From Phormidesmis sp. (GTDB lineage: Bacteria > Cyanobacteriota > Cyanobacteriia > Leptolyngbyales > Leptolyngbyaceae): DNA of 64,000 nt. Shown in pieces: positions 1-64,000 of the stretch (within the stretch, counting starts at the first letter, position 1; each line of letters begins with the position of its first letter). The DNA lies in contig CBDFJR010000002.1 of NCBI GenBank assembly GCA_965248535.1, positions 2,144,001 to 2,208,000 of the forward strand, given 5' to 3'. Below the pieces are notes generated by a model. The model had not been told where the DNA came from. It worked only from the letters and a program-made list of their open reading frames with translations, and made no database searches. The position numbers and the translations under genes are program-made.

Positions 1-202
1 CGTTTATGGAGCGCTTCTAAACAGAAAGAGAAAAGTAAAGAGAGATAGTGGAGTCCGGTCAACAGTCAAGAGGGCATGAATAGAAAACTGTTCAGTCAGT
101 TATGCTGTCAAATGCTGGGTGCCGTATTAGCTCGATCGTCAGCTTGTCTCTGCTGATCAATAGTTTAGCCACTGGTGTGTAATCTCATTTTCATGCGACT
201 CC

Positions 203-1978
203 CTAAGGAGACGGCGACGCAGAAGGAAGCGGTAACGGACTAGGGCTAGGCAACACACCGGGCTGATTGCCTTTTTGCAGCGCGACAAAAATATCGTAAC
301 GAGTCGTGCGATCGCTCGTCACCGCCGCCGTCACCCCGATCGAGTGAGTGGCTTCTAGCACCGTGCGATTCATCGGGGGCAATTGCAGCAGCGGAAAGAA
401 ATTGTTGAGACTTAGGGCCCGATCGACATCCATAAAGAAGCGACCGCTGTTTGGCTCTGGCGTGGTTTTAGTGGTTTTTCTAAACGCCTCACTCTCAGCG
501 AGGGAATTTGCAGGCTTGGGTAAGAAGCTCGGAGCCGCAGAAGCCCCCAGATTGAGGCTGAGAAAGGCAACATCGCCCTCTAGCCAGCCGTGGGTGACAC
601 TGACATCCCCGCTGGGCAGTGACCAGTTAACCACCGACTGACCCTCAACTTTTGCGTCTTCGACCTTGAAGGTATATTTGCTAGCCATAACCTCATCTAG
701 CTGTTTGAGCGTTTTTTCGGCGCTGCGGCGATCGCTGCTTTGCACCATAAACACCAAACTGGTGGGTGAAGTCGTAGACGGGGGCGACGATCGCTGAGGA
801 GACGGAATCAGCGCTAGCGCAAATTCTCCCTGCATCCAGTTGAGCAAGTCTTGGTCAAGATCTAACCCGACAGACGACTTGACTCCTTGACGCAGTTTGT
901 CAGGGTTGCTCAACAGCCCTTGGGGAAAAAGATAGCGCACCAAACTTGAAGAAGCCCCTTGAGTAAACTCTTGCCAAAACTGCTTTAAGTTTGAACCTGA
1001 AGCCATTCTCAACGTCTCTGCTGGGAGGCGATCGGGCATGATCTTGGCGTTGTTTTTGCCCTCAAACCGCTGCTTGCTGTCAGGCGTTAGCCACCAAACG
1101 GTTTTAAACTGAATGCCGTCGGGTTCTAAAGTGGCCGTGGTTGCCAGCCCTTGATTTTGCTGAAGCTGGTTCATCAACCCCTGAGACGGAACTGGGCGAT
1201 TAGAGTTAGCGGACGATGAGTTGACAAGAGCAGGCACATTGATATAGACACTGGCTAGAGACTGCGCGGCTTTGATCTGTTCTAAAGCGTCGCCATAGCC
1301 CGGTGTGCTAGAGAGCGCCTTTCCGCCTTTGTAGGTGTCGATCGCCCGATCGATGGCCTTTGGAGTCGTGGCGACTACGATTAATTGGGCATCAAGGGCA
1401 GCGATCGACACACTTTGAGCCGAGGTGCCCAACGTCTCGCGAATGTCTACGCCCTTATAATTGCGAACCGACCATTGCCCTTTTTGGGTGGCTGGAGACT
1501 GTTCTAAAACCTGTTTTGCCTTAGTGGGGTCAGCGATCGGCAGCACCATCACCGTCGGTTCGGGGTTGGCAGGCAGGGCAGGCTGCGACGGAGCGGGCAC
1601 CGCCACCCCTAGCTGAGGCGACAAAAAAGCTAGGGTGACCTCTTTGCCGACCCAGGGCTGCACATCGCGCTGAAAATCTAGCCCTTTGCTCGTGAGAAAG
1701 CGATCGCGAAACTGGGCTAAATTTTGGTCAAAGGCGACTTGACTGCGGGGGGTGCCAAACGATCGCAGCCGCTCCCACTGACTGGGTTCAGTTGAGACCG
1801 ACACCACCATCAGGGCATCTTGAGGCACGACATTTGCGCCGACGGGCATGACGCTCAAGCGCCCTTGCCGAGAGACTAGCCAATACATCACCGCTCCGCC
1901 GCCAATCAGCAGGGCAGAGGCCCCGACTGTGAGCAACAGAGGCAGCTTTTGCGTTCGAGGTTTCGGTTTGGCTTTCAT
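203..1978 (-). CDS. DUF3352 domain-containing membrane-anchored protein
   Basis: 591-aa ORF; N-terminal TM (LLLTVGASALLIGGGAVMYW); FQRDVQPWVGKEVTLA and DLDQDLLNWMQGEFALA motifs typical of cyanobacterial DUF3352; Pro/Ser tail. Confidence 0.75.
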   Translation of the reverse strand: MKAKPKPRTQKLPLLLTVGASALLIGGGAVMYWLVSRQGRLSVMPVGANVVPQDALMVVSVSTEPSQWERLRSFGTPRSQVAFDQNLAQFRDRFLTSKGLDFQRDVQPWVGKEVTLAFLSPQLGVAVPAPSQPALPANPEPTVMVLPIADPTKAKQVLEQSPATQKGQWSVRNYKGVDIRETLGTSAQSVSIAALDAQLIVVATTPKAIDRAIDTYKGGKALSSTPGYGDALEQIKAAQSLASVYINVPALVNSSSANSNRPVPSQGLMNQLQQNQGLATTATLEPDGIQFKTVWWLTPDSKQRFEGKNNAKIMPDRLPAETLRMASGSNLKQFWQEFTQGASSSLVRYLFPQGLLSNPDKLRQGVKSSVGLDLDQDLLNWMQGEFALALIPSPQRSSPPSTTSPTSLVFMVQSSDRRSAEKTLKQLDEVMASKYTFKVEDAKVEGQSVVNWSLPSGDVSVTHGWLEGDVAFLSLNLGASAAPSFLPKPANSLAESEAFRKTTKTTPEPNSGRFFMDVDRALSLNNFFPLLQLPPMNRTVLEATHSIGVTAAVTSDRTTRYDIFVALQKGNQPGVLPSPSPLPLPSASPSP

Positions 1979-2117
1979 TAACAGCAGAAAATGTTGGCAA
2001 TGCCATAATCACTCTAGAAAGTATGCACGTTCTTCGCAGATCATGCTAGAGGCGGCAACGGATTATTAACTGAATGCAGCCCTGAGGAGGGTTGCAGTAG
2101 TGACAGCTTGGGAGCCG

Positions 2118-3266
2118 CTACACGAGCGACCCCGATGGAACCACTTTTCTGTAGAGCGTATCTCGCTGCTGGTGGGGGCGACCGATCGCCGCGATCGCCG
2201 CTTGCAGGGTTTCTACTTCCATACAGGTTCCGCCGAGAGCACCCGCCATTGTGGTGATGTGTTCTTCCATCAGGGTGCCGCCGATGTCATTGCAGCCCCA
2301 TTGCAGCGCTTCTATGGCTCCGGCTAGACCCAGCTTGACCCAGCTAGGCTGATGATTAGGAATCCAGTTGCCGAGAAAGATGCGGGCGACGGCCATCAGC
2401 CGCAGGGCATCTGAGAGCACGGGCTGATCGCGTCCCACCCGACGACGGAGAGGTTTGGGCGCTTCTTGCCCAACAAAGGGCAGCAAAATGAATTCAGTGA
2501 TGCCTACATAGCCGTGAGACTTGGCCGATTGTTGCAGCGATCGGATCTGGTCTAGGTGCTGCATCTGCTGTTCGGGGGTTTCAATATGCCCTGAGAGCAT
2601 GGTGCTGGTGGTCGGCACTCCATGCTGGTGCGTGGTTCTCACGATTTCTAGCCAAGTTGCCGAATTAATTTTCTCAGGGCAGAGAATTCTTCGCACCTCG
2701 TCGTCTAGCACTTCGGCGGCTGTGCCGGGCATGGAATCGACTCCGCCTGCTTGCAGGGCAGCCACCACATCTGCAAAGGTCAAGTCGTCTTGTCTGGCGA
2801 TAAACTCGACTTCTTGAGGTGAAAAGGCGTGGAGATGCAGATGGGGAAACTCAGACTTGATCGCCTCAATCACTTTGAGATAGTAGGGCAGAGAAGCTCC
2901 ATCGATTTGGGCTTCTGGGTTTAGACCCCCCTGCATACAAATCTCGGTAGCGCCGCGCTTTACGGCATCGGTGGCTTTTTCTAAAATCTGGGCCCGATCG
3001 AGCCAATAAGCCCCGTCGTCGCCGCTGTCTCGTCGAAAGGCGCAAAAGCTACAGTGCTGCTCACAGATATTGGTGAAGTTAATGTTGCGATTGATCACAT
3101 ACGTGACCGTTTCACCCGCTTGGCGTTGGCGGAGGCGATCGGCTGTAGCGCGAATCTGCTCGATCTCCGCTGGCTCAGTCTGCTTAAGCAGCACGACTCC
3201 TTCTTGAGGCGACAGGTCAGCGCCTGCGATCGCTCGGTCTAAAATCTCTGAAACGTTCATCTTCAT
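2118..3266 (-). CDS. cofH: 7,8-didemethyl-8-hydroxy-5-deazariboflavin (FO) synthase subunit CofH, radical SAM
   Basis: [19 protein letters not shown] (CxxxCxxC), [37 protein letters not shown]. Confidence 0.9.
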
Positions 3267-3271
3267 TCCCT

Positions 3272-4036
3272 TTACCGTTCCCCTGGTGCTCCCAACATTC
3301 TCAACACTCGATTGACATCGTTGAGGTCGCCGACAATGCGCCGCACCGGGCGCGGATAGACCTTCACTAGGGTCGGAGTCGCCGAAACCTGATCGATTTC
3401 TGCCTGTTCTGGATGCTTAAAAATGTCGATTACCTTCAGTGTATAGGGGTGACCGAGCGACTCTTCTAAGAGTTGGTGCAAGTTTTCTAAAATGCGCTGG
3501 GTCGCGGCACTGTAGCCCGACACAAACAGCCGCAGCACATAGCCTTGGGTATAGGTTTGAGCCACTCCTATCGCCCGACGATCGCCCGACTCAGACCGCT
3601 CGATCGGGCTGCTCTCAACGCGAATCACCAGATCGTGGCTCTCCCAAAGCTGAGGAAACTGCTGGCGATAGGTGGCTAATAGCGCTGGATCGCAGACCCC
3701 TTCGGGCAAGGGGGCCATCTGCCAGTTGAGGTGCTGAGTCTCAAACACAGCATCTAACAGCGCCCGATAGCGAAAGACGAGAGGATAAGCTTCAGCAAAG
3801 GTTCTCACTTGGCGTGTGGCAGAGTCGAGCCAGCGATCGAGGGTGGCCGTGTAGCAAGGCACTAAAAAATGGGGCGGTTCGGGTAGCTCTAAAATTTCCT
3901 GAAGGGTCGCACACAGATTCAAATGCCATCGCCCTTGTTTGCCGGGGTCAATGCAGTAGACCAAATCTCCACCGGGCGTAAACAGAGCGATGCCTTTAAA
4001 AACTGACGGAACGGAACGCCGGAAATAGGGATTCAA
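3272..4036 (-). CDS. KaiB-like domain protein with long N-terminal domain
   Basis: C-terminal YVLRLFVSG...[16 protein letters not shown]...[20 protein letters not shown] is a KaiB-fold signature; 5 bp upstream of cofH. Confidence 0.8.
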
Positions 4037-4159
4037 GATCTACCAACAAAAAATGAAGAGGGGACTTGAAGCGATCAGTAGATCACCTCAAGAGACTATT
4101 CTCTTACATTCGCTGGACAATCTACGATCGAGAACCTAGTCAAAAAAATTTGGACTGGC

Positions 4160-4924
4160 TCACCAGAGAAGCAACTGGGCTGCCGAGTTAAAAAACTGCC
4201 GCAATAGCCCCTGCGTCACCAAAATCGTGGTCAACAGCGTCGAAAACGCCAGCATAAACAAAATCAACAGTTGAAACGCCGCCGCCTGAATCGGATTGGC
4301 TCCGCCTAAAAGTTGACCCGTGATCGTGCCTGGAAGCGTCACCAACCCCACCACCATCATCGAGTTGAGGGTCGGAATCAATCCTGCTTTGATGGCATCG
4401 CGGCGATGGTGAGCCACCGCTTGTTGAGGCGTTGCCCCCAAACTGAGATGGGTTTCAATTTCGAGTTGACTCGCGTTGAGGGTGCTGACTAAGCGATCGC
4501 CCGCGATCGCCGCCGCATTCATCGCGTTGCCCAACACAATGCCTGTGAGGGGAATCACTGCCTGCGGGTCATACCACGGCTGGGGCTGCACAATCAGCAG
4601 ATTAGTGTAGGTCAACGTCAGGGCAGTGCTGACTAGAATGGAGCCAGCAATTAGGGGCAGCAAGCGCGGAATTTTTTGACTGATGCGATTGCGGGCCACG
4701 ATCGAGGCAATCACGAGCATTCCCGCTAAAACTGCCAGCACTGCCCAGGGATTTTTGAAGGCAAACACGACCCCCAAAAAATAGCCCACCACGGTTAATT
4801 GGGCGATCGTCCGGCCTGCTGCGAGAGTCAAACTGCCCTCTAAGCCCACTTTTTGCCAGGCTGAAAGCGCGATCGCTGCAACGATTAGCCCCAAAGCCCA
4901 CGGAAGTCGAATGAGTAGATCCAT
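4160..4924 (-). CDS. fetB: UPF0014/FetB-family ABC transporter permease
   Basis: GRTIAQLTVVGY, IPLTGIVLGNAMN, IETHLSLGATP, GLVTLPGTITGQLLGG; multiple TM helices. Confidence 0.8.
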   Translation of the reverse strand: MDLLIRLPWALGLIVAAIALSAWQKVGLEGSLTLAAGRTIAQLTVVGYFLGVVFAFKNPWAVLAVLAGMLVIASIVARNRISQKIPRLLPLIAGSILVSTALTLTYTNLLIVQPQPWYDPQAVIPLTGIVLGNAMNAAAIAGDRLVSTLNASQLEIETHLSLGATPQQAVAHHRRDAIKAGLIPTLNSMMVVGLVTLPGTITGQLLGGANPIQAAAFQLLILFMLAFSTLLTTILVTQGLLRQFFNSAAQLLLW

Positions 4925-5065
4925 GCTGCGCCGCTTTTCCTCTTAACTCCCCGATCTTGCCAGATAGAGGATTTGTTGAAACAATTGAAAGGTTTAATAG
5001 TCTAGCTGCTTAAGAAACCCGATTCTAAAAGCGGCCTTAGCAATTACAGCGCGTGGTGCAGTTGA

Positions 5066-6205
5066 GTGAATATCATCCCTCCGTTTGACCTGTCAGAACA
5101 ATATAAAGTTATCGGCGAAGAGATTAATCAAGCCGTTTTAGACGTGCTGGCTTCTGGTCGATATATTGGCGGCGCGATCGTTGAAAAATTTGAGCAAACG
5201 CTGGCGGCTTACCTAGGGGTTTCTGAGTGCGTGTCCTGCAACTCTGGCACCGATGCGCTTTATCTAGCCCTTCGCGCTTTTAAAATCGGGGCCGGAGACG
5301 AGGTGATCACCACGCCGTTTACCTTTGTGGCCACGGGCGAAACGGTGAGTGCAGTTGGGGCTACGCCAGTTTTTGTCGATATCGATCCACAGACGTTTAA
5401 TCTAGATCTGAGTCAAATCGAGGCGGCGATTACGCCCCGCACAAAGGCGATCGTTCCCGTTCATCTATTTGGGCAGCCTGTTGATATGACGCGACTGATG
5501 GCGATCGCTGACGCTCATCACCTAACCGTGATCGAAGACTGTGCCCAGGCAACGGGGGCAGACTGGGCGGGTCAAAAAGTCGGCAGCATTGGACAGATTG
5601 GCTGTTTTAGCTTTTATCCGACTAAAAATCTGGGAGCCTGTGGCGATGGGGGCGCAATCACGACCAATGACCCAGAGATTGCAGCAACCCTGAGAATGCT
5701 GCGGGATCACGGGCGGCGCAGTGGCTATTATCACGAAGAATTTGGAGTCAACAGCCGACTCGACGCAGTGCAGGCGGCAATTTTGCAGATCAAACTGCGC
5801 TATCTCGACGGCTGGAATGATCAGCGTCGTCTCGTTGCCGATCGCTATCATCAACTGCTGCACCCCATTTCTAGAGTGGTGACACCGCAGGAAATTCCTA
5901 ACGGGCACAGCGTCTGGAATCAATATACCGTCAGGGTTGTAGACGATCTCAATCAGCCTCAAGATGGGGAACGGCTGCGCGATCGCGTTCGCACCCAACT
6001 CCGAGCAATGGGGGTCAACTCCATGATTTATTACCCATTGCCGCTGCATCTGCAACCGATTTATCAGTCGTTGGGCTATCAGCCTGGGCAGTTGCCGATG
6101 TCCGATCGGGTCGCTGGTGAAGTCTTATCGCTGCCGATGTTTCCCGAACTCTCGATCGAGCAGCAAGATCAGGTGATTTACAGTTTAAAAGACTGTTTGG
6201 GGTGA
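5066..6205 (+). CDS. DegT/DnrJ/EryC1/StrS family PLP aminotransferase
   Basis: NSGTDAL, IVPVHLFGQ, EDCAQA, FSFYPTKNLGACGDGG, NSRLD. Confidence 0.92.
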   Translation: MNIIPPFDLSEQYKVIGEEINQAVLDVLASGRYIGGAIVEKFEQTLAAYLGVSECVSCNSGTDALYLALRAFKIGAGDEVITTPFTFVATGETVSAVGATPVFVDIDPQTFNLDLSQIEAAITPRTKAIVPVHLFGQPVDMTRLMAIADAHHLTVIEDCAQATGADWAGQKVGSIGQIGCFSFYPTKNLGACGDGGAITTNDPEIAATLRMLRDHGRRSGYYHEEFGVNSRLDAVQAAILQIKLRYLDGWNDQRRLVADRYHQLLHPISRVVTPQEIPNGHSVWNQYTVRVVDDLNQPQDGERLRDRVRTQLRAMGVNSMIYYPLPLHLQPIYQSLGYQPGQLPMSDRVAGEVLSLPMFPELSIEQQDQVIYSLKDCLG

Positions 6206-6474
6206 GCGATTCTGCCAGAAAATCGGTAGAAACTTTACGGTTGACGGGTTTAGATGAAATATGCTCTTGATGAGCCTAAAGCAATAAATTTGTAGTTTTC
6301 CATACTAGAATTAAACAAAAGGTAACAATTAGTAATCATTAATAGCAGTTATCTATCCGGGATATTTCCGAAGTTTTTGGCAATCAGTTAGGGTTGTAGG
6401 CGCAAGCCGCTCTACATCCGATCTGAGCGACTGCTATTGGTGCTTAACCCTAGTCTTGAGAGGCACTGTAGAAC

Positions 6475-8229
6475 GTGGGTCTAAGTCCCCTGAGTCAGCT
6501 TAAAAAATATGATGCGGGTGCGATCGCCCGATATTATCGCTATCGTCCGTGGAGGGCTATCTGGCGCGCTCTCAAAATCACTGGCTTCTTTTTAGGATTT
6601 ATTCTCGGCTTAAAGTGGGATGACTGGCAGGGTCAAGCAGAGCGCAACCAATATCGTCGTGCATCTCAGCTACGGCAGATCTTGACCGATTTGGGCCCGA
6701 CGTTTATCAAGGTGGGTCAGGCGCTCTCTACACGACCTGATTTAGTCCGGCAAGATTTTCTAGCTGAACTGGTGAAACTGCAAGACCAGTTGCCGCCTTT
6801 TTCTAATGAGCTTGCGTTTCGGACGATCGAGACCCAGTTGGATGACCCGATCGCCGATATTTTTAGCGAAATCTCGCCCAACCCTGTAGCGGCCGCTAGC
6901 TTGGGGCAAGTCTATCGCGCTCGTCTCTACAGTGGCGAAGAGGTGGCGGTCAAGGTGCAGCGTCCCAATCTTCACCCGATCTTGACCCTTGATCTCTATT
7001 TGATGCGCTGGGCGGCGAGTTGGCTGTCACCCTGGCTGCCGCTTAATTTGGGGCACGACCTAACGCTGATTGTCGATGAGTTTGGCACCAAGCTATTTGA
7101 AGAAATCGACTACATTAACGAAGGCCGCAACGCTGAGAAATTTGCTGACAACTTTCGCGGCGACCCCACGGTGAAAGTGCCCTCGATCGTCTGGCGCTAC
7201 ACCACTTACAACGTGCTTGTTTTGGAGTGGATTAATGGGTTTAAGCTCACGGATCTCGATCGCATCAAACAAACTGGCCTCGACACCGACGCTCTGATTC
7301 GGATCGGGGTCACGTCGGGTCTACGGCAACTGCTCGAACACGGCTTTTTTCACGCTGACCCCCACCCTGGAAATTTGTTTGCGGTGGCGGCACCCTCCAC
7401 TAATGGCGACGGGGCGGCAACGGCGCAAATGGCTTACATCGACTTTGGCATGATGGATCAGTTGGATGAGAGCGGCAAAGAAAGCCTCGTGGATGCTGTC
7501 GTGCATCTGATCAACAAAGATTATGTTGAGCTGGCCAAAGATTTCGTCAAATTAGGGTTCTTAACGCCCGATGTAGATATTCTGCCGATCGTCCCCGCTT
7601 TAGAATCGGTGCTGGGTGACATCATGGGCGAGAGCGTCCGAGATTTTAACTTCAAGACGATCACCGATCAGTTTTCAAAGCTGATGTATGATTACCCATT
7701 CCGAATTCCGGCTAAGTTTGCGCTGATCATCCGATCGCTGGTCACCCAAGAAGGCTTGGCGCTTACTCTCAATCCCAATTTTAGAATTGTCGAAGTGGCT
7801 TATCCCTATATTGCTCGACGGTTGCTGACGGGCGAATCGGCTCAACTGCGGCGCAGGCTGATTGAGGTGCTGTTTAAAGGAGGCAAGTTTCAGTGGCAGC
7901 GCCTAGAAAATTTGATCGCGATCGCGCAATCCGACGATGGATTTGATCTGCTGCCCACGGCGCAACTAGGGCTGCAATACATTCTCTCTGGTGAAGGTCA
8001 ATTTTTGCGCCAGCAGCTACTTTTGGCGCTGACCGAAGACGATCGCCTGCACACTGAAGAAGTGCGGCGCTTGTGGGATCTGATCAAAGGTGAACTGAAG
8101 CCCGATCGCTTGCTCAGTGCTGCGGTTGGCGCTATTGCAGAGTTTTCGGCAGCCCGAACGGCGGCTCTAATGCCATCGGTGGCGGCTTTGACTGATCTCG
8201 CCGCTAACGGTACTATGAAGAAGTTTTAA
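6475..8229 (+). CDS. ABC1/AarF/UbiB family atypical kinase
   Basis: LGPTFIKVGQALSTRPDL, AAASLGQVY, VAVKVQRP, HADPHPGN, DFGMM. Confidence 0.92.
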   Translation: MGLSPLSQLKKYDAGAIARYYRYRPWRAIWRALKITGFFLGFILGLKWDDWQGQAERNQYRRASQLRQILTDLGPTFIKVGQALSTRPDLVRQDFLAELVKLQDQLPPFSNELAFRTIETQLDDPIADIFSEISPNPVAAASLGQVYRARLYSGEEVAVKVQRPNLHPILTLDLYLMRWAASWLSPWLPLNLGHDLTLIVDEFGTKLFEEIDYINEGRNAEKFADNFRGDPTVKVPSIVWRYTTYNVLVLEWINGFKLTDLDRIKQTGLDTDALIRIGVTSGLRQLLEHGFFHADPHPGNLFAVAAPSTNGDGAATAQMAYIDFGMMDQLDESGKESLVDAVVHLINKDYVELAKDFVKLGFLTPDVDILPIVPALESVLGDIMGESVRDFNFKTITDQFSKLMYDYPFRIPAKFALIIRSLVTQEGLALTLNPNFRIVEVAYPYIARRLLTGESAQLRRRLIEVLFKGGKFQWQRLENLIAIAQSDDGFDLLPTAQLGLQYILSGEGQFLRQQLLLALTEDDRLHTEEVRRLWDLIKGELKPDRLLSAAVGAIAEFSAARTAALMPSVAALTDLAANGTMKKF

Positions 8230-8268
8230 GCAACAACTGTTCACTTTCCCCTACCTTCTTAACCAAAC

Positions 8269-8640
8269 GTGTATAGCTTCCCCGAACCTCCCTATCTCCT
8301 GCTTGTGATCGGCCTGTTGGCGAGTCTGGCTTCTGGCACCGCTTTTGATGCTGTGCTCAAACAATCGGTGCGCGAGTGGTCAAAAAATCGATCGACCTAC
8401 ACCCTAGCCAACGTGCAGGGAATGCAGCTTTTTGTGCCATTTTTGGGCATTGCGGGCGGCTGCTGTTTTTTCTTGTCGGCTGGCATGGAGATTTTTGGTC
8501 TGCCGACGTTTCTAGCCTATGGCATTGCGGTGCCGTTGACGATCGCTATTACTTGGCTGGTCTGGTGGCAGTTGGGCAAAATTTTGGCAGAGCTTGAGCA
8601 GGGTGGTTCTCAAGCCTTAGACTTAGATTCTTTCGGCTGA
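8269..8640 (+). CDS. small membrane protein, hypothetical
   Basis: 123-aa ORF with three hydrophobic segments, 39 bp after the ABC1 kinase. Confidence 0.7.
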   Translation: MYSFPEPPYLLLVIGLLASLASGTAFDAVLKQSVREWSKNRSTYTLANVQGMQLFVPFLGIAGGCCFFLSAGMEIFGLPTFLAYGIAVPLTIAITWLVWWQLGKILAELEQGGSQALDLDSFG

Positions 8641-8706
8641 TTTAGACTCTTCGCTGACTCGCTTGGGGTCGTGAATTAAATCTAGTGGGTCATCTGCATA
8701 GGCACT

Positions 8707-8820
8707 GGGCACGGCAGTGCCATGCCCTTACTGCGGTGGGTTATCCGGGCACGGCAGTGCCATGCCTCTACTGCGGTGGGTTATCTGCGTGGGCCTTGTA
8801 CGACAGTGCCATGCCCTTAC
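8707..8820. repeat. cluster of REP-like palindromes (GGGCACGGCAGTGCCATGCCCTTAC)
   Basis: Near-identical 25-bp units at 8707-8731 and 8747-8771, each followed by TGCGGTGGGTTATC, plus a degenerate third copy ending at 8820; lies between convergent genes. Confidence 0.85.
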
Positions 8821-8842
8821 TGAGACTTCTTAGGGTGTGGCT

Positions 8843-9769
8843 CTAGCGGGTTCTCAGTTTTTCAAGCTGCTGCGCTGATTTTTCGGCCCAAGCTGAATTT
8901 TTTTGGGCTGTAAACAAGTTTTTGGCATAGTTAAAAACCTGCTGGGCATCTGCGATCTTGTTCTGACGAATGAAGACTAATCCTGCTCCATAGTAGGCGT
9001 TGGCATAATTGGGGTTGACTTGGCTAGACTGGCGAAACGCAGTCAGAGCGCCGCCGAAATCTCCCTGGTTAAATAGAATTGAACCCAGGCTGTAATGAGC
9101 CTCTGCATAGTTGGGGTTGCGCTGCACAGCAAGCCGAAAGGCGGCGATCGCTTCTCTATTCTTCTGCTGTTTTTGATAGACCAAGCCCAGATGATAAAGT
9201 GGCTCTGGCGCGCTGGGCGTGAATTGAGCCGCTTCTTGAAAGGCAGCGATCGCGCCTGATAAATCATTTTGAAGCTCTAAGACGAGACCAAGATTGTAGT
9301 AAGCAAGTCCGAGTTTGGGGTCGAGTTGGAGCGATCGCTGCAAATAGTCTCGCGCTTGATTGAAATTATTTCCTTCGATCAGGGCGGCTCCTAGATTTGC
9401 ATAGGCTAATGCAAAATTGGGATCAGCCTGAGTTGCTTGATGAAAGGCTGTGGCCGAGGCTTGCAGTTGCCCTTGCTGCCGCAGCGCCAGCCCCAGATTA
9501 TAGTGAGCCGCCGCCAGATTGGGATTGATTTGGGTCGCCTGTCGAAAAGCGGCGATCGCGTCATTGAGTCGCCCTTGCTGAATGAGTTGCAACCCCTGGT
9601 TAACTCTGGCTTCGGCGGTTTGCCCGTTGGTTTGCGCCATCACCACCGTCGTGATTCGCTCCGGCAAGATCACTAAGCTTGAAATCAGCAATCCGCTAGC
9701 GAGAACACTGAGAGATTTAACGAAGAACGACATACCAAATTTGAGGCTGAGAGGGCCGATCGCAGCCAA
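8843..9769 (-). CDS. exported TPR-repeat protein
   Basis: Signal-like N-terminus, then repeated AHYNLG/AYANLG/AYYNLG TPR units; true start may be about 9733. Confidence 0.88.
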   Translation of the reverse strand: MAAIGPLSLKFGMSFFVKSLSVLASGLLISSLVILPERITTVVMAQTNGQTAEARVNQGLQLIQQGRLNDAIAAFRQATQINPNLAAAHYNLGLALRQQGQLQASATAFHQATQADPNFALAYANLGAALIEGNNFNQARDYLQRSLQLDPKLGLAYYNLGLVLELQNDLSGAIAAFQEAAQFTPSAPEPLYHLGLVYQKQQKNREAIAAFRLAVQRNPNYAEAHYSLGSILFNQGDFGGALTAFRQSSQVNPNYANAYYGAGLVFIRQNKIADAQQVFNYAKNLFTAQKNSAWAEKSAQQLEKLRTR

Positions 9770-10047
9770 TCATAGCAGCAATCGATTGAGGTGAAGCGGA
9801 TTGTTCGGCTGCTCCTCCGCACTATGGTAGAGGTAGTGCTTGGAGCACACCTATGAGCCATTAGAATGAGGTCATCGCTGGCTTACGCTATTGAGATGTA
9901 ACAAGTTTCAAGTACTAGTGCTCGAAATGAGCAGTACAGATATACCGTATCTATTTTTTGTGATACAAGATTAATATGCTCATTTCTCTGTATTCTGTCT
10001 GCTTTCTAGGAGATGAATCCGTATTTGCCTGAAATCTAATCACAACT

Positions 10048-10875
10048 ATGACGTACACCCGAAAATCACCAATTCTGGCTAATTTTCAGAAGAAAGACAG
10101 CATTTGTAATATTTGTCAGAAGGAAAAAGAGTTGTCACTCGATCATGTACCGCCTCAAGCTTGTCCACCAGCTAAAAGTAGGGTAACTTCTAAACTTCTG
10201 TATCAGATGATTGGTGACACTTCATTCCGTCCTCGACTGGATCAAAATGGCGTAACATTTAAGACAATATGCTCCGATTGCAACAACTTGATAGGGTCGA
10301 GATATGACCAAGCTTTGGGAGATCTTTCCCGAAGAATTGAGAGCTTTGTCGAAAGTACTCTAAGTTTGCCAGATTCCTTTGAGGTCGAGTGCCAACCCAA
10401 TGCAGTGATGCGTTCTGTCTTAGGACATCTTCTTGCAGCTAAAACTGAGACGGATGAAGTAGTTATAGATGAGCTGATTAGACCTTGTGTAATAGATCCG
10501 TCAATGCCAATTCATGATGATATTCATGTTTTCTACTGGGTCTATCCTTACGAAGAGACGGTAATTTTCAGAGATTTCCTCATGCAGGCGGTAAGAGGTA
10601 GCTTTCAAGGTATTGGAGCCTTTAATCTGCTCAAGTTTTATCCGCTCGCCTTTTTAGTTACACATCAACTTCCCAAATACGAGGGTTTGTCTAGCCTGCA
10701 CCAATTTAATCAGATTGCACCAGGTGAAAAGAGCAATGTTCAAATCAACTTGCGTGCTACAAAACAGTCCAGGTTTCCCGAAGAATGTTCTCACAATAAC
10801 TTCCTTGCATTTGGAAGAGCTGAAAGAGATTCCGTCCATTCAGTTCCGAAGTCGAAAAAGGGCAAGGCTCGGTGA
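10048..10875 (+). CDS. HNH-like (His-Me finger) nuclease-domain protein
   Basis: CNIC...LSLDHVPPQAC...ICSDCNN Zn-finger/HNH pattern; AT-richer than the neighbours, no HIP1 seen. Confidence 0.65.
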   Translation: MTYTRKSPILANFQKKDSICNICQKEKELSLDHVPPQACPPAKSRVTSKLLYQMIGDTSFRPRLDQNGVTFKTICSDCNNLIGSRYDQALGDLSRRIESFVESTLSLPDSFEVECQPNAVMRSVLGHLLAAKTETDEVVIDELIRPCVIDPSMPIHDDIHVFYWVYPYEETVIFRDFLMQAVRGSFQGIGAFNLLKFYPLAFLVTHQLPKYEGLSSLHQFNQIAPGEKSNVQINLRATKQSRFPEECSHNNFLAFGRAERDSVHSVPKSKKGKAR

Positions 10876-10966
10876 ACCTGTGAAACTGCCCAGAACCCAC
10901 CATAATTAATCGGCTCTTTATCCTAATATTTGAGATCTATTTGAGAATCCGATTTGCCTGAACTCT

Positions 10967-11467
10967 ATGCAATATCTTCCGTGTGCCATTGCGCTTGGCA
11001 GCAATCTGGGAGACTCCCAGACTATTTTAAAGCTTGCCCTCGAAACCCTCGATCGCACACCGGGGATCAGCGTCGTGCAGCGATCGTCAGTCTACTCTAC
11101 CAAAGCGTTGATCTTGCCTGACAGTCTGCCTCAGCCTGACTATCTTAACCAGTGTGCACTACTGAAAACTACGCTCACTCCGCACGAATTATTACAGGCT
11201 CTTTTAGGGGTCGAGCTTCAGTTTGGCCGAGTCAGACAGCAGCGATGGAGTGCCCGCACTCTTGACTTAGACTTGCTCCTGTTTGATGATGTAATCCTAA
11301 ATACGTCTGATTTGCAAATTCCCCATCCGCGAATGCTCGATCGGGCTTTTGTTCTGGTTCCTCTAGCAGAAATTGCTTCTGACTGGGTAGAGCCTCAAAC
11401 GGGTGCCACGATCACTCAACTCACTCGACTCGTCGATCGCTCAGGGGTCAAACAGGCTATATCGTAG
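10967..11467 (+). CDS. folK: 2-amino-4-hydroxy-6-hydroxymethyldihydropteridine pyrophosphokinase
   Basis: IALGSNLG, RWSARTLDLDLL, IPHPRMLDRAFVLVPL. Confidence 0.95.
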   Translation: MQYLPCAIALGSNLGDSQTILKLALETLDRTPGISVVQRSSVYSTKALILPDSLPQPDYLNQCALLKTTLTPHELLQALLGVELQFGRVRQQRWSARTLDLDLLLFDDVILNTSDLQIPHPRMLDRAFVLVPLAEIASDWVEPQTGATITQLTRLVDRSGVKQAIS

Positions 11468-11497
11468 AAACTTTTTATCCTTTACCCTTATTTGCTC

Positions 11498-12046
11498 ATG
11501 GCTTTGGGTTCAGAACCGCCTCAGTTGCTCAAACAGCGCCTTTCCTATAAAGGGCGCAAGTTTAATTTTGAAGTCAATCGTCTGCGCTTGCCCAACAAGT
11601 CTGAAGGCGAATGGGAATGTATACGTCATCCCGGTGGGGCGCTAGCTGTGCCGATTACGCCCGATGGCAAGCTGGTGTTGACTCGACAATATCGCTTCAC
11701 CGTGCAGGGGCGACTGCTAGAGTTTCCGGCAGGGACGCTGGAGATTGGAGAAGATCCGGCAGGGACGATCGAGCGCGAGATTCAAGAAGAAGTGGGCTAT
11801 CGAGCGGGTGCCTTGAAAAAACTCGGTGAGTTCTTTTTGGCTCCGGGATATTCAGATGAGATTATTTATGCGTTTCTAGCTACGGATTTAGAGTTGCTAG
11901 AAAACCCTCCTCAGCAAGATGACGACGAGGATCTTGAAACCGTTTTGATGACTCCTGAAGAAGTAGAACAGGCGATCCATACAGGTGATCTCACCGATGC
12001 CAAGTCGATCTGTAGCTTTATGCTGGCGAAACCATTCTTAACTTGA
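11498..12046 (+). CDS. NUDIX hydrolase (ADP-ribose pyrophosphatase-like)
   Basis: Nudix box EFPAGTLEIGEDPAGTIEREIQEEVGY; APGYSDE; ATG at 11498. Confidence 0.9.
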   Translation: MALGSEPPQLLKQRLSYKGRKFNFEVNRLRLPNKSEGEWECIRHPGGALAVPITPDGKLVLTRQYRFTVQGRLLEFPAGTLEIGEDPAGTIEREIQEEVGYRAGALKKLGEFFLAPGYSDEIIYAFLATDLELLENPPQQDDDEDLETVLMTPEEVEQAIHTGDLTDAKSICSFMLAKPFLT

Positions 12047-12102
12047 GAGATAGTAGAGAGGTGGCAACCTGTTCGCTGCCTGTTCTCTATTGATCTAGTT
12101 TT

Positions 12103-13542
12103 ATGTCTGATCTAATTTTATTTGTGCACCGTCGAGATCTGCGAACGGCAGATAATGTGGGGCTAGCGATCGCGCGTCAACGATCGCCCAAAGTGGTTGG
12201 GGTTTTTTGTCTCGATCCCAGCATTCTGAGACGGGATGACATTGCCCCGGCGCGGGTGACCTATATGATCGGGAGTCTACGATCGCTTCAGCAGCGCTAT
12301 GCCCAAGCAGGAAGTCAACTGCTGATTCTCAACGCCGATCCCCGCGAGGCCGTTCCCAAGTTAGCAAGAGCACTGAATGCCAAAGCCGTTTTCTGGAATT
12401 GGGACGTTGAGCCATATTCTCAAGAGCGCGATCGGGCGATGATCTCTGCCCTCAACCAAGCCGGAATCGAGGTCAAAACGTCTTGGGATCAGTTAATGCA
12501 CTCTCCCGAAGAAATCAAATCGGGTTCGGGTTCGCCCTACACGGTTTATTCTCCGTTTTGGCGCAACTGGGTCAGCAAACCTAAAGCAGAGCCAATGCCG
12601 GACTTTGCCGGGGCAGAAGGATTGACCGACGCAGAAGCAGAAACTGCAAAATCTGCGGGTACGATCGCGCTTCCGACCGCCAAAGATTTGGGCTTTGTTT
12701 GGGACAATTCTTTAATGCTAGAACCGGGCGAACAAGCTGCCCAACAGCGATTAGACGAGTTTTGTCAATCGGCTATCAATGCTTATCAAGACCAGCGCAA
12801 CTTTCCGGCAAATCCGGGCACGTCGCGGCTGAGTGCGGCGCTTAAATTTGGGGTGATTGGCGTGCGATCGGTGTGGGCAGCCACTGTGACCGCCTTAGAG
12901 CAAAGCCGCAGTGATGAGACTCAAGCCAGCATCCAGACTTGGCGACAAGAGTTGGCGTGGCGAGAATTTTATCAACACGTCATGTATTTTTTCCCAGAGT
13001 TGGCAGAAGGGGCTTATCGCAAAGTTCTCAAGACTTTTCCGTGGGAGAACAATGAGGATTATTTTCAGGCGTGGTGTGAAGGGAAAACGGGCTACCCGAT
13101 CGTCGATGCTGCCATGCGCCAAATGAACGAAGCCGCTTGGATGCACAATCGTTGTCGGATGATTGTCGCCAGTTTTTTAACCAAAGACCTGATCGTGGAT
13201 TTTCGGTTAGGCGAGAAATATTTTATGCAGAAACTCTACGATGGCGATCTGTCTGCTAATAACGGCGGCTGGCAGTGGAGCGCATCCAGCGGCATGGATC
13301 CTAAACCATTACGGATTTTCAACCCTGCGAGTCAGGCTAAAAAATTCGACGCGGACGCAGACTACATTCGCCAATGGTTGCCAGAGTTACGCGGCGTTGA
13401 GACCAAAGATTTGATTACGGGAGAGATTTCTCAATACGATCGCGATCGCTGTGGTTATCCGGCTGCGATCGTTGATCACAATCAACAACAGCGCAAATTT
13501 AAAGAACACTATCAACAGCAAAAGGCAGATCTGGTTGAGTAA
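12103..13542 (+). CDS. phrA: class I CPD photolyase (deoxyribodipyrimidine photo-lyase)
   Basis: HRRDLRTADN, TSRLSAALKFG, ELAWREFY, GKTGYPIVDAAMRQ, WMHNRCRMIVASFL, NNGGWQW. Confidence 0.93.
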   Translation: MSDLILFVHRRDLRTADNVGLAIARQRSPKVVGVFCLDPSILRRDDIAPARVTYMIGSLRSLQQRYAQAGSQLLILNADPREAVPKLARALNAKAVFWNWDVEPYSQERDRAMISALNQAGIEVKTSWDQLMHSPEEIKSGSGSPYTVYSPFWRNWVSKPKAEPMPDFAGAEGLTDAEAETAKSAGTIALPTAKDLGFVWDNSLMLEPGEQAAQQRLDEFCQSAINAYQDQRNFPANPGTSRLSAALKFGVIGVRSVWAATVTALEQSRSDETQASIQTWRQELAWREFYQHVMYFFPELAEGAYRKVLKTFPWENNEDYFQAWCEGKTGYPIVDAAMRQMNEAAWMHNRCRMIVASFLTKDLIVDFRLGEKYFMQKLYDGDLSANNGGWQWSASSGMDPKPLRIFNPASQAKKFDADADYIRQWLPELRGVETKDLITGEISQYDRDRCGYPAAIVDHNQQQRKFKEHYQQQKADLVE

Positions 13543-13550
13543 AAAATTGG

Positions 13551-15464
13551 TTAACCAAGCTGCTCGATCGCTTGCTGAAACGCTTTTGAAATCACACCTT
13601 CTGGCATGGCTTTGATGACTTCTTGCCCTTGCTGGATTAAAAACTGCCTAAAAAACCAATCCTTTTCAGCCTCTGCTAACAGCACTTGCTGAACCAATTC
13701 AGTTTGAGTATCAGGGGTGGTGGCAATCTGCTGGCTAGCGAAGTGATTTAAGAGATTTTCGGCGGCGGTTGCAGGTTGGTCATTGCCTGGATGCGTTACC
13801 AACTGGCGTACTTGACTTGCCGCTTCATCGTAGTTAATCTTCCCTGATCCTGCGAGGTTGGCGATCGTGCTTCCAGAAATCACAAAGCTATTACCAAACG
13901 GTTTTTTACTATAGTTTTCGCTGGCGGCGGCAAGGCTGCGGGTGATTCCCATCAGTTGTGAGATCTGCTGATCTTTGGCGGCAAGCTGTTCTTCTAAAAC
14001 GCCGTAGCTTCTCATTAAGTGTTGCTCAACTTCTTGCCTAGAAGCGCCTTCGCGATGGGTCACTTTCACAATCCACAAGTCGCCGCGCCGCTCAATGCCC
14101 TTTAGCTGCAAGTCGAGACCATCATCCTCTAATTCCACATTCTGAAAGGCAAAGCTGAGGGCACGCAGATTTACGCCATCTTTGAACACTAACTCAACGG
14201 CATTTTTGACTTTTTGAAACAGGTTCTCAAATTCACCGGGTTCAAAGTTGCGGTCGACGGGGTAGCGATCGCTGGGTTTGTCATGCTCATATTCTCGATA
14301 AACGTAGTCACACTGAACGTTTGTAAAACACGTCTCGCCGTTGGTGCTCCAGTCTTTGATGCAAACTCCGGTGAGATTGGCTTCGCTAAAATTTACACCC
14401 GTAACCTGCGATCGTAGTAAAATAGCGTCACGCAAGTCTGTTCCTCTTAAGTCCGCTCCATCTAGATTGGCTTCTGCCAGATTCAGTCTTTGCATCTGAG
14501 CAGATTTTAGATTTGCTCCTCGCAAGTTTGTGCGGCTAAAATCCTGTTCGTCGCTATATCCATGCGTCAATAGTTCCTGAACTTTAGGATGGTTGAGATC
14601 CAGGTATCGGTTATCGACTCTGGCACGTTCCAGTCCGGTGACACCGTTTAAGCAGGTTCGATAGAGCCGCCGTGCCCGAAAATCACAGTTAGCTAAGTGA
14701 GAATTTGAAAAGTCAATTTCGCTTAAATCTAAGTTGTAAAAGGAGGTGCCACCCCAAGAGGCAAGGGCGATCGACCAAGATTTTAAGAATTGAAGATCTC
14801 GCGCTAATTTTTGATTTGCCTTTGTAATTACGTTGCTGGCTCTAAGCAGGCAATAGCTTGTTAGAAATCCAGCTAGAATTTTCAGAACTGGAAAGTAGGG
14901 GGTGTCTCTAGGCGTACTGCCCATATAAGAGTAGGCAACCGCAGTTGATATTGAGATTGTTAAGATTAGATAAATCGTCCCGAAATGTCTTCTATTTGAC
15001 AGCGTAGAAATGAGTGACAGAGATAACCCATTAGCAACTAGGCTGAGAGAGACGACTGCTAAAGCGACGATCGCAAGCAGCAAAATTGCCCCAATCAGTT
15101 CTGTCGTTCTAAATGTTAAAACTGATGAAACTAACATCAATAAGATAAAGGAACTTGTCTTCCACAGACTGCTGCCTAAACCACGAAAAATTATTTCTGC
15201 AACCCAAATGCTGATGATGGAAACAACTACTAAAACGAGAAAGACTGATTGGTTAAAGCCTAAGATAGTACGACTGATCGTGACCGCAAAGGTACTGCCT
15301 AAAAAACCCAGAAGGCAGCCAGTTGAAATAGCAATCAGTACCACTAAGGTCACTAGCAATAATCTAAAGATTGCAGGCTGACCAAACTTAACAGATTGAA
15401 AGTTAGACTTTAGGGCGATTTGTGTGAAGCGTCTGCCAAGAATTGCCTCTGAGTTATTGTTCAC
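13551..15464 (-). CDS. multi-TM pentapeptide-repeat protein with C-terminal G/S/N-rich motif and helical tail
   Basis: About 6 N-terminal TM helices; GGTSFYNLDLS...; pentapeptide repeats (TNLRG ANLKS...ANLDG ADLRG TDLRD); CDYVY; NSFVISGSTIANLAGSGKINY near the C-terminus; start uncertain. Confidence 0.8.
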   Translation of the reverse strand: MNNNSEAILGRRFTQIALKSNFQSVKFGQPAIFRLLLVTLVVLIAISTGCLLGFLGSTFAVTISRTILGFNQSVFLVLVVVSIISIWVAEIIFRGLGSSLWKTSSFILLMLVSSVLTFRTTELIGAILLLAIVALAVVSLSLVANGLSLSLISTLSNRRHFGTIYLILTISISTAVAYSYMGSTPRDTPYFPVLKILAGFLTSYCLLRASNVITKANQKLARDLQFLKSWSIALASWGGTSFYNLDLSEIDFSNSHLANCDFRARRLYRTCLNGVTGLERARVDNRYLDLNHPKVQELLTHGYSDEQDFSRTNLRGANLKSAQMQRLNLAEANLDGADLRGTDLRDAILLRSQVTGVNFSEANLTGVCIKDWSTNGETCFTNVQCDYVYREYEHDKPSDRYPVDRNFEPGEFENLFQKVKNAVELVFKDGVNLRALSFAFQNVELEDDGLDLQLKGIERRGDLWIVKVTHREGASRQEVEQHLMRSYGVLEEQLAAKDQQISQLMGITRSLAAASENYSKKPFGNSFVISGSTIANLAGSGKINYDEAASQVRQLVTHPGNDQPATAAENLLNHFASQQIATTPDTQTELVQQVLLAEAEKDWFFRQFLIQQGQEVIKAMPEGVISKAFQQAIEQLG

Positions 15465-15493
15465 CGTAGGTTGAAAGTTATGGGGATTAACTA

Positions 15494-17401
15494 ATGGTTT
15501 CTTACAGAATACTAAAAAATAGCATACTGGGTGGAGCTGACTTTTGCAGCGTAGCGGAGGGTGGAGTCAGAGTAGTTTGCGAAAGTAACTATCCGACTGG
15601 TGAGATTAGAGACATTGAGTTGAGCGATCCGATCGGAGGTCAAGAGTTAGCAGATATTCTGAATGCTCGATCGCTGGAATCGATCAAACAAGCATCAAAA
15701 TTAGTTTACGGTGAATCTGACTTTCTGCCCTTTGCTTTTTTAGGTCATGGACTGAGAGCGGGTGCGGCAGTTTGTCGATTGGTTCGTCACTACTCGGATG
15801 ATGGAATAGACAAACTTATTGAGATGATTCAAGAGGTAAACTATAGCAAACTTGAAATTCGTGAGCTGCTGAAAACTTCAAAGATAGAGATTTTAGATGA
15901 TTTTTGGGGAACTTATGAGCAAGTATCCGATGCGTTAAAAGCAGATCAAACGATTAGAGAACAACTCAAAGAACGGTTTAAGAAAGCAATGCCGATCGCG
16001 TATGGAACAGGTTTTTTAGTCGGTCGAAATCACCTATTAACTAATCATCATGTTTTAAGCGATCCAAGTGCGGTAGGAGAGTTTACAGCACAGTTTTGCT
16101 ATGAACAAAACTCTTCGGATGAAGAGACTTTACCCTTTGAATATAAGCTCGACGCAAGTGTTTTTAAGACTGACTCAGACTTAGACTACACCTTAGTTGG
16201 CGTTCGACCCCTCAATTCTGAGACCGTCTCTAAAGACGGCATGAAATACTATCGTGATGAATCAGGTAAAAACTATTTAACCTTTCGTGAAGCAGGCAAT
16301 AATTTTGGGTGGCTACAGATGTCTGATGATTACAAAATTATCGCGCCCCCTGTATGCAAAGACGAGGTGATGTCTGAGGCTATTGGCGATTTTGCCTTAT
16401 TTAAGGAGACAATCAACCCAGAAATTCTTCAGAAGAAACTTGAAATTTCTGATTTGCTAGGAGAACCCCTCAACATCATTCAGCACCCCAAAGGACGAGA
16501 GAAAGAAATTGTTATCTACAACAATAGGGTGCAAAAAATATACCCACAATTCATTCAATATGAAACCGATGCGGAGCCTGGTTCATCAGGCAGTCCACTT
16601 TTTAATTCACAATGGCAATTAGTTGGGCTACATCACTCGGCTTTAGTTGAAGAGTTAGGAAAAGTAGCGGGTTATTTGGGCACTCGAATTCATCACATTG
16701 TTAAAGATTTGCAAAAGAGCAACGATGCAAAAACGAAAGAATTTATAGATCGGTTTGTGACAAATCCTCGAAAAGGAACTATCTATCTTCTGGCGGGCTT
16801 GAAGAGAGACGGAGTGGTCGAAAGTCCAGTTCTTGAAGCTGACCAAATGACAATTTTAGGTAATCGCATTAATAAGCTATTCAGTGGAGAATTCTCTAAA
16901 CATGGATTTGAACTTCAGCTAGTTCCTGAAGAATTTCGGCAGAATGAAGATCGAGCGATCGAGTGGATCAATCAGCAAGATTACAATGTTGGCGATGTTG
17001 CCCTCGAAATCGTGACCGACTCTATCCCTGAAAATCAAACCGTGCGAGGATCGGCGGCTTATTATTTCAAAGACAGTTTAGAACGTAAATCTCATGCTGA
17101 ACTGCTGCTGCAATCGTTGCTAAAAAGAGTTCCAGATCTGCCCGATCGCGGCACAAAATCTGATAGGGCCACCAAAGGTAGAAGATTGCCCTTCTGTCGT
17201 GATATTTTTATGCCATCACTGGTGCTGTATGTCGGATTTTTGACTAATTCGGAAGATGTGAATGTGATTAAAACTCAATCAGAAAACATTGCCCAAGGCA
17301 TTTCTGAAGGGCTGGTTCTTTGGGCTAAAAGCGTTAGTCCTCTTAATTCTGAGATTGCCCTATTTCGACCCACTTATCTACCTAGAATTGTCGAAGCATA
17401 A
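15494..17401 (+). CDS. trypsin-like serine protease fused to an Amidase_3-like (N-acetylmuramoyl-L-alanine amidase-like) domain
   Basis: GTGFLV, LLTNHHV (His), LDYTLV (Asp), IIQHPKG, EPGSSGSP (Ser); C-terminal TIYLLAG...ALEIVTDS...LPDRGTKSD...SLVLYVGFLTNSED resembles Amidase_3. Confidence 0.8.
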   Translation: MVSYRILKNSILGGADFCSVAEGGVRVVCESNYPTGEIRDIELSDPIGGQELADILNARSLESIKQASKLVYGESDFLPFAFLGHGLRAGAAVCRLVRHYSDDGIDKLIEMIQEVNYSKLEIRELLKTSKIEILDDFWGTYEQVSDALKADQTIREQLKERFKKAMPIAYGTGFLVGRNHLLTNHHVLSDPSAVGEFTAQFCYEQNSSDEETLPFEYKLDASVFKTDSDLDYTLVGVRPLNSETVSKDGMKYYRDESGKNYLTFREAGNNFGWLQMSDDYKIIAPPVCKDEVMSEAIGDFALFKETINPEILQKKLEISDLLGEPLNIIQHPKGREKEIVIYNNRVQKIYPQFIQYETDAEPGSSGSPLFNSQWQLVGLHHSALVEELGKVAGYLGTRIHHIVKDLQKSNDAKTKEFIDRFVTNPRKGTIYLLAGLKRDGVVESPVLEADQMTILGNRINKLFSGEFSKHGFELQLVPEEFRQNEDRAIEWINQQDYNVGDVALEIVTDSIPENQTVRGSAAYYFKDSLERKSHAELLLQSLLKRVPDLPDRGTKSDRATKGRRLPFCRDIFMPSLVLYVGFLTNSEDVNVIKTQSENIAQGISEGLVLWAKSVSPLNSEIALFRPTYLPRIVEA

Positions 17402-17416
17402 GCTTTAGAAAGGAGA

Positions 17417-18109
17417 TTACTTGGTGAGTAGAACGGGCGTTAAAAACTCTTCAATTCCTGCCATACGAATTGCAGCACACCCAAATTTGTAAGCTCTCTC
17501 AACCGATTCACCCGCCACGATCGCATCATAAAACCCCACCGAAAACTCGATCGCGGCTTTGTCTCCGATCGCTTGATTCATCCCAATCACATAAGGGATA
17601 TGTTGAGCGATCGCCGTTGCCTGAGTTTCTGAATAACAAGCATTAAGCAAAACGCAGGTGATCTGATCAGCAAACAATTCAAATAAATCTGCTAGTGCTT
17701 CGGCACTGACCAACGTCACTTCACCGATCTCATTTTCTAGAGCCAGTCCCTCAGCTCCGACTCCATGTCCACAAAAATGGACAAACTGAGGCTTGCAGTC
17801 TGATAAAGCGCGACGCACATCTCTAGGACGAACTGCCCATTTTTGTTCCAAGAGCAAGCGATCGTTCTGACCATTTCGCTGCAACCCAGCCTCAATTTCT
17901 CGCACCTCTTCACCCAGTCGTAGCTGTGAGGTGCCTTTAGGGTTTGCTGCCAAAATCAAAATCGTCGATCGTTGCGTCTGACTCTCTGCTGATTGATCGG
18001 GTGATGGAGAGTCGGTGAGATTGGGGTTAGAAACTTCTTGGTAATGAATATCGCCAGATCCAGCTAGATTCGTAATGTTGCTTCCCGATATGTTGAATGA
18101 ATTATTCAT
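17417..18109 (-). CDS. CHAT (caspase-HetF-associated) domain protease with short N-terminal motif
   Basis: ILILAANPKGTSQLRLGEEVREIE, VHFCGHG (His), VLLNACYS (Cys), IPYVIGM, AAIEFSVGFYDA. Confidence 0.88.
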   Translation of the reverse strand: MNNSFNISGSNITNLAGSGDIHYQEVSNPNLTDSPSPDQSAESQTQRSTILILAANPKGTSQLRLGEEVREIEAGLQRNGQNDRLLLEQKWAVRPRDVRRALSDCKPQFVHFCGHGVGAEGLALENEIGEVTLVSAEALADLFELFADQITCVLLNACYSETQATAIAQHIPYVIGMNQAIGDKAAIEFSVGFYDAIVAGESVERAYKFGCAAIRMAGIEEFLTPVLLTK

Positions 18110-18136
18110 GAGTTGCGGTTGTAGTAAGAGTTATTT

Positions 18137-18781
18137 CTAGACAAGATTGGGATCGATGCCGAGCGATCGTAGTCTTTCAGCTAACTGCTCTGCCCGTTCT
18201 TGGGGAGTAGGAACAAGCCGTCCATCAGCCGTAAAATAGCGAAGTTGCTCATTCTCAACGCCCAAATAAAGCTCTAGTTCCTCACTCCAACGCCAACCGT
18301 TAGAATTTGTTTCGATCGGTTGATATTGAGTTCCGGTGAAGCGAAACCCCTCAAACTCTAGTGTGTCTGGGGAAAACCAGAAATATTCTGGAGTCCGAAA
18401 GCGGTCTTGATAAAGCGTTTTCTTAAGGGTGCGGTCTATCTCGGCGGTCGAAGTTGAGAGTAGTTCAATAATCAGATTTGGATATTTGCCATCTTCTTCC
18501 CATGTCACCCAGGCGTTGCGAGGTCGCCGATCGGTTTGCTTGATTAAAAAGAAATCAGGCCCGCGAAAGTCCCGGTTTCGCAGTTGTTGACGACTGAAAT
18601 AAACAGTCAGATTTGCCCCAATAAAGAAATCGTCGCGGGTGCTCCACAAAAATTCGAGACAGGCGACCAAGAGTGCCAGTTGGGTGTAGTGTAATGAACT
18701 TTCCATTTCTGGCTCATCGCTCAAAAGTTTAGTGGCATCGGGCATTATGGCTTCTAGCTGTTGCGCGGTTATGCCTGTCAT
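18137..18781 (-). CDS. Uma2 family (PD-D/ExK-like) endonuclease
   Basis: SDEPEMESSLHY, FRGPDFF, PNLIIELLS, YQDRFRTPEYFWF, ERAEQLAERLRSLGIDP; likely ATG at 18781. Confidence 0.9.
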   Translation of the reverse strand: MTGITAQQLEAIMPDATKLLSDEPEMESSLHYTQLALLVACLEFLWSTRDDFFIGANLTVYFSRQQLRNRDFRGPDFFLIKQTDRRPRNAWVTWEEDGKYPNLIIELLSTSTAEIDRTLKKTLYQDRFRTPEYFWFSPDTLEFEGFRFTGTQYQPIETNSNGWRWSEELELYLGVENEQLRYFTADGRLVPTPQERAEQLAERLRSLGIDPNLV

Positions 18782-19000
18782 GTTCATGGAGTTGCCTGGC
18801 GCGTTTAGTCTTATTATCCGCGATCGGTCGTAGATTACTTCAAAACTGCCGTGTGTGGTCAACAGGTAGAGACGGTTCCAAAAGCTACCATCTCCTGATT
18901 AAGAATTAATAAAAAATCCTGCTCTTGCTTTTAGGAGAGCGACTAAAGTAATAGCGAACTATCTCACGCACTGTTATTAATTGAAAAAAGGTGAATATAT

Positions 19001-19573
19001 ATGGTAGGTCAACTAGTCCCAATCGATCTAGACAAACCTTTTGCAGAACAGCAGTCAGTTAAGGAACTATTGAAGCTGCCCGAAGATAAAACTAAAAAGC
19101 TTGGATTTGATCAACTGCTAGAAATTGCAAAAGTGGCAGTCAGGAGCGAATTGGTCTCTTGTGGTTGTTCTGAAAATGCGCTAACTGGGCTGAGATTAGA
19201 ATATTTATCTCAAGCAGGAGCTGATCAACCAGAAGAAAAATACGTGCTTGAGTGGACAAAGCTCAATCAAAGCAACTCATCGATAGAGGCAGCTTCTACT
19301 GAAGAACCTCCACAACTGTCTGATAGCTTTCACACAAGACTTTTTAACAGGTTAGATGCTGAATTACCTAAAGGAGGAAACCTAACAGCAAATCGTATCA
19401 AATTCAGAGGAGCTGAAGATAGTAGTGGTATGACTTGCTGTGGCCCAGAGCCTGATACAAAGAGCTATTATAAAATAATAGATAATAATGGAGATGAAAA
19501 GTATGTTCTGAAAGATGGACAGAAATGGGAGTGCGGAAATGTAGAGTCAGGCAATCGCGATGTTATTATTTGA
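19001..19573 (+). CDS. hypothetical protein
   Basis: 190-aa ORF, AAGGTG SD before the ATG, AT-rich; overlaps the end of the convergent gene by 8 bp. Confidence 0.6.
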   Translation: MVGQLVPIDLDKPFAEQQSVKELLKLPEDKTKKLGFDQLLEIAKVAVRSELVSCGCSENALTGLRLEYLSQAGADQPEEKYVLEWTKLNQSNSSIEAASTEEPPQLSDSFHTRLFNRLDAELPKGGNLTANRIKFRGAEDSSGMTCCGPEPDTKSYYKIIDNNGDEKYVLKDGQKWECGNVESGNRDVII

Positions 19574-21425
19574 ACATGGAAGCTAATTTTTGAGTAGTTG
19601 AAAGCAAAGCAGGCTTTTTCTGTGCAAGTGCTTCTAGGTCATCAATGACTCTGCTTTGCTCAGTTTTTTGATTGCCTAAGTATTGCTTAATCCTAATATA
19701 TGTTTGCTTCGCATCCTCTGTTTTTGCTGCTTGTAGTTGAGTCAAGCCAAGTAACCGCAGTGCGTTAATTTCTCTTGGGTTTTGCCTCAGAAACTGTTGG
19801 AGATCTAGGATCGCTTTCTGCATCTTCCCTTGCTTTAGATACATCCTTGCTCGATTGAATATGGCAATTTGTGCCGTACCAGTTTGTGTGGTTAACCGTT
19901 TTTCTATTGAATTATTGGTCACTTTATTAAAGGCTTGTTCTGCCTCGTTTAGTTGACCCAAAGCTGTGTAAAGTAAACCTTGGTCGTTCAGCGCTTCATA
20001 ATTAGTTTCGTTCTTCTCAATTGCTTTCTGATAAGCGCTGATAGCAATTTCACACTTCTCAGGATTTGGGCAGTTTGCTTGGTCGCGGACTGGAACATAC
20101 AACTTTCCTAACTCGTAGTAGGCAGTGGAAACCTTTTCTTTCGTAATCGAGTTATGCAAGTCTAGCTTCCTCAGCTCTATTTGACCCAAGACACTTTGTA
20201 AGATATTGATAGCATCCTGTGGGCGTTTCTCTGCTTTGTAAATGCTACTCAACTTGAAAGCAGCCATGACAGGAACAAGATCTGCCCAATCTTTTGTTTG
20301 AACCTCGAAGTCTACAGATTTATCGGTTGGGCTAGGGAGCTTACTAAGTGGAAGGGTTTTGACTTTGACAGAGGTGACATAGACATTTAAACTTGTTCCT
20401 GCTCTACGTCCCCAGATGATAACAGATGCATTCAACCGTGCGCTCTCTTCTTCGGCTTTGTCGAGTTGAGCAATCGGATCACTGATGTAACAAACTTTAA
20501 CATTAGGTAAAGATAGCGCCTTGAAACGTTCGCTAATATTCTCTTTTAATTGAGGATTGGTTGGATTACTGCTTGATTCGTTACTAAATTGAGCGAGGCC
20601 GATCGCTTTCTCCTGATTTTTCTCAGCCTCTCTAAAACACGCCGATTCACCCAACCCCAGTTGATCGCGAACTTGGGGAATTGATAGAGCGATCGCACCC
20701 AGTCCAAACACTCCTAATAGACTTGCCAGCACCCAAGCACGGAAACGATTAGACTTTTGACCAGATAACGCTAGAGGCGGAATTGTCCACTCAGCCAGAG
20801 CCGTCCAGGTGGTCGCAATCACCCGTGTAGGAATAATGAAGGCAATTTTGGCATCTGCACGGTTGAGATCAGCCGCCACCGCCATACCTACCACACCGCC
20901 AAGTTGCTCATCCCACACAGGCGCACCGCTATAGCCTGACTCTAATCGCCCCCCTGTTGATTTGACATCCTCAACTTGCACCCACCCTGTTCCTTGCCGT
21001 CCGCGCAAGATGCCTGTAGACCACAGCCCATCATCATGACCTACCGGAAACCCAAATGTCTGAAAAGGATGATTCCATAGATCTTCTTCTAGCAGAAGAC
21101 GCACAGGTTTTGCAGAAGCAGGTAAAGGGTCGTTAAGTTCCAGAACAGCAATATCTTCGTGACCTTGAGTAGAATTACCCCTGTCGGGAATGGGTCGCCA
21201 AAAAACGACCAGTGCTGTTAGTCGCACATCAGGAGCAACGAGGGGGAAGTCGAGAAAAATAGGTGCAGAAGGTCTTTGAGGCGCAGATTCTGAGATGCCC
21301 AAGGCTTGAGCGATGACGTGGGCACAGGTCAACACATACTTCTCATGAATGAGAAACCCTGCTCCAACAATTGCGCCAGTTGGTTTACGAATTCGGACGA
21401 TCGCGGCTTCAACAGATGCACTCAT
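19566..21425 (-). CDS. trypsin-like protease - TM - TPR protein
   Basis: GAGFLI, LTCAHVI (His), EDIAVLEL (Asp), SGYSGAPVW (Ser); TM WVLASLLGVFGLGAIALSI; C-terminal TPRs (AYYELG, ALNDQG, AIFNRA). Confidence 0.85.
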   Translation of the reverse strand: MSASVEAAIVRIRKPTGAIVGAGFLIHEKYVLTCAHVIAQALGISESAPQRPSAPIFLDFPLVAPDVRLTALVVFWRPIPDRGNSTQGHEDIAVLELNDPLPASAKPVRLLLEEDLWNHPFQTFGFPVGHDDGLWSTGILRGRQGTGWVQVEDVKSTGGRLESGYSGAPVWDEQLGGVVGMAVAADLNRADAKIAFIIPTRVIATTWTALAEWTIPPLALSGQKSNRFRAWVLASLLGVFGLGAIALSIPQVRDQLGLGESACFREAEKNQEKAIGLAQFSNESSSNPTNPQLKENISERFKALSLPNVKVCYISDPIAQLDKAEEESARLNASVIIWGRRAGTSLNVYVTSVKVKTLPLSKLPSPTDKSVDFEVQTKDWADLVPVMAAFKLSSIYKAEKRPQDAINILQSVLGQIELRKLDLHNSITKEKVSTAYYELGKLYVPVRDQANCPNPEKCEIAISAYQKAIEKNETNYEALNDQGLLYTALGQLNEAEQAFNKVTNNSIEKRLTTQTGTAQIAIFNRARMYLKQGKMQKAILDLQQFLRQNPREINALRLLGLTQLQAAKTEDAKQTYIRIKQYLGNQKTEQSRVIDDLEALAQKKPALLSTTQKLASMFK

Positions 21426-21428
21426 TGA

Positions 21429-21758
21429 TTATGGGTGACGATTCCATTTCAAAGTGATTTCATAGTTTCCTTCAACACTGGCTGAGGCAATAATCGCGCC
21501 TGCTGCTGCGCTCATTTTCAGTCCAAACTTGACTTGAACTTCATCAGCAGGTTGGTTTAAGTTGCGAAGCTTGTTGATCAGGGTACTCGCGATCGGTCTG
21601 ATCCCGTCTAGTGCCATTTCAAAGGTCTGCTGTGACTTTTGCAAAAGCTCATCTTCTCGACCAATGCGGCGCATATTATCGGTTGCTTCTGACTCAGAAA
21701 CTTCCACTAAAACAGAGCCACCCCCTTCTAAAGGAAATTCTACTAAGTGCTTTGCCAT
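21429..21758 (-). CDS. Trypco1 (trypsin co-occurring domain 1; CU044_2847 family) protein
   Basis: MAKHLVEFPLEGGGSVLVEV...TFEMALDGIRP...ADEVQVKFGLKMSAAAGAIIASASVEGNYEITLKW; 3 bp upstream of the trypsin gene; ATG at 21758. Confidence 0.85.
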   Translation of the reverse strand: MAKHLVEFPLEGGGSVLVEVSESEATDNMRRIGREDELLQKSQQTFEMALDGIRPIASTLINKLRNLNQPADEVQVKFGLKMSAAAGAIIASASVEGNYEITLKWNRHP

Positions 21759-22018
21759 GAAATGCCTTGCTGCTAGGGGACAAAAGTATGGAACGGTAAA
21801 AACGCAAAATGCGCTGATTACCTTAACGGGGTCGTTCTTCAATGAAGCGTGTGAATTTTGACTATGAGTATTTTGCCTTACGCAAAATGGCAGGCCGCTT
21901 TTTCCACTGAATATTTAATCTTTCTATCAAGGTCTCATAGGCTCTGCGAGAGGTGAAACTTTAACACTGTGAAGTAGCCTGTAAGCCAATGATAGAGGGT
22001 AAATGGCAGATTTTCCAT

Positions 22019-22867
22019 CTAAGCAATGTTAGCGTTCGGGGATTCTGAAAATCCGCCTAGGTCGTTATCTCGGTTTAACCAACCCACCAAAAAAACCTCC
22101 TGACTGGGGTTAGTGTCTACTCGTTGATTGCGATAATCGATGCGACCCTGGACAATTTTTTGAGCCGTTTGAGCCGTGTTATTCGCCAAAAGCGCGGTTT
22201 GAGTGCCGGGGCCAAAAATGCCATCGGCGCTGATGCCCAATGCTTCTTGAAGAAACTCGATCGCGCCTCCCACCCCAAAGTTAACCGCCGTATCGAAATG
22301 CACGATCGCTAACGGCAACACCATCAGCGCCGCTTGTGAGGGCTGCCAATACATTGAGAAATAGATATCGTGGACTTCGACATCGGTAATCAACTCTACC
22401 CCTTGAGTGGGTAATTGATTGTTGATGCGATAAGTGTTGTAGGTATCTTGGGTCACGCCCTTGTTAGTTGCCCCACCGGGATCATCGGGATTGTTCACAT
22501 AGCCGCCTTCCCACAGCAAGGTAAATTTAAGGGCAGTCGTGAGGGCATCAGGAGTGGGCTGTTTTTTGGCTTCTAGGGTCGGGGTTGTCAGCATCACAGG
22601 CGGACGCATCTCGATCAGCTTGCGGGCAAAGGTGGCTCCAAACACGCCCGTGCTGGAGTTGTTGAGGTGAACGGCTTTGCAGAAACGATCGAGGGCATCC
22701 TTGGTGGCTGCGCCAAATACGCCATCGATGGCGGTGCTGATGTCGGTTCCTTGCATAAACCCGATCGCGCTCAGACGAGTTTGCAGATCGGTGATGAGTT
22801 CTTTATCGCTGGTCAGTTTAGCGAGATTGACAACGGCATTGTGTTCGACTAAATCTTTTAGATGCAT
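22019..22867 (-). CDS. glycoside hydrolase family 108 muramidase with peptidoglycan-binding domains
   Basis: EGGYVNNPDDPGGATNKGVT, HFDTAVNFG, LQEALGISADGIFGPGT, FLVGWLNR; N-terminal PG-binding LQTRL...IDGVFGAAT. Confidence 0.88.
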   Translation of the reverse strand: MHLKDLVEHNAVVNLAKLTSDKELITDLQTRLSAIGFMQGTDISTAIDGVFGAATKDALDRFCKAVHLNNSSTGVFGATFARKLIEMRPPVMLTTPTLEAKKQPTPDALTTALKFTLLWEGGYVNNPDDPGGATNKGVTQDTYNTYRINNQLPTQGVELITDVEVHDIYFSMYWQPSQAALMVLPLAIVHFDTAVNFGVGGAIEFLQEALGISADGIFGPGTQTALLANNTAQTAQKIVQGRIDYRNQRVDTNPSQEVFLVGWLNRDNDLGGFSESPNANIA

Positions 22868-23037
22868 GGCTTAACCCTCAAACTTATGCGTATCTTGCCC
22901 CATAGCAGAAAGAGGGATTGATTTTTTGTCTAAAATTTAATATTTAATCACTAAAACCCAGTTTTTCTATCAGAGGTGAGACTGTAGAACGGGCTAAGTG
23001 ACGGTAATCTATCGTTGGAGCGACTAGAGATTTACTT

Positions 23038-24486
23038 ATGCAAATTCAAACACCAGACTGGGTTAAGCACGCGGTTTTTTATCAGATCTTCCCCGATCGC
23101 TTTGCCAAAAGTCAGACCTCACGCAAGCGGCTGCACCACCACGATCGCTGGGAAGATTGGCACACGATGCCAACGCTGCAAGGCTATAAGGGAGGGGATC
23201 TGTGGGGCGTAACCGAAAAGCTCGACTACATTCAAGATCTAGGCATCAATGCCATTTATTTCACGCCCATTTTTCAATCAGCTAGCAATCATCGCTACCA
23301 TACTCACGATTATTATCAAGTCGATCCCATGCTGGGCGGCAATGCGGCCTTTCATGAGTTTTTAGACGAGTCTCATCGTCGTGATATCAAAGTCGTTTTA
23401 GATGGTGTGTTTAATCATTCCAGTCGCGGTTTTTTCTTTTTTCATGATGTGTTAGAAAACGGCCCGCATTCGCCTTGGGTAGACTGGTTTAAAGTGTATA
23501 ACTGGCCCGTTAACGCTTATAACGGCGACTATCCTGCAAACTATGAGGGGTGGGACAATAACCGCGCACTGCCTGTGTTTAATCACGACAATCCTGAAGT
23601 GCGCGAATACATCATGGAGATTGCTGAACACTGGATTAAACTTGGCGTAGATGGCTGGCGGTTAGATGTGCCTTTTGAGATTAAAACCCCTGGCTTTTGG
23701 CAAGAATTTCGCGATCGTGTCAAAGCCGTCAATCCCGAAGCCTACATCGTGGGTGAAGTGTGGGGCGATTCTCGCCAATGGTTGGATGGCACACAGTTTG
23801 ATGGCGTGATGAATTATTTGTTTACTGGCCCTACGATCGCGTTTGTGGCGGGCGATCGGGTCGATTTAGCTCAAGTCCAAGGTCGCGACTATCAGCCCTA
23901 TCCCCCTCTATTTGCGGCGGAGTATGCTGAAAAAATTCAGGCTCTTTTAGGGCTGTATGATTGGCAGATTCAACTCACTCAACTGAATCTGTTAGCCAGT
24001 CACGATACGGCTCGTTTGTTGTCGATTGCGGGTAGCGATCGCCCCAGTGTTGAGCTTGCGACACTACTATTGTTAACTTTTCCGGGTGCGCCCAGCATTT
24101 ATTATGGTGATGAAGTTGGGTTGCCTGGTGCTCTCGATCCTGATTCTCGGCGCGGCTTCCCGCTTGAGGTCGATTGGGACTACAAAATCTTTGAGTGTCA
24201 CCGTCAACTGATTGCGCTGCGTCATGCTCATCCTGCTTTGCGATCGGGCGATTATAACGTTATCCACGCAGAGGGAACGGTGTATGTGTTTGCGCGCAGT
24301 CTAGGGGACGAGAAGCTAACGATCGCCATCAATGCAGGCACAACTCCGGCAAAAATCACGCTCAATCTATCAGATGGTCTAACCCATCAAAGCAAGCTGC
24401 TGTATGGCTCGGCTAACATTCAAGAGGTGGACAATGCTTATCTAGAACTCTATCTGCCGGAGCGATCGGGCTGTGTTTTAGGCTAA
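23038..24486 (+). CDS. GH13 alpha-amylase family glycosidase (neopullulanase-like)
   Basis: PDWVKHAVFYQIFPDRF, SNHRYHTHDY, DGVFNH, GWRLDV, GEVW, ASHDT, IYYGDEVG. Confidence 0.92.
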   Translation: MQIQTPDWVKHAVFYQIFPDRFAKSQTSRKRLHHHDRWEDWHTMPTLQGYKGGDLWGVTEKLDYIQDLGINAIYFTPIFQSASNHRYHTHDYYQVDPMLGGNAAFHEFLDESHRRDIKVVLDGVFNHSSRGFFFFHDVLENGPHSPWVDWFKVYNWPVNAYNGDYPANYEGWDNNRALPVFNHDNPEVREYIMEIAEHWIKLGVDGWRLDVPFEIKTPGFWQEFRDRVKAVNPEAYIVGEVWGDSRQWLDGTQFDGVMNYLFTGPTIAFVAGDRVDLAQVQGRDYQPYPPLFAAEYAEKIQALLGLYDWQIQLTQLNLLASHDTARLLSIAGSDRPSVELATLLLLTFPGAPSIYYGDEVGLPGALDPDSRRGFPLEVDWDYKIFECHRQLIALRHAHPALRSGDYNVIHAEGTVYVFARSLGDEKLTIAINAGTTPAKITLNLSDGLTHQSKLLYGSANIQEVDNAYLELYLPERSGCVLG

Positions 24487-24591
24487 TCCGAAGACAGAGG
24501 CGGTTGTGTAGTGTAACCTACAATTTGGGAGAGGATTTTAAGGGTGATGTTGCCTATTGTTATTCCTAAGTTTTAGTTTGGGAGTAATAAT

Positions 24592-24936
24592 ATGACAGAT
24601 ATACAAGCTGGAAGCGGCCCGATCGGAGAGCCTTCTGAGAAGGCAAAGCCTAACCAAGAAGCCGATCGGGAAGCTGCGAAACGAGATGATGTAGACGAGA
24701 AAAACGAGAAGTTGCCCGCTGGGGTGACTGACCAGTTATTAGATGGTTCTGATCAGGTCTTTTTAGCGGCGTTCAAAAACTCTCAAAGCGATGGCTTGAG
24801 CGAGGAAGCGGCGATAAATGTCGCTTGGAACAGCGTTAAGCAGGGTTTTGAGCGCGGTCAAGATGGAAGCTGGCATCGCAAGCAAAAGCCCGGTGACCAA
24901 ACCATTAGTTCGGGCGTTGAGTCTAGCGCTAATTAG
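24592..24936 (+). CDS. ChaB family protein
   Basis: LPAGVTDQL...QVFLAAFKNS...EEAAINVAWNSVKQGFERGQDGSW. Confidence 0.78.
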   Translation: MTDIQAGSGPIGEPSEKAKPNQEADREAAKRDDVDEKNEKLPAGVTDQLLDGSDQVFLAAFKNSQSDGLSEEAAINVAWNSVKQGFERGQDGSWHRKQKPGDQTISSGVESSAN

Positions 24937-24962
24937 TACAACAAGGCGGAATCTCGGCAACC

Positions 24963-24990
24963 GTAGGGTAGGCATCTTGCCTGCTCGTAG
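24963..24990. repeat. GTAG-initiated REP-like hairpin / possible terminator
   Basis: GTAGGGTAGGCATCTTGCCTGCTC stem-loop downstream of the ChaB gene. Confidence 0.45.
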
Positions 24991-25241
24991 TCGAGAAGAC
25001 AGTGCATGTGAGGATAACTAGATTTACGCCACAGGCTCCTAGATTGATGGTTCATAAGTTACTTTCTAGCTCGTCTAACAAAAACATAAGCGTCATCGAA
25101 TAATTAGGTGTGTTGTGTATTCGTTACGGCATACCTATTTTTTTGTGAGTTGACAGGCAAGGTTAGAATAAAGCATTCCCTCACCAAGCAACGCCTAGTT
25201 GCTCTGATGGATATCACTATCAGTTTCAGAAGGAGGATAGC

Positions 25242-25502
25242 GTGACAACCTCTGCACTCAATTGGACTCCCGAACCGCAGCTTTTGCAACAGCTAACGGA
25301 TTTAGCGCAAAAGAGGGGACTCTCCCTTAACGTGTTGATGACAGAAGCGATCGTGGAATATCTAAATGCTCAAAAGTCCCCCGAATCAGTTCCTGAGAGT
25401 GATCCGCTAATCGGTTTATTTTCCGGCTCACCTGAGCTTGCAACGCAATCAGAAGCAATTTTGCAGCAGCAGATTACGCAGTCAGGTTGGACATGGAAGT
25501 AG
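25242..25502 (+). CDS. putative antitoxin (RHH/CopG-like)
   Basis: LLQQLTDLAQKRGLSLNVLMTEAIVEYL; DPLIGLFSG; overlaps the downstream PIN gene. Confidence 0.7.
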   Translation: MTTSALNWTPEPQLLQQLTDLAQKRGLSLNVLMTEAIVEYLNAQKSPESVPESDPLIGLFSGSPELATQSEAILQQQITQSGWTWK

Positions 25503-25906
25503 CGATCGCTGACACAGGCTTTGTGGTTGCCCTGCTGAGTCAGACTGATGATAGACATACTGATGTGGTTCCCATCTACACTCAGCAATCTTCGATTCTG
25601 CTGCCCCAAACCGTTTTGGCTGAAGTTGCCTATTTAGTTGGAAGGGACTCTGGTATTAAGACAGTAGCTGCCTTTCTGCGAGGGCTGAATGTGAGCCGAT
25701 TTTGTTTGACAGCGTTGGTTGAGACAGATGTTGATCGAGTTGCTGATATTTTGCAAACCTACGCTGATAGCCGAATTGACTTTGTAGATGCTAGCGTAAT
25801 GGCGATCGCCGAGCGTTATGGAAGTACCAAAGTTCTCACCCTCGACCAGCGAGATTTTCGCTTGTTTCAACCCAATCACTGTGATAGTTTTGAGATTCTG
25901 CCATAG
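25493..25906 (+). CDS. vapC: PIN domain (VapC) toxin
   Basis: AIADTGFVVAL, VLAEVAY, IDFVDASVMAIAER, VLTLDQRDF. Confidence 0.85.
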   Translation: MEVAIADTGFVVALLSQTDDRHTDVVPIYTQQSSILLPQTVLAEVAYLVGRDSGIKTVAAFLRGLNVSRFCLTALVETDVDRVADILQTYADSRIDFVDASVMAIAERYGSTKVLTLDQRDFRLFQPNHCDSFEILP

Positions 25907-26128
25907 TAGAGCCATATTCAAGCACCTTCTGCGCACTCCTCTTGACTGAATTCGCTGATGGCGGTTCTGAAGGTACCGTTGTCGTTACGGACTGCGAAGT
26001 AGGAGTTAAAATAGAGCGGTGTAGACTTTGATTGCGTGAACCACCCACTACTTTTTCTTTGTTAGAAGACGAATAAATTAAATAACTTATACAACCGAGA
26101 AGACTTGCAAAATTAATTAGGTTTCAAG

Positions 26129-26800
26129 ATGGTTCGTCTTTCTGAAATAGCTGGGGTCATATTAAAACGCTGTCAACAAGTGGATGCAGAATCAAAGGCG
26201 GTTTTGGAAACTCTTATGGTTAGATGCAATACTCTTGTTGAATTACTATCTGAGTTAGTGGAAATAGAGGCTCCCGAATTAAGGGATTTACTGGAACCTG
26301 TCATAGATGAGATATTTGTTGATCTTAATCTGACTCTCACTTTAGCAATGGGAGAACAGTTTAAAGCAAGCCTAGTTCTTGCAAGAACATGTTTCGAGAG
26401 TTCCCTCTATATTTTATTTTTTATTGATCATCCTGTCGAGGCGAGGATGTGGGCCAATTCACAGAAAGACATGTCGTTTTCTTCTACCTTGGAAGAATTA
26501 ACAAGACCATCTTATATTAAAGCTGCTTGCAGATCAGAAAAAATAGATGTCGAGAGACTAAAATCAATATATGTAGATCTTGCGAGGGCATACCGAGAAT
26601 TTAGTGAAAGAGTTCATGGAAAATATAGTTTTTTGCAGACAGTAAAGACAACCCAAGAAAGCGGAAAAGATATACTTAAATCTTTCTCTAATCTATTGAA
26701 TGATGCAATTAAAAGTATTATAAATTTGGCAATCATTCGTCTAAATCGTATTGATTTTATTGAAGAAAAACTACCCAGTCTTGGCAACTACTATGACTAA
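26129..26800 (+). CDS. HEPN-like helical protein (putative nuclease effector)
   Basis: LARTCFESSLY and YREFSERVHG (R-x6-H) pattern in a predicted all-helical protein; AT-rich. Confidence 0.55.
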   Translation: MVRLSEIAGVILKRCQQVDAESKAVLETLMVRCNTLVELLSELVEIEAPELRDLLEPVIDEIFVDLNLTLTLAMGEQFKASLVLARTCFESSLYILFFIDHPVEARMWANSQKDMSFSSTLEELTRPSYIKAACRSEKIDVERLKSIYVDLARAYREFSERVHGKYSFLQTVKTTQESGKDILKSFSNLLNDAIKSIINLAIIRLNRIDFIEEKLPSLGNYYD

Positions 26801-28544
26801 TCAAGAGTCTCAATTAGACATTATTCGTGCAGAAGAGTTCACGAAGGAAGAATTTCTTGAATGTTTTTCGGAAACTTCTCGTGAAAGGGATATCATTGAA
26901 AAAATAAAGGGGCCAGGTGCACACCTTTTAGAAGGGCCTAGAGGTGTAGGTAAATCCAGCCTGATGAGAAAAGCGGAACTCGAATTAGATGAGGCATTTC
27001 AAAGAACTCGTTCTATTGGAGTCTATGTAAACTTTAAAGCCTCTCTCAGAGTCCAGACTGATCACTCAGGACTTGACTTTGATCCATTCTTATGTTGGGT
27101 TGCAGCGAAAGTCTTAGACGCTTTGTATAAGAAATGCAGGCAACTTGGCTCAATACAATCAAACCTAATAACAGAAAAATATCGTCGTTTATTAGCAGTA
27201 GATCAGTCTTGGAACCCAGCCTATTTAGAACGGACAATTCAGGATTTGCAGAGTTTAGCAATAGCATCTACAGATGAAGCAAAACGTAAAATTGAAAACC
27301 GTCTTCTAAGCACTGATTTAGAGCGATTTGCTAATGTAGAATCCGTAGCAGAATTCATTCTTGAGATAGCAAGAGACACATCTCTATCACGTATCATATT
27401 TCTTTTTGACGAAGCTGCTCACACATTTGATGAGCAGCAGCAAAAAATATTCTTTGGCTTCTTCAAACTACTACATGGAAGTATCATTTCAGTTAAGGCA
27501 GCTACTTACCCTGGTATTACTTCCTACGGCGGCAATTTTGAGATCGGTCAAGATGCTGTCCGTCTTAGTATAAATTCGGTTGATGAGCATTTACAATCCA
27601 GCCGTGATGAGCTTCGGAAGCACTTTAGAGATTTGTTAAGAAAGCGCATCCCAAGCTCAGACTTCAAAAAAATGACTCAAAGTGGAGAAGCTTTAGATTT
27701 ATTAATCTGGTTAAGCTATGGCAATCCTAGAGCTTTTCTGCAAGTAATTTCTAAGTGGCTCTCCAATGATAGGCTCTCAAAACAAAATGCACTCATAGCT
27801 TCAAACAACTATGTTGCAAACGAGCTAACTGCTTACCATCTAGGTTTGAAAGAAAGACTGCCCCGATTTTCTTCTCATATCGATCTGGGGATGACACTTA
27901 TAAAAGGGCATCTCGTTCCAGAGATACAAAGAAAAAATGAAGGTAAGGGAGACGATCCGAGAGTTCAAACCATTTACTTCACAATGGAATCGTTAATTCC
28001 TTATAAAGTGCAGCGTGCACTCTCTCTTTTGGAATACTCTGGATTTTTATCTCAGAAAGGTGTGGTCAAAATTAGAGGGCGAAGACAGGCCCCAAGGTAT
28101 GCTTTGAATCTAGGAGTTGCAGCAAGTGAAAAAGTTTTTCATAGTGCCTTTAGTGTAAATCCAGATGAGGCTATAAAAAGGCTAAACATTACTGACTATA
28201 GAGAGTTTTATACTAGCGATCCTCGCTTCCAGTCTCTTGCTGATAGTTATCAGGAGCTAGAAACTTGTCCTAATAAACATCCTCGACAAACTGAGGGTCT
28301 TTTCTGTCCTATTTGTGGGGCAAAATTTGAAGTTAATAGAGTGATTGAAAGGCTTTTAGAAGATTCTATAGATAGAGTAAGCATTACGTCGTTTCTAAAA
28401 CGTAAACTCAAGGATGATTTGAAGATCCAGACTGTTCGTGATGTGCTCGCATTCACCGAATCTGAATTACAGCAGGCACCTCTAATCGGTCCAAAAAGAT
28501 CTCGTACAATAGTGAATGCCGCAGAAGAATATATATCTGGATAA
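26793..28544 (+). CDS. P-loop ATPase (STAND/ORC-CDC6-like) with C-terminal Zn ribbon and HhH/alpha-CTD-like domain
   Basis: Walker A EGPRGVGKS, Walker B IIFLFDE, GNPR; CPNKH...CPICG; SIDRVSI...IQTVRDVLAFTESELQQAPLIGPKRSRTI; ATG at 26793 overlaps the upstream stop. Confidence 0.75.
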   Translation: MTNQESQLDIIRAEEFTKEEFLECFSETSRERDIIEKIKGPGAHLLEGPRGVGKSSLMRKAELELDEAFQRTRSIGVYVNFKASLRVQTDHSGLDFDPFLCWVAAKVLDALYKKCRQLGSIQSNLITEKYRRLLAVDQSWNPAYLERTIQDLQSLAIASTDEAKRKIENRLLSTDLERFANVESVAEFILEIARDTSLSRIIFLFDEAAHTFDEQQQKIFFGFFKLLHGSIISVKAATYPGITSYGGNFEIGQDAVRLSINSVDEHLQSSRDELRKHFRDLLRKRIPSSDFKKMTQSGEALDLLIWLSYGNPRAFLQVISKWLSNDRLSKQNALIASNNYVANELTAYHLGLKERLPRFSSHIDLGMTLIKGHLVPEIQRKNEGKGDDPRVQTIYFTMESLIPYKVQRALSLLEYSGFLSQKGVVKIRGRRQAPRYALNLGVAASEKVFHSAFSVNPDEAIKRLNITDYREFYTSDPRFQSLADSYQELETCPNKHPRQTEGLFCPICGAKFEVNRVIERLLEDSIDRVSITSFLKRKLKDDLKIQTVRDVLAFTESELQQAPLIGPKRSRTIVNAAEEYISG

Positions 28545-28560
28545 CTCACAAATCTTTGAT

Positions 28561-28593
28561 GTAGGTGAATCGGCGCAATTGCGATCCACCCAC
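28561..28593. repeat. imperfect GTAG-initiated palindrome / possible bidirectional terminator
   Basis: GTAGGTGAATCGGCGCAATTGCGATCCACCCAC between convergent genes. Confidence 0.4.
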
Positions 28594-28622
28594 TTTCAAC
28601 AATTCTGGCATCACGCCCGCAA

Positions 28623-29795
28623 TTACAGCTTGATCACGACTTTGATGCAGTCTTCTTTCTTATGCTTAAAGGTCTCGTAGGCCTTGGGCGCATCGTCGAT
28701 CGCGATCCGGTGCGTGATAATAAACGAGGGATCAATGTCTCCATTTTGAATGTGCTTCATCAAAGGGTCAAGATACCGATGGACGTGAGTTTGACCCATC
28801 TTCAGCGTTAGCCCTTTGCTAAAAGCAGCCCCAAACGGAATCTTATCTAAGATGCCTCCATATACTCCTGGGATTGAAACCGTGCCACCTTTGCCGCAGG
28901 CAACCAGGGCTTGTCTGAGGGCAGTCGGACGATCGGTTTCTAAACGAACGGCTTGCATGGCTTTGTCATAGAGAAAATCGGGGCCAGTGCCGTGAGCCTC
29001 CATTCCAACAGCATCAATGCAAGAATCAGGGCCACGGCCGCCAGTCATTTCTTTGAGAGCTTCTCCGGCATCCACTTCTTCGTAGTTGATCACCTCGGTT
29101 GCGCCCGCTTGCTCTTTGGCCATTTTTAGGCGCTCAGGAAAGCGATCGATCGCGATCACCCGTTCGGCTCCCAGCAAGAAGGCACTGCGAATAGCAAACT
29201 GTCCTACGGGGCCGCATCCCCAGATTGCAACCGTGTCTCCGGGTTTGATATTGCAGTTTTCTGCTGCCATGTAGCCCGTGGGAAAAATATCCGACAGAAA
29301 CAATACCTGATCGTCAGTCAACCCTTGCGGAACTTTGTATAAACCCACATCGGCAAAAGGAACGCGGGCATATTCTGCCTGACCGCCCGCATAACCGCCA
29401 AAAATGTGAGAATAGCCAAACAATCCAGCGGCTGAGTGACCATATAACGCTTCTGCCATAAATGCATTGGGGTTAGAGTTATCGCAGAGTGACCACTGAG
29501 CCGTTTTGCAGCTATAACAGTTTCCACATGAGATCGTGAATGGCACGACCACACGATCGCCAATGCTGAGATTTTTGACACCCGCACCGAGTTCGACAAT
29601 TTCGCCCATAAACTCGTGTCCTAAAATGTCGCCTGACTCCATGCTGGGAATGAATCCGTCATAAAGGTGCAGATCAGAGCCACAGATCGCGGTCGAGGTG
29701 ATTTTAACGATCGCATCACGAGGGTTGAGAATTTTGGGATCAGGAACGGTTTCTACTCGAACATCTTTTGCGCCGCGCCAGCAAACTGCCTTCAT
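28623..29795 (-). CDS. zinc-dependent alcohol dehydrogenase (formaldehyde dehydrogenase-like)
   Basis: [40 protein letters not shown]. Confidence 0.92.
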
Positions 29796-29882
29796 CTGAG
29801 GGTGCTCCTAAATAAATAAAATGAGTTGGGTTATGGTCGATCGAGAGCGACTAGTGGAATATGATTGCTTCAGCGATTGAAG

Positions 29883-30590
29883 CTATTGACCTCGCGATTG
29901 CCCTTCGGTGGTGGCGATTTCGCCTGTCTCCATCAGTTGCTTAAAGCGCCGCAGTTCATCCCCGATTTGCTGTTCGGGTTCTTTGCCAAAGAGCTTGGCG
30001 ATCGCGGCCGTCAACATTCCCCCTGGCACGTTATATTCCATCACGACTTTGACTTCGGTGCCCCGATCGCCAGGAGCAGGTTGAAATCGAACAAAGCCGG
30101 AGTTATCGACTTCTGCGCCTTCCTCAGATGCCCAAGCAATTAGCTGATTAGGCTGATCGTTGATAATGTCGGCATCCCACTCGATCGTTTGACCTAGCGG
30201 AGCGTTGGCGACCCAGTGCGATCGCCGCAGATCGATCACTTGCACCGATTTGACGTGTTTCATAAACGTCGGCAGATTTTCAAAGTTATGCCAATAGTTG
30301 TAGAGATCTTCAGCCGATCGATTGATGGTTACAGTCTTCTCAACCTTGATCGCTTTGTTGATACCTGTTGCGTCAGTGACTTTTTCTTGAAGGCTTTTGT
30401 CTGCGGTTGCGCCATGATAGGCAAGACTTCCGCCTGCTATTGCCGTCAGGATTCCTCTCAGCGATCGCTGTTGCAATCCCATTAGCACCATCGCGCTACC
30501 ACCGACGATCGAGGCCCAGCGTTCTTGATCAGAAATGGTGGCATCGCTTTGAGCCTGACTTTGACTCAGCTTGTCTGATTCGACTTCCAT
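29883..30590 (-). CDS. SRPBCC/polyketide cyclase family protein with N-terminal membrane segment
   Basis: VEKTVTINR, LYNYWHNFENLPTFMKH, SHWVANAP, GTEVKV, LRRFKQLMETGEIAT. Confidence 0.88.
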   Translation of the reverse strand: MEVESDKLSQSQAQSDATISDQERWASIVGGSAMVLMGLQQRSLRGILTAIAGGSLAYHGATADKSLQEKVTDATGINKAIKVEKTVTINRSAEDLYNYWHNFENLPTFMKHVKSVQVIDLRRSHWVANAPLGQTIEWDADIINDQPNQLIAWASEEGAEVDNSGFVRFQPAPGDRGTEVKVVMEYNVPGGMLTAAIAKLFGKEPEQQIGDELRRFKQLMETGEIATTEGQSRGQ

Positions 30591-30788
30591 GATAGTTTGG
30601 CTGTAAATGTGGGTTAAGCCTAGGTCTGGACTGCGATCGCTCTCCTCGTTCTGGGGAGATAAGCCTGTCTCTTCCTAGAGAAGGATCTCTGGCTCAAAAC
30701 TTAGGCGATCTACCTATTTGAAGATTTTTGTGAATTTTGAAATTCGTTAACGTGCAGGGGTGAACGGATAGTTTTGGAGCGATGAGTG

Positions 30789-31302
30789 ATGTCTGATGCA
30801 GAATATGCCGAAGCTAGCCAAACCGATCGTGATGATCTAGAGTCAGCAGTTCACGATCTGGGCGGAGACATTGAGGCGTTAGAAGAGCCAGAAGGAGCCT
30901 GAAGAAATTGCTGATGACGACGTGCCGCAGGAGATAACGGAATCTTATGGGACAGGTGTTCATGAGGTTCCGGGCTTCAGCCTCGGGGGGCGGACAATGG
31001 GCGATCGTAGGCACGAGTTCAACGAGGCGACCCCTGAATTAACGGGCGGCGACATCGATGCCAACTATGAGCAAGCCGAAGCGGATGGCGACGAATCGGT
31101 CGGCGGCACCGTCAACACTCCTGATATGGATATTGTGGATGACTTAGGAAAAGCAGTCGGTTTAGAGATGAACGACTTTAACTATCTGCACACGAATGAG
31201 ATTTTAGAACAACGCGATGACAAACGCTGGGAGCTAGAACCAAAGTCATCCGACGATTACGATGAACGAAAAGACTTAGAAGCGGAAGAAGAAATCTATT
31301 AA
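30789..31302 (+). pseudogene. acidic DUF6335-like protein, apparently frameshifted near 30894
   Basis: ATG 30789 reads MSDAEYAEASQTDRDDLE...EEPEGA* (stop 30900-30902); the +1 frame continues EPEEIADDDVPQE into ORF 30922-31302 (LTGGDIDA, GDESVGG, TPDMDIVDDLGKAVG). Confidence 0.6.
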
Positions 31303-31348
31303 GATTGCTTTTTGCAACTAGTAATCACGCTAAAACGAAGAACTGAAA

Positions 31349-32356
31349 ATGAATTTGAAACCTATTGATCAACAAGTCGTTGTAGTGGTTGGAGCATCCA
31401 GCGGAATCGGGAGAGACACGGCGCTAAAGTTTGCCCAAAAGGGCGCAAAGGTAGCGGTGTCTGCCCGCAGTCAAGAAGGATTAGCCACGCTAGTCGAAGA
31501 GATTTCTGCTAGGGGGGGAGACGCGATCGCCATTCCGGCTGACGTGGCTGACTTTAATCAAGTGCAGGCGATCGCCGATAAAACCGTCGAGCACTTCGGA
31601 CGACTAGATACTTGGGTTCATCTTGCAGCCACTAGCGTGTTTGCCACCTTCGACACCGTGACTCCCGAAGAATTTAAGCGGGTCGTAGATGTGACTCTAA
31701 TGGGTCAGGTTTATGGTGCAATGGTAGCGTTGCCTTATCTCAAGCGCGAAGGACGGGGCGCATTGATCCACATCACCTCAATGGAGGGACGGCGATCGCT
31801 GCCTTATCAAAGCGCTTATTCTGCGTCTAAACATGGTGCGATCGGGTTCATTGACGCGATGCGACTCGAACTCAAGAAAGAGGGCTATCCAATTAGCGTC
31901 ACCAACATTATGCCTGGTGTGATCAACACTCCTTTCTACAACAAGGGCAAGACAAAACTGGGCGTAAAACCAACCGGAGTGCCGCCCTACTACAGCGCAA
32001 GTTTGGTTAGCGATGCTATTCTCTATGCAGCCGAACATCCCATTCGTGACTATATTGTTAGTGATGTGGGTCGCGTTTTAGATATTGCTCAAAGAATTTC
32101 ACCCGGACTTGTCGATACATTGCTATTAGCAATCGGGTTTCCATTGCAAAAAACCGATGAGCCAAAGTCTGAAGACGCTCCCAATAATCTGTATGAGCCA
32201 ATTCAAGGCTATGACAGAGTGAATGGCGATTTTGATCACCTAGAGATTCCCAGCATCACTGACCTACTGGATAAGGGCCCGTCCTTGGCGATCGGGGCGT
32301 TCACCGTCGCCGCCTTGGGATTTGCTGCCCTAATGGGCAGATTTAACGATCGCTAG
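31349..32356 (+). CDS. SDR family oxidoreductase
   Basis: GASSGIG, YSASK, NTPFY. Confidence 0.92.
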   Translation: MNLKPIDQQVVVVVGASSGIGRDTALKFAQKGAKVAVSARSQEGLATLVEEISARGGDAIAIPADVADFNQVQAIADKTVEHFGRLDTWVHLAATSVFATFDTVTPEEFKRVVDVTLMGQVYGAMVALPYLKREGRGALIHITSMEGRRSLPYQSAYSASKHGAIGFIDAMRLELKKEGYPISVTNIMPGVINTPFYNKGKTKLGVKPTGVPPYYSASLVSDAILYAAEHPIRDYIVSDVGRVLDIAQRISPGLVDTLLLAIGFPLQKTDEPKSEDAPNNLYEPIQGYDRVNGDFDHLEIPSITDLLDKGPSLAIGAFTVAALGFAALMGRFNDR

Positions 32357-33927
32357 CCAGGCCCAATTAAAAACTCTGGCAGTGCCCGATCGTGCCACTC
32401 TCCTTGCAGCCATTCCGACACAAACGGACGAATCAGAAACTTTACAGGTTCTCCGGCCTGCACATCGATTCTCAAAAATGAGTAAGGGCGGTGCTTGTAA
32501 GAGCCTCTGCCCTCACGCCCCACAAATAGCTGCGATTTAGCAACCAAAACGTCTTCTTTGCCGTCTAGCGACTCGGTTAACTCGGCTCCTTCTCCTCTTT
32601 GACGGCGCAAACTGTAGCCACTGCCGCCGCAGACAATCCAATTTGTGTGAGCATCACCATGCCCGGTGTCGGTCGATCGCAAATATTCTAAGCAGTGAGC
32701 ATGACCATTGAGAACCAGATCGACGATCGGGCGGCCTTTCGTCAAAACCCCGACGGCTTGAGCCACCTCATCTAAGACGTGTCGCAGTCTTCGCCGCACC
32801 GCCAGCGTCTGCGCTTGATGCCATTTAGTCGCCTCAGTCACATAGGGCGGATGGTGAAAAAACAGCACTCTGCCTCTTACCCCTGCTGTTTGCCAGGATT
32901 GAATTAAACGATCGCGCAGCCATTCCAACTGGGCAACGTCTGCGATCGCGCTTTCATCTACATTCAGTTGCTTATCGATGTCTCGCTGCATTTCCTCAAG
33001 TTGTTCTAACTTGACCCGAATATCATCCATCTGCTCGGCATCTTGAGGTTGATCAGGGTTGAGAGTTTCTGATTGCCCTAGCAACTGCTGCATCTCTCGC
33101 TCTAGGGCTGCATATTGGGCTTCTAAGGTTCGGCGATAGGCTCGTCCTTCCGAGGTTTTGGGCAACGGTGTCGGCCCGTTAAACGTGTTGGAATCCAAGG
33201 CAAAAAAATCAACGCCGCCACTGCGAAACGTGTAATAACGGTTGGGTAAGCGGGTGAATTTTCCAGGTTCATAGCGCAGACATCGCCCTGTGTCTGTCTC
33301 AGCCGTGTAGTGACGATCGAGGTGCTCTCCTAGCCCGCCGCGCATCTCAACCGATCGCAGCACATCGAGAAATGCCTGAGCATAAGCCCGGCCCTGAAAC
33401 GAACCGTGCCAGCCGATATCAAAATCCAGTTTCGATCGCAGCAATCGCCGAATCGGATAGGTTAGCTGCATGGCCAACCCATAGGCAAAGGGCAGATCGT
33501 AGTAGTCATGGTTTCCTGGCACCGCCAAAAATGGCAGATTAAACACCATCTGATCATGGGAAATCTGGTTATAGCGCTCACCGCCGACGATGAATTCTCG
33601 ATAGGGCTTGATGAAATTTTTGAGATAAAACTCGCTAGAGCCAACCAGATAAATCACGTCGCCTGTGTGCAAGATAAAGCGAGAATCTTGGCGATGGTTG
33701 AGCATCTGCTGGGCAATCTGCCGTTGAGGGCTGTGACCTCGATGTTGCCCAGAGCCGCTATCGCCAATCACCAAAAACGAAAACTCTGGGGTGTCTGGTT
33801 GCCCATCGGCTAAGACGAGCCGAGTTTGATCAATGCCCCGATCGAGGATTGCGCTCGATCGCCACCGCACCCGCTCCTCCATTTTTTGAATCTTGACCGC
33901 GATCGTAGGATCAGACACAAATTGCAT
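32353..33927 (-). CDS. calcineurin-like metallophosphoesterase with coiled-coil insert
   Basis: IGDSG, HTGDVIY, PGNHDY, FFHHPPY, LNGHAHC. Confidence 0.88.
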   Translation of the reverse strand: MQFVSDPTIAVKIQKMEERVRWRSSAILDRGIDQTRLVLADGQPDTPEFSFLVIGDSGSGQHRGHSPQRQIAQQMLNHRQDSRFILHTGDVIYLVGSSEFYLKNFIKPYREFIVGGERYNQISHDQMVFNLPFLAVPGNHDYYDLPFAYGLAMQLTYPIRRLLRSKLDFDIGWHGSFQGRAYAQAFLDVLRSVEMRGGLGEHLDRHYTAETDTGRCLRYEPGKFTRLPNRYYTFRSGGVDFFALDSNTFNGPTPLPKTSEGRAYRRTLEAQYAALEREMQQLLGQSETLNPDQPQDAEQMDDIRVKLEQLEEMQRDIDKQLNVDESAIADVAQLEWLRDRLIQSWQTAGVRGRVLFFHHPPYVTEATKWHQAQTLAVRRRLRHVLDEVAQAVGVLTKGRPIVDLVLNGHAHCLEYLRSTDTGHGDAHTNWIVCGGSGYSLRRQRGEGAELTESLDGKEDVLVAKSQLFVGREGRGSYKHRPYSFLRIDVQAGEPVKFLIRPFVSEWLQGEWHDRALPEFLIGPG

Positions 33928-34297
33928 CGCTTCTTAACCCTGTATAAATTTCTATGGGCGATCGTAGTCGGACATCTGCCTCTATGGCCCTCTACTGTGG
34001 GCTAAACCTCGCACAACCTACCAGCAAAATTCTAGTGACCCGACTTGAAAGATTAAAGATTTAATAAATTCATTCCGTATATCAGGCTACATAAAAATGA
34101 TGAAGTGTTCTAGAAGTCAAGCCAGGACTCCGTTAAAAGTTTTATCTAACCCATAGATTAAGAATTGTACTAGGGTATACTGCTGAGGTCTCCATAAAAA
34201 TGTGTTTAGAGAAATCTAGACCTTCTTTAAACAGCCCCAGTGGGGTCTAAAGCTTTATGGGTCTTCTCAATCTAACGGTGTGAATACGGAAGTGATC

Positions 34298-36055
34298 ATG
34301 ATCAATAACTTAAAGTCGCTCTTTGCGACCCCAGCACTTTTGAGTGCTACTTTAACCGTGTCTGCGGCGATCGTAACGGCTGGCATCGCCAGTGCTGCTG
34401 ACGCACCCAAATCTCTCCAGACCGCTCAAGCTACCCCTGCTTCGACCAGCGTTGCCTCTCTCGATCAAGTCAAGGCTTATGGAAGCGAAGGTGCTAGCGC
34501 CGACGTTGGCCAAGTCACCTCGGTTTCTCAGCTTTCTGACGTGCGTCCAACTGACTGGGCGTTTCAAGCCCTGCAATCTCTCGTTGAGCGCTATGGCTGC
34601 ATCGCGGGCTACCCTGACAAAACCTATCGCGGCAACCGGGCCCTGACTCGCTATGAGTTTGCGGCTGGTTTGAATGCCTGCCTTGATCGGGTCAATGAGT
34701 TGATTGCGGCGGCAACGGCTGACCTGGTTAAAAAAGAAGACCTGGCAACCCTGCAAAAGCTGCAAGAAGAATTTGCGGCTGAATTGGCTACCTTGCGGGG
34801 TCGTGTTGATGCCTTAGAAGCTCGCACGACTACCCTTGAAAAGCAGCAATTCTCCACCACCACCAAGCTCAGAGGAGAAGTGATCTTCTCGGTTTCGGGT
34901 GCTTTGGGCGATGCTAAAGCGATCGGGTCTGTTCAACAAAGAGCGATTGACGCACTCCCAGCAGGAGCCGTCAGAGACGCGGCAAATAACGCGGCTCGCA
35001 ACAATCGAGTTGATGAAAACACCACCTTTAGCGATCGGGTTCGTCTTAGCCTTGTCACTAGCTTCACAGGCAAAGACTCCCTCTTGACCCGTCTGCAAGC
35101 GCGCAACATCACTGCTTTTGCAGATGCTACGGGCACCAACATGGCGCGTCTGTCTTATGAAGGCAGCAGTCCTGCTGGCACGGCTGCTAACAACTCATTG
35201 GCTGTAGACAAACTCTACTATCGCTTCCCGATCGGGGCAGGCACCGTGACGGTTGACGCAGTTGGGGGCGAGTTCTACAACAACGTGCCTAACTTTAACC
35301 CTCTACTTGCCAGCGATGGGCAGGGTTCAATTTCACGCTTTGGTCGATTCAACCCAACCTATCGTCAAGGCAACAGCAACAGCGGCAGTGGCTCTGGTGC
35401 GACGTTGAACTATCCGTTTGGCAAAGCGCTCACAGTGTCTTTGGGCTACCTGGCTGACAACGCCTCTGACCCCACTTCTGGAAGAGGTCTGTTTAACGGA
35501 TCTAATGCTGCTCTGGCTCAAGTGGCTTTCAAACCCACCCCGGCTGTTGACTTGGGTCTGACCTATGTTCGTGGTTACGATCGTGGTGGCAACGTTGCCG
35601 TCACCAGCGGCACGGGTAGCGCTCTGGCAAACCAGCCTTTTGGTGCAGGTGTTGCAACTTCTTCTGATCAATTTAACGTAGAAGCCGCTATTCGCCTCAC
35701 TCCTGGACTGACGCTGGCAGGCTGGGGTGGCTACACCAAAGCTCACCTCGAAAGCAAGGTGGCCAGCGCCGATGCCGACATCTGGAACTGGGCCGTCACG
35801 CTGGCCTTCCCTGACTTGGGTAAGAAGGGCAACTTGGCTGGAATCGTGTTTGGGCAGCCTCCTAAAGTCACCAGCAACGATATCGCAGGCCGCGAAGACC
35901 GGAACACCTCGTTCCACCTCGAAGGTCTCTATCGCTATCAGTTGAGCAACAACATCTCGATTACGCCGGGCATCATTGTGATCTTTAACCCAGAGAACAA
36001 TAACGTCAACGATACCGTATACGTGGGCACCGTTCGGACGACCTTCACGTTTTAA
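34298..36055 (+). CDS. SLH-domain outer-membrane porin (Som/OprB-type)
   Basis: Signal peptide; QVTSVSQLSDVRPTDWAFQALQSLVERYGCIAGYPD; TRYEFAAGLNACLD; FSTTTKL; C-terminal RTTFTF. Confidence 0.93.
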   Translation: MINNLKSLFATPALLSATLTVSAAIVTAGIASAADAPKSLQTAQATPASTSVASLDQVKAYGSEGASADVGQVTSVSQLSDVRPTDWAFQALQSLVERYGCIAGYPDKTYRGNRALTRYEFAAGLNACLDRVNELIAAATADLVKKEDLATLQKLQEEFAAELATLRGRVDALEARTTTLEKQQFSTTTKLRGEVIFSVSGALGDAKAIGSVQQRAIDALPAGAVRDAANNAARNNRVDENTTFSDRVRLSLVTSFTGKDSLLTRLQARNITAFADATGTNMARLSYEGSSPAGTAANNSLAVDKLYYRFPIGAGTVTVDAVGGEFYNNVPNFNPLLASDGQGSISRFGRFNPTYRQGNSNSGSGSGATLNYPFGKALTVSLGYLADNASDPTSGRGLFNGSNAALAQVAFKPTPAVDLGLTYVRGYDRGGNVAVTSGTGSALANQPFGAGVATSSDQFNVEAAIRLTPGLTLAGWGGYTKAHLESKVASADADIWNWAVTLAFPDLGKKGNLAGIVFGQPPKVTSNDIAGREDRNTSFHLEGLYRYQLSNNISITPGIIVIFNPENNNVNDTVYVGTVRTTFTF

Positions 36056-36084
36056 GCCCTTGAGTTAAATCAAGGTTTAAGTCT

Positions 36085-36111
36085 AAGCCCTGCCTCGTGC
36101 GGGGCTTTTTT
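36085..36111 (+). terminator. rho-independent terminator of the porin gene
   Basis: AAGCCCTGC-CTCGT-GCGGGGCTT stem followed by a T-run. Confidence 0.8.
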
Positions 36112-36200
36112 GGGGTTTGCAAATCTACTAAACCCCAGTGGAAAACCGGGGTATACTTAAAAAGTTGGTCTTTCCAACGGAACCGCTCTCCTACCCTGTG

Positions 36201-36656
36201 ATGTCATCCGTGGAACTTTCTTGCAAGAGCGAGTATGCCCTTCTAGCCTTGATAGAATTGGCGGCTCATTATGATACGGGCGAACCTCTGCAAATTCGGC
36301 AGATTTCAGCCCAACAAAATATTCCCGATCGCTACCTTGAACAACTGCTGGCAACCCTCAGACGCGGCGGCATCATTCGCTCTCAGCGAGGGGCAAAAGG
36401 CGGCTATACCCTGGCTCGTGAACCCTGGAAAATCAACATCTTAGACGTGATCATTTGTCTAGACGGGTTAGAAACCCAGCCTAAAGAGCCAGATAACGAC
36501 CCTCGACATGATAAAACGATCGAAGGGGCCGTTATTCTTGAAATGTGGCAAGAAGCCCATCATGCCGCCAACGCAATTCTGCAAAAATATACGCTGCAAG
36601 ATCTGCGCGATCGCCGCGATTCTAGACAGCAACTCGATTTTATGTATTACATCTAA
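36201..36656 (+). CDS. Rrf2 family transcriptional regulator (CymR-like)
   Basis: SEYALLALIELA, YLEQLLATLRRGGIIRSQRGAKGGYTLAR; directly upstream of cysK; start 36201 or 36210. Confidence 0.88.
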   Translation: MSSVELSCKSEYALLALIELAAHYDTGEPLQIRQISAQQNIPDRYLEQLLATLRRGGIIRSQRGAKGGYTLAREPWKINILDVIICLDGLETQPKEPDNDPRHDKTIEGAVILEMWQEAHHAANAILQKYTLQDLRDRRDSRQQLDFMYYI

Positions 36657-36668
36657 CTCCTTCTCGCC

Positions 36669-37628
36669 ATGCGTATTGCCCAAAACATTACTGAACTGAT
36701 TGGTCGCACTCCCCTCGTGCAGCTAAACCGGATTCCTCAAGCCGATGGCTGCGTTGCCCAAATTGTCGTCAAGCTAGAGGGCATGAATCCGTCTGCCTCA
36801 GTCAAAGACCGCATTGGCATCAGCATGATCAGCGCCGCCGAACGCGAGGGATTGATCCAACCCGGCAAAACGGTTTTGGTAGAGCCAACCTCAGGCAATA
36901 CGGGCATTGCTCTGGCGATGGCGGCGGCCGCTAAAGGCTATCGCTTGGTCTTGACCATGCCTGAAACCATGAGTTCTGAGCGGCGGGCGATGCTGCGGGC
37001 CTATGGGGCCGAGCTAGAGCTAACGCCGGGCATTGAGGGCATGGCGGGCTGCATTCAACGAGCGCAAAAAATCGTAGACTCAACGCCTCACGCCTATATG
37101 CTGCAACAGTTTCGCAACCCAGCTAACCCACAGGTGCATCGCGAAACCACTGCTGAAGAAATCTGGCAAGACACGGATGGGCAGGTGGATTTTGTGGTCG
37201 CGGGCATTGGCACGGGCGGCACGATCACGGGCGTGGCAGAGGTGCTAAAGCAGCGCAAGCCCTCGTTTCAAGCGATCGCGGTCGAGCCTACTACTAGCTC
37301 AGTTTTGTCGGGGGGTCGTCCGGGTGCTCACAAGATTCAAGGCATTGGAGCGGGCTTTATTCCTCCAGTCTTGAACGTGAGCTTGATTGACGAAGTGATT
37401 GCTGTGAGCGATGACGAAGCGATCGCTTATGGTCGTCGTCTGGCCCGTGAAGAAGGATTGCTCTCTGGCATCTCTAGCGGGGCGGCGCTGAAGGCAGCGA
37501 TCGTGGTGGGCAAGCGTCTCGAAAATGCCGGAAAGCTGATCGTGATGATTCAGCCCAGCTTTGGCGAGCGCTATCTCAGCACGGCCCTATTCCAAGATCC
37601 AGAACTGACTCTATCGAGAGAAGGTTAA
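36669..37628 (+). CDS. cysK: cysteine synthase A
   Basis: [49 protein letters not shown]. Confidence 0.96.
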
Positions 37629-37706
37629 AGAAGTCATGCAGGCTAAAGGGGAAATTTCTGGCTTTTTGCCCTTCACCGTTGACCCTCAGCCTTTTAAAAT
37701 GGCAAT

Positions 37707-38432
37707 ATGCCCCATTCTTCTAGCTACTACCAAACTTTAGACGTTGAACCCACCGCAACCCAGGCAGACATCAAGAAAGCCTATCGGCGGATGGCCAAGC
37801 TATTTCACCCCGATGTCAATCAAGACGCAGCCAATCACGACAAAATCACCCGCATCAACCAGGCTTATGAAGTGTTGGGCGATCCCCAAAGTCGCCGCTC
37901 TTATGATCATCAGCTTCAATATACGCTAGACCTAGAATCAGAGGGTGTGGCGGGCGAGAGCGCTAGCGATCGCCAAAAGCGCACCGCCGCCGCCCAAGAA
38001 CTCTATCGTCAACAGCGCCAGTCTGAGCAAGACGTTGATAGTCAACTCAAGCTGTGGCTGAATCGCGTTTATACGCCGATCAATCGGCAGCTAAATTTGA
38101 TCTTGCGGCCCTTTAAGGCTCAGATGAAAGAGCTTTCGGCTGACCCGTTTGATGATCAGTTGATGGAGGCGTTTCAGGCTTACATCGAAGATTGTCACAA
38201 GGCTTTGAGCAAAGCTCAGACGGTTTTGCGGTCTTTGCCTAATCCGGCGATCGCGGCCCGGGCCGCAGCTAATCTTTATCATTGCCTCAATCAAGTTTCT
38301 GATGGCATTGAGGAACTAGAATATTTCACGAATAATTACGACGATCGTCATCTCCATACCGGGCAAGAGCTATTTAGAATCGCTGAACGACTGCGGCGAG
38401 ATGCTTTGGCAGATGTGCGAGAACTGCGGTAG
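37707..38432 (+). CDS. J-domain protein
   Basis: YYQTLDV, IKKAYRRMAKLFHPD, INQAYEVLGDP; cyanobacterial C-terminal domain (ELSADPFDD, HLHTGQELFRIA). Confidence 0.88.
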   Translation: MPHSSSYYQTLDVEPTATQADIKKAYRRMAKLFHPDVNQDAANHDKITRINQAYEVLGDPQSRRSYDHQLQYTLDLESEGVAGESASDRQKRTAAAQELYRQQRQSEQDVDSQLKLWLNRVYTPINRQLNLILRPFKAQMKELSADPFDDQLMEAFQAYIEDCHKALSKAQTVLRSLPNPAIAARAAANLYHCLNQVSDGIEELEYFTNNYDDRHLHTGQELFRIAERLRRDALADVRELR

Positions 38433-38472
38433 GACGGTGAGTTAAAGCCTGTCTGTTGCTTGCAGGGTCAAT

Positions 38473-38497
38473 GGGCACGGCGGTGCCATGCCCGTAC
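38473..38497. repeat. single REP-like palindrome
   Basis: GGGCACGGCGGTGCCATGCCCGTAC, same family as the copies at 8707 and 42630. Confidence 0.8.
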
Positions 38498-38710
38498 ATA
38501 AATTGGGATCTTGGTTAAATCGACTACCGAAAGTTTTGCTTAACCAGGTTAACATTTGGTTAACTAGTCGTTAAAATAGAAAAGTTTCTTGCGGGCTGCA
38601 AGCCGCTGCGATCAAACCGTGAAGACTTCTAAAACCAGAAGTTTTGCGAAATCTAATCACGCTGGAGAAGGGAACTCTACAAGAACGCTTTTCTGATAAG
38701 GAGATAGAAA

Positions 38711-38971
38711 ATGACCGATCAATTTGACTTTTTGCACCCTCGTAGCCGCTATCGGGGCGAGGTCAAGCCCGAAAACCTGGTTTTTAATGCGAACCTACAG
38801 GAGTTTTCTCAACGCATCACCTATATTTGTTGCTTAGAAACTGGCGGCAAACTGACTCCCGCAGAGTCTTATCGAGAGATTAAATCGCTGTGGAAACAAC
38901 TCAAGCGCAGCAAAAAGCAGTTAGGGATTGGCAGCAACCCCACTCAGGAAAGAGGCGATGGGGCGACCTAA
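38711..38971 (+). CDS. conserved small cyanobacterial hypothetical protein
   Basis: AAGGAG SD; FLHPRSRYRG...PENLVFNANLQEFSQR...LETGGKL motif. Confidence 0.8.
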   Translation: MTDQFDFLHPRSRYRGEVKPENLVFNANLQEFSQRITYICCLETGGKLTPAESYREIKSLWKQLKRSKKQLGIGSNPTQERGDGAT

Positions 38972-38992
38972 ACGGATCTCAGGCTATCGAAA

Positions 38993-40126
38993 TTAGGCGG
39001 CGGTTGAGAGCGATCGACTCGCGACAACCCGCCGATAATAGCTTTGCAGTTGGCGGGTTGCGGCTGACCAACTCCAGCGCTCTGCCTCTTGGCGCGCATT
39101 GCGGCGCAGGGTTTCACGCTCTTCTGGGCTAGACAGCAGGCGTTGAGTAGCGGCGATCGCGCCCCGATCGTCCGTTGGGTCAAACAGATAGCCGTTGACT
39201 CCATCTTCTACAATGTCAGGAATGCCGCCCGATCGGGCCGCCACCACGGGGCACCCTGCGGCCATCGCTTCTAGCAAGACTAACCCTAAGGTCTCGGTGC
39301 GCGACGGAAAGACGAAAGCATCCGCCGAGGCAAAGGCAGCCGCCAACTCTTGACCGCCCAGATAGCCCACAAAATGAGTCCGAGTCTCGGCAAAATATTT
39401 TTCTAAGGTTTGGCGATTAGGGCCGTCACCCACGAGAGCCAGTCTAGCGTTGGGAATGGCTTCTAAAATGGGCTTGATGCGCTCGATTTCTTTTTCGGCA
39501 CCGAGGCGACCGACGTAGAGCAAAAGCGGATCTTCGGGGTGCCCCTGACTGAGGCGATCGCGCATTTCTAGACTTGCGAGATCGGGCTGAAAGGTTTCGG
39601 TGTCAACGCCGCGCTGCCAGAGGTCAACTCGCTCGATGCCATGCTCAGTCAGGGTTTGCACCATAGCAGTTGAGGTGCACAAGTTGAGCGCTGCCTGATT
39701 ATGTCCGGCTTTGAGCAACTCCCAGAGCAACCCTTCTAAGGCTCCTAACCCATAGTGTTGAAGATATTCGGGCAGGTGAGTGTGGTAGGAGGCCAGGATC
39801 GGAATATTGAGGGTTTTGCCATAAAACAGCCCGGCTAGACCCAGAATCGCCGGATTGACGACATGAATAATATCGGGGTCAAAGCGCGAAAGTTCTTCGC
39901 CGATCGCGGGGCGAGGCAGCGCCAGCTTTAACTCTGGATACATCGGTAATGGAAACCCAGACACCCCGTAAATCTTGGCTCCTTTGTGCTCGGTCAAACC
40001 GCCATCGGGGGAGAAGATCAACACGTCGTCTCCCAGGCGTTGAAGATGGTCAACGGTGTGGCGCAATCGGGTCACAATGCCGTCAACTTTGGGCAAAAAC
40101 GTCTCAGTGAATAGAGCGATTCGCAT
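38993..40126 (-). CDS. sqdX: sulfoquinovosyldiacylglycerol synthase (glycosyltransferase)
   Basis: MRIALFTETFLPKVDGIV, ASYHTHLP, FPSRTETLGLVLLEAMAAG; downstream of sqdB. Confidence 0.88.
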   Translation of the reverse strand: MRIALFTETFLPKVDGIVTRLRHTVDHLQRLGDDVLIFSPDGGLTEHKGAKIYGVSGFPLPMYPELKLALPRPAIGEELSRFDPDIIHVVNPAILGLAGLFYGKTLNIPILASYHTHLPEYLQHYGLGALEGLLWELLKAGHNQAALNLCTSTAMVQTLTEHGIERVDLWQRGVDTETFQPDLASLEMRDRLSQGHPEDPLLLYVGRLGAEKEIERIKPILEAIPNARLALVGDGPNRQTLEKYFAETRTHFVGYLGGQELAAAFASADAFVFPSRTETLGLVLLEAMAAGCPVVAARSGGIPDIVEDGVNGYLFDPTDDRGAIAATQRLLSSPEERETLRRNARQEAERWSWSAATRQLQSYYRRVVASRSLSTAA

Positions 40127-40168
40127 AAGCAGTGAAATGAACACTATAAAATAGCTATCGGACGCGGA

Positions 40169-40453
40169 TCAATCTTTAGGCACGGTGCAGATTCCATGAA
40201 TTCCGATCGCGACGATCACCCCTCCTAATAAAACCCCAATGCCTTCAGCAAAGCAGTTGAGTCGATGCCGCATTTCTGCTGACTCGGCGATCGTCAGATC
40301 TCGTAAACTGGCGTTGGCTGCTGCCAGTTTTGCATAGTTTTGGTGACTCTTATCGAGCGCTGCCCAATCGGGAAACAGGAAGAAGCCGCTAATTAAAACA
40401 GCACCTAAGCCCGGCGCGATCGTGAAGGTTAACAAGACCAAAACTCGATTCAT
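40169..40453 (-). CDS. small two-TM hypothetical protein
   Basis: 94-aa ORF between sqdB and sqdX on the same strand with short gaps; HRLNCFAEGIGVLLG. Confidence 0.7.
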   Translation of the reverse strand: MNRVLVLLTFTIAPGLGAVLISGFFLFPDWAALDKSHQNYAKLAAANASLRDLTIAESAEMRHRLNCFAEGIGVLLGGVIVAIGIHGICTVPKD

Positions 40454-40469
40454 AAACCGATGGGGTAAT

Positions 40470-41699
<1,230 letters not shown>

Positions 41700-41857
41700 T
41701 TAGGATTTGGATGACAGAGACTAGGTTTCAGGAGTTGATGGGACAAACTATCTCAAGGAATAATTTGTTCTTAATCTGGGCATTACCTGTTGCTAACGTG
41801 GCGATCGTGGGGCTTGGGGGAGGTAGTTTGGAACATTTCGTTAGTGGCGTGGATGCT

Positions 41858-41882
41858 GGGCACGGCGGTGCCATGCCCGTAC
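41858..41882. repeat. single REP-like palindrome
   Basis: GGGCACGGCGGTGCCATGCCCGTAC, identical to 38473-38497. Confidence 0.8.
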
Positions 41883-41949
41883 GAGGGAGGAGTCTTCTGA
41901 GGGGATGTTAGGCTCTTGGGTCGATTTGGTTTTGCTGAATCTATGATCT

Positions 41950-42540
41950 CTAGACGGGGACTTCATCGGCAAAGCTGGCCCAGCGCACAAAGTCAAACGG
42001 CCCAGCGACAGAACCCCACACCAGTTCGTCGGTTTCAAGATCTCGGCCCCGATCGAGACTCAACAAGCGCTGATCATCGATCTCAAATTCGTTGTCTAAA
42101 TAGGTGCTCTGACCTTTGCGAACCACAACACAAGCTTTTCCTGGCTCTACTCGCCCTTTAAAGCTCTGTCCTGTCCATTCAACAATCATGCTACAGCCAG
42201 ACATTTTCTCAAGCTGGTCGATCGTCAGGGCTTGCAGCCGACTGATATCGCGAGATGCCCCATAAAATTTGGCTTCGTCGCGCACTTGGTAATGCTCGAT
42301 TTCAATATGTCCACCGTTTTCAACAAATTTGAGAACGCGCATCCGATAAGGGGTGTTGAGCATATAGTCATAAGCTTGCTCTAGAAAAAGACTGGCTCCT
42401 GACAGGAGCGCGATCGGCAATGGGCGCATACAAACTCGAATGTGAGCATAAAAAGGCGGATTTTCAAACGCTTGCGCTTGATTGCTAAAATCGGCTGACA
42501 TCAGGCGAAGCAGAGCGGCAATGTTGGTTGAATGGGTCAT
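41950..42540 (-). CDS. cpcT: CpcT/CpeT family phycobiliprotein lyase
   Basis: MTHSTN, DFSNQAQAFENPPFYAHIRVCMRPLP, EQAYDY, PYR, DRGRD, VWGSVAGPF. Confidence 0.9.
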   Translation of the reverse strand: MTHSTNIAALLRLMSADFSNQAQAFENPPFYAHIRVCMRPLPIALLSGASLFLEQAYDYMLNTPYRMRVLKFVENGGHIEIEHYQVRDEAKFYGASRDISRLQALTIDQLEKMSGCSMIVEWTGQSFKGRVEPGKACVVVRKGQSTYLDNEFEIDDQRLLSLDRGRDLETDELVWGSVAGPFDFVRWASFADEVPV

Positions 42541-42629
42541 GAATTCAAATCGGGTGACTAAATAAAAAGGTTAGATCAAACTAAAGATAAGTCTACCTAA
42601 GAGCCTGACACGACCCAGAAAAAACCCTC

Positions 42630-42888
42630 GTAAGGGCATGGCACCGCCGTGCCCAGTGTCTACGTGGCTAACCGATATCACTGTAAGGGCATGGCACCGC
42701 CGTGCCCAGTGTCTACGCAGCTAACCGATATCACCGTAAGGGCATGGCACCGCCGTGCCCAGTGTCTACGTGGCTAACCGATATCACTGTAAGGGCGTGG
42801 CACCGCCGTGCCCAGTGTCTACGTGGCTCATCACTGTAAGGGCATGGCACCGCCGTGCCCAGTGTCTACGTGGCTAACCGATATCACT
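42630..42888. repeat. tandem array of 5 REP-containing units (53,53,53,47,53 bp)
   Basis: Unit GTAAGGGCATGGCACCGCCGTGCCCAGTGTCTACGTGGCTAACCGATATCACT starts at 42630, 42683, 42736, 42789 (6 bp shorter) and 42836; the linkers are near-identical. Confidence 0.93.
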
Positions 42889-42943
42889 CAGTCCACAATT
42901 CTAAGCATTCTAAAGCTTGAAATTTGGAATGACTTCTTTCCGT

Positions 42944-43858
42944 TCAGTCTAACTGCCGTTTTTGCTCTAGGGCTAGCTTCGCCGCGCCGACGATGCCTGC
43001 CTGGTTGCCTAATTTTGCGGGTAAAAGCTGCAAGCCCTGACGAGAGCTAGGCATGACTCTCTGAGAAATCTCTGACCAGATCGCCGGAAAGAAAAATTCT
43101 GCACTGGCACTGATGCCGCCGCCCACCACGATCGCTTCGGGGGTCAACACATAGATCAGACTACTTAGCCCAATGCCCAAGTCTCGCCCATAGAGCCGCC
43201 AAAATTCTAAGGCATCGGGTTCACCTGCCTGAGCTAGCTTGCCGAGGTGGTCAGGCTCTAGCCCCGTGCGCCGCCGAATCGCCGCGATCGCCGCATATTG
43301 TTCGAGAGAACCACGATTGCCGCTATTGCACTGGGGCGCATCCTCAGCCGGGTTGAGGGCAATTAAGCCCAACTCGCCCGCAGAGCCGTCTCGCCCGACA
43401 AACAGGCGACCATTGAGAATAATTGCCCCGCCTACCCCGGTGCCCAGCGTCAGCAAGATTAAATTTTGAAAGGGCTGCCCTGCGCCTAACCAAGCCTCGC
43501 CCAAACCCGCACAGTTGGCATCGTTGGCCAGCACCGTCACCCGTCCGGTTTTAGCTTCGAGCCAATCGGCCAGCGGCACATCTTGCCAACCCGCCAGATT
43601 GATCGCCACCCTGGCAATTCGCCCCTTTGCGTCAGCAGGCCCCGGTGTGCCAACTCCGATCGCTCGGCTCTCATGATGAGGATCGACGAGAGCGATCGCG
43701 GCCACGATCGCCACTAACACGGCTTCTGGCGTTGCTGGCTGCGGCGTGGGCACCGCTAGGGACTGCAAACAAACACCCTCTGGGCTAAACCGCCCCAATT
43801 TGATGGCCGTTCCTCCCAAGTCGATGCCCAAAACTTGATTTCTGTCTGTCGATTCCAT
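42944..43858 (-). CDS. ROK family sugar kinase (glucokinase-like)
   Basis: GIDLGGT, NDANCAGLGE, LTLGTGVGG, CNSGNRGSLE, VGGGIS. Confidence 0.9.
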   Translation of the reverse strand: MESTDRNQVLGIDLGGTAIKLGRFSPEGVCLQSLAVPTPQPATPEAVLVAIVAAIALVDPHHESRAIGVGTPGPADAKGRIARVAINLAGWQDVPLADWLEAKTGRVTVLANDANCAGLGEAWLGAGQPFQNLILLTLGTGVGGAIILNGRLFVGRDGSAGELGLIALNPAEDAPQCNSGNRGSLEQYAAIAAIRRRTGLEPDHLGKLAQAGEPDALEFWRLYGRDLGIGLSSLIYVLTPEAIVVGGGISASAEFFFPAIWSEISQRVMPSSRQGLQLLPAKLGNQAGIVGAAKLALEQKRQLD

Positions 43859-43922
43859 GCTGTCTCCAGTCTCGCCTCTCATCTGCAAGAACTCTAGACG
43901 TTATATCAGATCTGTTGCCCTT

Positions 43923-44156
43923 TTATGGCAGACCCCGCCAGGCCTGCGCCACAATCTCACTCAGCCAGCGACGCTGAGGCTGCTCTAGCAAGCTGTCATC
44001 TGCCAAAATTTCTGCCAGCAGGTCTTCTAAAGACTGCCCTTTGGCTCGTGCTAAATGAACCACCTCAGCGATCGCGGTGACAATTAGTTCTTCATTGACA
44101 GGTTTTTGTCGAAATGCAGCGATTTCTTGGTGATTCGCTGGAATAGGATAGTTCAT
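43923..44156 (-). CDS. conserved small hypothetical protein
   Basis: MNYPIP...EELIVTAIAEVVHLARAKGQSLEDLLAEILADD...RRWLSEIVAQAW. Confidence 0.7.
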   Translation of the reverse strand: MNYPIPANHQEIAAFRQKPVNEELIVTAIAEVVHLARAKGQSLEDLLAEILADDSLLEQPQRRWLSEIVAQAWRGLP

Positions 44157-44305
44157 GGCGGAGTTACACAGCGTTATAGTCGCAGTCAATTATGAGAGAG
44201 TTGTAAAGTTTCTTTAGAAAGTTTGGTATTCAGGAGTCTATCGTATTTTGATCCCCTGTCAAGCCCCTCTCCCTCGGTAAATTTATCGGAGTTTAGACCC
44301 CCCAA

Positions 44306-46495
44306 ATGAAAGAGATTCTTTATTTAGAGGTTCCTACCCCAAACACAGCACAGGTGATGCACTGGCTTCAGCAAGAGTATCAGCCAGAGATTGGGGAGAA
44401 AGTGCCGACAGCAGCAGGTTTTCGGCTGCGGCTGACTTCGCAAACCTCTCTAGAAACGGCCCATCAGCCTCAGCGATCGGCTCTTGAATCTGAGCACTCT
44501 GAAGAACTCTCGGTGTTTATTTGGACGCTTCAGCGCACCACTTATCTAAAGGTGTTTCGCTGGGGATCAGGATCTGATAAAGCAGATATCTCAATGAGAG
44601 CGCTGCCCCACGAAAAATCGTTTGTGCGGCATCTGACCCAAGCGATTAGAACACACTTTCCGCAAACCTATCCGGCACCGCCGCAAATTGATCTTTCAAA
44701 TCAGACGATTTTTGAGGCGTTGGCAGACACTTATCCCAAAACCGTCCACTATTTTCAGAAAATGCCCAATGGGGAAGCAGATCTGACTCGCGTCTATTGG
44801 TGGGAGCAGCGCTGGCGAGAAGGGGTCAGAAATCCTCAACAGCCTAAGCAAGTTGTTTTTCAAAATCACGAGCCGCCCAGTCTAAAAAATCCCATGCCTC
44901 CCGTCTATGACCTGATCTATGTCGGGGGTGCGCTGGGCACGATTCACGCTGCTGTGATGGCTCGGCTGGGCTATCGGGTGCTGCTGATCGAGCGCTTACC
45001 CTTTGGACGGATGAACCGCGAATGGAATATTTCGCGCAGTGAGTTTCAAAGTCTGATTGATTTAGAGTTGTTTACCCCGGCGGAGTTTGATCGGGTCATT
45101 GCTAGAGAATATGTAGACGGGTTTCACAAGTTTTTTGATGCCAACAATCCGCCGCAGGCAAAAGCGCGAGTGCTGCACACCCCGACGGTTTTAAACATCG
45201 CGATCGACTCCGATAAACTGCTAAAAATCTGTGGCGAAAAGCTGCGCGAGTGTGGCGGCGAGATCTGGGAAGAAACCGAGTTTTTGAGAGCCGACATTCG
45301 CCCCGATCGGGTCACGATTCAGACTCGGCATTTGCCCTCTCAGAGTCAAAAACAGGTGACCGGGCGGTTGCTGGTCGATGCGATGGGAACGGCCTCCCCG
45401 ATCGCTTGGCAACTCAACGGCGGCCGCGCCTTTGATAGTGTCTGTCCGACGGTGGGAGCGGTGATCAGCGATGGGTTTGAGCCAGGCGTGTGGGATGCTC
45501 AATTTGGCGATGTGCTCAACAGCCACGGTGATATCTCACGGGGGCGACAACTGATTTGGGAGCTATTTCCCGGCGCAGGACAGGACTTGACGTTCTACCT
45601 ATTTCACTATCATCAAGTGCATCCTGATAACCCCGGTTCGCTGTTAGAGATGTATGAAGATTTCTTTACGATCGTGCCCGAATATCGACGCTGCGACATG
45701 GACAAACTGGTGTGGAGCAAGCCGACGTTTGGCTACATTCCGGGTCACTTTAGCGTCAACGATCACGATCGTCAGGTGGCCTTTGATCGGCTGATGGCGA
45801 TCGGGGATGCTGCCTCCCTGCAATCCCCCCTTGTTTTTACAGGATTTGGGTCACTGGTGAGAAACCTCTCTCGCATGACTCATCTGCTAGACACGGCTCT
45901 CAAACACGATTTGTTGAAGGCTCGACACCTCGATCGCATTCGCGCTTATCAAAGTAATGTCGCGGTCACCTGGCTCTTTTCAAAAGGCATGATGGTGCCA
46001 ACAGGGCGATCGCTGCCGCCTCAGCAGGTAAATGCAATGCTCAACACCTTTTTTGATGTGTTGGCCACTCAGCCTCCTGACGTGGCAGAAGCGTTTATCA
46101 AAGACCGAGTGACCTGGCTCAGGTTTAACCAGATGGCGCTCATTGCGGCCTTTAAAAACCCATCCCTGCTGCTGTGGATCTGGGACATGGCAGGGGCAAA
46201 AGACCTGCTGCGCTGGCTCGGCAGCTACTTCAACTTTGGGCTAAATGCGCTGTTAAGCTGGATCTTTGCAGGCTGGCTGCCGGGAGTTTTGCACCGATCG
46301 CAGCCCTGGCTAGAGCCGCGGTTTCCGGCGCTGTGGCTGTGGTTATTGTCCCAGGCTTATGCCATCACCTATGGCATGGGCAAGCCCCAGGCAATGCCAA
46401 AACCACGATTCTCAGTTCGAGAGGTGCCCTCTAAACTATCAGACTCTCACCTAGACTCCGGGGCGACGACGAGAGAAAGTCAGGTTACAAGTTAA
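44306..46495 (+). CDS. cruA: CruA-type lycopene cyclase (flavin-dependent)
   Basis: 729 aa; YDLIYVGGALG, RMNREWNISRSE, LVDAMGTASP, FDSVCPTVG, GDAASLQSPLVFTGFGSLVRN. Confidence 0.78.
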   Translation: MKEILYLEVPTPNTAQVMHWLQQEYQPEIGEKVPTAAGFRLRLTSQTSLETAHQPQRSALESEHSEELSVFIWTLQRTTYLKVFRWGSGSDKADISMRALPHEKSFVRHLTQAIRTHFPQTYPAPPQIDLSNQTIFEALADTYPKTVHYFQKMPNGEADLTRVYWWEQRWREGVRNPQQPKQVVFQNHEPPSLKNPMPPVYDLIYVGGALGTIHAAVMARLGYRVLLIERLPFGRMNREWNISRSEFQSLIDLELFTPAEFDRVIAREYVDGFHKFFDANNPPQAKARVLHTPTVLNIAIDSDKLLKICGEKLRECGGEIWEETEFLRADIRPDRVTIQTRHLPSQSQKQVTGRLLVDAMGTASPIAWQLNGGRAFDSVCPTVGAVISDGFEPGVWDAQFGDVLNSHGDISRGRQLIWELFPGAGQDLTFYLFHYHQVHPDNPGSLLEMYEDFFTIVPEYRRCDMDKLVWSKPTFGYIPGHFSVNDHDRQVAFDRLMAIGDAASLQSPLVFTGFGSLVRNLSRMTHLLDTALKHDLLKARHLDRIRAYQSNVAVTWLFSKGMMVPTGRSLPPQQVNAMLNTFFDVLATQPPDVAEAFIKDRVTWLRFNQMALIAAFKNPSLLLWIWDMAGAKDLLRWLGSYFNFGLNALLSWIFAGWLPGVLHRSQPWLEPRFPALWLWLLSQAYAITYGMGKPQAMPKPRFSVREVPSKLSDSHLDSGATTRESQVTS

Positions 46496-46583
46496 ACAGC
46501 AAAATAGATCAGCCTCGCCAGAGTAGGGAACTTAGGGGGCAACCGTCTCGACGATGACAACTCAGAGGACTTTTACAGGTTAT

Positions 46584-47117
46584 TTAATCCACGATCCTTA
46601 AGTCCCGCGTTCCTGCTTTCACGTCGGTGGCTAAATCTGCCGGAGTCATGTCTTCATAGCGCTCAAAGGGCTGGTGAATCCAGGGGTTATCGGCCAAATA
46701 ATCGACATAATAATCGGGCTTGATCACCGAACAGGCTTTATACCAAAGCACCGCCGTTCTCACCTCTTCGATATAAAACCCATAGTGGTGCTCAAGCCAG
46801 GGAATCGATTTTTGCAACGTCACCCCAGAGTCTACTAAGTCATCGACGAGCAGAATATGACTACCAAGATTCGGCGTGGTCATGGTTAAGTCACGCGAAA
46901 ACACTAAGCTGCTGCGATTTTTTCCACTTCGATAAGAAGAGGTTGCCAAAATTGCCAGGGGCACGTTGTAGATGCGAGCTAAGACATCCCCCACTCGCAA
47001 GCCTCCTTTAGCCAGACAGACAATTTGATTAAATTCCCAATTAGACTTGTAGACTTGAGCGGCTAGGTGCTCGATCGTGCGGTGATAATCTGACCAAGAA
47101 ACATAAAGATCTGACAT
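46584..47117 (-). CDS. type I phosphoribosyltransferase (purine salvage-like)
   Basis: LAKGG, LLVDDLVDSGVT PRPP-binding motif, WIHQPFE. Confidence 0.88.
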   Translation of the reverse strand: MSDLYVSWSDYHRTIEHLAAQVYKSNWEFNQIVCLAKGGLRVGDVLARIYNVPLAILATSSYRSGKNRSSLVFSRDLTMTTPNLGSHILLVDDLVDSGVTLQKSIPWLEHHYGFYIEEVRTAVLWYKACSVIKPDYYVDYLADNPWIHQPFERYEDMTPADLATDVKAGTRDLRIVD

Positions 47118-47222
47118 GGGAAGGCGTATTAAGTCGGTTAAAGATTTGGCACGATTTAGACGATTGAACCCCAAAGATGATGAGAATAATACAACTGATC
47201 ACCCGGTTTCTTTGATGCCCTT

Positions 47223-48677
47223 ATGAATAATTCTGCCGATCGCTCTGCTGAAATGTCAGGGAAACTCAACTTAAGCACCAAGTTGGCCTACGGCGCAGGC
47301 GATCTCGGCCCCGCTATCACTGCCAACATCCTATCTGTATTTTTGCTTATTTTCTTTACCAATGTCGCCGGGCTAGAACCCGCAATGGCAGGCAGTATTG
47401 TGATGATCGGCAAAATCTGGGACGCAATTAATGACCCGATCGTGGGGATGATGAGCGATCGCACTCGCAGCCGCTGGGGCCGCCGTCACCCCTGGATGAT
47501 TTTTGGCGCGATTCCCTTCGGGATTTTCTTCTTTTTGCAATGGCTAGTGCCCCATTTCAGCAACGATCCAGCCGCCAACCAGTGGGGCTTGTTCTGGTAC
47601 TACGTGGTGATTAGCATTTTCTTCAACAGCTTCTATACGGCTGTCAACTTGCCCTACACGGCTCTCACGCCTGAACTCACCCAAGACTATGATGAACGCA
47701 CAAACCTCAACAGCTTTCGGTTTGGGTTTTCCATTGGTGGCAGCATTCTGTCACTTCTTCTGGTAGGACGCATCTTTGACATTCCATCGCTGGTCAATCA
47801 CCCTATTCAGCAGCATTTAGTCATGGGCGCAGTCTGTGCTGTCATCTCGGTTCTACCCCTATATTGGTGCGTTTGGGGCACTCGAAAGCGAGTCAAAGAA
47901 ACAGAGCGCCTGCGTCAAGAAACGAGTAATGAGGTGTCAATTCCCTATGTCGAACAGCTTAAGATCGTCTTCAACAACAAACCTTTTTTGTTTGTGATTG
48001 GGATTTATCTTTGTTCTTGGCTTGCATTGCAAAATACTGTTTCAGTGATTCCCTACTTTGTTAAGAACTGGATGGGACTGACTACACAGGATTTTATTAA
48101 TGTAATTATTGCGGTTCAAGTGACAGCATTTATCATGCTGTTTGTGTGGAAGGAGGTCAGCGAACGAGTTGGCAAAAAAGCAGTTTACTTTATGGGCATG
48201 ACAATCTGGATCATTGCCGAAATTGGACTGTTTATGGTGCAACCCGGTCAGATTTGGCTGATGTATGCCTTAGCTGTGATGGCAGGGTTTGGAGTCTCAA
48301 CGGCTTATCTAATTCCCTGGTCAATGATTCCAGATGTGATCGAGCTAGACGAGTTGCAGACAGGGCAACGCCGCGAAGGAGTGTTTTACGCCTTCATGGT
48401 GCTGCTACAAAAAGTGGCCTTGGCGATCGGGCTATTTCTCGTCGGTTGGGTGCTGCAACAATCGGGCTTTCTAAAGACCCTCGCCGGGGAGGCAGAATCG
48501 ATCCAACCCGCCTCGGCGCTTTGGGCCATTCGCGTTCTCGTCGGCCCGGCTCCTCTCGTTGTTTTAATTATTGGCTTGATATTAGCCTACTTCTACCCGA
48601 TCACTAAAGAGGTTCATGCTGAAATTTTGCTCAAGCTGCAAGAGCGCAATCGTCAACGATCGTCCGATAACCCCTAG
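47223..48677 (+). CDS. MFS transporter, GPH/MelB family
   Basis: KLAYGAGD, WDAINDPIVG, DRTRSRWGRRHPW, NLPYTALTPELT, PWSMIPDVIE, RREG. Confidence 0.9.
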   Translation: MNNSADRSAEMSGKLNLSTKLAYGAGDLGPAITANILSVFLLIFFTNVAGLEPAMAGSIVMIGKIWDAINDPIVGMMSDRTRSRWGRRHPWMIFGAIPFGIFFFLQWLVPHFSNDPAANQWGLFWYYVVISIFFNSFYTAVNLPYTALTPELTQDYDERTNLNSFRFGFSIGGSILSLLLVGRIFDIPSLVNHPIQQHLVMGAVCAVISVLPLYWCVWGTRKRVKETERLRQETSNEVSIPYVEQLKIVFNNKPFLFVIGIYLCSWLALQNTVSVIPYFVKNWMGLTTQDFINVIIAVQVTAFIMLFVWKEVSERVGKKAVYFMGMTIWIIAEIGLFMVQPGQIWLMYALAVMAGFGVSTAYLIPWSMIPDVIELDELQTGQRREGVFYAFMVLLQKVALAIGLFLVGWVLQQSGFLKTLAGEAESIQPASALWAIRVLVGPAPLVVLIIGLILAYFYPITKEVHAEILLKLQERNRQRSSDNP

Positions 48678-48694
48678 TTTTTTTGCCTGACTTG

Positions 48695-49189
48695 TCACCA
48701 GCCCCAAGAGCCAGGTTCCCCTTTAAACGGCCCCACGATATTGCTCGTCACCCAGCCCCCATAGAAGTTTCCGGGCTGTGGGGTCACCCTTTCACCATCG
48801 ACATAGCAAGCCTCCATCGGCGCAGCATAGAAGGCAATGTAGTGCTCGATCGCTGCAAACTCAGGAGTCGGATGGGCATAATACCAGGCCACATCGATCG
48901 CTTGCTGATCGCCCACTGACACCGTGTAATAGCTGCCCGACCCCTTCCACTCGCAGTAGGTCGATCGGGCAGAGGCAACCAAATACTGCATCTGAATGTC
49001 ATCCGGCGGAATGTAATAAACGGGCGGATGGCTCGTTTCTAGCACCCGCATCGCCCGCCGCGTGTCGGCAATGACTTCGCCATTGAACACGACTTGAATC
49101 GGCTTTTCAGTCAACTCTAATCGAGGCGGACGGGGATAATCCCACACAGATTCTTGACCAAGCAGCGGAGCGATCGGGTGAGGACGCAT
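48695..49189 (-). CDS. DUF427 domain protein
   Basis: ESVWDYPRPP, VLETSHPPVYYIP, CEWKG, AWYY, GPFKGEPGSWGW. Confidence 0.88.
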   Translation of the reverse strand: MRPHPIAPLLGQESVWDYPRPPRLELTEKPIQVVFNGEVIADTRRAMRVLETSHPPVYYIPPDDIQMQYLVASARSTYCEWKGSGSYYTVSVGDQQAIDVAWYYAHPTPEFAAIEHYIAFYAAPMEACYVDGERVTPQPGNFYGGWVTSNIVGPFKGEPGSWGW

Positions 49190-49367
49190 GAAAAACTCTT
49201 AAAACACTGTATGCACGATCGGCACTTAGGCGCAGGACATTATCATGCCCGCTGCCCATGTGCATAGCCCATAATACCTAATCCACAATCGCAAAGGGAC
49301 ACGATCGCACCGCATCCCCATTGACTTTCTATCTAAAGACGCTCTATCTAAACTCGTTGTCTAGCCC

Positions 49368-50123
49368 TTACCAAAGAGCACGAACTCCACCATTTCCACC
49401 ACCACTGGGGGTCGAAGAAGGCGTAGTCGTCGTGCTGTCGGGAGCCGTCGAGGGCGTAGTCGTCGTGCTGTCGGGAGTCATCGGCATAGTAGAGCCATCA
49501 GGAGCCGTCGAGGGCGTGGTCATGGTGCCAGGCGTGCCAGGAATGCTGCTGGGGGTCGTCGTAGAATCGGTAGGGTTGTTGCCACCCGGCGAGATAGAGC
49601 CACCCGGTGCCGCAGTCGGCGCACCCATTGTGCTGGGCATTGAAGAATCGCGAGGCGAAGTCGGCACCACTACATCGTTTGTGGAACCGCTCGGTGCCGA
49701 CGAAGGATTAGTAGGGGTGCCGCTCGGTGTCGCGGTTGAGTCTGTCGAACTGCCCTGAGGCGAACGGTTCAAGGTAGGCCCAAGGTTAGACGGTTCTGCG
49801 GTAGGGGCAGAAGAGGGGCTGGTGGGGGTGCCGCTCGGTGTCGCGCTGGTTCCTGATTTGCCGCCTCTGTCTAGGTTAGGAACCGTGTCGCTAGGCTGAG
49901 ACATGCTTCCTGATGAAGACCCGCCCATCGATTGGGCAACGCGATTGTAGGGAGCTTCACTAAAAATCGTCGGGTTAGGATTGACCTTCGAGAGTGAAGG
50001 GCTGGCTGACAAAGCAGGCAATGACAACAGAGAGCTTGCGCCTGCAAACCCCAAAGTGCCCAAGAGTTTTGCCCACAGTTTTGTGGTGTTAGAAGCGCTA
50101 GCGCGTTGATTCGTTCCGTTCAT
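49368..50123 (-). CDS. secreted Ser/Thr/Pro-rich low-complexity protein
   Basis: Signal peptide, NPNPTIFSEAPYNR, internal repeats (ATPSGTPT x2; TTPSTAPD), C-terminal GGVRALW; AAGGAG SD. Confidence 0.7.
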   Translation of the reverse strand: MNGTNQRASASNTTKLWAKLLGTLGFAGASSLLSLPALSASPSLSKVNPNPTIFSEAPYNRVAQSMGGSSSGSMSQPSDTVPNLDRGGKSGTSATPSGTPTSPSSAPTAEPSNLGPTLNRSPQGSSTDSTATPSGTPTNPSSAPSGSTNDVVVPTSPRDSSMPSTMGAPTAAPGGSISPGGNNPTDSTTTPSSIPGTPGTMTTPSTAPDGSTMPMTPDSTTTTPSTAPDSTTTTPSSTPSGGGNGGVRALW

Positions 50124-50340
50124 GTTGATCTCCTTACTATTGATGATCTGGCAACCCCAGAGGCTGCTTTTTAAGAGCCAAAATCGCGGCTCATTGCTGC
50201 ACGAATAATCTGAATTGGGATCATCGCCACTTGCCAGAAGTGTAAGGATTCACTAGGTAGGGATACTCTCCCCCCGGATATAGATCTATGTTTCTCAACA
50301 AATACTCAACAAATTCTTAACAGAACTGTGGTGTTACTCC

Positions 50341-50880
50341 TTACTTGATGACTGTGACTACTGTCCCTAGGTTGATCTGTTCAAAAAGTTCTGCAATATC
50401 TTTGACATACATGCGAACGCAGCCATGAGAGGCCGCTTTGCCTACAGAAAGGGGAGTCGGGGTGCCATGAAACCCGATCGCGTTTTTGCCATCTGTCCAA
50501 AACCCAAGCCAGTAGCCGCCCAGGGGGTTCTCAGGGTCTTTGCCCGCAACTTTTTCGCCTGTGAAGGGATGAACCCAGATTGGGTTTCTGACTTTTTGCA
50601 TGACTTGAAACGTACCCGTCGGCGTTTCCCACCCAGGGCGACCGACCGCGATCGGGTAGGTTTTGACTTTGACATCAGCTTGATAAAGCGTAACCTGACG
50701 CTTGCTGAGACTAATTTCTAGCCGCAGAGGTTGAGTCTCAGGCTGGATTTGAACCACATTGGGAGATTGAATCGGCAGGGTCTCGATCGCCAGTCCTATT
50801 TGAGGAACGGTGAGGGCGGCGATCGTGCCCAACCAGCCCAAGAGTCTAAGAGAGTGCTTCAGCATCCACAAATCCGACAA
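50341..50880 (-). CDS. L,D-transpeptidase (YkuD family)
   Basis: YPIAVGRPGWETPTG, NPLG, IGFHGT, ASHGCVRM. Confidence 0.92.
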   Translation of the reverse strand: MSDLWMLKHSLRLLGWLGTIAALTVPQIGLAIETLPIQSPNVVQIQPETQPLRLEISLSKRQVTLYQADVKVKTYPIAVGRPGWETPTGTFQVMQKVRNPIWVHPFTGEKVAGKDPENPLGGYWLGFWTDGKNAIGFHGTPTPLSVGKAASHGCVRMYVKDIAELFEQINLGTVVTVIK

Positions 50881-51000
50881 AACTACTTCGATGAGCGAAA
50901 CAGGTTCAGCGATCGCCCATCATCCATCCAGAGACGGAAAATTGCCCCGCACCGGGTTAAAACCGTCATGGGTCTTTGGGCACCGATCGCTAAAGCATTT

Positions 51001-51396
51001 TCATTGATTCGTGGCTAAAAATTGCTTCAGACTCAAAAGACTAAGGGTTTGTCCCAAATTAATCGGCAGCACTGAGATGCCCTCAATGCGCGACTGCACC
51101 CAACCATCGCCCCACGCCCATTCGTGAAAGCCATCAATGCCCTGACTGAGCAAAAACCGCACCCGATTGGCTTCGGCAATCTCAACCTGATGGTGAATCG
51201 CGATCGCGCCTGCCCAACTCATAAACGTCAACCCTGAATGCAGCGTATCGGGCAACCCAGGAGAAAACCGCTCAAACCAAAGCCATTGAGAGAACTGTGT
51301 AGGGTTAGCGAGACTCTGACGCAGCACCGCTTCAGACGCTTCAACCTCGATCCGCACACTGCTCTGTTGAAAAATACCAAACATCAGACCAATCAA
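51001..51396 (-). CDS. conserved hypothetical protein (possible SRPBCC-like fold)
   Basis: FQQSSVRIEVEA, LLSQGIDGFHEWAWGDGWVQSRIEGISVLP. Confidence 0.7.
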   Translation of the reverse strand: MIGLMFGIFQQSSVRIEVEASEAVLRQSLANPTQFSQWLWFERFSPGLPDTLHSGLTFMSWAGAIAIHHQVEIAEANRVRFLLSQGIDGFHEWAWGDGWVQSRIEGISVLPINLGQTLSLLSLKQFLATNQ

Positions 51397-51485
51397 TAGG
51401 GGGCATGGGTTTAGTATGGCAAACTCTGAGAGTTAGCGACGGTCAAACGCTAAATCTCGGTGGGCGCGATCGGGTTCACCATTAA

Positions 51486-51504
51486 TGCTATAAATTCTCA
51501 ATAA
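51486..51504 (+). promoter_or_regulatory. putative Fur box
   Basis: TGCTATAAATTCTCAATAA resembles cyanobacterial Fur boxes; upstream of the IsiC-like gene. Confidence 0.45.
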
Positions 51505-51628
51505 TAGTGGTAATATCTCAGTGAGATTCCACAAAACTGATGGCGTAAGATGACGATCGGTGTCCGGTCTCCCGGCAACGGCTGTCCCTTGTGACTGATT
51601 ACGCTGCACCCCTATTTCTAAACGTGTT

Positions 51629-52348
51629 ATGCCTCATTTGCCTGCGGTTCTTTGGTTGAGTGCAAGTCCGAGTTTGCAGCGGTTTAATCAACCTCTTTTG
51701 CGATATTTGGCTTCCCAAATCAGGGTCACTCAGTGGGAATATTGCCAAACTCTTGATGAAGCTAGTTCTCTCGAACAGGCAGTGGCGCTGCTAGATGATT
51801 ATCTGCAAGAATGTGACCAGCCCATTCACCTGGCAGGGCATGGCATCAGCGGCGTAGTCGGCTTGATCTGTGCCCGCCTCAACTCTAAAAGAGTGCGATC
51901 GCTGACCTTGCTCTCGGTTGCACCGCAGCCTGCCATCACCTGGCACACTCATTACTACATTCAGCGGCAGTTGATGCCTTGCAGCAGACAGCAGATCTTG
52001 GCTCAAATTGCCCGAAGTTTGTTTGGTTGTGAGTTGCCCCTGGCCGCTAAAGAGTTGGTCAAAATGCTCGATCGTGACTTAGAACTGTCTCCCAGTCCGC
52101 ACTCGCTGTTTAAGCTGCGGGAGCTAGCAAAAGGCGGCATCTCGCAGCCACTCCTGATCTGCGGCAGCAAAACTGACCCGATCGTTGACCCAAAAATGCT
52201 AGAAGGATGGCGATTTTGGCTCAAGCCAGACGACTTTTTGCAACAGTTTCCAGCGGGGCATCACTTTTTCCACACGGCTCACCCTCAGCAAGTAGGGGAT
52301 GCGTTGCTTAATTTTTGGCAAACGATGGACTCAGAAGCAGATGATTGA
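51629..52348 (+). CDS. alpha/beta-hydrolase-fold protein (IsiC-like)
   Basis: LWLSASPSLQRF, WEYCQTLDE, IHLAGHGISG, VRSLTLLSV, GHHFFH. Confidence 0.75.
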   Translation: MPHLPAVLWLSASPSLQRFNQPLLRYLASQIRVTQWEYCQTLDEASSLEQAVALLDDYLQECDQPIHLAGHGISGVVGLICARLNSKRVRSLTLLSVAPQPAITWHTHYYIQRQLMPCSRQQILAQIARSLFGCELPLAAKELVKMLDRDLELSPSPHSLFKLRELAKGGISQPLLICGSKTDPIVDPKMLEGWRFWLKPDDFLQQFPAGHHFFHTAHPQQVGDALLNFWQTMDSEADD

Positions 52349-52507
52349 TCTCAGATCTGACCCCCGTTCCCACCCTGCAAAACTCCGGTCTGAAGGCTAA
52401 GATCTACGCGCTAGACGAGTATTTTTTGTTACAGACAATACTTCTTGGGGGTGAAGCTAATTGCTTCTTAAATCAGTGAGCATAGACCTACTCGTGTAGA
52501 TCCCCCT

Positions 52508-52906
52508 ATGAATTCTTTGATGCATCCGCTTCATCAAGCCAACGATCGCATCTTGATTGTCGATGATCTAGCTGACAATTCTTTTCTGCTGCAAACGCTT
52601 TTAGAAAATGAGGGCTATCAAGTAGACGTGGCAGATAGCGGTCAAGAAGCCTTAGAAAAAGTTGTGGCAGCCCCCCCAGCGTTAATATTGCTCGACGTGA
52701 TGATGCCAGGCATGAATGGCTTTGAGGTGACCCGACGGATTCGCCAAAACAGTCGGCTGCCGTTTATTCCGATCGTGCTGGTGTCGGGTTATGACCAGCC
52801 AGATCTTGAGCAGGGGCAAACCCTAGGCGCTAACGGATTTATTCGCAAGCCCATCGATTTTGAAGACGTGATCACCCAGGTTAGAACCCTGCTAGAGAGA
52901 AACTAA
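52508..52906 (+). CDS. single-domain response regulator
   Basis: ILIVDD, ILLDVMMPGMNG, FIRKP. Confidence 0.92.
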   Translation: MNSLMHPLHQANDRILIVDDLADNSFLLQTLLENEGYQVDVADSGQEALEKVVAAPPALILLDVMMPGMNGFEVTRRIRQNSRLPFIPIVLVSGYDQPDLEQGQTLGANGFIRKPIDFEDVITQVRTLLERN

Positions 52907-53015
52907 CTCGCAAAGCTCTACCTAAAGGAAGAGCCTTAACGGGACTCAATTTATCGGATTATAAAAAGGACTAAATTCAATTTTGAAGTTTAATTTAAAC
53001 TAGTGTGGTTAAGCG

Positions 53016-54623
53016 GTGTTTGAAAGCGGGACAACGGGCGTGAGGGCTGAAGAACGATCGGCGATCGGCATGGCTTTGCAGCAGCAAGAGCAAGAGTTTG
53101 AAACCACCTTTGACCTAGCAGGGGTCGGCATTGCTCACGTTAGCACCACAGGGCAATGGCTTAGAGTCAATCAGCAACTCTGCGAGATCGTTGGCTATTC
53201 TCACCAAGAGTTGGCGCAGAAAACCTTTCAAGAAATTACCCACCCTGAAGATCTCGCCTCTGATCTGGAGCTTATGCACCAACTGCTGGCGGGTGAGATT
53301 CCTGATTACTCGTTAGAAAAACGATATATCCACAAAAACGGTAGCCTGATTTGGATCAATCTCACGGTTTCTTTGGTGCACAAACCGGATGGCAATCCTA
53401 AATATTTCATTTCAGTGATTAAAGATATCGGCGATCGCAAGCAGGCTGAAGCCGAACGGAAGCGCTATGAAGCGGAACTCAAACAAACCAGAGACGAGAG
53501 CGATCGCTTCTTTACACTCTCGCTCGATCTGCTCTGTGTCGCAGGCATGGATGGCTACTTTAAGCGCATCAACCCCGCATTTGAACGGATTTTGGGCTAC
53601 AGCGCTGACGAATTGCTGGGCCAACCCTTTTTAGAATTTGTGCACCCTGACGATCGGGCCACCACGCTGGCACAAGTGGAGACGCTCCTCGGCGGAGCCA
53701 CCACGATGCATTTTGAAAACCGCTATCGCTGTCAAGATGGCTCTTATCGGTGGCTCGACTGGGTGAGCGTGCCCGTTGTGTCAGAAGGTCTGATTTATGC
53801 CGTCGCCCATGATGTCACTCAACGCAAACAAGCCGAACTCGAAATTAAGCAGCTCAACGAAGACCTAGAGTCAAGAGTCAAACAGCGCACCGCTCAACTC
53901 GAAGCGGCTAACCGTGAGCTAGAGTCATTTTCTTATTCGGTGTCTCATGATCTGCGGGCACCTTTGCGGCACATCGCGGGGTTTGTGGGGTTGCTCAAAG
54001 CGCGACTCGCATTGTTTGATCTGGATGAAACCAGCGATCGCTACATCGCCACGATCGCCGAAACGACTCGACAAGCTGGGGTGTTGATCGATGATCTGCT
54101 GACCTTTTCGCGCATGGGGCGATCGGAGATGCACACCATCACCTTTAGCCTGGCAGAATTGCTCAAAGAAGTGAAGCGAGAAATTGATATCGATGCAGGC
54201 GATCGCGTCATTCATTGGAAAATTCACCCCCTTCCGGTGATTCAGGGCGATCCATCTATGCTCAGGCTGGTTCTCCGCAATTTGCTCGAAAATGCAGCCA
54301 AATACACCCGGTTAACTCCAAAAACCGAGATAGAATTTGGCAGCTTTGACCACCCAGATGAAATAATATTCTTTGTGCGGGATAATGGCATTGGTTTCGA
54401 TATGCGATATGTTGGCAAGCTGTTTGGCATCTTTCAAAGACTCCATGCTGGCACTCAGTTTGAGGGCACTGGCATCGGGTTAGCAAACGTCCAGCGCATC
54501 ATTCACCGTCACGGGGGGCGCGTCTGGGCCGAGGGAGAAGTCGAGCACGGAGCAACGTTTTATTTTTCGTTGCCCAAACATCGCACACAGCAACTAAACG
54601 GGTTACTGATCTCAGACCACTGA
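53016..54623 (+). CDS. PAS-PAS sensor histidine kinase
   Basis: Two PAS domains (ITHPED, FVHPDD); FSYSVSHDLRAPLR; NLLENAAKY; DNGIGF; GTGIGLA. Confidence 0.93.
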   Translation: MFESGTTGVRAEERSAIGMALQQQEQEFETTFDLAGVGIAHVSTTGQWLRVNQQLCEIVGYSHQELAQKTFQEITHPEDLASDLELMHQLLAGEIPDYSLEKRYIHKNGSLIWINLTVSLVHKPDGNPKYFISVIKDIGDRKQAEAERKRYEAELKQTRDESDRFFTLSLDLLCVAGMDGYFKRINPAFERILGYSADELLGQPFLEFVHPDDRATTLAQVETLLGGATTMHFENRYRCQDGSYRWLDWVSVPVVSEGLIYAVAHDVTQRKQAELEIKQLNEDLESRVKQRTAQLEAANRELESFSYSVSHDLRAPLRHIAGFVGLLKARLALFDLDETSDRYIATIAETTRQAGVLIDDLLTFSRMGRSEMHTITFSLAELLKEVKREIDIDAGDRVIHWKIHPLPVIQGDPSMLRLVLRNLLENAAKYTRLTPKTEIEFGSFDHPDEIIFFVRDNGIGFDMRYVGKLFGIFQRLHAGTQFEGTGIGLANVQRIIHRHGGRVWAEGEVEHGATFYFSLPKHRTQQLNGLLISDH

Positions 54624-54713
54624 CCCTGACAATTTGACGACGCACTGCCGACTACTGCACTACCAAACGACTGCGGAACCTCGGACTACGAAGTAAGGAG
54701 TATCAACTCAGCA

Positions 54714-55178
54714 ATGCCAGAGCCGGATATGAGACGTATTTTGCTAGTCGAAGACAGTTCAAACGATGTGGAATTGATCCTGAACTCGCTGTCTGAAAAT
54801 CATCTAGCCAATGAAGTGGTGGTCGTGCGAGATGGCGAAGAGGCGCTAAATTATCTCTATCGTCGCGGTATCTTTAAAATGAGAATGGAGGGCAACCCGG
54901 TGGTGGTATTGCTCGATCTCAAGCTTCCTAAGCTAAATGGCATGGAAGTGATGACCCAACTCAAGGCCGATCCTGCGTTTCGCCTGATCCCGATCGTGGT
55001 CTTAACATCATCGCGAGAAGAGCCTGACCTGCTGCGCTGCTATGAATTAGGAGCCAACGCCTATGTCGTTAAACCAATCGATTTTCACGAGTTTGTCGAT
55101 GTCATTAAACAAGTCGGTCTATTTTGGGCGGTCGTAAACCAGCCGCCACCGGGATCGCTGCCCTCGATCGCTCGATAG
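54714..55178 (+). CDS. Rcp1-like response regulator
   Basis: ILLVEDS, LLDLKLPKLNG, VVLTSS, YELGANAYVVKP. Confidence 0.92.
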   Translation: MPEPDMRRILLVEDSSNDVELILNSLSENHLANEVVVVRDGEEALNYLYRRGIFKMRMEGNPVVVLLDLKLPKLNGMEVMTQLKADPAFRLIPIVVLTSSREEPDLLRCYELGANAYVVKPIDFHEFVDVIKQVGLFWAVVNQPPPGSLPSIAR

Positions 55179-55200
55179 TCCTGTCCGGTTTTCTAAAGCA

Positions 55201-55239
55201 CTGTAGAGTGGGCACTCGTGAAAAGTCCCCACTCTACAG
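55201..55239. repeat. GTAG-type REP-like inverted repeat
   Basis: CTGTAGAGTGGG...CCCACTCTACAG, perfect 12-bp arms. Confidence 0.7.
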
Positions 55240-55275
55240 ACCCTCTAACGGATACGAATATCCCAGGAAAAGGTT

Positions 55276-57243
55276 ATGCCATCACTGCAATTTCTGCTGT
55301 TAGAAGATAGTGATCTAGATGCCGAACTGATTAAAGCCGTGCTAACAGCAGGGAACCTTGATTGTGAGTTAATGCTGGTGCAGACTCGACCCGCGTTTAT
55401 AGAAGCGCTCACAACTACAAACTTTGATTTGATTTTGTCTGATTATTCGCTGCCCAGCTTTGATGGACTTGCAGCGTTAGAAATCGCCCGCGATCTGTGC
55501 CCTGATGTGCCGTTTATTTTAGTGTCTGGCACTCTAGGCGAAGAATTAGCGATCGAGACCCTCAAAAGTGGCGCGACTGACTATGTGCTCAAGCAGCGAT
55601 TAGGGCGATTAATTCCTGCGGTGACTCGTGCCCTGAGAGAGGCTCAAGAACGCCGCAACTATCAGCAAGCCACTGCCGCGCTGCACCTGAGCGAACGCCG
55701 CTTTCGCACCTTAGCCGATGCCGTGCCCAACTTTATTTGGATCAATAATTCTCAAGGTGAGTCGGAATATTTCAACGCTCGCTGGCAGTCATTTACAGGC
55801 ATCTCATCCACAGCCACCCAAGGGCTAAACTGGGTCGCCATTACCCACCCAGACGATGCTGACCGGGTGGTCGAGACGAGAATGACGGGCATTCTGTCGG
55901 GCAACCCCTATGAAATTGAGTGTCGAATTCGTCGCTATGATGGGGTTTATCGGTGGCACCTAGTGCGGGTGGTGCCCTTCAAAGATGAGCAAGATCAGTT
56001 GCTCTATTGGTATGGCACGGCAACCGATGTGGATGACGCTAAACGGCTCTATCACCAGGCCGAAGAAGCCAATCGCATTAAAGACGAGTTTTTGGCCGTG
56101 CTCTCTCATGAACTGCGAACGCCGCTGAACCCGATCGTGGGTTGGTCAAAGCTGCTGCGGGCTAAACCCCATGACCCGGTGACGCTAGCGCGAGGGCTAG
56201 AAACCATTGAGCGCAATGCTCAAATTCAAACTCAGCTAATCGAAGATCTGCTAGATGTGTCGCGAATCTTGCGCGGCAAAGTAAGCTTAAATGCTCAACC
56301 AACCAATTTAGTAACGGTGATTGAATCGGCATTAGAAACCGTTCGGTTATCGGCAGAGGCAAAGTTTATAGACTTAGAGTTTAATTCAAGCGATCATACA
56401 GAAATGAATCAGCCTGACAATACAGGCTATATCGCCTTGGGTGATGCAGGTCGATTGCAGCAGGTGATCTGGAATTTATTGTCTAACGCGGTTAAATTTA
56501 CGCCCAATCGAGGTCGAGTTGAGATTGAACTGACAACTGAGGTTGGGATGAATAGTGCTGACGATCGCTATGCCAAAATCACAGTCCGCGACACGGGCAA
56601 AGGCATTGCTGCTCATTTTTTGCCCTATGTGTTTGAGTCTTTTCGGCAAGCAGACGGCAGCACCACGCGCACCTTTGGCGGTTTGGGGTTGGGGCTAGCG
56701 ATCGTGCGTCATTTGATCGAGCTTCATGGGGGCACTGTTGAGGCCGCGAGTCTGGGTGAAGAGCAAGGGTCAACCTTTGTGGTCAGGCTGCCGATGTTAA
56801 CGAGTGGTGGGCGACCCGTGCCGGAGCCAAAACAGGTCTCTCTGGCTTCGTCTCTGCCCTTGGTAGGTCTGCAAATTTTGATCGTTGACGATGAGCCAGA
56901 CACTCTGGATTGGATGACCGTTTTATTAGAGCAGTCGGGGGCGATCGTGCGGTCAGCTTCGTCAGTCGCAAGGGCGATCGCGGCGATCGCTGAGTTGAAA
57001 CCCAACATTCTTCTGAGCGATATCGGGATGCCTGGCGAAGATGGCTATATGCTGCTCAAACAGGTGAGAGCGCAAGAAGCTGAGGGTCATCAGATTCCGG
57101 CGATCGCCCTGACCGCCTATGCCAGAGCCGAAGATCGAGAACGAGCAATCTCGGCTGGGTTCCAAGATCATTTGACCAAGCCGATCGAGCCAAAACAATT
57201 GATTAGCGCGATTGCTAAACTCTGCTGCTCAGTTCAAGTTTAA
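55276..57243 (+). CDS. hybrid histidine kinase (REC-PAS-HisKA-HATPase-REC)
   Basis: ILSDYSLP; ITHPDD; FLAVLSHELRTPL; NLLSNAVKFT; GGLGLGLAI; C-terminal LLSDIGMP...LTKP. Confidence 0.93.
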   Translation: MPSLQFLLLEDSDLDAELIKAVLTAGNLDCELMLVQTRPAFIEALTTTNFDLILSDYSLPSFDGLAALEIARDLCPDVPFILVSGTLGEELAIETLKSGATDYVLKQRLGRLIPAVTRALREAQERRNYQQATAALHLSERRFRTLADAVPNFIWINNSQGESEYFNARWQSFTGISSTATQGLNWVAITHPDDADRVVETRMTGILSGNPYEIECRIRRYDGVYRWHLVRVVPFKDEQDQLLYWYGTATDVDDAKRLYHQAEEANRIKDEFLAVLSHELRTPLNPIVGWSKLLRAKPHDPVTLARGLETIERNAQIQTQLIEDLLDVSRILRGKVSLNAQPTNLVTVIESALETVRLSAEAKFIDLEFNSSDHTEMNQPDNTGYIALGDAGRLQQVIWNLLSNAVKFTPNRGRVEIELTTEVGMNSADDRYAKITVRDTGKGIAAHFLPYVFESFRQADGSTTRTFGGLGLGLAIVRHLIELHGGTVEAASLGEEQGSTFVVRLPMLTSGGRPVPEPKQVSLASSLPLVGLQILIVDDEPDTLDWMTVLLEQSGAIVRSASSVARAIAAIAELKPNILLSDIGMPGEDGYMLLKQVRAQEAEGHQIPAIALTAYARAEDRERAISAGFQDHLTKPIEPKQLISAIAKLCCSVQV

Positions 57244-57341
57244 TTCTCCCTACAAAAATGGGGCACAGCAACGCCGCACCCCTAGAAATCTATTAGACCT
57301 CCGGCATAAATAGAATTTTAGAGATAAAAGGCATTGGGAAT

Positions 57342-57569
57342 AAGCCCAACCGCGCCAAAGCTATCATCGGCTACCTCTCCCGCTACCGCCTCGACACCTT
57401 CGCGCACCCCCACTGGACAGCCTATCTTCATCTCCTCGCTCACCGCGATCGCGCCGACCTCATGCAAGACCTCGCTACGCTGCATCCTGCCATTTCTCAT
57501 CTCGGCGGAGAAGCCGCCATCCGAGGCCTGGTCGATGCCATGCGCGACGTATGCAATCAATGGAAATGA
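57342..57569 (+). pseudogene. 3' remnant of a large NB-ARC/STAND-type repeat protein gene
   Basis: Frame absent from the ORF track: ...WTAYLHLLAHRDRADLMQDLATLHPAISHLGGEAAIRGLVDAMRDVCNQWK*; resembles the L.LGG.EA....A..DV..WW C-terminus of bacterial STAND proteins; in-frame stop just upstream. Confidence 0.5.
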
Positions 57570-57614
57570 GGCAGAAGCGATAAACTGAAAGTGAATCTGT
57601 ATCCCCGATCGCCC

Positions 57615-57851
57615 ATGCTCACCCAAGAATTAGAACAACAACTCCTTGGTCTTGAACCCGAAGAAAAACAGCGGCTCATTCAACTCCTCAGCGAAAGTCT
57701 CCCCGCCTCCAATCCAGCCTCAACTTCCCAACCTACTCCCCAAAGTCTTGTCGAATTCCTACAAAATTCCCCCCTCGCTGAAGCGCTTGCCAGTGGTGAA
57801 CTTGACCTCACCCGCGATCAAAGTCCTATCCCCGATCGCGTTAATCTATGA
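57615..57851 (+). CDS. putative antitoxin
   Basis: LEQQLLGLEPEEKQRLIQLL...SLVEFLQNSPL...ELDLTRDQSP; ATGA overlap with the PIN gene. Confidence 0.7.
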   Translation: MLTQELEQQLLGLEPEEKQRLIQLLSESLPASNPASTSQPTPQSLVEFLQNSPLAEALASGELDLTRDQSPIPDRVNL

Positions 57852-58270
57852 CCTATTTGCTCGACACCTGTATCCTCTCAGAAGGTGCAGCGAAACAACC
57901 GAATCCCAACGTCATTCACTGGCTCACTACACAACCGATAGAGACGCTTTATCTCAGCGCAATCTCGATCGGCGAAATCTCCAAAGGGATCAACAAAATG
58001 CCAGAATCCCAGCGCAAAACTAATTTAGAAACCTGGCTCTACCAAGATTTACTCGTTCGCTTCGATTGCAGGATTCTCTCCCTGAATGTAGAGGTGATGC
58101 TAGCGTGGGGCGATTTGGTCGGCAAGCTGCAAACCCAAGGACTCGCCTTGCCCATTCTTGACTCACTCATCGCAGCCACCGCGATCCACCAGAGACTACG
58201 CCTAGTAACTCGCAACGAAAAAGACTTCAACAAAACGGGACTCACGATCGTGAATCCGTTTAACCCTTAA
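57848..58270 (+). CDS. vapC: PIN domain (VapC) toxin
   Basis: YLLDTCILSE, YLSAISIGEI, DSLIAATA, LVTRNEKDF, VNPF. Confidence 0.9.
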   Translation: MTYLLDTCILSEGAAKQPNPNVIHWLTTQPIETLYLSAISIGEISKGINKMPESQRKTNLETWLYQDLLVRFDCRILSLNVEVMLAWGDLVGKLQTQGLALPILDSLIAATAIHQRLRLVTRNEKDFNKTGLTIVNPFNP

Positions 58271-58312
58271 CTTGATTGTGCATCTCAGCGGAGCAGCCGC
58301 CATCCGAAGCAG

Positions 58313-58484
58313 TTAACGTCAGTTCGACGAGTTTTTCGCTTCGTTCTCGCGGCTTTTGCCCTCTAAATCCCCTGTTTTAGGGGACTTTAAGCCAACATTT
58401 CCGGTTCAAAGTCCCACTTGTGTGAGATTTAGGGGGCTTTCCGACTTCACCATCGCAGCGAACCTTCTATCGAACTGACGTTAA
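58313..58484. mobile_element. MITE-like non-autonomous element
   Basis: Perfect 15-bp terminal inverted repeats TTAACGTCAGTTCGA / TCGAACTGACGTTAA; internal GCCCTCTAAATCCC...GAGATTTAGGGGGC palindrome; no ORF. Confidence 0.72.
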
Positions 58485-58488
58485 ACCC

Positions 58489-60972
58489 CTAAGCAGCCAT
58501 CTCAACCGCAACTTTGGATTGTGCTCGGCTAACGTGCACCTGACCGTCTGGATCGATATCCACGATCGCCGCATCGCCTGTTTGAATCTGACCCGACAAG
58601 AACGCTTCTGCCAGGCTGTCTTCTAAAAGTCTAGCGATCGCTCGACGCAGCGGACGCGCCCCATAGCTGGGATTGTAGCCTTCAGAAACCACACGAGCTT
58701 TGAAGCGATCGCTGACCTCCAGCCCGATGCCCTGCTCACTCAACCGAGACGCAGCTTCGTAAATCAGCAGATCGGCAATTTGGGTCACCTCGTCGAGACT
58801 CAACTGACGGAAGACGATAATCTCGTCTAGACGGTTGAGAAACTCAGGACGGAAGTAGTTTTTCAACTCGTCGTTGACCTGGGTGCGAATGCGGCTATAT
58901 TGAGCCGAGTCTTGCGTCTCGGTCGAAATCTCAAAGCCCAGACCAGCGCCACCTTTCTCGATCGCCTTTGAGCCGAGGTTAGAAGTCATAATCAGCAGCG
59001 TGTTTTTAAAGCTGACGGTGCGACCTTTAGCATCGGTGAGATGACCTTCGTCTAACAGTTGCAGCAGCATATTAAACACATCGGGATGCGCCTTCTCAAT
59101 CTCGTCAAACAGCACCACGGTGTAGGGTTTGCGACGCACAGCTTCGGTGAGTTGTCCGCCTTCGTCATAGCCCACATAGCCCGGAGGCGACCCGATCAGT
59201 TTGGAAACGGTGTGAGACTCCATAAACTCAGACATATCGAGCCTAATCATCGCCTCCTCAGAGCCAAACACAGTAGCAGCTAAGGCTTTAGCGAGTTCGG
59301 TTTTGCCAACACCCGTGGGGCCAGAGAAGATAAAGCTAGCGATCGGGCGATCGGGACTTTGCAGCCCAACTCTGGCGCGCTTGATCGCCCGCGAGACGGC
59401 GGTGACGGCTTCCTGCTGTCCGATAATGCGCTCATGCAGGGTGTCTTCTAAGTGCAGCAAGAGGGCAGATTCCGATTCGGTGAGCTTGTTAACCGGAATG
59501 CTCGTCCAAGACGACACCACTTGAGCAATGTCTTCTTCGGTGACGATCGGAGACACCACCGGAGTTGATTCTCCTGACGTTTGCCCCCGCGCTGCTTGAA
59601 TTTGCGCTTCGAGTTCTAACTCACGATCGCGCAGTTTTCCAGCTTCGATAAAGTCTTGCGCTTCAACAGTGGCTTGTTTGGTCAGCTTGATCTGGCGCAA
59701 TTCTTGCTTGAGGGCTTTGGCTGGCGACTGATAAGAGTGTCTCAACCGCACGAGAGAACTCGCTTCGTCAATTAAATCGATCGCTTTATCAGGCAAGAAT
59801 CGATCAGTGATATAGCGATCGGAGAATTTAGCCGCCGCTATAATCGCAGCATTGCTAATCGTGAGTTGATGGTGTTGCTCATAGCGATCGCGCAGCCCAC
59901 GCAAAATCTCGATCGTTTCGTCAACCGACGGTTCGCCCACCATCACAGGTTGAAATCGTCGCTCTAGGGCAGCGTCGCGCTCAATGTGTTGGCGATATTC
60001 ATCCAGCGTCGTGGCTCCAATGCACTGGATTTCGCCTCTAGCCAAAGCTGGCTTGAGCAGATTAGCCGCGTCCATTCCGCCTTCTGTGCCGCCTGCGCCT
60101 ACCAGGGTGTGAATCTCGTCAATCACCAAAATGATGTTGGTAGACTGCCGCACTTCTTGCAGAATGTTGTTGAGACGCTCTTCAAAGTCACCCCGAAACT
60201 TGGTGCCTGCTAACAGAGACCCGATTTCTAAGCTGATGATCTGTTTGCCTTGCAGCAGTTCGGGAATGTCTTGATTATAAATTCGCAGCGCTAACCCTTC
60301 GGCGATCGCGGTTTTGCCGACTCCCGGTTCGCCCACTAACACCGGATTGTTTTTGGTGCGACGACCGAGAATTTGAATGACGCGATCGATCTCAGTTTGC
60401 CGACCGACGACGGGATCGAGTTTGCCTTCTGCGGCGAGGCGACTCCAGTTGGTGCCAAATTCCTCAAGGGCGGGGGTGCGATCGCTAGCAGACTTCTTGC
60501 CAGGACGCTCTTTGACATTGCCCGCCGGAACTGAGGCAATCTCACCCAGAGCGCGAATGATCTCGGTGCGAATCTGCGCGAGATCAACGCCAAAGTTAGT
60601 CAGCACCTTAGCGCCAACGCCTTGACTGTCTTGCACCAAACTGAGTAACAAGTGCTCAGGGTGGACGTAGCGATGATCAAGTTGGCGAGCCTGCTCAAAA
60701 GCGTTTTCTAGAATGCTGCGCGTCTTAGGCGTGAAGGGGAGATCTGCTAAGGTTGATCCCGTGCTTCTGCCGACGATTTTTTCGACTTCTAGGCGCGCTT
60801 TTTCTAAGGTGATGCCAAACTCATTGAGCACGGTGACGGCGATCGTGTCTTTCTGTCTGAGTAAGCCCAGCAGAACGGCCTCAGTGCCCACAGAGTTTTG
60901 CCGCAGGCGGCGAGCTTCTTCTTGGGCAAACATGATGGCAGCGATCGCCTGATTGGTGAAATTTTCAAACAT
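58489..60972 (-). CDS. clpC: ATP-dependent Clp protease ATP-binding subunit ClpC-like
   Basis: MFENFT, two Clp-N repeats, [16 protein letters not shown] coil, [26 protein letters not shown]. Confidence 0.9.
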
Positions 60973-61450
60973 CGAGACTTTCTCCACTAAGCTATGTCAG
61001 CTTAAGTAGGCAAAGCGCCTAACGTTAGACATTTTTGGGGCGGCTGTTGGGCAAAACCTTGAGAATGTGTCGTGGCGTGATCTGCACCTACTTAGTCAAA
61101 CGTTGACGGTCTTGGCAAAAACGGTGAATCAGGGATGTGAATAAGTCACTAACCGTCCATTCCTCAACACGTAAACTTTTCTTTCTTTATGTTTCCCTAA
61201 TGTAGCGAGGGCTAAACAGATGCAACTAGGGAGGAAAACCGCCGTAAAAGAGAACGGGTGAAGGACGGTCAGGGGAGGGGTTAGAGGCGGTTATTACCCT
61301 TGACTTGGGCAGGGTCTTATGAGCAAAATCTTAATATTTCTATCTCTTGAGAGACTTTAATTTCAGCGATATACTGCCTGCGAAGCGAGAACGTTCTTGC
61401 GTCAAAGACTCACCTCTCGATCGTGCACTAACTTTTGGAGACTTCTAAGA

Positions 61451-61718
61451 ATGAATATTATTGCTTGGGCTATTTTGGGCATTGTGGCAGGGGCGATCGC
61501 CAAGCTGCTTTACCCTGGCGATCAGGGTGGCAACATTCTCAGCACAATGATTTTGGGAATTCTTGGCGCATTTTTGGGCGGCAGTGTGGTGACGTTGGTG
61601 ACAACAGGCACGATTTCTCTAGCAACGCTTCCTGGGGTTCCGGGGCTGGTGGTGGCGATTTTGGGAGTCTATGATTGCGATCTTCTTGTGGGGATTGATC
61701 GCTCGCGACGTGGTTTAA
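61451..61718 (+). pseudogene. GlsB/YeaQ/YmgE stress-response membrane protein, apparent +1 frameshift near 61666
   Basis: MNIIAWAILGIVAGAIAKLLYPG...LGILGAFLGG; removing one base at 61666-61667 restores ...VAILGSMIAIFLWGLIARDVV* (TAA 61716-61718). Confidence 0.65.
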
Positions 61719-61949
61719 CTCATTCTGACTGACAAATTTTGAACTTTCCCTAGATTTAGTTCGGCTGTCAGCGTGCAGGTTTTCCGCGCCGGAAGGGTTC
61801 GCCGTGCTACCTGTGCGTGAGTCCTCCGGCTTAATTTTTGACACTTTGACAAAACCCCAACTTCAGATTGTTTACAAACGGTGCGTCTTGATCTAAACAG
61901 ATAGATGGAAAACGAATCTCTAAGCCGCGATCGTCAGTGAGAATTTGAT

Positions 61950-63425
61950 ATGTATATTGTGCAAATTGCATCGGAATGCGCCCCCGTCATCAAGGCTGGA
62001 GGGTTAGGCGATGTCGTCTATGGCCTCAGTCGAGAATTAGAAAATCGCGGCAACACCGTCGAGCTAATTTTGCCGATGTATGACTGCATGAGATTCGATC
62101 ACATTTGGGGGTTGCACGACGCTTACCGCGATTTGTCAGTGCCTTGGAATGGGGGCGCGATCGTCTGTGACGTTCACTGCGGTTGGGTGCATGGGCGATT
62201 GTGTTTCTTTATCAAGCCTAAGTCAGAAGAAGGGTTCTTCGATCGCGGCGTTTACTATGGCAGTTCAGATGACACGATGCGGTTTGCTTTCTTTAGCAAA
62301 GCCGCTTTAGAATTCTTACTCAGAAGCAATAAACGACCGGATGTGATCCACTGCCACGATTGGCAAACGGGATTAATTCCCGTGATGTTGTTCGAGATTT
62401 ATAAATATCATGGCATGGCTGATCAGCGCGTTTGCTATACCATTCACAATTTCAAGCATCAGGGCATTACTGGAAGTGACATTCTTAAAGCCACTGGGCT
62501 AAATCAAGAGGATTATTATTTTCAATACGATCGCTTGCGCGATAACTTCAATCCTTTCGCGCTCAATGTGATGAAAGGCGGCATTGTCTACTCAAATTTT
62601 GTCAATACGGTGTCCCCCCATCACGCTTGGGAAGCGCACTACACCGAAGTTGGCTGTGGGTTGAGTCACACGATTCACCTCAACGAAGAGCGATTTTCGG
62701 GAATTCTCAACGGCATTGACGATCAGTTTTGGAACCCAGAGAGCGATCGCTACATTCCATCTCACTACAGCAAAGATGATTTGACCGCCAAAGCAAAAAA
62801 TAAAAAGGCGTTGAGAGAGCGTCTGTTGCTGCAAGATTCAGATAAGCCGCTCATTTGTTATATCGGGCGGTTAGATGAGCAAAAAGGTGTTCATCTTGTT
62901 CATCACGCGATTTATTATGCCCTCAAAAAAGGGGCACAGTTTGTCTTATTGGGGTCAGCAACCGAGCCGGGAATTAATGCCAAGTTTCAGCACGAAAAAG
63001 CATTTCTCAATGAGAATCCCGACTGTCATTTAGAGTTAGGCTTCAACGAAGAATTATCTCATTTAATCTATGCCGGAGCCGATATGATTGTCGTCCCTAG
63101 CAACTATGAGCCATGCGGATTGACGCAGATGATTGGGCTGCACTATGGCACCGTTCCGATCGTGCGAGGCGTTGGTGGTTTATTGGATACAGTCTTCGAT
63201 CGAGACTATGATTCCAGTCAGCCGCCCCAAAAACGCAACGGCTATGTGTTCTACCAAACCGACGAAAAAGCCCTAGAATCGGCGATGGATAGAGCGATCG
63301 GGCTTTATCAACACGCCCCCGAAGAGTATGAACAACTGGTCATTCAAGGGATGAACTATGACTATTCATGGCACAATCCGGCCGAGGAATATTTGAAGAT
63401 TTACGAGTTTATTCGTCACAAATAA
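61950..63425 (+). CDS. glgA: glycogen synthase
   Basis: SECAPVIKAGGLGDV, IHCHDWQTG, TIHNFKHQG, GILNGID, GRLDEQKG, PSNYEPCGLTQM. Confidence 0.95.
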   Translation: MYIVQIASECAPVIKAGGLGDVVYGLSRELENRGNTVELILPMYDCMRFDHIWGLHDAYRDLSVPWNGGAIVCDVHCGWVHGRLCFFIKPKSEEGFFDRGVYYGSSDDTMRFAFFSKAALEFLLRSNKRPDVIHCHDWQTGLIPVMLFEIYKYHGMADQRVCYTIHNFKHQGITGSDILKATGLNQEDYYFQYDRLRDNFNPFALNVMKGGIVYSNFVNTVSPHHAWEAHYTEVGCGLSHTIHLNEERFSGILNGIDDQFWNPESDRYIPSHYSKDDLTAKAKNKKALRERLLLQDSDKPLICYIGRLDEQKGVHLVHHAIYYALKKGAQFVLLGSATEPGINAKFQHEKAFLNENPDCHLELGFNEELSHLIYAGADMIVVPSNYEPCGLTQMIGLHYGTVPIVRGVGGLLDTVFDRDYDSSQPPQKRNGYVFYQTDEKALESAMDRAIGLYQHAPEEYEQLVIQGMNYDYSWHNPAEEYLKIYEFIRHK

Positions 63426-63439
63426 GCTTGTGGTCGGGC

Positions 63440-63538
63440 GATCGACTCATTAATCGGTGTCTAAATCTAGCGATGAACGTAATGAATTCTGTCAATTTTG
63501 TTTTGGAGATCAGCAGCGATGATCCAAGTAAAGAGTGA
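63440..63538 (+). pseudogene. C-terminal remnant of a PIN-type toxin gene
   Basis: DRLINRCLNLAMNVMNSVNFVLEISSDDPSKE* resembles PIN C-termini (D.RL......V.NP..F); overlaps the start of the next ORF. Confidence 0.4.
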
Positions 63539-63734
63539 ACAACAGATCTTACAGGAAGGATTACAAATTCTTCTATCAAATATGGAGCCATCCGAGGTGG
63601 CTCGGTTTTGGGCAGCCTGCAATTTAGGAGGGAGTAACTATCTCAACTTGAAGGATGAACTTTTTGCACAAGAATCAGTAGATAGTCTATATTCCAAAAT
63701 TCTAGATTTTCAGTCGTCGGCACAGGAAGTCTAA
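63519..63734 (+). CDS. small hypothetical protein, probable TA partner
   Basis: MIQVKSEQQILQEGLQILLSNMEPSEVARFW...GGSNYL; GGAG SD before ATG 63519. Confidence 0.6.
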   Translation: MIQVKSEQQILQEGLQILLSNMEPSEVARFWAACNLGGSNYLNLKDELFAQESVDSLYSKILDFQSSAQEV

Positions 63735-63873
63735 TAACGCCGTAGAGCATTCGCGCAGAGTCTTCATGCCGCGTTCTAGTGTAGGCTGTTGCCTAATTCA
63801 ACCGAGAAATATTTGAAGATTTACGAGTTTATTCGTCACAAATAAGCGTGTGTGCAATGTTCCACGCAATCAG

Positions 63874-64000
63874 CTAACAAATGCGATCGCGCCCTTCGCT
63901 CTTGGCTCGATAGAGGGCTTGGTCTACCTGCATCAGCAATTGTTCTGGGGCAGTTTCCTCGCTAGGGATCAGACTGGCAACCCCAAAACTGACCGTCACA
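63874..64000 (-). CDS. C-terminal end of a GGDEF (diguanylate cyclase) domain protein, cut by the window edge
   Basis: Minus strand reads VTVSFGVASLIPSEETAPEQLLMQVDQALYRAKSEGRDRIC*. Confidence 0.85.
   Translation of the reverse strand, partial: VTVSFGVASLIPSEETAPEQLLMQVDQALYRAKSEGRDRIC

Follow-up and report, generated by a model that had tools for sequence, protein, structure and literature searches.

Two neighbouring genes of a cyanobacterium encode a membrane pentapeptide-repeat (PRP) protein and a caspase-superfamily protease of the CHAT type, and both proteins carry nearly the same peptide of 23 residues. What might this peptide do, and what kind of system would its carriers form? The genes lie in a 64,000-nucleotide stretch of DNA from Phormidesmis sp. 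(GCA_965248535.1 CBDFJR010000002.1:2144001-2208000), called the window here, from whose first letter all positions are counted. A first, sequence-only reading had proposed a receptor and an effector that assemble through the peptide. From sequence comparison this interpretation appears partly supported, namely in the rarity of the motif, the linkage of the genes and the interchangeable effectors. The genes concerned, and the shorter of the two motif-bearing proteins' copy of the peptide, are the following:

13551..15464, minus strand: PRP protein gene, 637 aa, the constant motif-bearing component (open reading frame, Pfam, homologues, AF2 model)
15494..17401, plus strand: gene for a 635-aa trypsin-like serine protease with an N-acetylmuramoyl-L-alanine amidase domain, third conserved member of the cassette (Pfam, synteny)
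17417..18109, minus strand: CHAT (caspase-superfamily) protease gene, 230 aa, the candidate motif-bearing effector (open reading frame, Pfam, AF2 model)
18035..18103, minus strand: 23-aa motif of the CHAT protein, aa 3-25 (BLASTP, genome HMM scan, codon comparison)

A rare peptide shared by two genes

The copy in the PRP protein, NSFVISGSTIANLAGSGKINYDE, occupies residues 525-547 of the 637-aa open reading frame (window:13824-13892, minus strand), and that in the CHAT protein, NSFNISGSNITNLAGSGDIHYQE, occupies residues 3-25 of the 230-aa frame (window:18035-18103, minus strand). The two are identical at 17 of 23 residues and use different codons at 10 of these 17; on codon-by-codon comparison the sequences, positions and counts first reported were exact. 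Nucleotide identity is 44/69 over the motif versus 14-26/69 in four in-register flanking windows. In a single BLASTP comparison of the two proteins, the sole match was the motif stretch (22/41 identical, E=5e-8) and other segments all gave E>3, which agrees with the initial statement that the proteins share nothing else. A six-frame HMM search of the 5.03-Mb genome (57,564 frames from stop to stop, each 40 aa or longer) recovered these two copies, 4.2 kb apart, at E 3.5e-15 and 1.3e-14, and no third copy below E=1.4. Recent duplication or gene conversion was rejected because of the codon differences and because the motif is kept across distant genera. The original proposal that selection acts on the peptide, which appears conserved where the DNA is not, is supported.

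A profile search of 1.84 billion representatives returned 72 clusters at E<=1e-3. Twelve of the 72 representatives were PRP-family proteins already among the homologues described below. When the 60 newly found ones were scanned with Pfam, 19 belonged to the PRP family, 14 had a domain of effector or adaptor type (CHAT, C14, TIR, Trypsin_2 or EAD10) and 25, mostly short, lacked a significant match; two weak representatives at E~1e-4 are probably false. Thus TIR and trypsin partners occur elsewhere, among these profile matches, and no STAND/NLR or Bell protein bearing the motif was found in the 60 scanned. The sequence-only reading would have been undermined by a generic low-complexity linker, widespread and unpaired. 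This was rejected because matches are so few.

The family is a single tightly conserved sequence, with a conserved stretch of 23-36 aa. The core of 60 partner motifs contains 20% N, 18% S, 13% I and 12% G, with K at 1.3% and P at 0.3%; in 73 PRP motifs I, G, S, N and T each make up 11-13%, K 0.4%, and P is absent. Taken with the PRP model, this describes a motif rich in N, S, G, I and T and poor in K, R and P, in which three or four short strands are split by Gly turns. The consensus differs by side, being FNIS...I[HYN]Y in partners and F[FSV]I[TSV]GST...I[ED]Y in PRP proteins, and such a separate, side-specific consensus fits a heterotypic or third-party contact equally with in-register stacking.

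Cognate motifs are marginally more similar than non-cognate ones (0.564 versus 0.542 in 33 dereplicated loci); the difference is larger than in any of 10,000 shuffles, a result inflated by kinship. In the Microcoleus loci L042 and L105 both partners lack one residue of the GSG turn; this deletion is unshared in L089 and in the proteins P0026/P0155, which probably lie on one contig. With one supporting clade and two counter-examples, co-variation of indels was rejected as evidence of pairing. A search of solved structures with the motif gave matches at E>0.2 only. One of them, 3jx8_A ('Putative lipoprotein'), has a weak repeated 'N.AGSG.I' match with roughly 20-residue spacing and may be a lead. 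The motif strings were absent from the text supplements of PMC8086366 and from a full-text literature search.

The membrane pentapeptide-repeat protein

The PRP protein can be divided into the following regions:

14820..15374, minus strand: membrane region, aa 31-215, about six transmembrane helices (hydropathy peaks, AF2 helices)
14310..14744, minus strand: pentapeptide-repeat beta-helix, aa 241-385 (AF2 model, structure alignment)
13797..13907, minus strand: extended adaptor region, aa 520-556 (PFGNSF...GSG.I.Y.EAA.QVR..V), with the 23-aa core at 13824-13892 (conservation, AF2 model)
13551..13796, minus strand: helical C-terminal tail, aa 557-637, conserved (AF2 helices, conserved alignment columns)

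The protein has 458 homologues at E<=1e-3, and the best 120 of these, at E 1e-141 or better, carry the motif at the same position without exception (120/120). It matches Pentapeptide at 59.3 bits (cut-off 20.2) and Pentapeptide_4 at 42.3 bits. In the AF2 model (mean pLDDT 89.7) the beta-helix has a strand every 5 residues, and VIA-align matched residues ~288-420 to HetL, Rfr (Rfr23), NP275 and MfpA at Z 13-14.6. By the Pfam score and these Z values, the protein belongs with the pentapeptide-repeat proteins, defined by tandem A(D/N)LXX repeats and a right-handed quadrilateral beta-helix. The transmembrane anchor recognised at the outset is borne out by hydropathy and model helices (31-64, 70-94, 96-118, 121-155, 160-179 and 191-215; helices span residues 31-236 overall). 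This region is poorly conserved among homologues, the conservation line of the alignment being nearly blank.

The cytoplasmic part is predicted to run in the order beta-helix, small alpha/beta domain, long helix, motif and helical tail. The motif had been placed near the C-terminus, and its position in the chain agrees; however, it is not terminal but followed by a conserved helical tail of ~90 aa, with helices at 564-577, 584-601, 603-619 and 624-636. Within the adaptor region, F527, N536, I543, Y545 and R553 are invariant in 94 sequences. The model folds the motif into four short strands (521-523, 527-530, 533-536 and 542-544) in a block with pLDDT of 87-93.

From its 5-residue periodicity (FNISG/SNITN/LAGSG/DIHYQ), the motif might be a pentapeptide coil, and one idea is that it caps the protein's own beta-helix. 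The Pfam pentapeptide models do not cover the motif, and the VIA-align ranges to pentapeptide proteins end at about residue 475, never covering 521-544. Residues 380-637 had no fused longer relatives (1116-3185 aa) at E<=0.001, which is weak evidence, and in the ESM Atlas residues 385-637 found generic pentapeptide clusters only, at 0.78, below a meaningful level.

The CHAT protein

In the CHAT protein, the motif is joined to the protease domain by one further element:

17969..18034, minus strand: S/P/Q-rich variable linker, aa 26-47 (gap-rich alignment columns, low pLDDT)

The CHAT domain scores 42.6 bits (cut-off 24), and 3706 homologues were found. The motif is present (HMM score >15) in 94 of the best 120, N-terminal in those inspected, and other members of the same clade bear EAD1 or TIR in its place. 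Among 59 aligned homologues the catalytic C158 (LNAC) is invariant and the HFCGHG histidines (H111, H115) are at least 90% conserved, so the His-Cys dyad is intact, as originally noted. The proposed layout of motif, flexible linker and CHAT domain likewise holds in the AF2 model (overall pLDDT 80.3): residues 1-45 average 44-50, the motif is disordered in the monomer (pLDDT <50) and the core, 48-230, is folded. The linker varies in length among homologues, as gap-rich alignment columns indicate. The best PDB match by Foldseek was the activated SAVED-CHAT filament 8tl0 (E 1.5e-12, TM 0.69, 26% identity), and caspases matched at E ~1e-4. With a Pfam score above cut-off, the His-Cys dyad and a caspase-like fold, the protein falls within the caspase-haemoglobinase fold.

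A three-gene cassette in cyanobacteria

Named cyanobacterial genomes yielded 80 PRP-family loci. The PRP motif was present in 72 of them, and 57 of these 72 also had a partner open reading frame with the motif. Among the 62 full-flank loci, defined by more than 5 kb of upstream flank, a partner was found in 54 (at a median distance of 2.3 kb), the protease in 58 and both in 50, and eight had the PRP motif and no partner nearby. An HMM search across cyanobacteria for receptor-effector pairing and a conserved neighbourhood had been suggested as a check, and the 54 of 62 loci answer it in the affirmative. The putative receptor is also non-NLR as described, being a membrane PRP protein, with no STAND/NLR among the motif-bearing representatives scanned. 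The system had, however, been taken to consist of two genes. A third conserved gene was missed, since a homologue of the divergent trypsin-like protease that lies between the two in the window lies no more than 1.5 kb upstream of the PRP gene in the 58 loci mentioned. By sequence comparison, PRP protein, protease and motif-bearing partner constitute a conserved three-gene cassette, apparently restricted to cyanobacteria.

The partners are variable. Of 61 motif-bearing open reading frames, 46 have a CHAT domain, eight C14, one C14 and CHAT, and three EAD10, and three have no Pfam match (one of these is a PRP fragment). They carry the motif at the N-terminus (34), at the C-terminus (18) or internally (nine), and it forms one HMM stretch in 60 of the 61, with two adjacent partial ones in the other (L069). 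EAD10 proteins with the motif, 124 aa long, adjoin further EAD10 proteins, including an EAD10-nSTAND1 NTPase in one locus only (L071). This suggests that they wire the motif into the EAD adaptor network described in the available text of PMC7159879. No NTPase was found by Pfam among the six open reading frames at 13.5-21.4 kb of the window, nor in the conserved trio. At the system level PADLOC matched nothing, and its only individual matches were to generic models (chat/SAVED_CHAT and proteases); NCBIfam gave nothing for CHAT, and matches of the other proteins were all below cut-off. A rare motif, linked genes, interchangeable effectors and a constant membrane PRP protein, with no NLR/STAND, make up the pattern expected of a receptor-effector adaptor.

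The protease of the window matches Trypsin_2 at 75.9 bits (aa 171-379) and Amidase_3 at 35.7 bits (aa 490-607). The triad motifs LTN.HV, LDY.L and GSSG are conserved in 67 protease sequences, and the enzyme is judged catalytically intact from these residues. Its N-terminal region is conserved across loci, with matches covering query residues ~40-390. It has no signal peptide, and a hydrophobic segment is absent from the window protein and from 62 of 66 homologues by hydropathy.

As the most constant neighbour, with its triad and N-terminal region conserved, this protease could itself be the reader of the motif. The motif would then be a docking or cleavage site recognised by the ~170-aa N-domain or the active site, and the PRP protein and effector would be clients or substrates. 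The distinct consensus on each side is as expected if both fit one reader, and flexible linkers lie beside the motif. However, PRP-partner pairs occur with no protease homologue in the DNA searched at four of the 62 loci (L056, L058, L080 and L087) and also in G029, and the motif is nearly devoid of K and R. Moreover, the window CHAT motif starts at residue 3, so cleavage there would remove nothing, and the PRP-side motif is modelled as compact and folded. We regard this explanation as quite improbable.

The C-terminal domains of the protease vary among amidase (Amidase_3), peptidoglycan-binding (PG_binding_1), laminin-G-like and GH-like types, and are cell-wall-directed. The amidase region is nearest to the model for TftA, a hormogonium tapered-terminus morphoprotein (E 3e-42, far below the family cut-off). 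Judged from genus names, almost all hosts of the cassette are filamentous. With no known defence system matched in PADLOC, these features would suit a cassette for developmental wall remodelling or programmed lysis, in necridia, hormogonium release or filament ends, regulated by the caspase-like protease. This role is doubtful. The distribution is patchy, with strong matches in 8 of 400 sampled other genomes of the phylum (five of the eight with two copies 2.2-6.8 kb apart on one contig), and the flanks vary. Patchy spread and variable flanks, together with interchangeable effectors and links to EAD10, STAND and TIR, are given as hallmarks of conflict systems in the accessible part of PMC7159879.

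Proposed mechanism

We consider it reasonably likely that a beta-strand adaptor of ~30 aa, built around the 23 residues, couples variable effectors to a membrane protein without an NTPase by homotypic contact. The first, constant component would be the PRP protein with its ~six transmembrane helices, displaying a structured motif. The second would be the divergent trypsin-like protease with its variable cell-wall-directed domains. The third and variable component would be CHAT or C14, elsewhere TIR or trypsin, or an EAD10 adaptor, with the motif attached through a flexible linker to one terminus or the other. The free motif of this third component, disordered alone, would dock by strand stacking on the structured motif of the membrane protein, in a homotypic contact like a single beta-solenoid rung. 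Clustering of the receptor would then gather the protease domains and activate them by proximity, as in caspases and the SAVED-CHAT filament. The outcome is likely to be proteolysis and attack on the cell wall, amounting to regulated cell death or abortive defence in the filament. We infer from this pattern a direct motif-motif binding, an assembly, finite or open-ended and amyloid, that drives activation, and a signal sensed by the PRP protein; a role in immunity or cell death would follow from the same reasoning.

In a related explanation, signalling would be truly amyloid or prion-like: as in HET-s/NWD2 and BASS, effector motifs would add without limit to a cross-beta polymer nucleated by the PRP protein. 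A ~23-aa N/G/S-rich motif with alternating hydrophobics, common to linked receptor and effector genes, would be expected of such a system, as would its disorder in the effector monomer model and the near confinement to filamentous genera; CHAT and TIR are known BASS-associated effectors in the portion of bioRxiv 10.1101/2024.11.07.622273 available. The absence of an NLR and of effector pseudo-repeats argues against it, as do a single tightly conserved motif family in place of many diverged, pair-matched ones and a PRP copy that is stably folded in the model. Overall, this seems rather unlikely.

The adaptor reading can also be taken further. The motif would then be one solenoid rung, and the pre-folded PRP copy a template on which effector copies stack. 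The result would be a nucleotide-independent, membrane-bound, amyloid-like signalosome. Both the caspase-like, TIR or trypsin effectors and the cell-wall lytic protease would be set off by it, while EAD10-motif bridges would cross-wire it to STAND systems. This extension is unlikely, but if true, an amyloid-type death or immunity pathway that relies on a membrane receptor other than an NLR would be described for the first time in prokaryotes. If, as in the adaptor reading itself, the peptide is a coupling device, peptide-templated signalling would extend to membrane receptors. It would also offer a compact, testable handle on how the many orphan caspase homologues of filamentous cyanobacteria are switched on, an open question in cyanobacterial cell death. 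The EAD10-motif bridge proteins further suggest that separate adaptor 'languages' are joined in one network.

Comparison with known systems

The RHIM consensus core is (I/V)-Q-(I/V/L)-G. This core, also that of BASS3, is absent from the column profile of the 60 partner and 73 PRP motifs, whose centre is I-T-N-L-x-G-S-G, and the likeness to RHIM drawn by the sequence-only reading fails on this point. In a broader sense, the motif resembles those of HET-s/NWD2 and RHIM in having the unit size of one beta-solenoid rung, in its Asn/Gly positions and alternating hydrophobics, and in a signal that would pass from receptor to executioner. In contrast, HET-s/HRAM effectors have two pseudo-repeats and a flexible loop where a single stretch is found here, and the executioner is a protease here and a pore-former or kinase in HET-s/NWD2 and RHIM.

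The nearest counterparts in bacteria are BASS1-11, in which Bell, TIR or CHAT effectors are coupled to NLRs (Dyrka et al. 2020 preprint; Bab/Agp BASS11, 2024 preprint). There also, short G/N-rich, strand-prone motifs of ~25 aa are common to linked genes, as in the present pair and its counterparts across loci. The effector classes CHAT and TIR, the multicellular hosts including cyanobacteria, and a disordered effector motif on a linker are further likenesses. The traits of bacterial amyloid signalling motifs, including composition and short strands, agree with the present motif as far as the available text of bioRxiv 10.1101/2020.01.06.895854 describes them. N/Q/G/V/I enrichment, K/P/L depletion and strand propensity are seen here, except that L is not depleted at one conserved position. 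However, the BASS receptor is NLR-like (NB-ARC/NACHT plus repeats) with an N-terminal motif, whereas the receptor here would be a six-TM PRP protein with no NTPase. The PRP motif lies inside the chain and has a predicted fold, unlike the terminal, disordered motif of BASS/NLR receptors. On effectors the motif may stand at either terminus, the trypsin-like protease is an extra conserved gene, and, unlike the highly diverged, pair-matched amyloid motifs of fungi and bacteria, there is one motif family with cognate pairs marginally closer. This comparison is by written description, and sequence kinship to BASS7-10 may exist.

A second parallel is offered by NTP-dependent conflict systems and their effector-associated domains, EAD1-11 (Kaur, Burroughs, Iyer, Aravind 2020, PMC7159879, in part). 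In these systems, too, one module is shared between an unvarying core protein and exchangeable effectors encoded as separate proteins (caspase-like, trypsin, TIR). According to the same partial source, the coupling is predicted to be homotypic, the domains are enriched in multicellular cyanobacteria, and many are alpha-helical and Death-like. The EADs are, however, globular domains of ~75-100 aa, that of EAD10 covering 77 positions in its Pfam model, and the present motif is a strand motif of ~23-30 aa that no Pfam EAD model matches. The EAD core is an NTPase (MoxR/vWA, STAND or GTPase), whereas the core of the cassette is without any.

Among CHAT proteases, the nearest solved one is the type III CRISPR-associated SAVED-CHAT (PDB 8tl0), which is switched on by filament assembly. 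Its activation proceeds through the cyclic-nucleotide-binding SAVED sensor, whereas here nothing but a linker and the 23-aa motif is attached to the CHAT core. Direct fusions are known as well, 11 of 473 orthocaspases being joined to pentapeptide repeats in cyanobacteria (Table 1 of PMC8283722, available in part). These are single polypeptides, and may be an 'all-in-one' counterpart of the pair formed by the PRP protein and a caspase-family partner. Overall, the receptors in all described motif systems, whether of fungi, animal RHIM or bacterial NLRs, are soluble NTPases, whereas here a membrane protein without an NTPase would take this place. The genomic logic is alike, with a constant protein, interchangeable effectors and a common small peptide, and a cell-wall-directed protease is its fixed companion.

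The shared motif

The membrane pentapeptide-repeat protein (PRP) and the CHAT protein of the window have a 23-aa motif in common, and this sharing is far beyond chance. The genes concerned are listed here.

13551-15464, minus strand: 637-aa ORF of the PRP, with motif NSFVISGSTIANLAGSGKINYDE at residues 525-547 (ORF translation)
15494-17401, plus strand: 635-aa protein with Trypsin_2 and Amidase_3 domains (Pfam), between both motif genes and on the opposite strand
17417-18109, minus strand: 230-aa ORF of the CHAT protein, with motif NSFNISGSNITNLAGSGDIHYQE at residues 3-25 (ORF translation)

The ORFs bear out the sequence-only reading as to the positions of the two peptides, their identity at 17 of 23 residues and the use of different codons at 10 of these 17. 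DNA identity is 44/69 inside the motif versus 14-26/69 in four in-register flanking windows, and BLASTP finds no similarity between the two proteins outside the motif, as had also been claimed. Pfam recognizes Pentapeptide in the 637-aa protein and CHAT in the 230-aa protein. An HMM built from the two motifs, which the same reading had proposed, recovers just these two copies (E ~1e-14) when run against the 5.03-Mb genome (57,564 open frames, minimum length 40 aa), where the next-best frame has E = 1.4. The motif had been placed near the C-terminus of the PRP; it is in fact internal, with a conserved tail of ~90 aa after it. The protease gene that intervenes at 15494-17401 (+) had been left undiscussed.

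Distribution of the motif

Among the PRP homologues listed, which have identities of 38-64% if the window's own cluster is excepted, the motif occupies the same position in 120 of 120, with the consensus PFGNSFFITGSTITNLAGSGQIEY.EAA.QVRSIV. It is also found in 94 of the best 120 CHAT homologues (HMM score >15) and is N-terminal in the sequences inspected; other members of the same CHAT clade have TIR or EAD1 in its place, EADs being the effector-associated domains of NTP-dependent conflict systems. A profile of 36 motif segments matched only 72 of 1.84 billion representative proteins at E<=1e-3. Twelve were PRP-family proteins already among the PRP homologues, leaving 60 new ones. By Pfam, 19 of these belong to the PRP family and 14 carry a CHAT, Peptidase_C14, C14+CHAT, TIR (database proteins P0264, P0283, P0285 and P0290), Trypsin_2 (P0295) or EAD10 domain. 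Another 25, mostly short, have no significant Pfam match, and two are weak (E ~1e-4) and probably false. Pfam identified no NLR/STAND protein among the 60. Because so few proteins match, a generic low-complexity linker is ruled out.

Genomic linkage

Strong motif matches occur in eight of 400 other genomes sampled from the phylum. In five of the eight (G029, G044, G216, G284, G312), a single contig holds two copies separated by 2.2-6.8 kb. The PRP copy of G180 has a 59-codon frame 5 kb off, and its CHAT copy is on a different contig; at the strong-match threshold G294 and G002 have a single copy. Six more matches (E 0.003-0.009) were taken as noise, with a coverage of just ~14 positions. In G294, the one sampled genome of the window organism's family, the PRP (G294:C6, L031:6349-7374) is reduced to a 342-aa remnant that keeps the pentapeptide repeats and the motif and lacks the membrane region; no partner, that is, a linked protein bearing the same motif, was found in the 14 kb fetched.

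A PRP-family scan of 185,579 species genomes gave 411 stretches, of which 80 loci were kept. All are cyanobacterial, mostly from filamentous genera (Nostoc, Calothrix, Scytonema, Fischerella, Microcoleus, Lyngbya, Coleofasciculus, Phormidesmis, Leptolyngbya).

Composition of the PRP loci (full-flank, >5 kb of DNA upstream of the PRP gene)
PRP ORF with motif: 72/80 loci
Second motif-bearing ORF within the fetched DNA: 57/72 loci with a PRP motif
Partner present: 54/62 full-flank loci
Divergent trypsin-like homologue within 1.5 kb: 58/62 full-flank loci
Both partner and trypsin-like homologue: 50/62 full-flank loci

Seven of the 15 partnerless loci have <0.5 kb of DNA on the upstream side. Of the 57 loci with a partner, 54 have it upstream of the PRP and 44 have it on the same strand as the PRP; the median distance is 2.3 kb. 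The order in the window (partner, protease on the opposite strand, PRP) is typical. The idea that the trypsin-like protein reads both motifs is weakened by PRP-partner pairs that occur without it in 4/62 loci and in G029.

In the window, the called starts of the PRP (GTG) and trypsin-amidase (ATG) genes diverge just 29 bp apart (15465-15493), so either the promoters overlap coding sequence or one start is miscalled. Directly downstream of the CHAT gene, 18137-18862 (-) encodes a putative restriction endonuclease of the Uma2 family (81.5 bits in Pfam), which also matches PADLOC PDC-S03 weakly. A second conflict-type protease, a 619-aa protein with N-terminal Trypsin_2 and C-terminal TPR repeats, is encoded 1.5 kb past the cassette at 19566-21425 (-), outside the trio of PRP, partner and trypsin-like protease conserved at other loci.

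Anatomy of the three proteins

The AlphaFold2 model of the PRP, from 94 sequences, has a mean pLDDT of 89.7 and predicts these parts.

N-terminus: short strand segment
Residues 31-215: ~6 transmembrane helices (model and hydropathy)
Residues 241-385: pentapeptide beta-helix (Z 13-14.6 to HetL, NP275, Rfr and MfpA)
Residues 388-469: small alpha/beta domain
Residues 476-508: long helix
Residues 502-518: disordered linker
Residues 521-544: motif, as four short strands (block pLDDT 87-93)
After the motif: helical tail

Pentapeptide helices are known binders of proteins. Since the first helix comes after five K/R residues and signal peptides are absent from the partners, the soluble part of the PRP is probably cytoplasmic. 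Conservation in the homologue alignment is lowest over the membrane region. In the model of the putatively cytoplasmic N-terminus, aa 1-30 (15375-15464) form short strands with pLDDT ~97, and in some alignments the structural match to pentapeptide proteins begins as early as residues 1-4. The membrane domain may thus interrupt the beta-helix after its first coil.

In the CHAT model, residues 1-45 (motif and S/P/Q linker) are disordered, and a caspase-like core modelled with confidence spans 48-230. This agrees with the layout of motif, linker and CHAT first described. The His-Cys dyad is likewise intact, with the Cys invariant and the His nearly so among homologues. Among solved structures, the activated SAVED-CHAT filament 8tl0 comes closest (E 1.5e-12, TM 0.69). 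The His, Asp and Ser motifs of the trypsin-like protease are kept across 67 homologues. Hydropathy reveals no hydrophobic segment in the 635-aa protein, and 62/66 homologues also lack one, while the C-terminal domains vary (Amidase_3, PG_binding_1, Laminin_G_3, GHL10 or none). The amidase region (16805-17350, aa 438-619) matches the NCBIfam model TftA, a hormogonium tapered-terminus morphoprotein, with E 3e-42 and a score of 144.9 bits, far under the 500-bit cut-off, and so may be related to enzymes that remodel the cell wall at filament ends.

Variety of partners

Pfam assigns the 61 motif-bearing ORFs to CHAT (46), Peptidase_C14 (8), C14+CHAT (1), EAD10 (3) or no family (3, one a PRP fragment). 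Thirty-four have the motif at the N-terminus, 18 at the C-terminus and nine internally. The EAD10 members, in loci L066, L068 and L071, are 124-aa proteins of EAD10 and motif, pure adaptor-adaptor fusions. Three further EAD10 proteins lie nearby: EAD10 is joined to nSTAND1 in the first, to a pilin-like domain in the second and to no other domain in the third.

L071:156-1277, minus strand: EAD10-nSTAND1 NTPase
L066:1672-2463 and L066:2507-3166, plus strand: EAD10 neighbours (pilin-like domain; EAD10 alone)

Because these adjoin the bridging fusions, they suggest that some genomes of Lyngbya and Microcoleaceae have cross-connections between the PRP cassette and EAD/STAND systems.

Some PRP-family members (L078:8962-11118, L079:8926-10926, L082:8494-10539, L103, L112, L034:235-2424) have, instead of the 23-aa motif, a different C-terminal module of ~130-150 aa, …NINAGRDVDLSSGTRVNV.GDVSG.LNLGEISGTVTN… plus helices. 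It also ends the CHAT partners L069:1492-2652 and L080:6295-7446 (41-44% identity, blastp E ~1e-20), directly after a weak copy of the 23-aa motif. Judged by sequence, it looks like a second flavour of shared receptor-effector module.

Nature of the contact

The motif consists of three to four short strands with Gly-rich turns between them, and it shows an alternation of F, I, I, L, I and Y as well as two conserved Asn. Nearly invariant on both the PRP and the partner side are F, N, the second G of the GSG turn, I and Y. 'N.AGSG.I' recurs weakly (E 0.84), with ~20-residue spacing, in chain 3jx8_A, which we take to be a beta-helix; this is a lead only. The motif is folded in the PRP model and disordered in the effector monomer model. 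It is rich in N/S/G/I/T and poor in K/R/P, a composition also reported for bacterial amyloid signalling sequences (BASS; 10.1101/2020.01.06.895854). Together, these features point to a strand-stacking contact like that of solenoid rungs.

Open-ended amyloid, a special case of strand docking, is less likely. The consensus of the two sides differs: 90% of partners have N in column 7, where PRPs have F/S/V, and column 23 is N/Y/H in partners versus E/D in PRPs. Cognate motif pairs are just marginally more alike than non-cognate ones (0.564 versus 0.542, 33 dereplicated loci); 0 of 10,000 shuffles reached this excess, in a test inflated by relatedness. Both partners share a one-residue deletion in Microcoleus loci, but two counter-examples offset it, and no pseudo-repeats of the motif were seen on effectors. 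On these grounds, we read the PRP-effector contact as probable homotypic strand-mediated docking.

Proposed role and comparison with known systems

The data establish three conserved genes with their predicted folds, the distribution of the motif and, for both proteases, the intactness of the catalytic residues. They also support the outline of the homotypic receptor-effector system first proposed, with a constant membrane PRP, interchangeable linked effectors and a shared motif. In the mechanism envisaged, the effector motif would bind that of the receptor, the PRP, and receptor clustering would bring CHAT or C14 domains together for proximity activation. The trypsin-like protease, with cell-wall domains and no export signal, may be a co-effector or a substrate; its attack on peptidoglycan would require membrane damage or release. 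The outcome would be cell death that benefits the filament. A developmental rather than immune role is possible and gains from the resemblance of the amidase region to TftA, weak as that score is; the patchy distribution and the links to TIR, STAND and EAD fit a conflict system better.

No description of the motif or cassette was found in the literature searchable as text, including supplements of PMC8086366, and neither was found as a described entity in Pfam, NCBIfam or PADLOC. A constant protein combined with exchangeable effectors through one small common module is the architecture by which EAD adaptors are defined (PMC7159879), and amyloid signalling motifs were found by the same signature (10.1101/2020.01.06.895854). 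The cassette shows this architecture, having one constant membrane protein, variable effectors and a module at either end. It would work like BASS/NLR systems, but without an NLR or NTPase and with a motif whose amyloid behaviour is putative. It would also work like EAD systems, but its motif is no globular EAD and there is no NTPase. The cassette lacks some of the features that define BASS/NLR systems and some of those that define EAD systems.

Follow-up and report, generated by a model that had tools for sequence, protein, structure and literature searches.

A HEPN-like gene coupled to an ORC/Cdc6-like ATPase gene, a candidate two-gene anti-phage module in Phormidesmis

Introduction

HEPN proteins occur together with ORC/Cdc6-type ATPases in the HINPO system, which is described as consisting of a HEPN protein, an inactive NTase-ParA protein and an ORC/CDC6 protein (bioRxiv 10.64898/2026.10.19.760177). 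Its authors propose that the ATPase senses the DNA of selfish elements and that the HEPN protein is the effector. In BREX-related systems, HEPN domains are described as fused to ATPases of the DUF499 ORC-Cdc6 type. The HEPN domain itself was characterised in a 2013 survey by a conserved acidic residue in helix 2 and an Rx4-6H motif (PMC3710099). Among the ATPases, the family PF24389 (NCBI name 'ORC-CDC6 family AAA ATPase') has no described function or partner.

Here, a gene pair from the cyanobacterium Phormidesmis sp. is analysed, in which a HEPN-like gene is followed by an ORC/Cdc6-like ATPase gene. It lies in the window, which is the whole 64-kb stretch of DNA that was analysed. A sequence-only reading of this stretch had proposed the pair as a candidate new anti-phage system.

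Organization of the locus

Both genes, and nothing else, are contained in an AT-rich island (Table 1). Its GC content is the minimum among 615 sliding windows of 2533 nt across the 64 kb. The start of gene 2 lies inside the stop region of gene 1, which suggests translational coupling. An alternative TTG start is present at 26751; the ATG position is the start in 25/25 aligned homologues. The sequence-only reading had already described an AT-rich two-gene unit with an 8-bp overlap, and both open reading frames and the overlap were confirmed. The same holds for its motifs (RTCFE, YREFSERVH, GPRGVGKS, FLFDE, GNPR, CPNKH...CPICG and the tail), which were all found where it had placed them.

The HIP1 octamer GCGATCGC, noted earlier as absent from the unit, has 65 sites across the window, with the stretch from 25810 to 29997 free of them. 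The absence is thus real, but the gap alone is not significant, because only 2.6 sites are expected per 2.5 kb (Poisson P of zero ~0.08). Direct repeats of family D9 flank the island, and it is bracketed by the only two copies of the 9-mer CCACCCACT that the 64-kb window has, at 26041 and 28586. The 12-nt repeat length is at chance level, with 10 such families in 3.8 kb. Homology to close metagenomic relatives begins at 26058 (L099) or 26128 (L094) and stops at 28552.

The neighbours in the window are a PIN-domain gene (25487-25906) with its small upstream partner, a ChaB-domain gene, a Zn-dependent alcohol dehydrogenase gene and a gene for an SRPBCC protein. They had been summarized as a PIN TA pair between stress genes. 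The PIN gene and its partner do adjoin the pair; 'stress genes' is too loose a wording, because the other neighbours are the ChaB-domain, alcohol dehydrogenase and SRPBCC genes.

Table 1. Features of the gene pair and its surroundings (positions in the window)
Feature	Position	Strand	Description
Direct repeat, left copy, 12 nt, GAACCACCCACT	26038..26049	.	Repeat family D9; just ahead of the GC drop
AT-rich island	26050..28582	+	Contains gene 1 and gene 2 only; GC 0.380 vs 0.496 in the whole window; no HIP1 site
Gene 1	26129..26800	+	223 aa; all-helical HEPN-like, remotely DUF5677-like; presumed effector
R86-x3-E90 (RTCFE), residues 86-90	26384..26398	+	Predicted helix 78-100; both residues invariant in 40/40 family members
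Y155-R156-x6-H163 (YREFSERVH), residues 155-163	26591..26617	+	End of predicted helix 141-163
8-nt overlap ATGACTAA	26793..26800	+	Gene 2 start within gene 1 stop region
Gene 2	26793..28544	+	583 aa from ATG; ORC/Cdc6-STAND-type AAA+ ATPase (PF24389), winged helix, Zn ribbon, HhH tail
Walker A GPRGVGKS, residues 48-55	26934..26957	+	G48, G51, G53, K54, S55 invariant in 25 homologues
Walker B FLFDE, residues 203-207	27399..27413	+	F203, F205, D206, E207 invariant in 25 homologues
GNPR, residues 310-313	27720..27731	+	Lid domain; G310, P312, R313 invariant in 25 homologues
Predicted winged-helix domain, residues ~395-445	27975..28127	+	Secondary structure of the AF2 model
Zn ribbon C492-x3-H496...C505-x2-C508 (CPNKH...CPICG, 492-509)	28266..28319	+	CxxC...CxxC in most relatives
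HhH tail, residues 517-583	28341..28541	+	Alpha-CTD-like; invariant C-terminal E-[YF]-[IL]-S-G
Direct repeat, right copy, GATCCACCCACT	28583..28594	.	Repeat family D9

The ATPase core of gene 2

By its motifs and its predicted three-domain architecture, the gene 2 product is an intact P-loop AAA+ ATPase of the ORC/Cdc6-STAND clade. GNPR is taken to be a GxP-type motif with a sensor-2-like arginine, as known from ORC/STAND ATPases. The protein exceeds the cut-off of PF24389 (41.4 bits, cut-off 27, E 1e-10), with residues 9-225 aligned to model positions 4-241 of 571. Its homologues are 575-597 aa long, and PF24389 is precomputed on nearly all of 120 homologues among the matches listed, several of which are so named by NCBI/UniRef.

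The AF2 model (pLDDT 86.2, pTM 0.85) can be divided into AAA+, lid and winged-helix domains. Its best Foldseek matches are the archaeal Orc1/Cdc6 chains 2qby_B (E 3.7e-6), 2v1u_A (E 1.1e-5) and 1fnn_A. The matches are whole-chain ones, to Orc1/Cdc6 chains that are 366-382 residues long, with ~12-13% identity. PAB2304, yeast Orc4, BrxC (9zll) and CED-4 are also found among the top matches, whose E-values range from 3.7e-6 to 1e-4. The AAA+ base, the lid and the C-terminal winged helix are common to gene 2 and the archaeal and eukaryotic Orc1/Cdc6 initiators. Unlike these initiators, gene 2 has an additional Zn ribbon, an HhH tail and an obligate small partner gene, and it is patchily distributed and horizontally moved (1/41 related genomes).

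The Zn ribbon and the HhH tail

The Zn ribbon is missing in a distant clade, and Zn_Ribbon_1 is found in 37/71 tails. The HhH tail is the sole C-terminal element kept across all clades. From the sequence alone, the region from SIDRVSIT at 28365 to the stop had been said to follow an alpha-CTD/HhH pattern, which proved real at the family level. When the tail family profile was compared with PDB sequences, RNAP alpha-CTD chains scored best (3gfk_B, E 2.2e-5), followed by the HhH domains of ligase, Rad51 and Hef; the Pol lambda fingers are also among the HhH matches. RNA_pol_A_CTD (PF03118) is matched by 28/71 tails at E <= 0.1 and HHH_5 by 22/71. The window's own tail, however, has no PF03118 match at E <= 0.1 and matches HhH models only below threshold, namely HHH_5 (E 0.019) and POLH-Rev1_HhH (E 0.013). 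An Atlas search with the tail gave a lead only (score 0.76).

The tail thus appears to have a two-hairpin HhH pattern like that of the RNAP alpha-CTD (PF03118), but the arginine of the first hairpin is not kept. In the profile alignment, the column of the 'VRS' arginine, presumably the DNA-contact residue that is modified by T4 Alt/ModA, corresponds to F534. The invariant E-[YF]-[IL]-S-G end is specific to the family and differs from the alpha-CTD, and gene 2 is not an RNAP subunit.

The HEPN-like protein

The AF2 model of the gene 1 product is all-helical (pLDDT 87.1). It includes a helix carrying E90, a 40-residue insert and a long helix ending in R156-x6-H163, followed by a low-confidence loop at 166-177. 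The invariant residues of the family are R86, E90, Y155 and H163. In two alignments, E90 is kept in 40/40 and 145/148 sequences (D in the other 3) and H163 in 40/40 and 147/148; R156 is present in 28/40 and 116/148 (about 70-78%) and is hence not invariant. The predicted placement of E90 and of R156-x6-H163 fits the HEPN definition as it is given in PMC3710099. Gene 1 differs from the HEPN superfamily in an extra invariant R86, four residues before E90, and in its variable motif arginine.

R86 and E90 are taken as the counterpart of the conserved acidic residue of the HEPN helix 2. Against 14 DUF4145 domains, hhalign found a weak match limited to this helix (the R..LE helix of DUF4145; P 0.0019, probability 14%, 35 columns). 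An alternative alignment pairing the histidines of gene 1 and DUF4145 was not significant (E 0.64). The Foldseek comparison suggested earlier for both proteins, which gave AAA+/Orc1-Cdc6 for gene 2, found no match at E <= 0.001 for gene 1. The fold scores of gene 1 are within helical-bundle noise, and its best-fitting solved chains are domains of the HEPN superfamily (DUF4145-like, HEPN-MNT toxins, AF_0298/TT1696-type), including the toxins 7bxo_F and 7ae6_B of HEPN-MNT pairs. A sequence-profile search of the PDB returned chance-level rows only (best E 0.17). HEPN-clan Pfam models were matched neither by gene 1 at E <= 1 nor by the 40 members at E <= 0.1. Of the earlier designation of gene 1 as HEPN-like, the R-x3-E and R-x6-H motifs at HEPN positions stand; the Pfam models and the variable R156 do not add to it.

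DUF5677 (PF18928) scores 16.4 bits against gene 1 (E 0.01), under its gathering cut-off of 27.1 bits. It is matched at E <= 0.1 by 14/40 family members (best E 6.5e-5), and an Atlas search returned DUF5677 and DUF6988 clusters as leads. Judging from these scores, the relation to DUF5677 is remote and not one of membership. The gene 1 family itself is unnamed and comprises 1301 clusters at 50% identity. A DUF5677 gene was tried in Enterococcus and is absent from the five ORFs reported there as protective (PMC12632615).

Linkage and distribution

A genome locus was taken as informative if it extended 600 nt or more upstream of gene 2 (n=75). In 70 of these loci, gene 2 is immediately preceded by a gene 1 homologue of the same orientation, with an estimated gap of -18 to +38 nt. 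The upstream gene of the remaining 5/75 matches a wider gene 1 profile (E 8e-19 to 2e-56), which results in 75/75. The sequence-only reading had made its proposal depend on the two genes occurring together elsewhere, as they do in all these loci. There is no conserved third gene: no other neighbour family is present in more than 5 loci, and the single one reaching 5 is a divergent gene 1 group. Gene 1 and gene 2 are thus supported as a tightly coupled two-gene module.

The pair is present in only one of the 41 genomes searched, the window's own, and was not found in the 40 related genomes, 7 of them of the same genus. In five same-genus genomes the insertion site could be compared: the flanking genes are ~151 bp apart in two, and other small cargo is present in three. 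This cargo includes TA-like genes. The pair looks recently and horizontally acquired. Record titles assign the homologues to about ten bacterial phyla and one archaeon. They were found on plasmids in 6/72,556 records and, by tblastn, in none of 50,697 phage records; PHROGs has no family for either protein. A metagenome scan with exact peptides gave nothing, while an alignment-based scan gave 36 loci.

Genomic neighbourhood of the homologues

A restriction-modification, TA, other defence-type or transposase/integrase ORF directly flanks the pair in 25/76 loci, in a manual tally made without a background control. The TA neighbours include HigB, ParE, Zeta, HipA and PIN; R-M methylases adjoin the pair in several loci, and a transposase or integrase flanks it in seven (L020, L037, L043, L051, L059, L073, L074). 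In this check of homologue neighbourhoods, which had been proposed earlier, many neighbours are housekeeping genes (MetH, QueC, FolB, DnaB, DnaE, GDH, AcrB). Since the cassette turns up in many phyla with restriction and toxin genes next to it, it is a good candidate for an anti-phage system.

In two cyanobacterial records, a Snowella MAG (L075; SspD match E 1.6e-113) and Planktothrix plasmid p2 (L093), the pair directly follows SspB-SspC-SspD on the same strand. Both of these pairs belong to the distant clade that is devoid of the Zn ribbon. The sole Ssp trace in the window's genome is an SspC-like frame with two internal stops, ~243 kb away; SspD has no match in this genome.

Comparison with described systems

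The earlier statement that the pair matches no named system is upheld by PADLOC-DB 2.0.0 and NCBIfam 20.0, which have no significant match for either protein. The only PADLOC models returned were PDC-M01B (E 0.0024) and mad8 (E 0.004). In NCBIfam, gene 2 scores 31.6 bits with a Sll1717-family ATPase (cut-off 75) and 22.3 with DS41_1 (cut-off 370), and gene 1 matches nothing. For the distant pair from the Planktothrix plasmid, PADLOC likewise gave no match at E <= 1e-8. In the literature, no paper describing the gene 1-gene 2 pair was found.

As HINPO is described, it likewise has a previously uncharacterised HEPN gene upstream of an ORC-CDC6/STAND ATPase gene. However, its ParA-iNTase gene lies between the two or is fused to ORC/CDC6, whereas gene 1 and gene 2 abut or overlap in all 70 loci. 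No ParA domain is present among the precomputed Pfam matches of gene 2 homologues. With such gaps and no ParA domain, the pair was not assigned to HINPO. In the BREX-related proteins with HEPN and DUF499/BrxC-like ATPase domains, as described, a HEPN endoRNase occurs together with wHTH DNA-binding domains and an AAA+ ATPase of the STAND/ORC-Cdc6 kind, as in the pair. These proteins carry HEPN and ATPase domains on one chain and work in multi-gene systems with PglZ or a methylase, whereas gene 1 is separate and the genes total two. With the Avs-type STAND defence proteins, as described, the pair would share the logic of an NTPase switch activating an effector.

The pair is not a HEPN-MNT type II toxin-antitoxin, as the partner is an AAA+ ATPase and a third gene is not conserved. 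SspFGH was rejected for its different order and content; its first gene, SspF, is described as carrying the Walker A motif, and SspH as FtsK-like. HEC-08 was also rejected, being described as one protein with a HEPN domain fused to zinc-finger-like domains.

Proposed function and alternatives

With moderate confidence, the pair is regarded as a self-contained, horizontally acquired two-gene conflict module of the abortive-infection type, most likely directed against phages or mobile elements. The analysis shows the gene pair with its strict linkage, domain make-up, recent acquisition and neighbourhood; from these we infer the defence role, the RNase activity, the DNA sensing and the contact between the two proteins. 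HINPO and the HEPN-DUF499 fusions of BREX-related systems count as published precedents. Nucleic acid, with DNA of an invader as the likeliest kind, would be bound by the winged helix, the Zn ribbon and the alpha-CTD-like HhH tail of gene 2, and ATP-dependent assembly of the ATPase would then switch on gene 1. Its residues R86, E90 and H163 may form a metal-independent RNase site, by which RNA would be cut and the growth of the infected cell halted.

A TA-like addiction or stress module is rather unlikely. Here gene 1 would be a HEPN toxin that the ATPase merely neutralises or regulates, without phage sensing, and the pair would persist because its loss is harmful. A small toxin-like gene followed by a coupled partner with an 8-nt overlap does resemble TA operons, TA genes adjoin the pair in this and other genomes, TA-like cargo occupies the insertion site in the same genus, and HEPN-MNT toxins are among the structural matches. 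However, gene 2, as a multi-domain AAA+ protein of 583 aa that has three modules for binding nucleic acid, far exceeds the needs of an antitoxin, and in two records the pair is located within SspBCD loci, at the place of restriction partners. A TA role would not preclude one in abortive infection. These two records, the methylases beside other copies and the report that 83.9% of sspBCD modules are without a known restriction partner (PMC8092258) would speak for a modification-dependent restriction partner. Like SspE or SspFGH, it would read a DNA mark, such as the SspBCD phosphorothioate, and attack unmarked or marked DNA. The chance of this is small: in most loci, the window included, the pair lacks Ssp neighbours, the window's genome has only the interrupted SspC-like frame, both Ssp-linked cases come from the clade without the Zn ribbon, and the target indicated by a HEPN effector is RNA rather than DNA. 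A module for maintenance, replication or transposition of a mobile element, with the ORC/Cdc6-like protein binding an origin or element ends and gene 1 as an accessory, is quite improbable as well. It would agree with the predicted fold of gene 2, nearest to origin-binding Orc1/Cdc6 with its winged helix, with the two bracketing copies of the 9-mer, with the transposases or integrases of seven loci and with the placement of transposase ATPases in the ORC/CDC6 clade (PMC8195603). Yet the pair is not accompanied by any conserved recombinase, transposase or replicase, the loci share two genes only, homology to close relatives stops at the gene borders, the repeat is of chance length and carriage on plasmids is rare.

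The sequence-only reading had viewed the tail as a decoy or a DNA sensor. In the decoy model, the tail would mimic the RNAP alpha-CTD, and phage proteins binding or modifying the alpha-CTD would activate the ATPase and so free the HEPN nuclease. The family profile is nearest to alpha-CTD chains, PF03118 is matched by a part of the tails, and the tail is kept in all clades. The window's tail misses PF03118, however, the similarity extends to Rad51, ligase, Hef, HHH_5 and the Pol lambda fingers and is thus of a generic HhH class, and F534 replaces the arginine. This decoy is therefore unsupported and very unlikely. A slim chance is left to a wider version, in which the tail is a guard or decoy of the host RNAP, and alpha-CTD-targeting phage factors or UP-element-like AT-rich DNA trigger the ATP-dependent assembly that licenses the HEPN RNase. 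It is also highly doubtful that the pair plays no part in conflict and is a transcription regulator of the STAND type that has a helical co-factor. STAND NTPases are described as sensory switches in transcription as well (PMC8195603), and gene 2 has predicted winged-helix and HhH DNA-binding modules. Against this stand the patchy distribution and recent acquisition, the lack of conserved target genes nearby, the invariant catalytic-type residues of gene 1 and the frequent R-M, TA and Ssp neighbours.

Several observations were counted against a defence reading: the many housekeeping neighbours, the rarity on plasmids, the absence from phage records, the variability of R156 and the missing HEPN-clan Pfam match. 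To these were added the sub-threshold PADLOC scores, the weak DUF4145 alignment and the Enterococcus DUF5677 gene, which is not reported as protective. The lack of a fused gene 1-gene 2 protein among 7999 scored candidates of 472-2000 aa was counted as weak evidence.

Should the pair give protection against phages, it would be a compact two-gene system in which an ORC/Cdc6-like protein is the sensor and a stand-alone HEPN protein the effector. It would offer a tractable case of ORC-like proteins, normally origin binders, recruited to immunity, and of what is recognised by their Zn-ribbon and HhH modules. Orphan phosphorothioation modules could have one of their missing restriction partners in the SspBCD-linked copies. 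Were the RNAP guard or decoy reading true, it would be an attack on the transcription machinery that sets off immunity. As for the window's genome, the pair points to a small hotspot of variation, located between the ChaB-domain gene and the alcohol dehydrogenase gene.

The gene pair and its island

Gene 1 (P0001) encodes a small HEPN-like protein and gene 2 (P0002) an ORC/Cdc6-type AAA+ ATPase. The sequence-only reading had described them as an overlapping unit, and each motif that it named was located in place. The ATG position of gene 2 is used in 25/25 aligned homologues, and not the TTG further upstream. The pair lies on an AT-rich island (26050-28582) with a GC content of 0.380, versus 0.496 window-wide, the minimum among 615 sliding windows of the same length. 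The HIP1 octamer (GCGATCGC), present at 65 sites in the window, is missing from 25810-29997, a stretch that includes the two-gene unit for which its absence had been noted earlier. This gap is by itself weak evidence, because a 2.5-kb stretch is expected to contain only 2.6 sites, and the chance of none is ~0.08.

By Pfam, the island is flanked by a ChaB-domain gene, a PIN gene, a Zn-dependent alcohol dehydrogenase gene and a gene for an SRPBCC protein, which confirms the PIN gene with its small partner beside the unit. The two are likely a VapBC-type pair. In contrast to the adjoining island, they have a GC content of 0.475 and contain two HIP1 sites, and were therefore probably acquired separately and earlier.

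Coordinates of the gene pair and neighbouring features in the window
Feature	Position	Strand	Length	Basis or note
Gene 1 (P0001)	26129-26800	+	223 aa	ORF
Gene 2 (P0002)	26793-28544	+	583 aa, counted from ATG	ORF
Gene 1/gene 2 overlap ATGACTAA	26793-26800	+		sequence
PIN-domain gene	25487-25906			Pfam
Small ORF overlapping the PIN gene on its upstream side	25242-25502			without Pfam family
Glyco_hydro_108 ORF	22019-22867	-		also two peptidoglycan-binding domains

Linkage and spread of the pair

The two genes also co-occur elsewhere. A gene 2 relative was found at 80 genome loci, 75 of which have at least 600 nt of upstream sequence. At 70 of these 75, the same-strand ORF immediately upstream is a gene 1 homologue (narrow profile, E < 0.001). 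In the remaining five, the corresponding position is occupied by an ORF of comparable size; the five ORFs form one cluster and match the wide gene 1 profile with E-values of 8e-19 to 2e-56. The estimated spacing between the genes is -18 to +38 nt. No other neighbour family occurs in more than five loci, the one reaching five being the divergent gene 1 group, and the pair is therefore a two-gene module.

According to record titles, the pair is present in Pseudomonadota, Desulfobacterota, Cyanobacteria, Nitrospirota, Verrucomicrobiota, Acidobacteriota, Bacteroidota, Bacillota and Campylobacterota, as well as in a Chitinispirillaceae MAG and a Methanophagales archaeon. Among plasmid records the gene is rare (6/72,556), and neither phage records nor PHROGs gave a match.

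Gene 2: ATPase core and C-terminal tail

Residues 9-225 of gene 2 match the Pfam family PF24389 (ORC-CDC6-like) with 41.4 bits, above the cut-off of 27. The search at E <= 0.001 returned 236 relatives of similar length; the 120 matches listed align over nearly the full length, and several of those listed are named by their source as 'ORC-CDC6 family AAA ATPase' or 'zinc ribbon domain-containing protein'. In 25 diverse homologues, Walker A, Walker B (D206, E207) and G310-x-P312-R313 are all invariant. In the AF2 model (pLDDT 86.2, pTM 0.85), the AAA+ core is followed by a helical lid, a winged helix (~395-445), a Zn ribbon and a tail of helices. Foldseek ranks archaeal Orc1/Cdc6 proteins at the top (2qby_B, E 3.7e-6; 2v1u_A; 1fnn_A), followed by PAB2304, yeast and human ORC subunits, BrxC (9zll) and CED-4. 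The stretch that links winged helix and Zn ribbon contains a nearly invariant D-Y-R-E-F motif (28194-28208).

For analysis of the tail (residues 517-583), the C-terminal 96 residues of gene 2 from 71 of 72 loci were aligned, the dropped row containing stops. The Zn ribbon is absent from a distant clade in which the tail is retained. The carboxy terminus, E-[YF]-[IL]-S-G (28524-28541), is invariant or nearly so in the 71 tails of all clades; judged from this conservation, the free end may be a docking peptide.

The tail had been described as resembling the C-terminal domain of the RNA polymerase alpha subunit (alpha-CTD), or HhH domains more generally. At the family level the likeness to alpha-CTDs holds, as these are the best matches of the tail profile (3gfk_B, E 2.2e-5, and many more). 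The next matches are the HhH domains of NAD-ligase, Rad51 and Hef. Single tails match PF03118 (28/71), HHH_5 (22/71) and Zn_Ribbon_1 (37/71), and for the tail in the window the only models reached are HHH_5 (E 0.019) and POLH-Rev1_HhH (E 0.013). In the profile alignment, F534 of the window's gene 2 takes the place of the arginine of the alpha-CTD 'VRS' motif, which we take to be the DNA-contacting residue modified by Alt/ModA. Because Rad51, NAD-ligase, Hef and HHH_5 are matched as well, the alpha-CTD pattern, although real at the level of sequence profiles, is one of the whole HhH class and not specific to alpha-CTDs.

Gene 1: is it a HEPN protein?

A word-indexed search gave 19 close relatives of gene 1, and a profile built from 40 diverse members extended the family to 1301 clusters at E <= 0.001. 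In the 150 matches listed, lengths range from 157 to 347 aa, nearly all being stand-alone proteins of ~220-245 aa; a search for longer, fused forms gave none, a result of little weight. R86, E90, Y155 and H163 are invariant in the 40 members, R156 is present in 116/148 representatives, and R161 is unconserved.

The AF2 model of gene 1 is all-helical (pLDDT 87.1). R86 and E90 are located on helix 78-100, which is followed by an insert (101-140), and R156-x6-H163 lies at the end of helix 141-163, before a disordered loop. As modelled, gene 1 appears to fit all three criteria of the 2013 HEPN survey, one of which is a conserved acidic residue in helix 2 (PMC3710099). The acidic helix and the R-x6-H are both placed as in the survey. 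Foldseek gives no match at E <= 0.001, and R156 is present in only 28/40 members; the survey also records HEPN families without the R but with the H (PMC3710099). Sub-cut-off matches to DUF5677 occur in 14/40 members, and hhalign of the family against 14 DUF4145 domains gives P 0.0019, limited to the R..LE helix; such sequence models appear to say little on the fold class. Membership of gene 1 in the HEPN superfamily is reasonably likely.

Comparison with known systems

Neither protein has a significant system match in PADLOC 2.0.0 or NCBIfam 20.0, and no description of the pair was found in full-text literature searches, in line with the earlier failure to match a named system. BREX-related systems include fusions of HEPN to DUF499/BrxC-like ORC-Cdc6 ATPases. 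HINPO differs in having three genes, with a ParA-iNTase between the HEPN gene and the ORC/CDC6 gene (bioRxiv 10.64898/2026.10.19.760177). SspFGH and HEC-08 were also considered as the identity of the pair and rejected, their gene content being different. As a two-gene module, the pair is real, widespread and mobile, and it lies outside any named system. STAND NTPases are described as switches and nucleic-acid sensors (PMC8195603). The pair has the domain composition that an NTPase-switched HEPN effector system would have. Its earlier interpretation as a candidate anti-phage system is partly supported; the tail as a decoy and the proposed mechanism are speculative parts of it.

Neighbouring genes and acquisition

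At 25/76 loci, in a raw count made by hand without background control, one or both of the ORFs immediately beside the pair are of restriction-modification, toxin-antitoxin toxin, other defence (SIR2-like, nSTAND3, PD-Lambda-2_B, SspD) or transposase/integrase type. Many of the remaining neighbours are housekeeping genes. In a Snowella MAG (L075:51-6873) and on Planktothrix agardhii plasmid p2 (L093:1-7602), the pair directly follows SspB-SspC-SspD on the same strand; both are the distant form without Zn ribbon. On plasmid p2, the pair is followed by genes for a PbeA-like helicase, an ATP-binding protein, a DUF2779 protein and a PLD-family protein. The window's own genome has no match to SspD and contains, far from the pair, an SspC-like frame (L130, G000:C2:2413876-2416497) that aligns to positions 2-880 of the 1104-position model and is interrupted by two internal stops. 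It probably represents a decayed module for phosphorothioation.

The closest relative in the genome collection is non-cyanobacterial (a Pseudodesulfovibrio MAG, 58% identity). Of 41 related genomes searched, only that of the window gave a match to the gene, and seven genomes of the same genus gave none. DNA comparison with five same-genus genomes shows an empty site in two of them, with ~151 bp separating the block of amylase and ChaB-domain genes from the alcohol dehydrogenase gene. The gap in the other three measures 1.3-2.1 kb and is filled with different cargo: an HNH-type ORF of 141 aa and its 112-aa partner, joined in one genome by a Phd-like and a Tpt1-like ORF. The ChaB-domain/alcohol dehydrogenase intergenic site (window 24937-28623; loci L083-L092) is a variable hotspot. 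Metagenomic contigs reach identities of 82-93%, and the part of the window to which their DNA is homologous runs from 26058 or 26128 to 28552. The 9-mer CCACCCACT has two copies in the 64-kb window, at 26041 and 28586, one per island edge, as part of a 12-nt repeat with one mismatch. This repeat is suggestive of an insertion scar and could be due to chance. The Glyco_hydro_108 ORF, whose domain make-up is that of a phage-type lysin, is kept beside the amylase gene in same-genus genomes.
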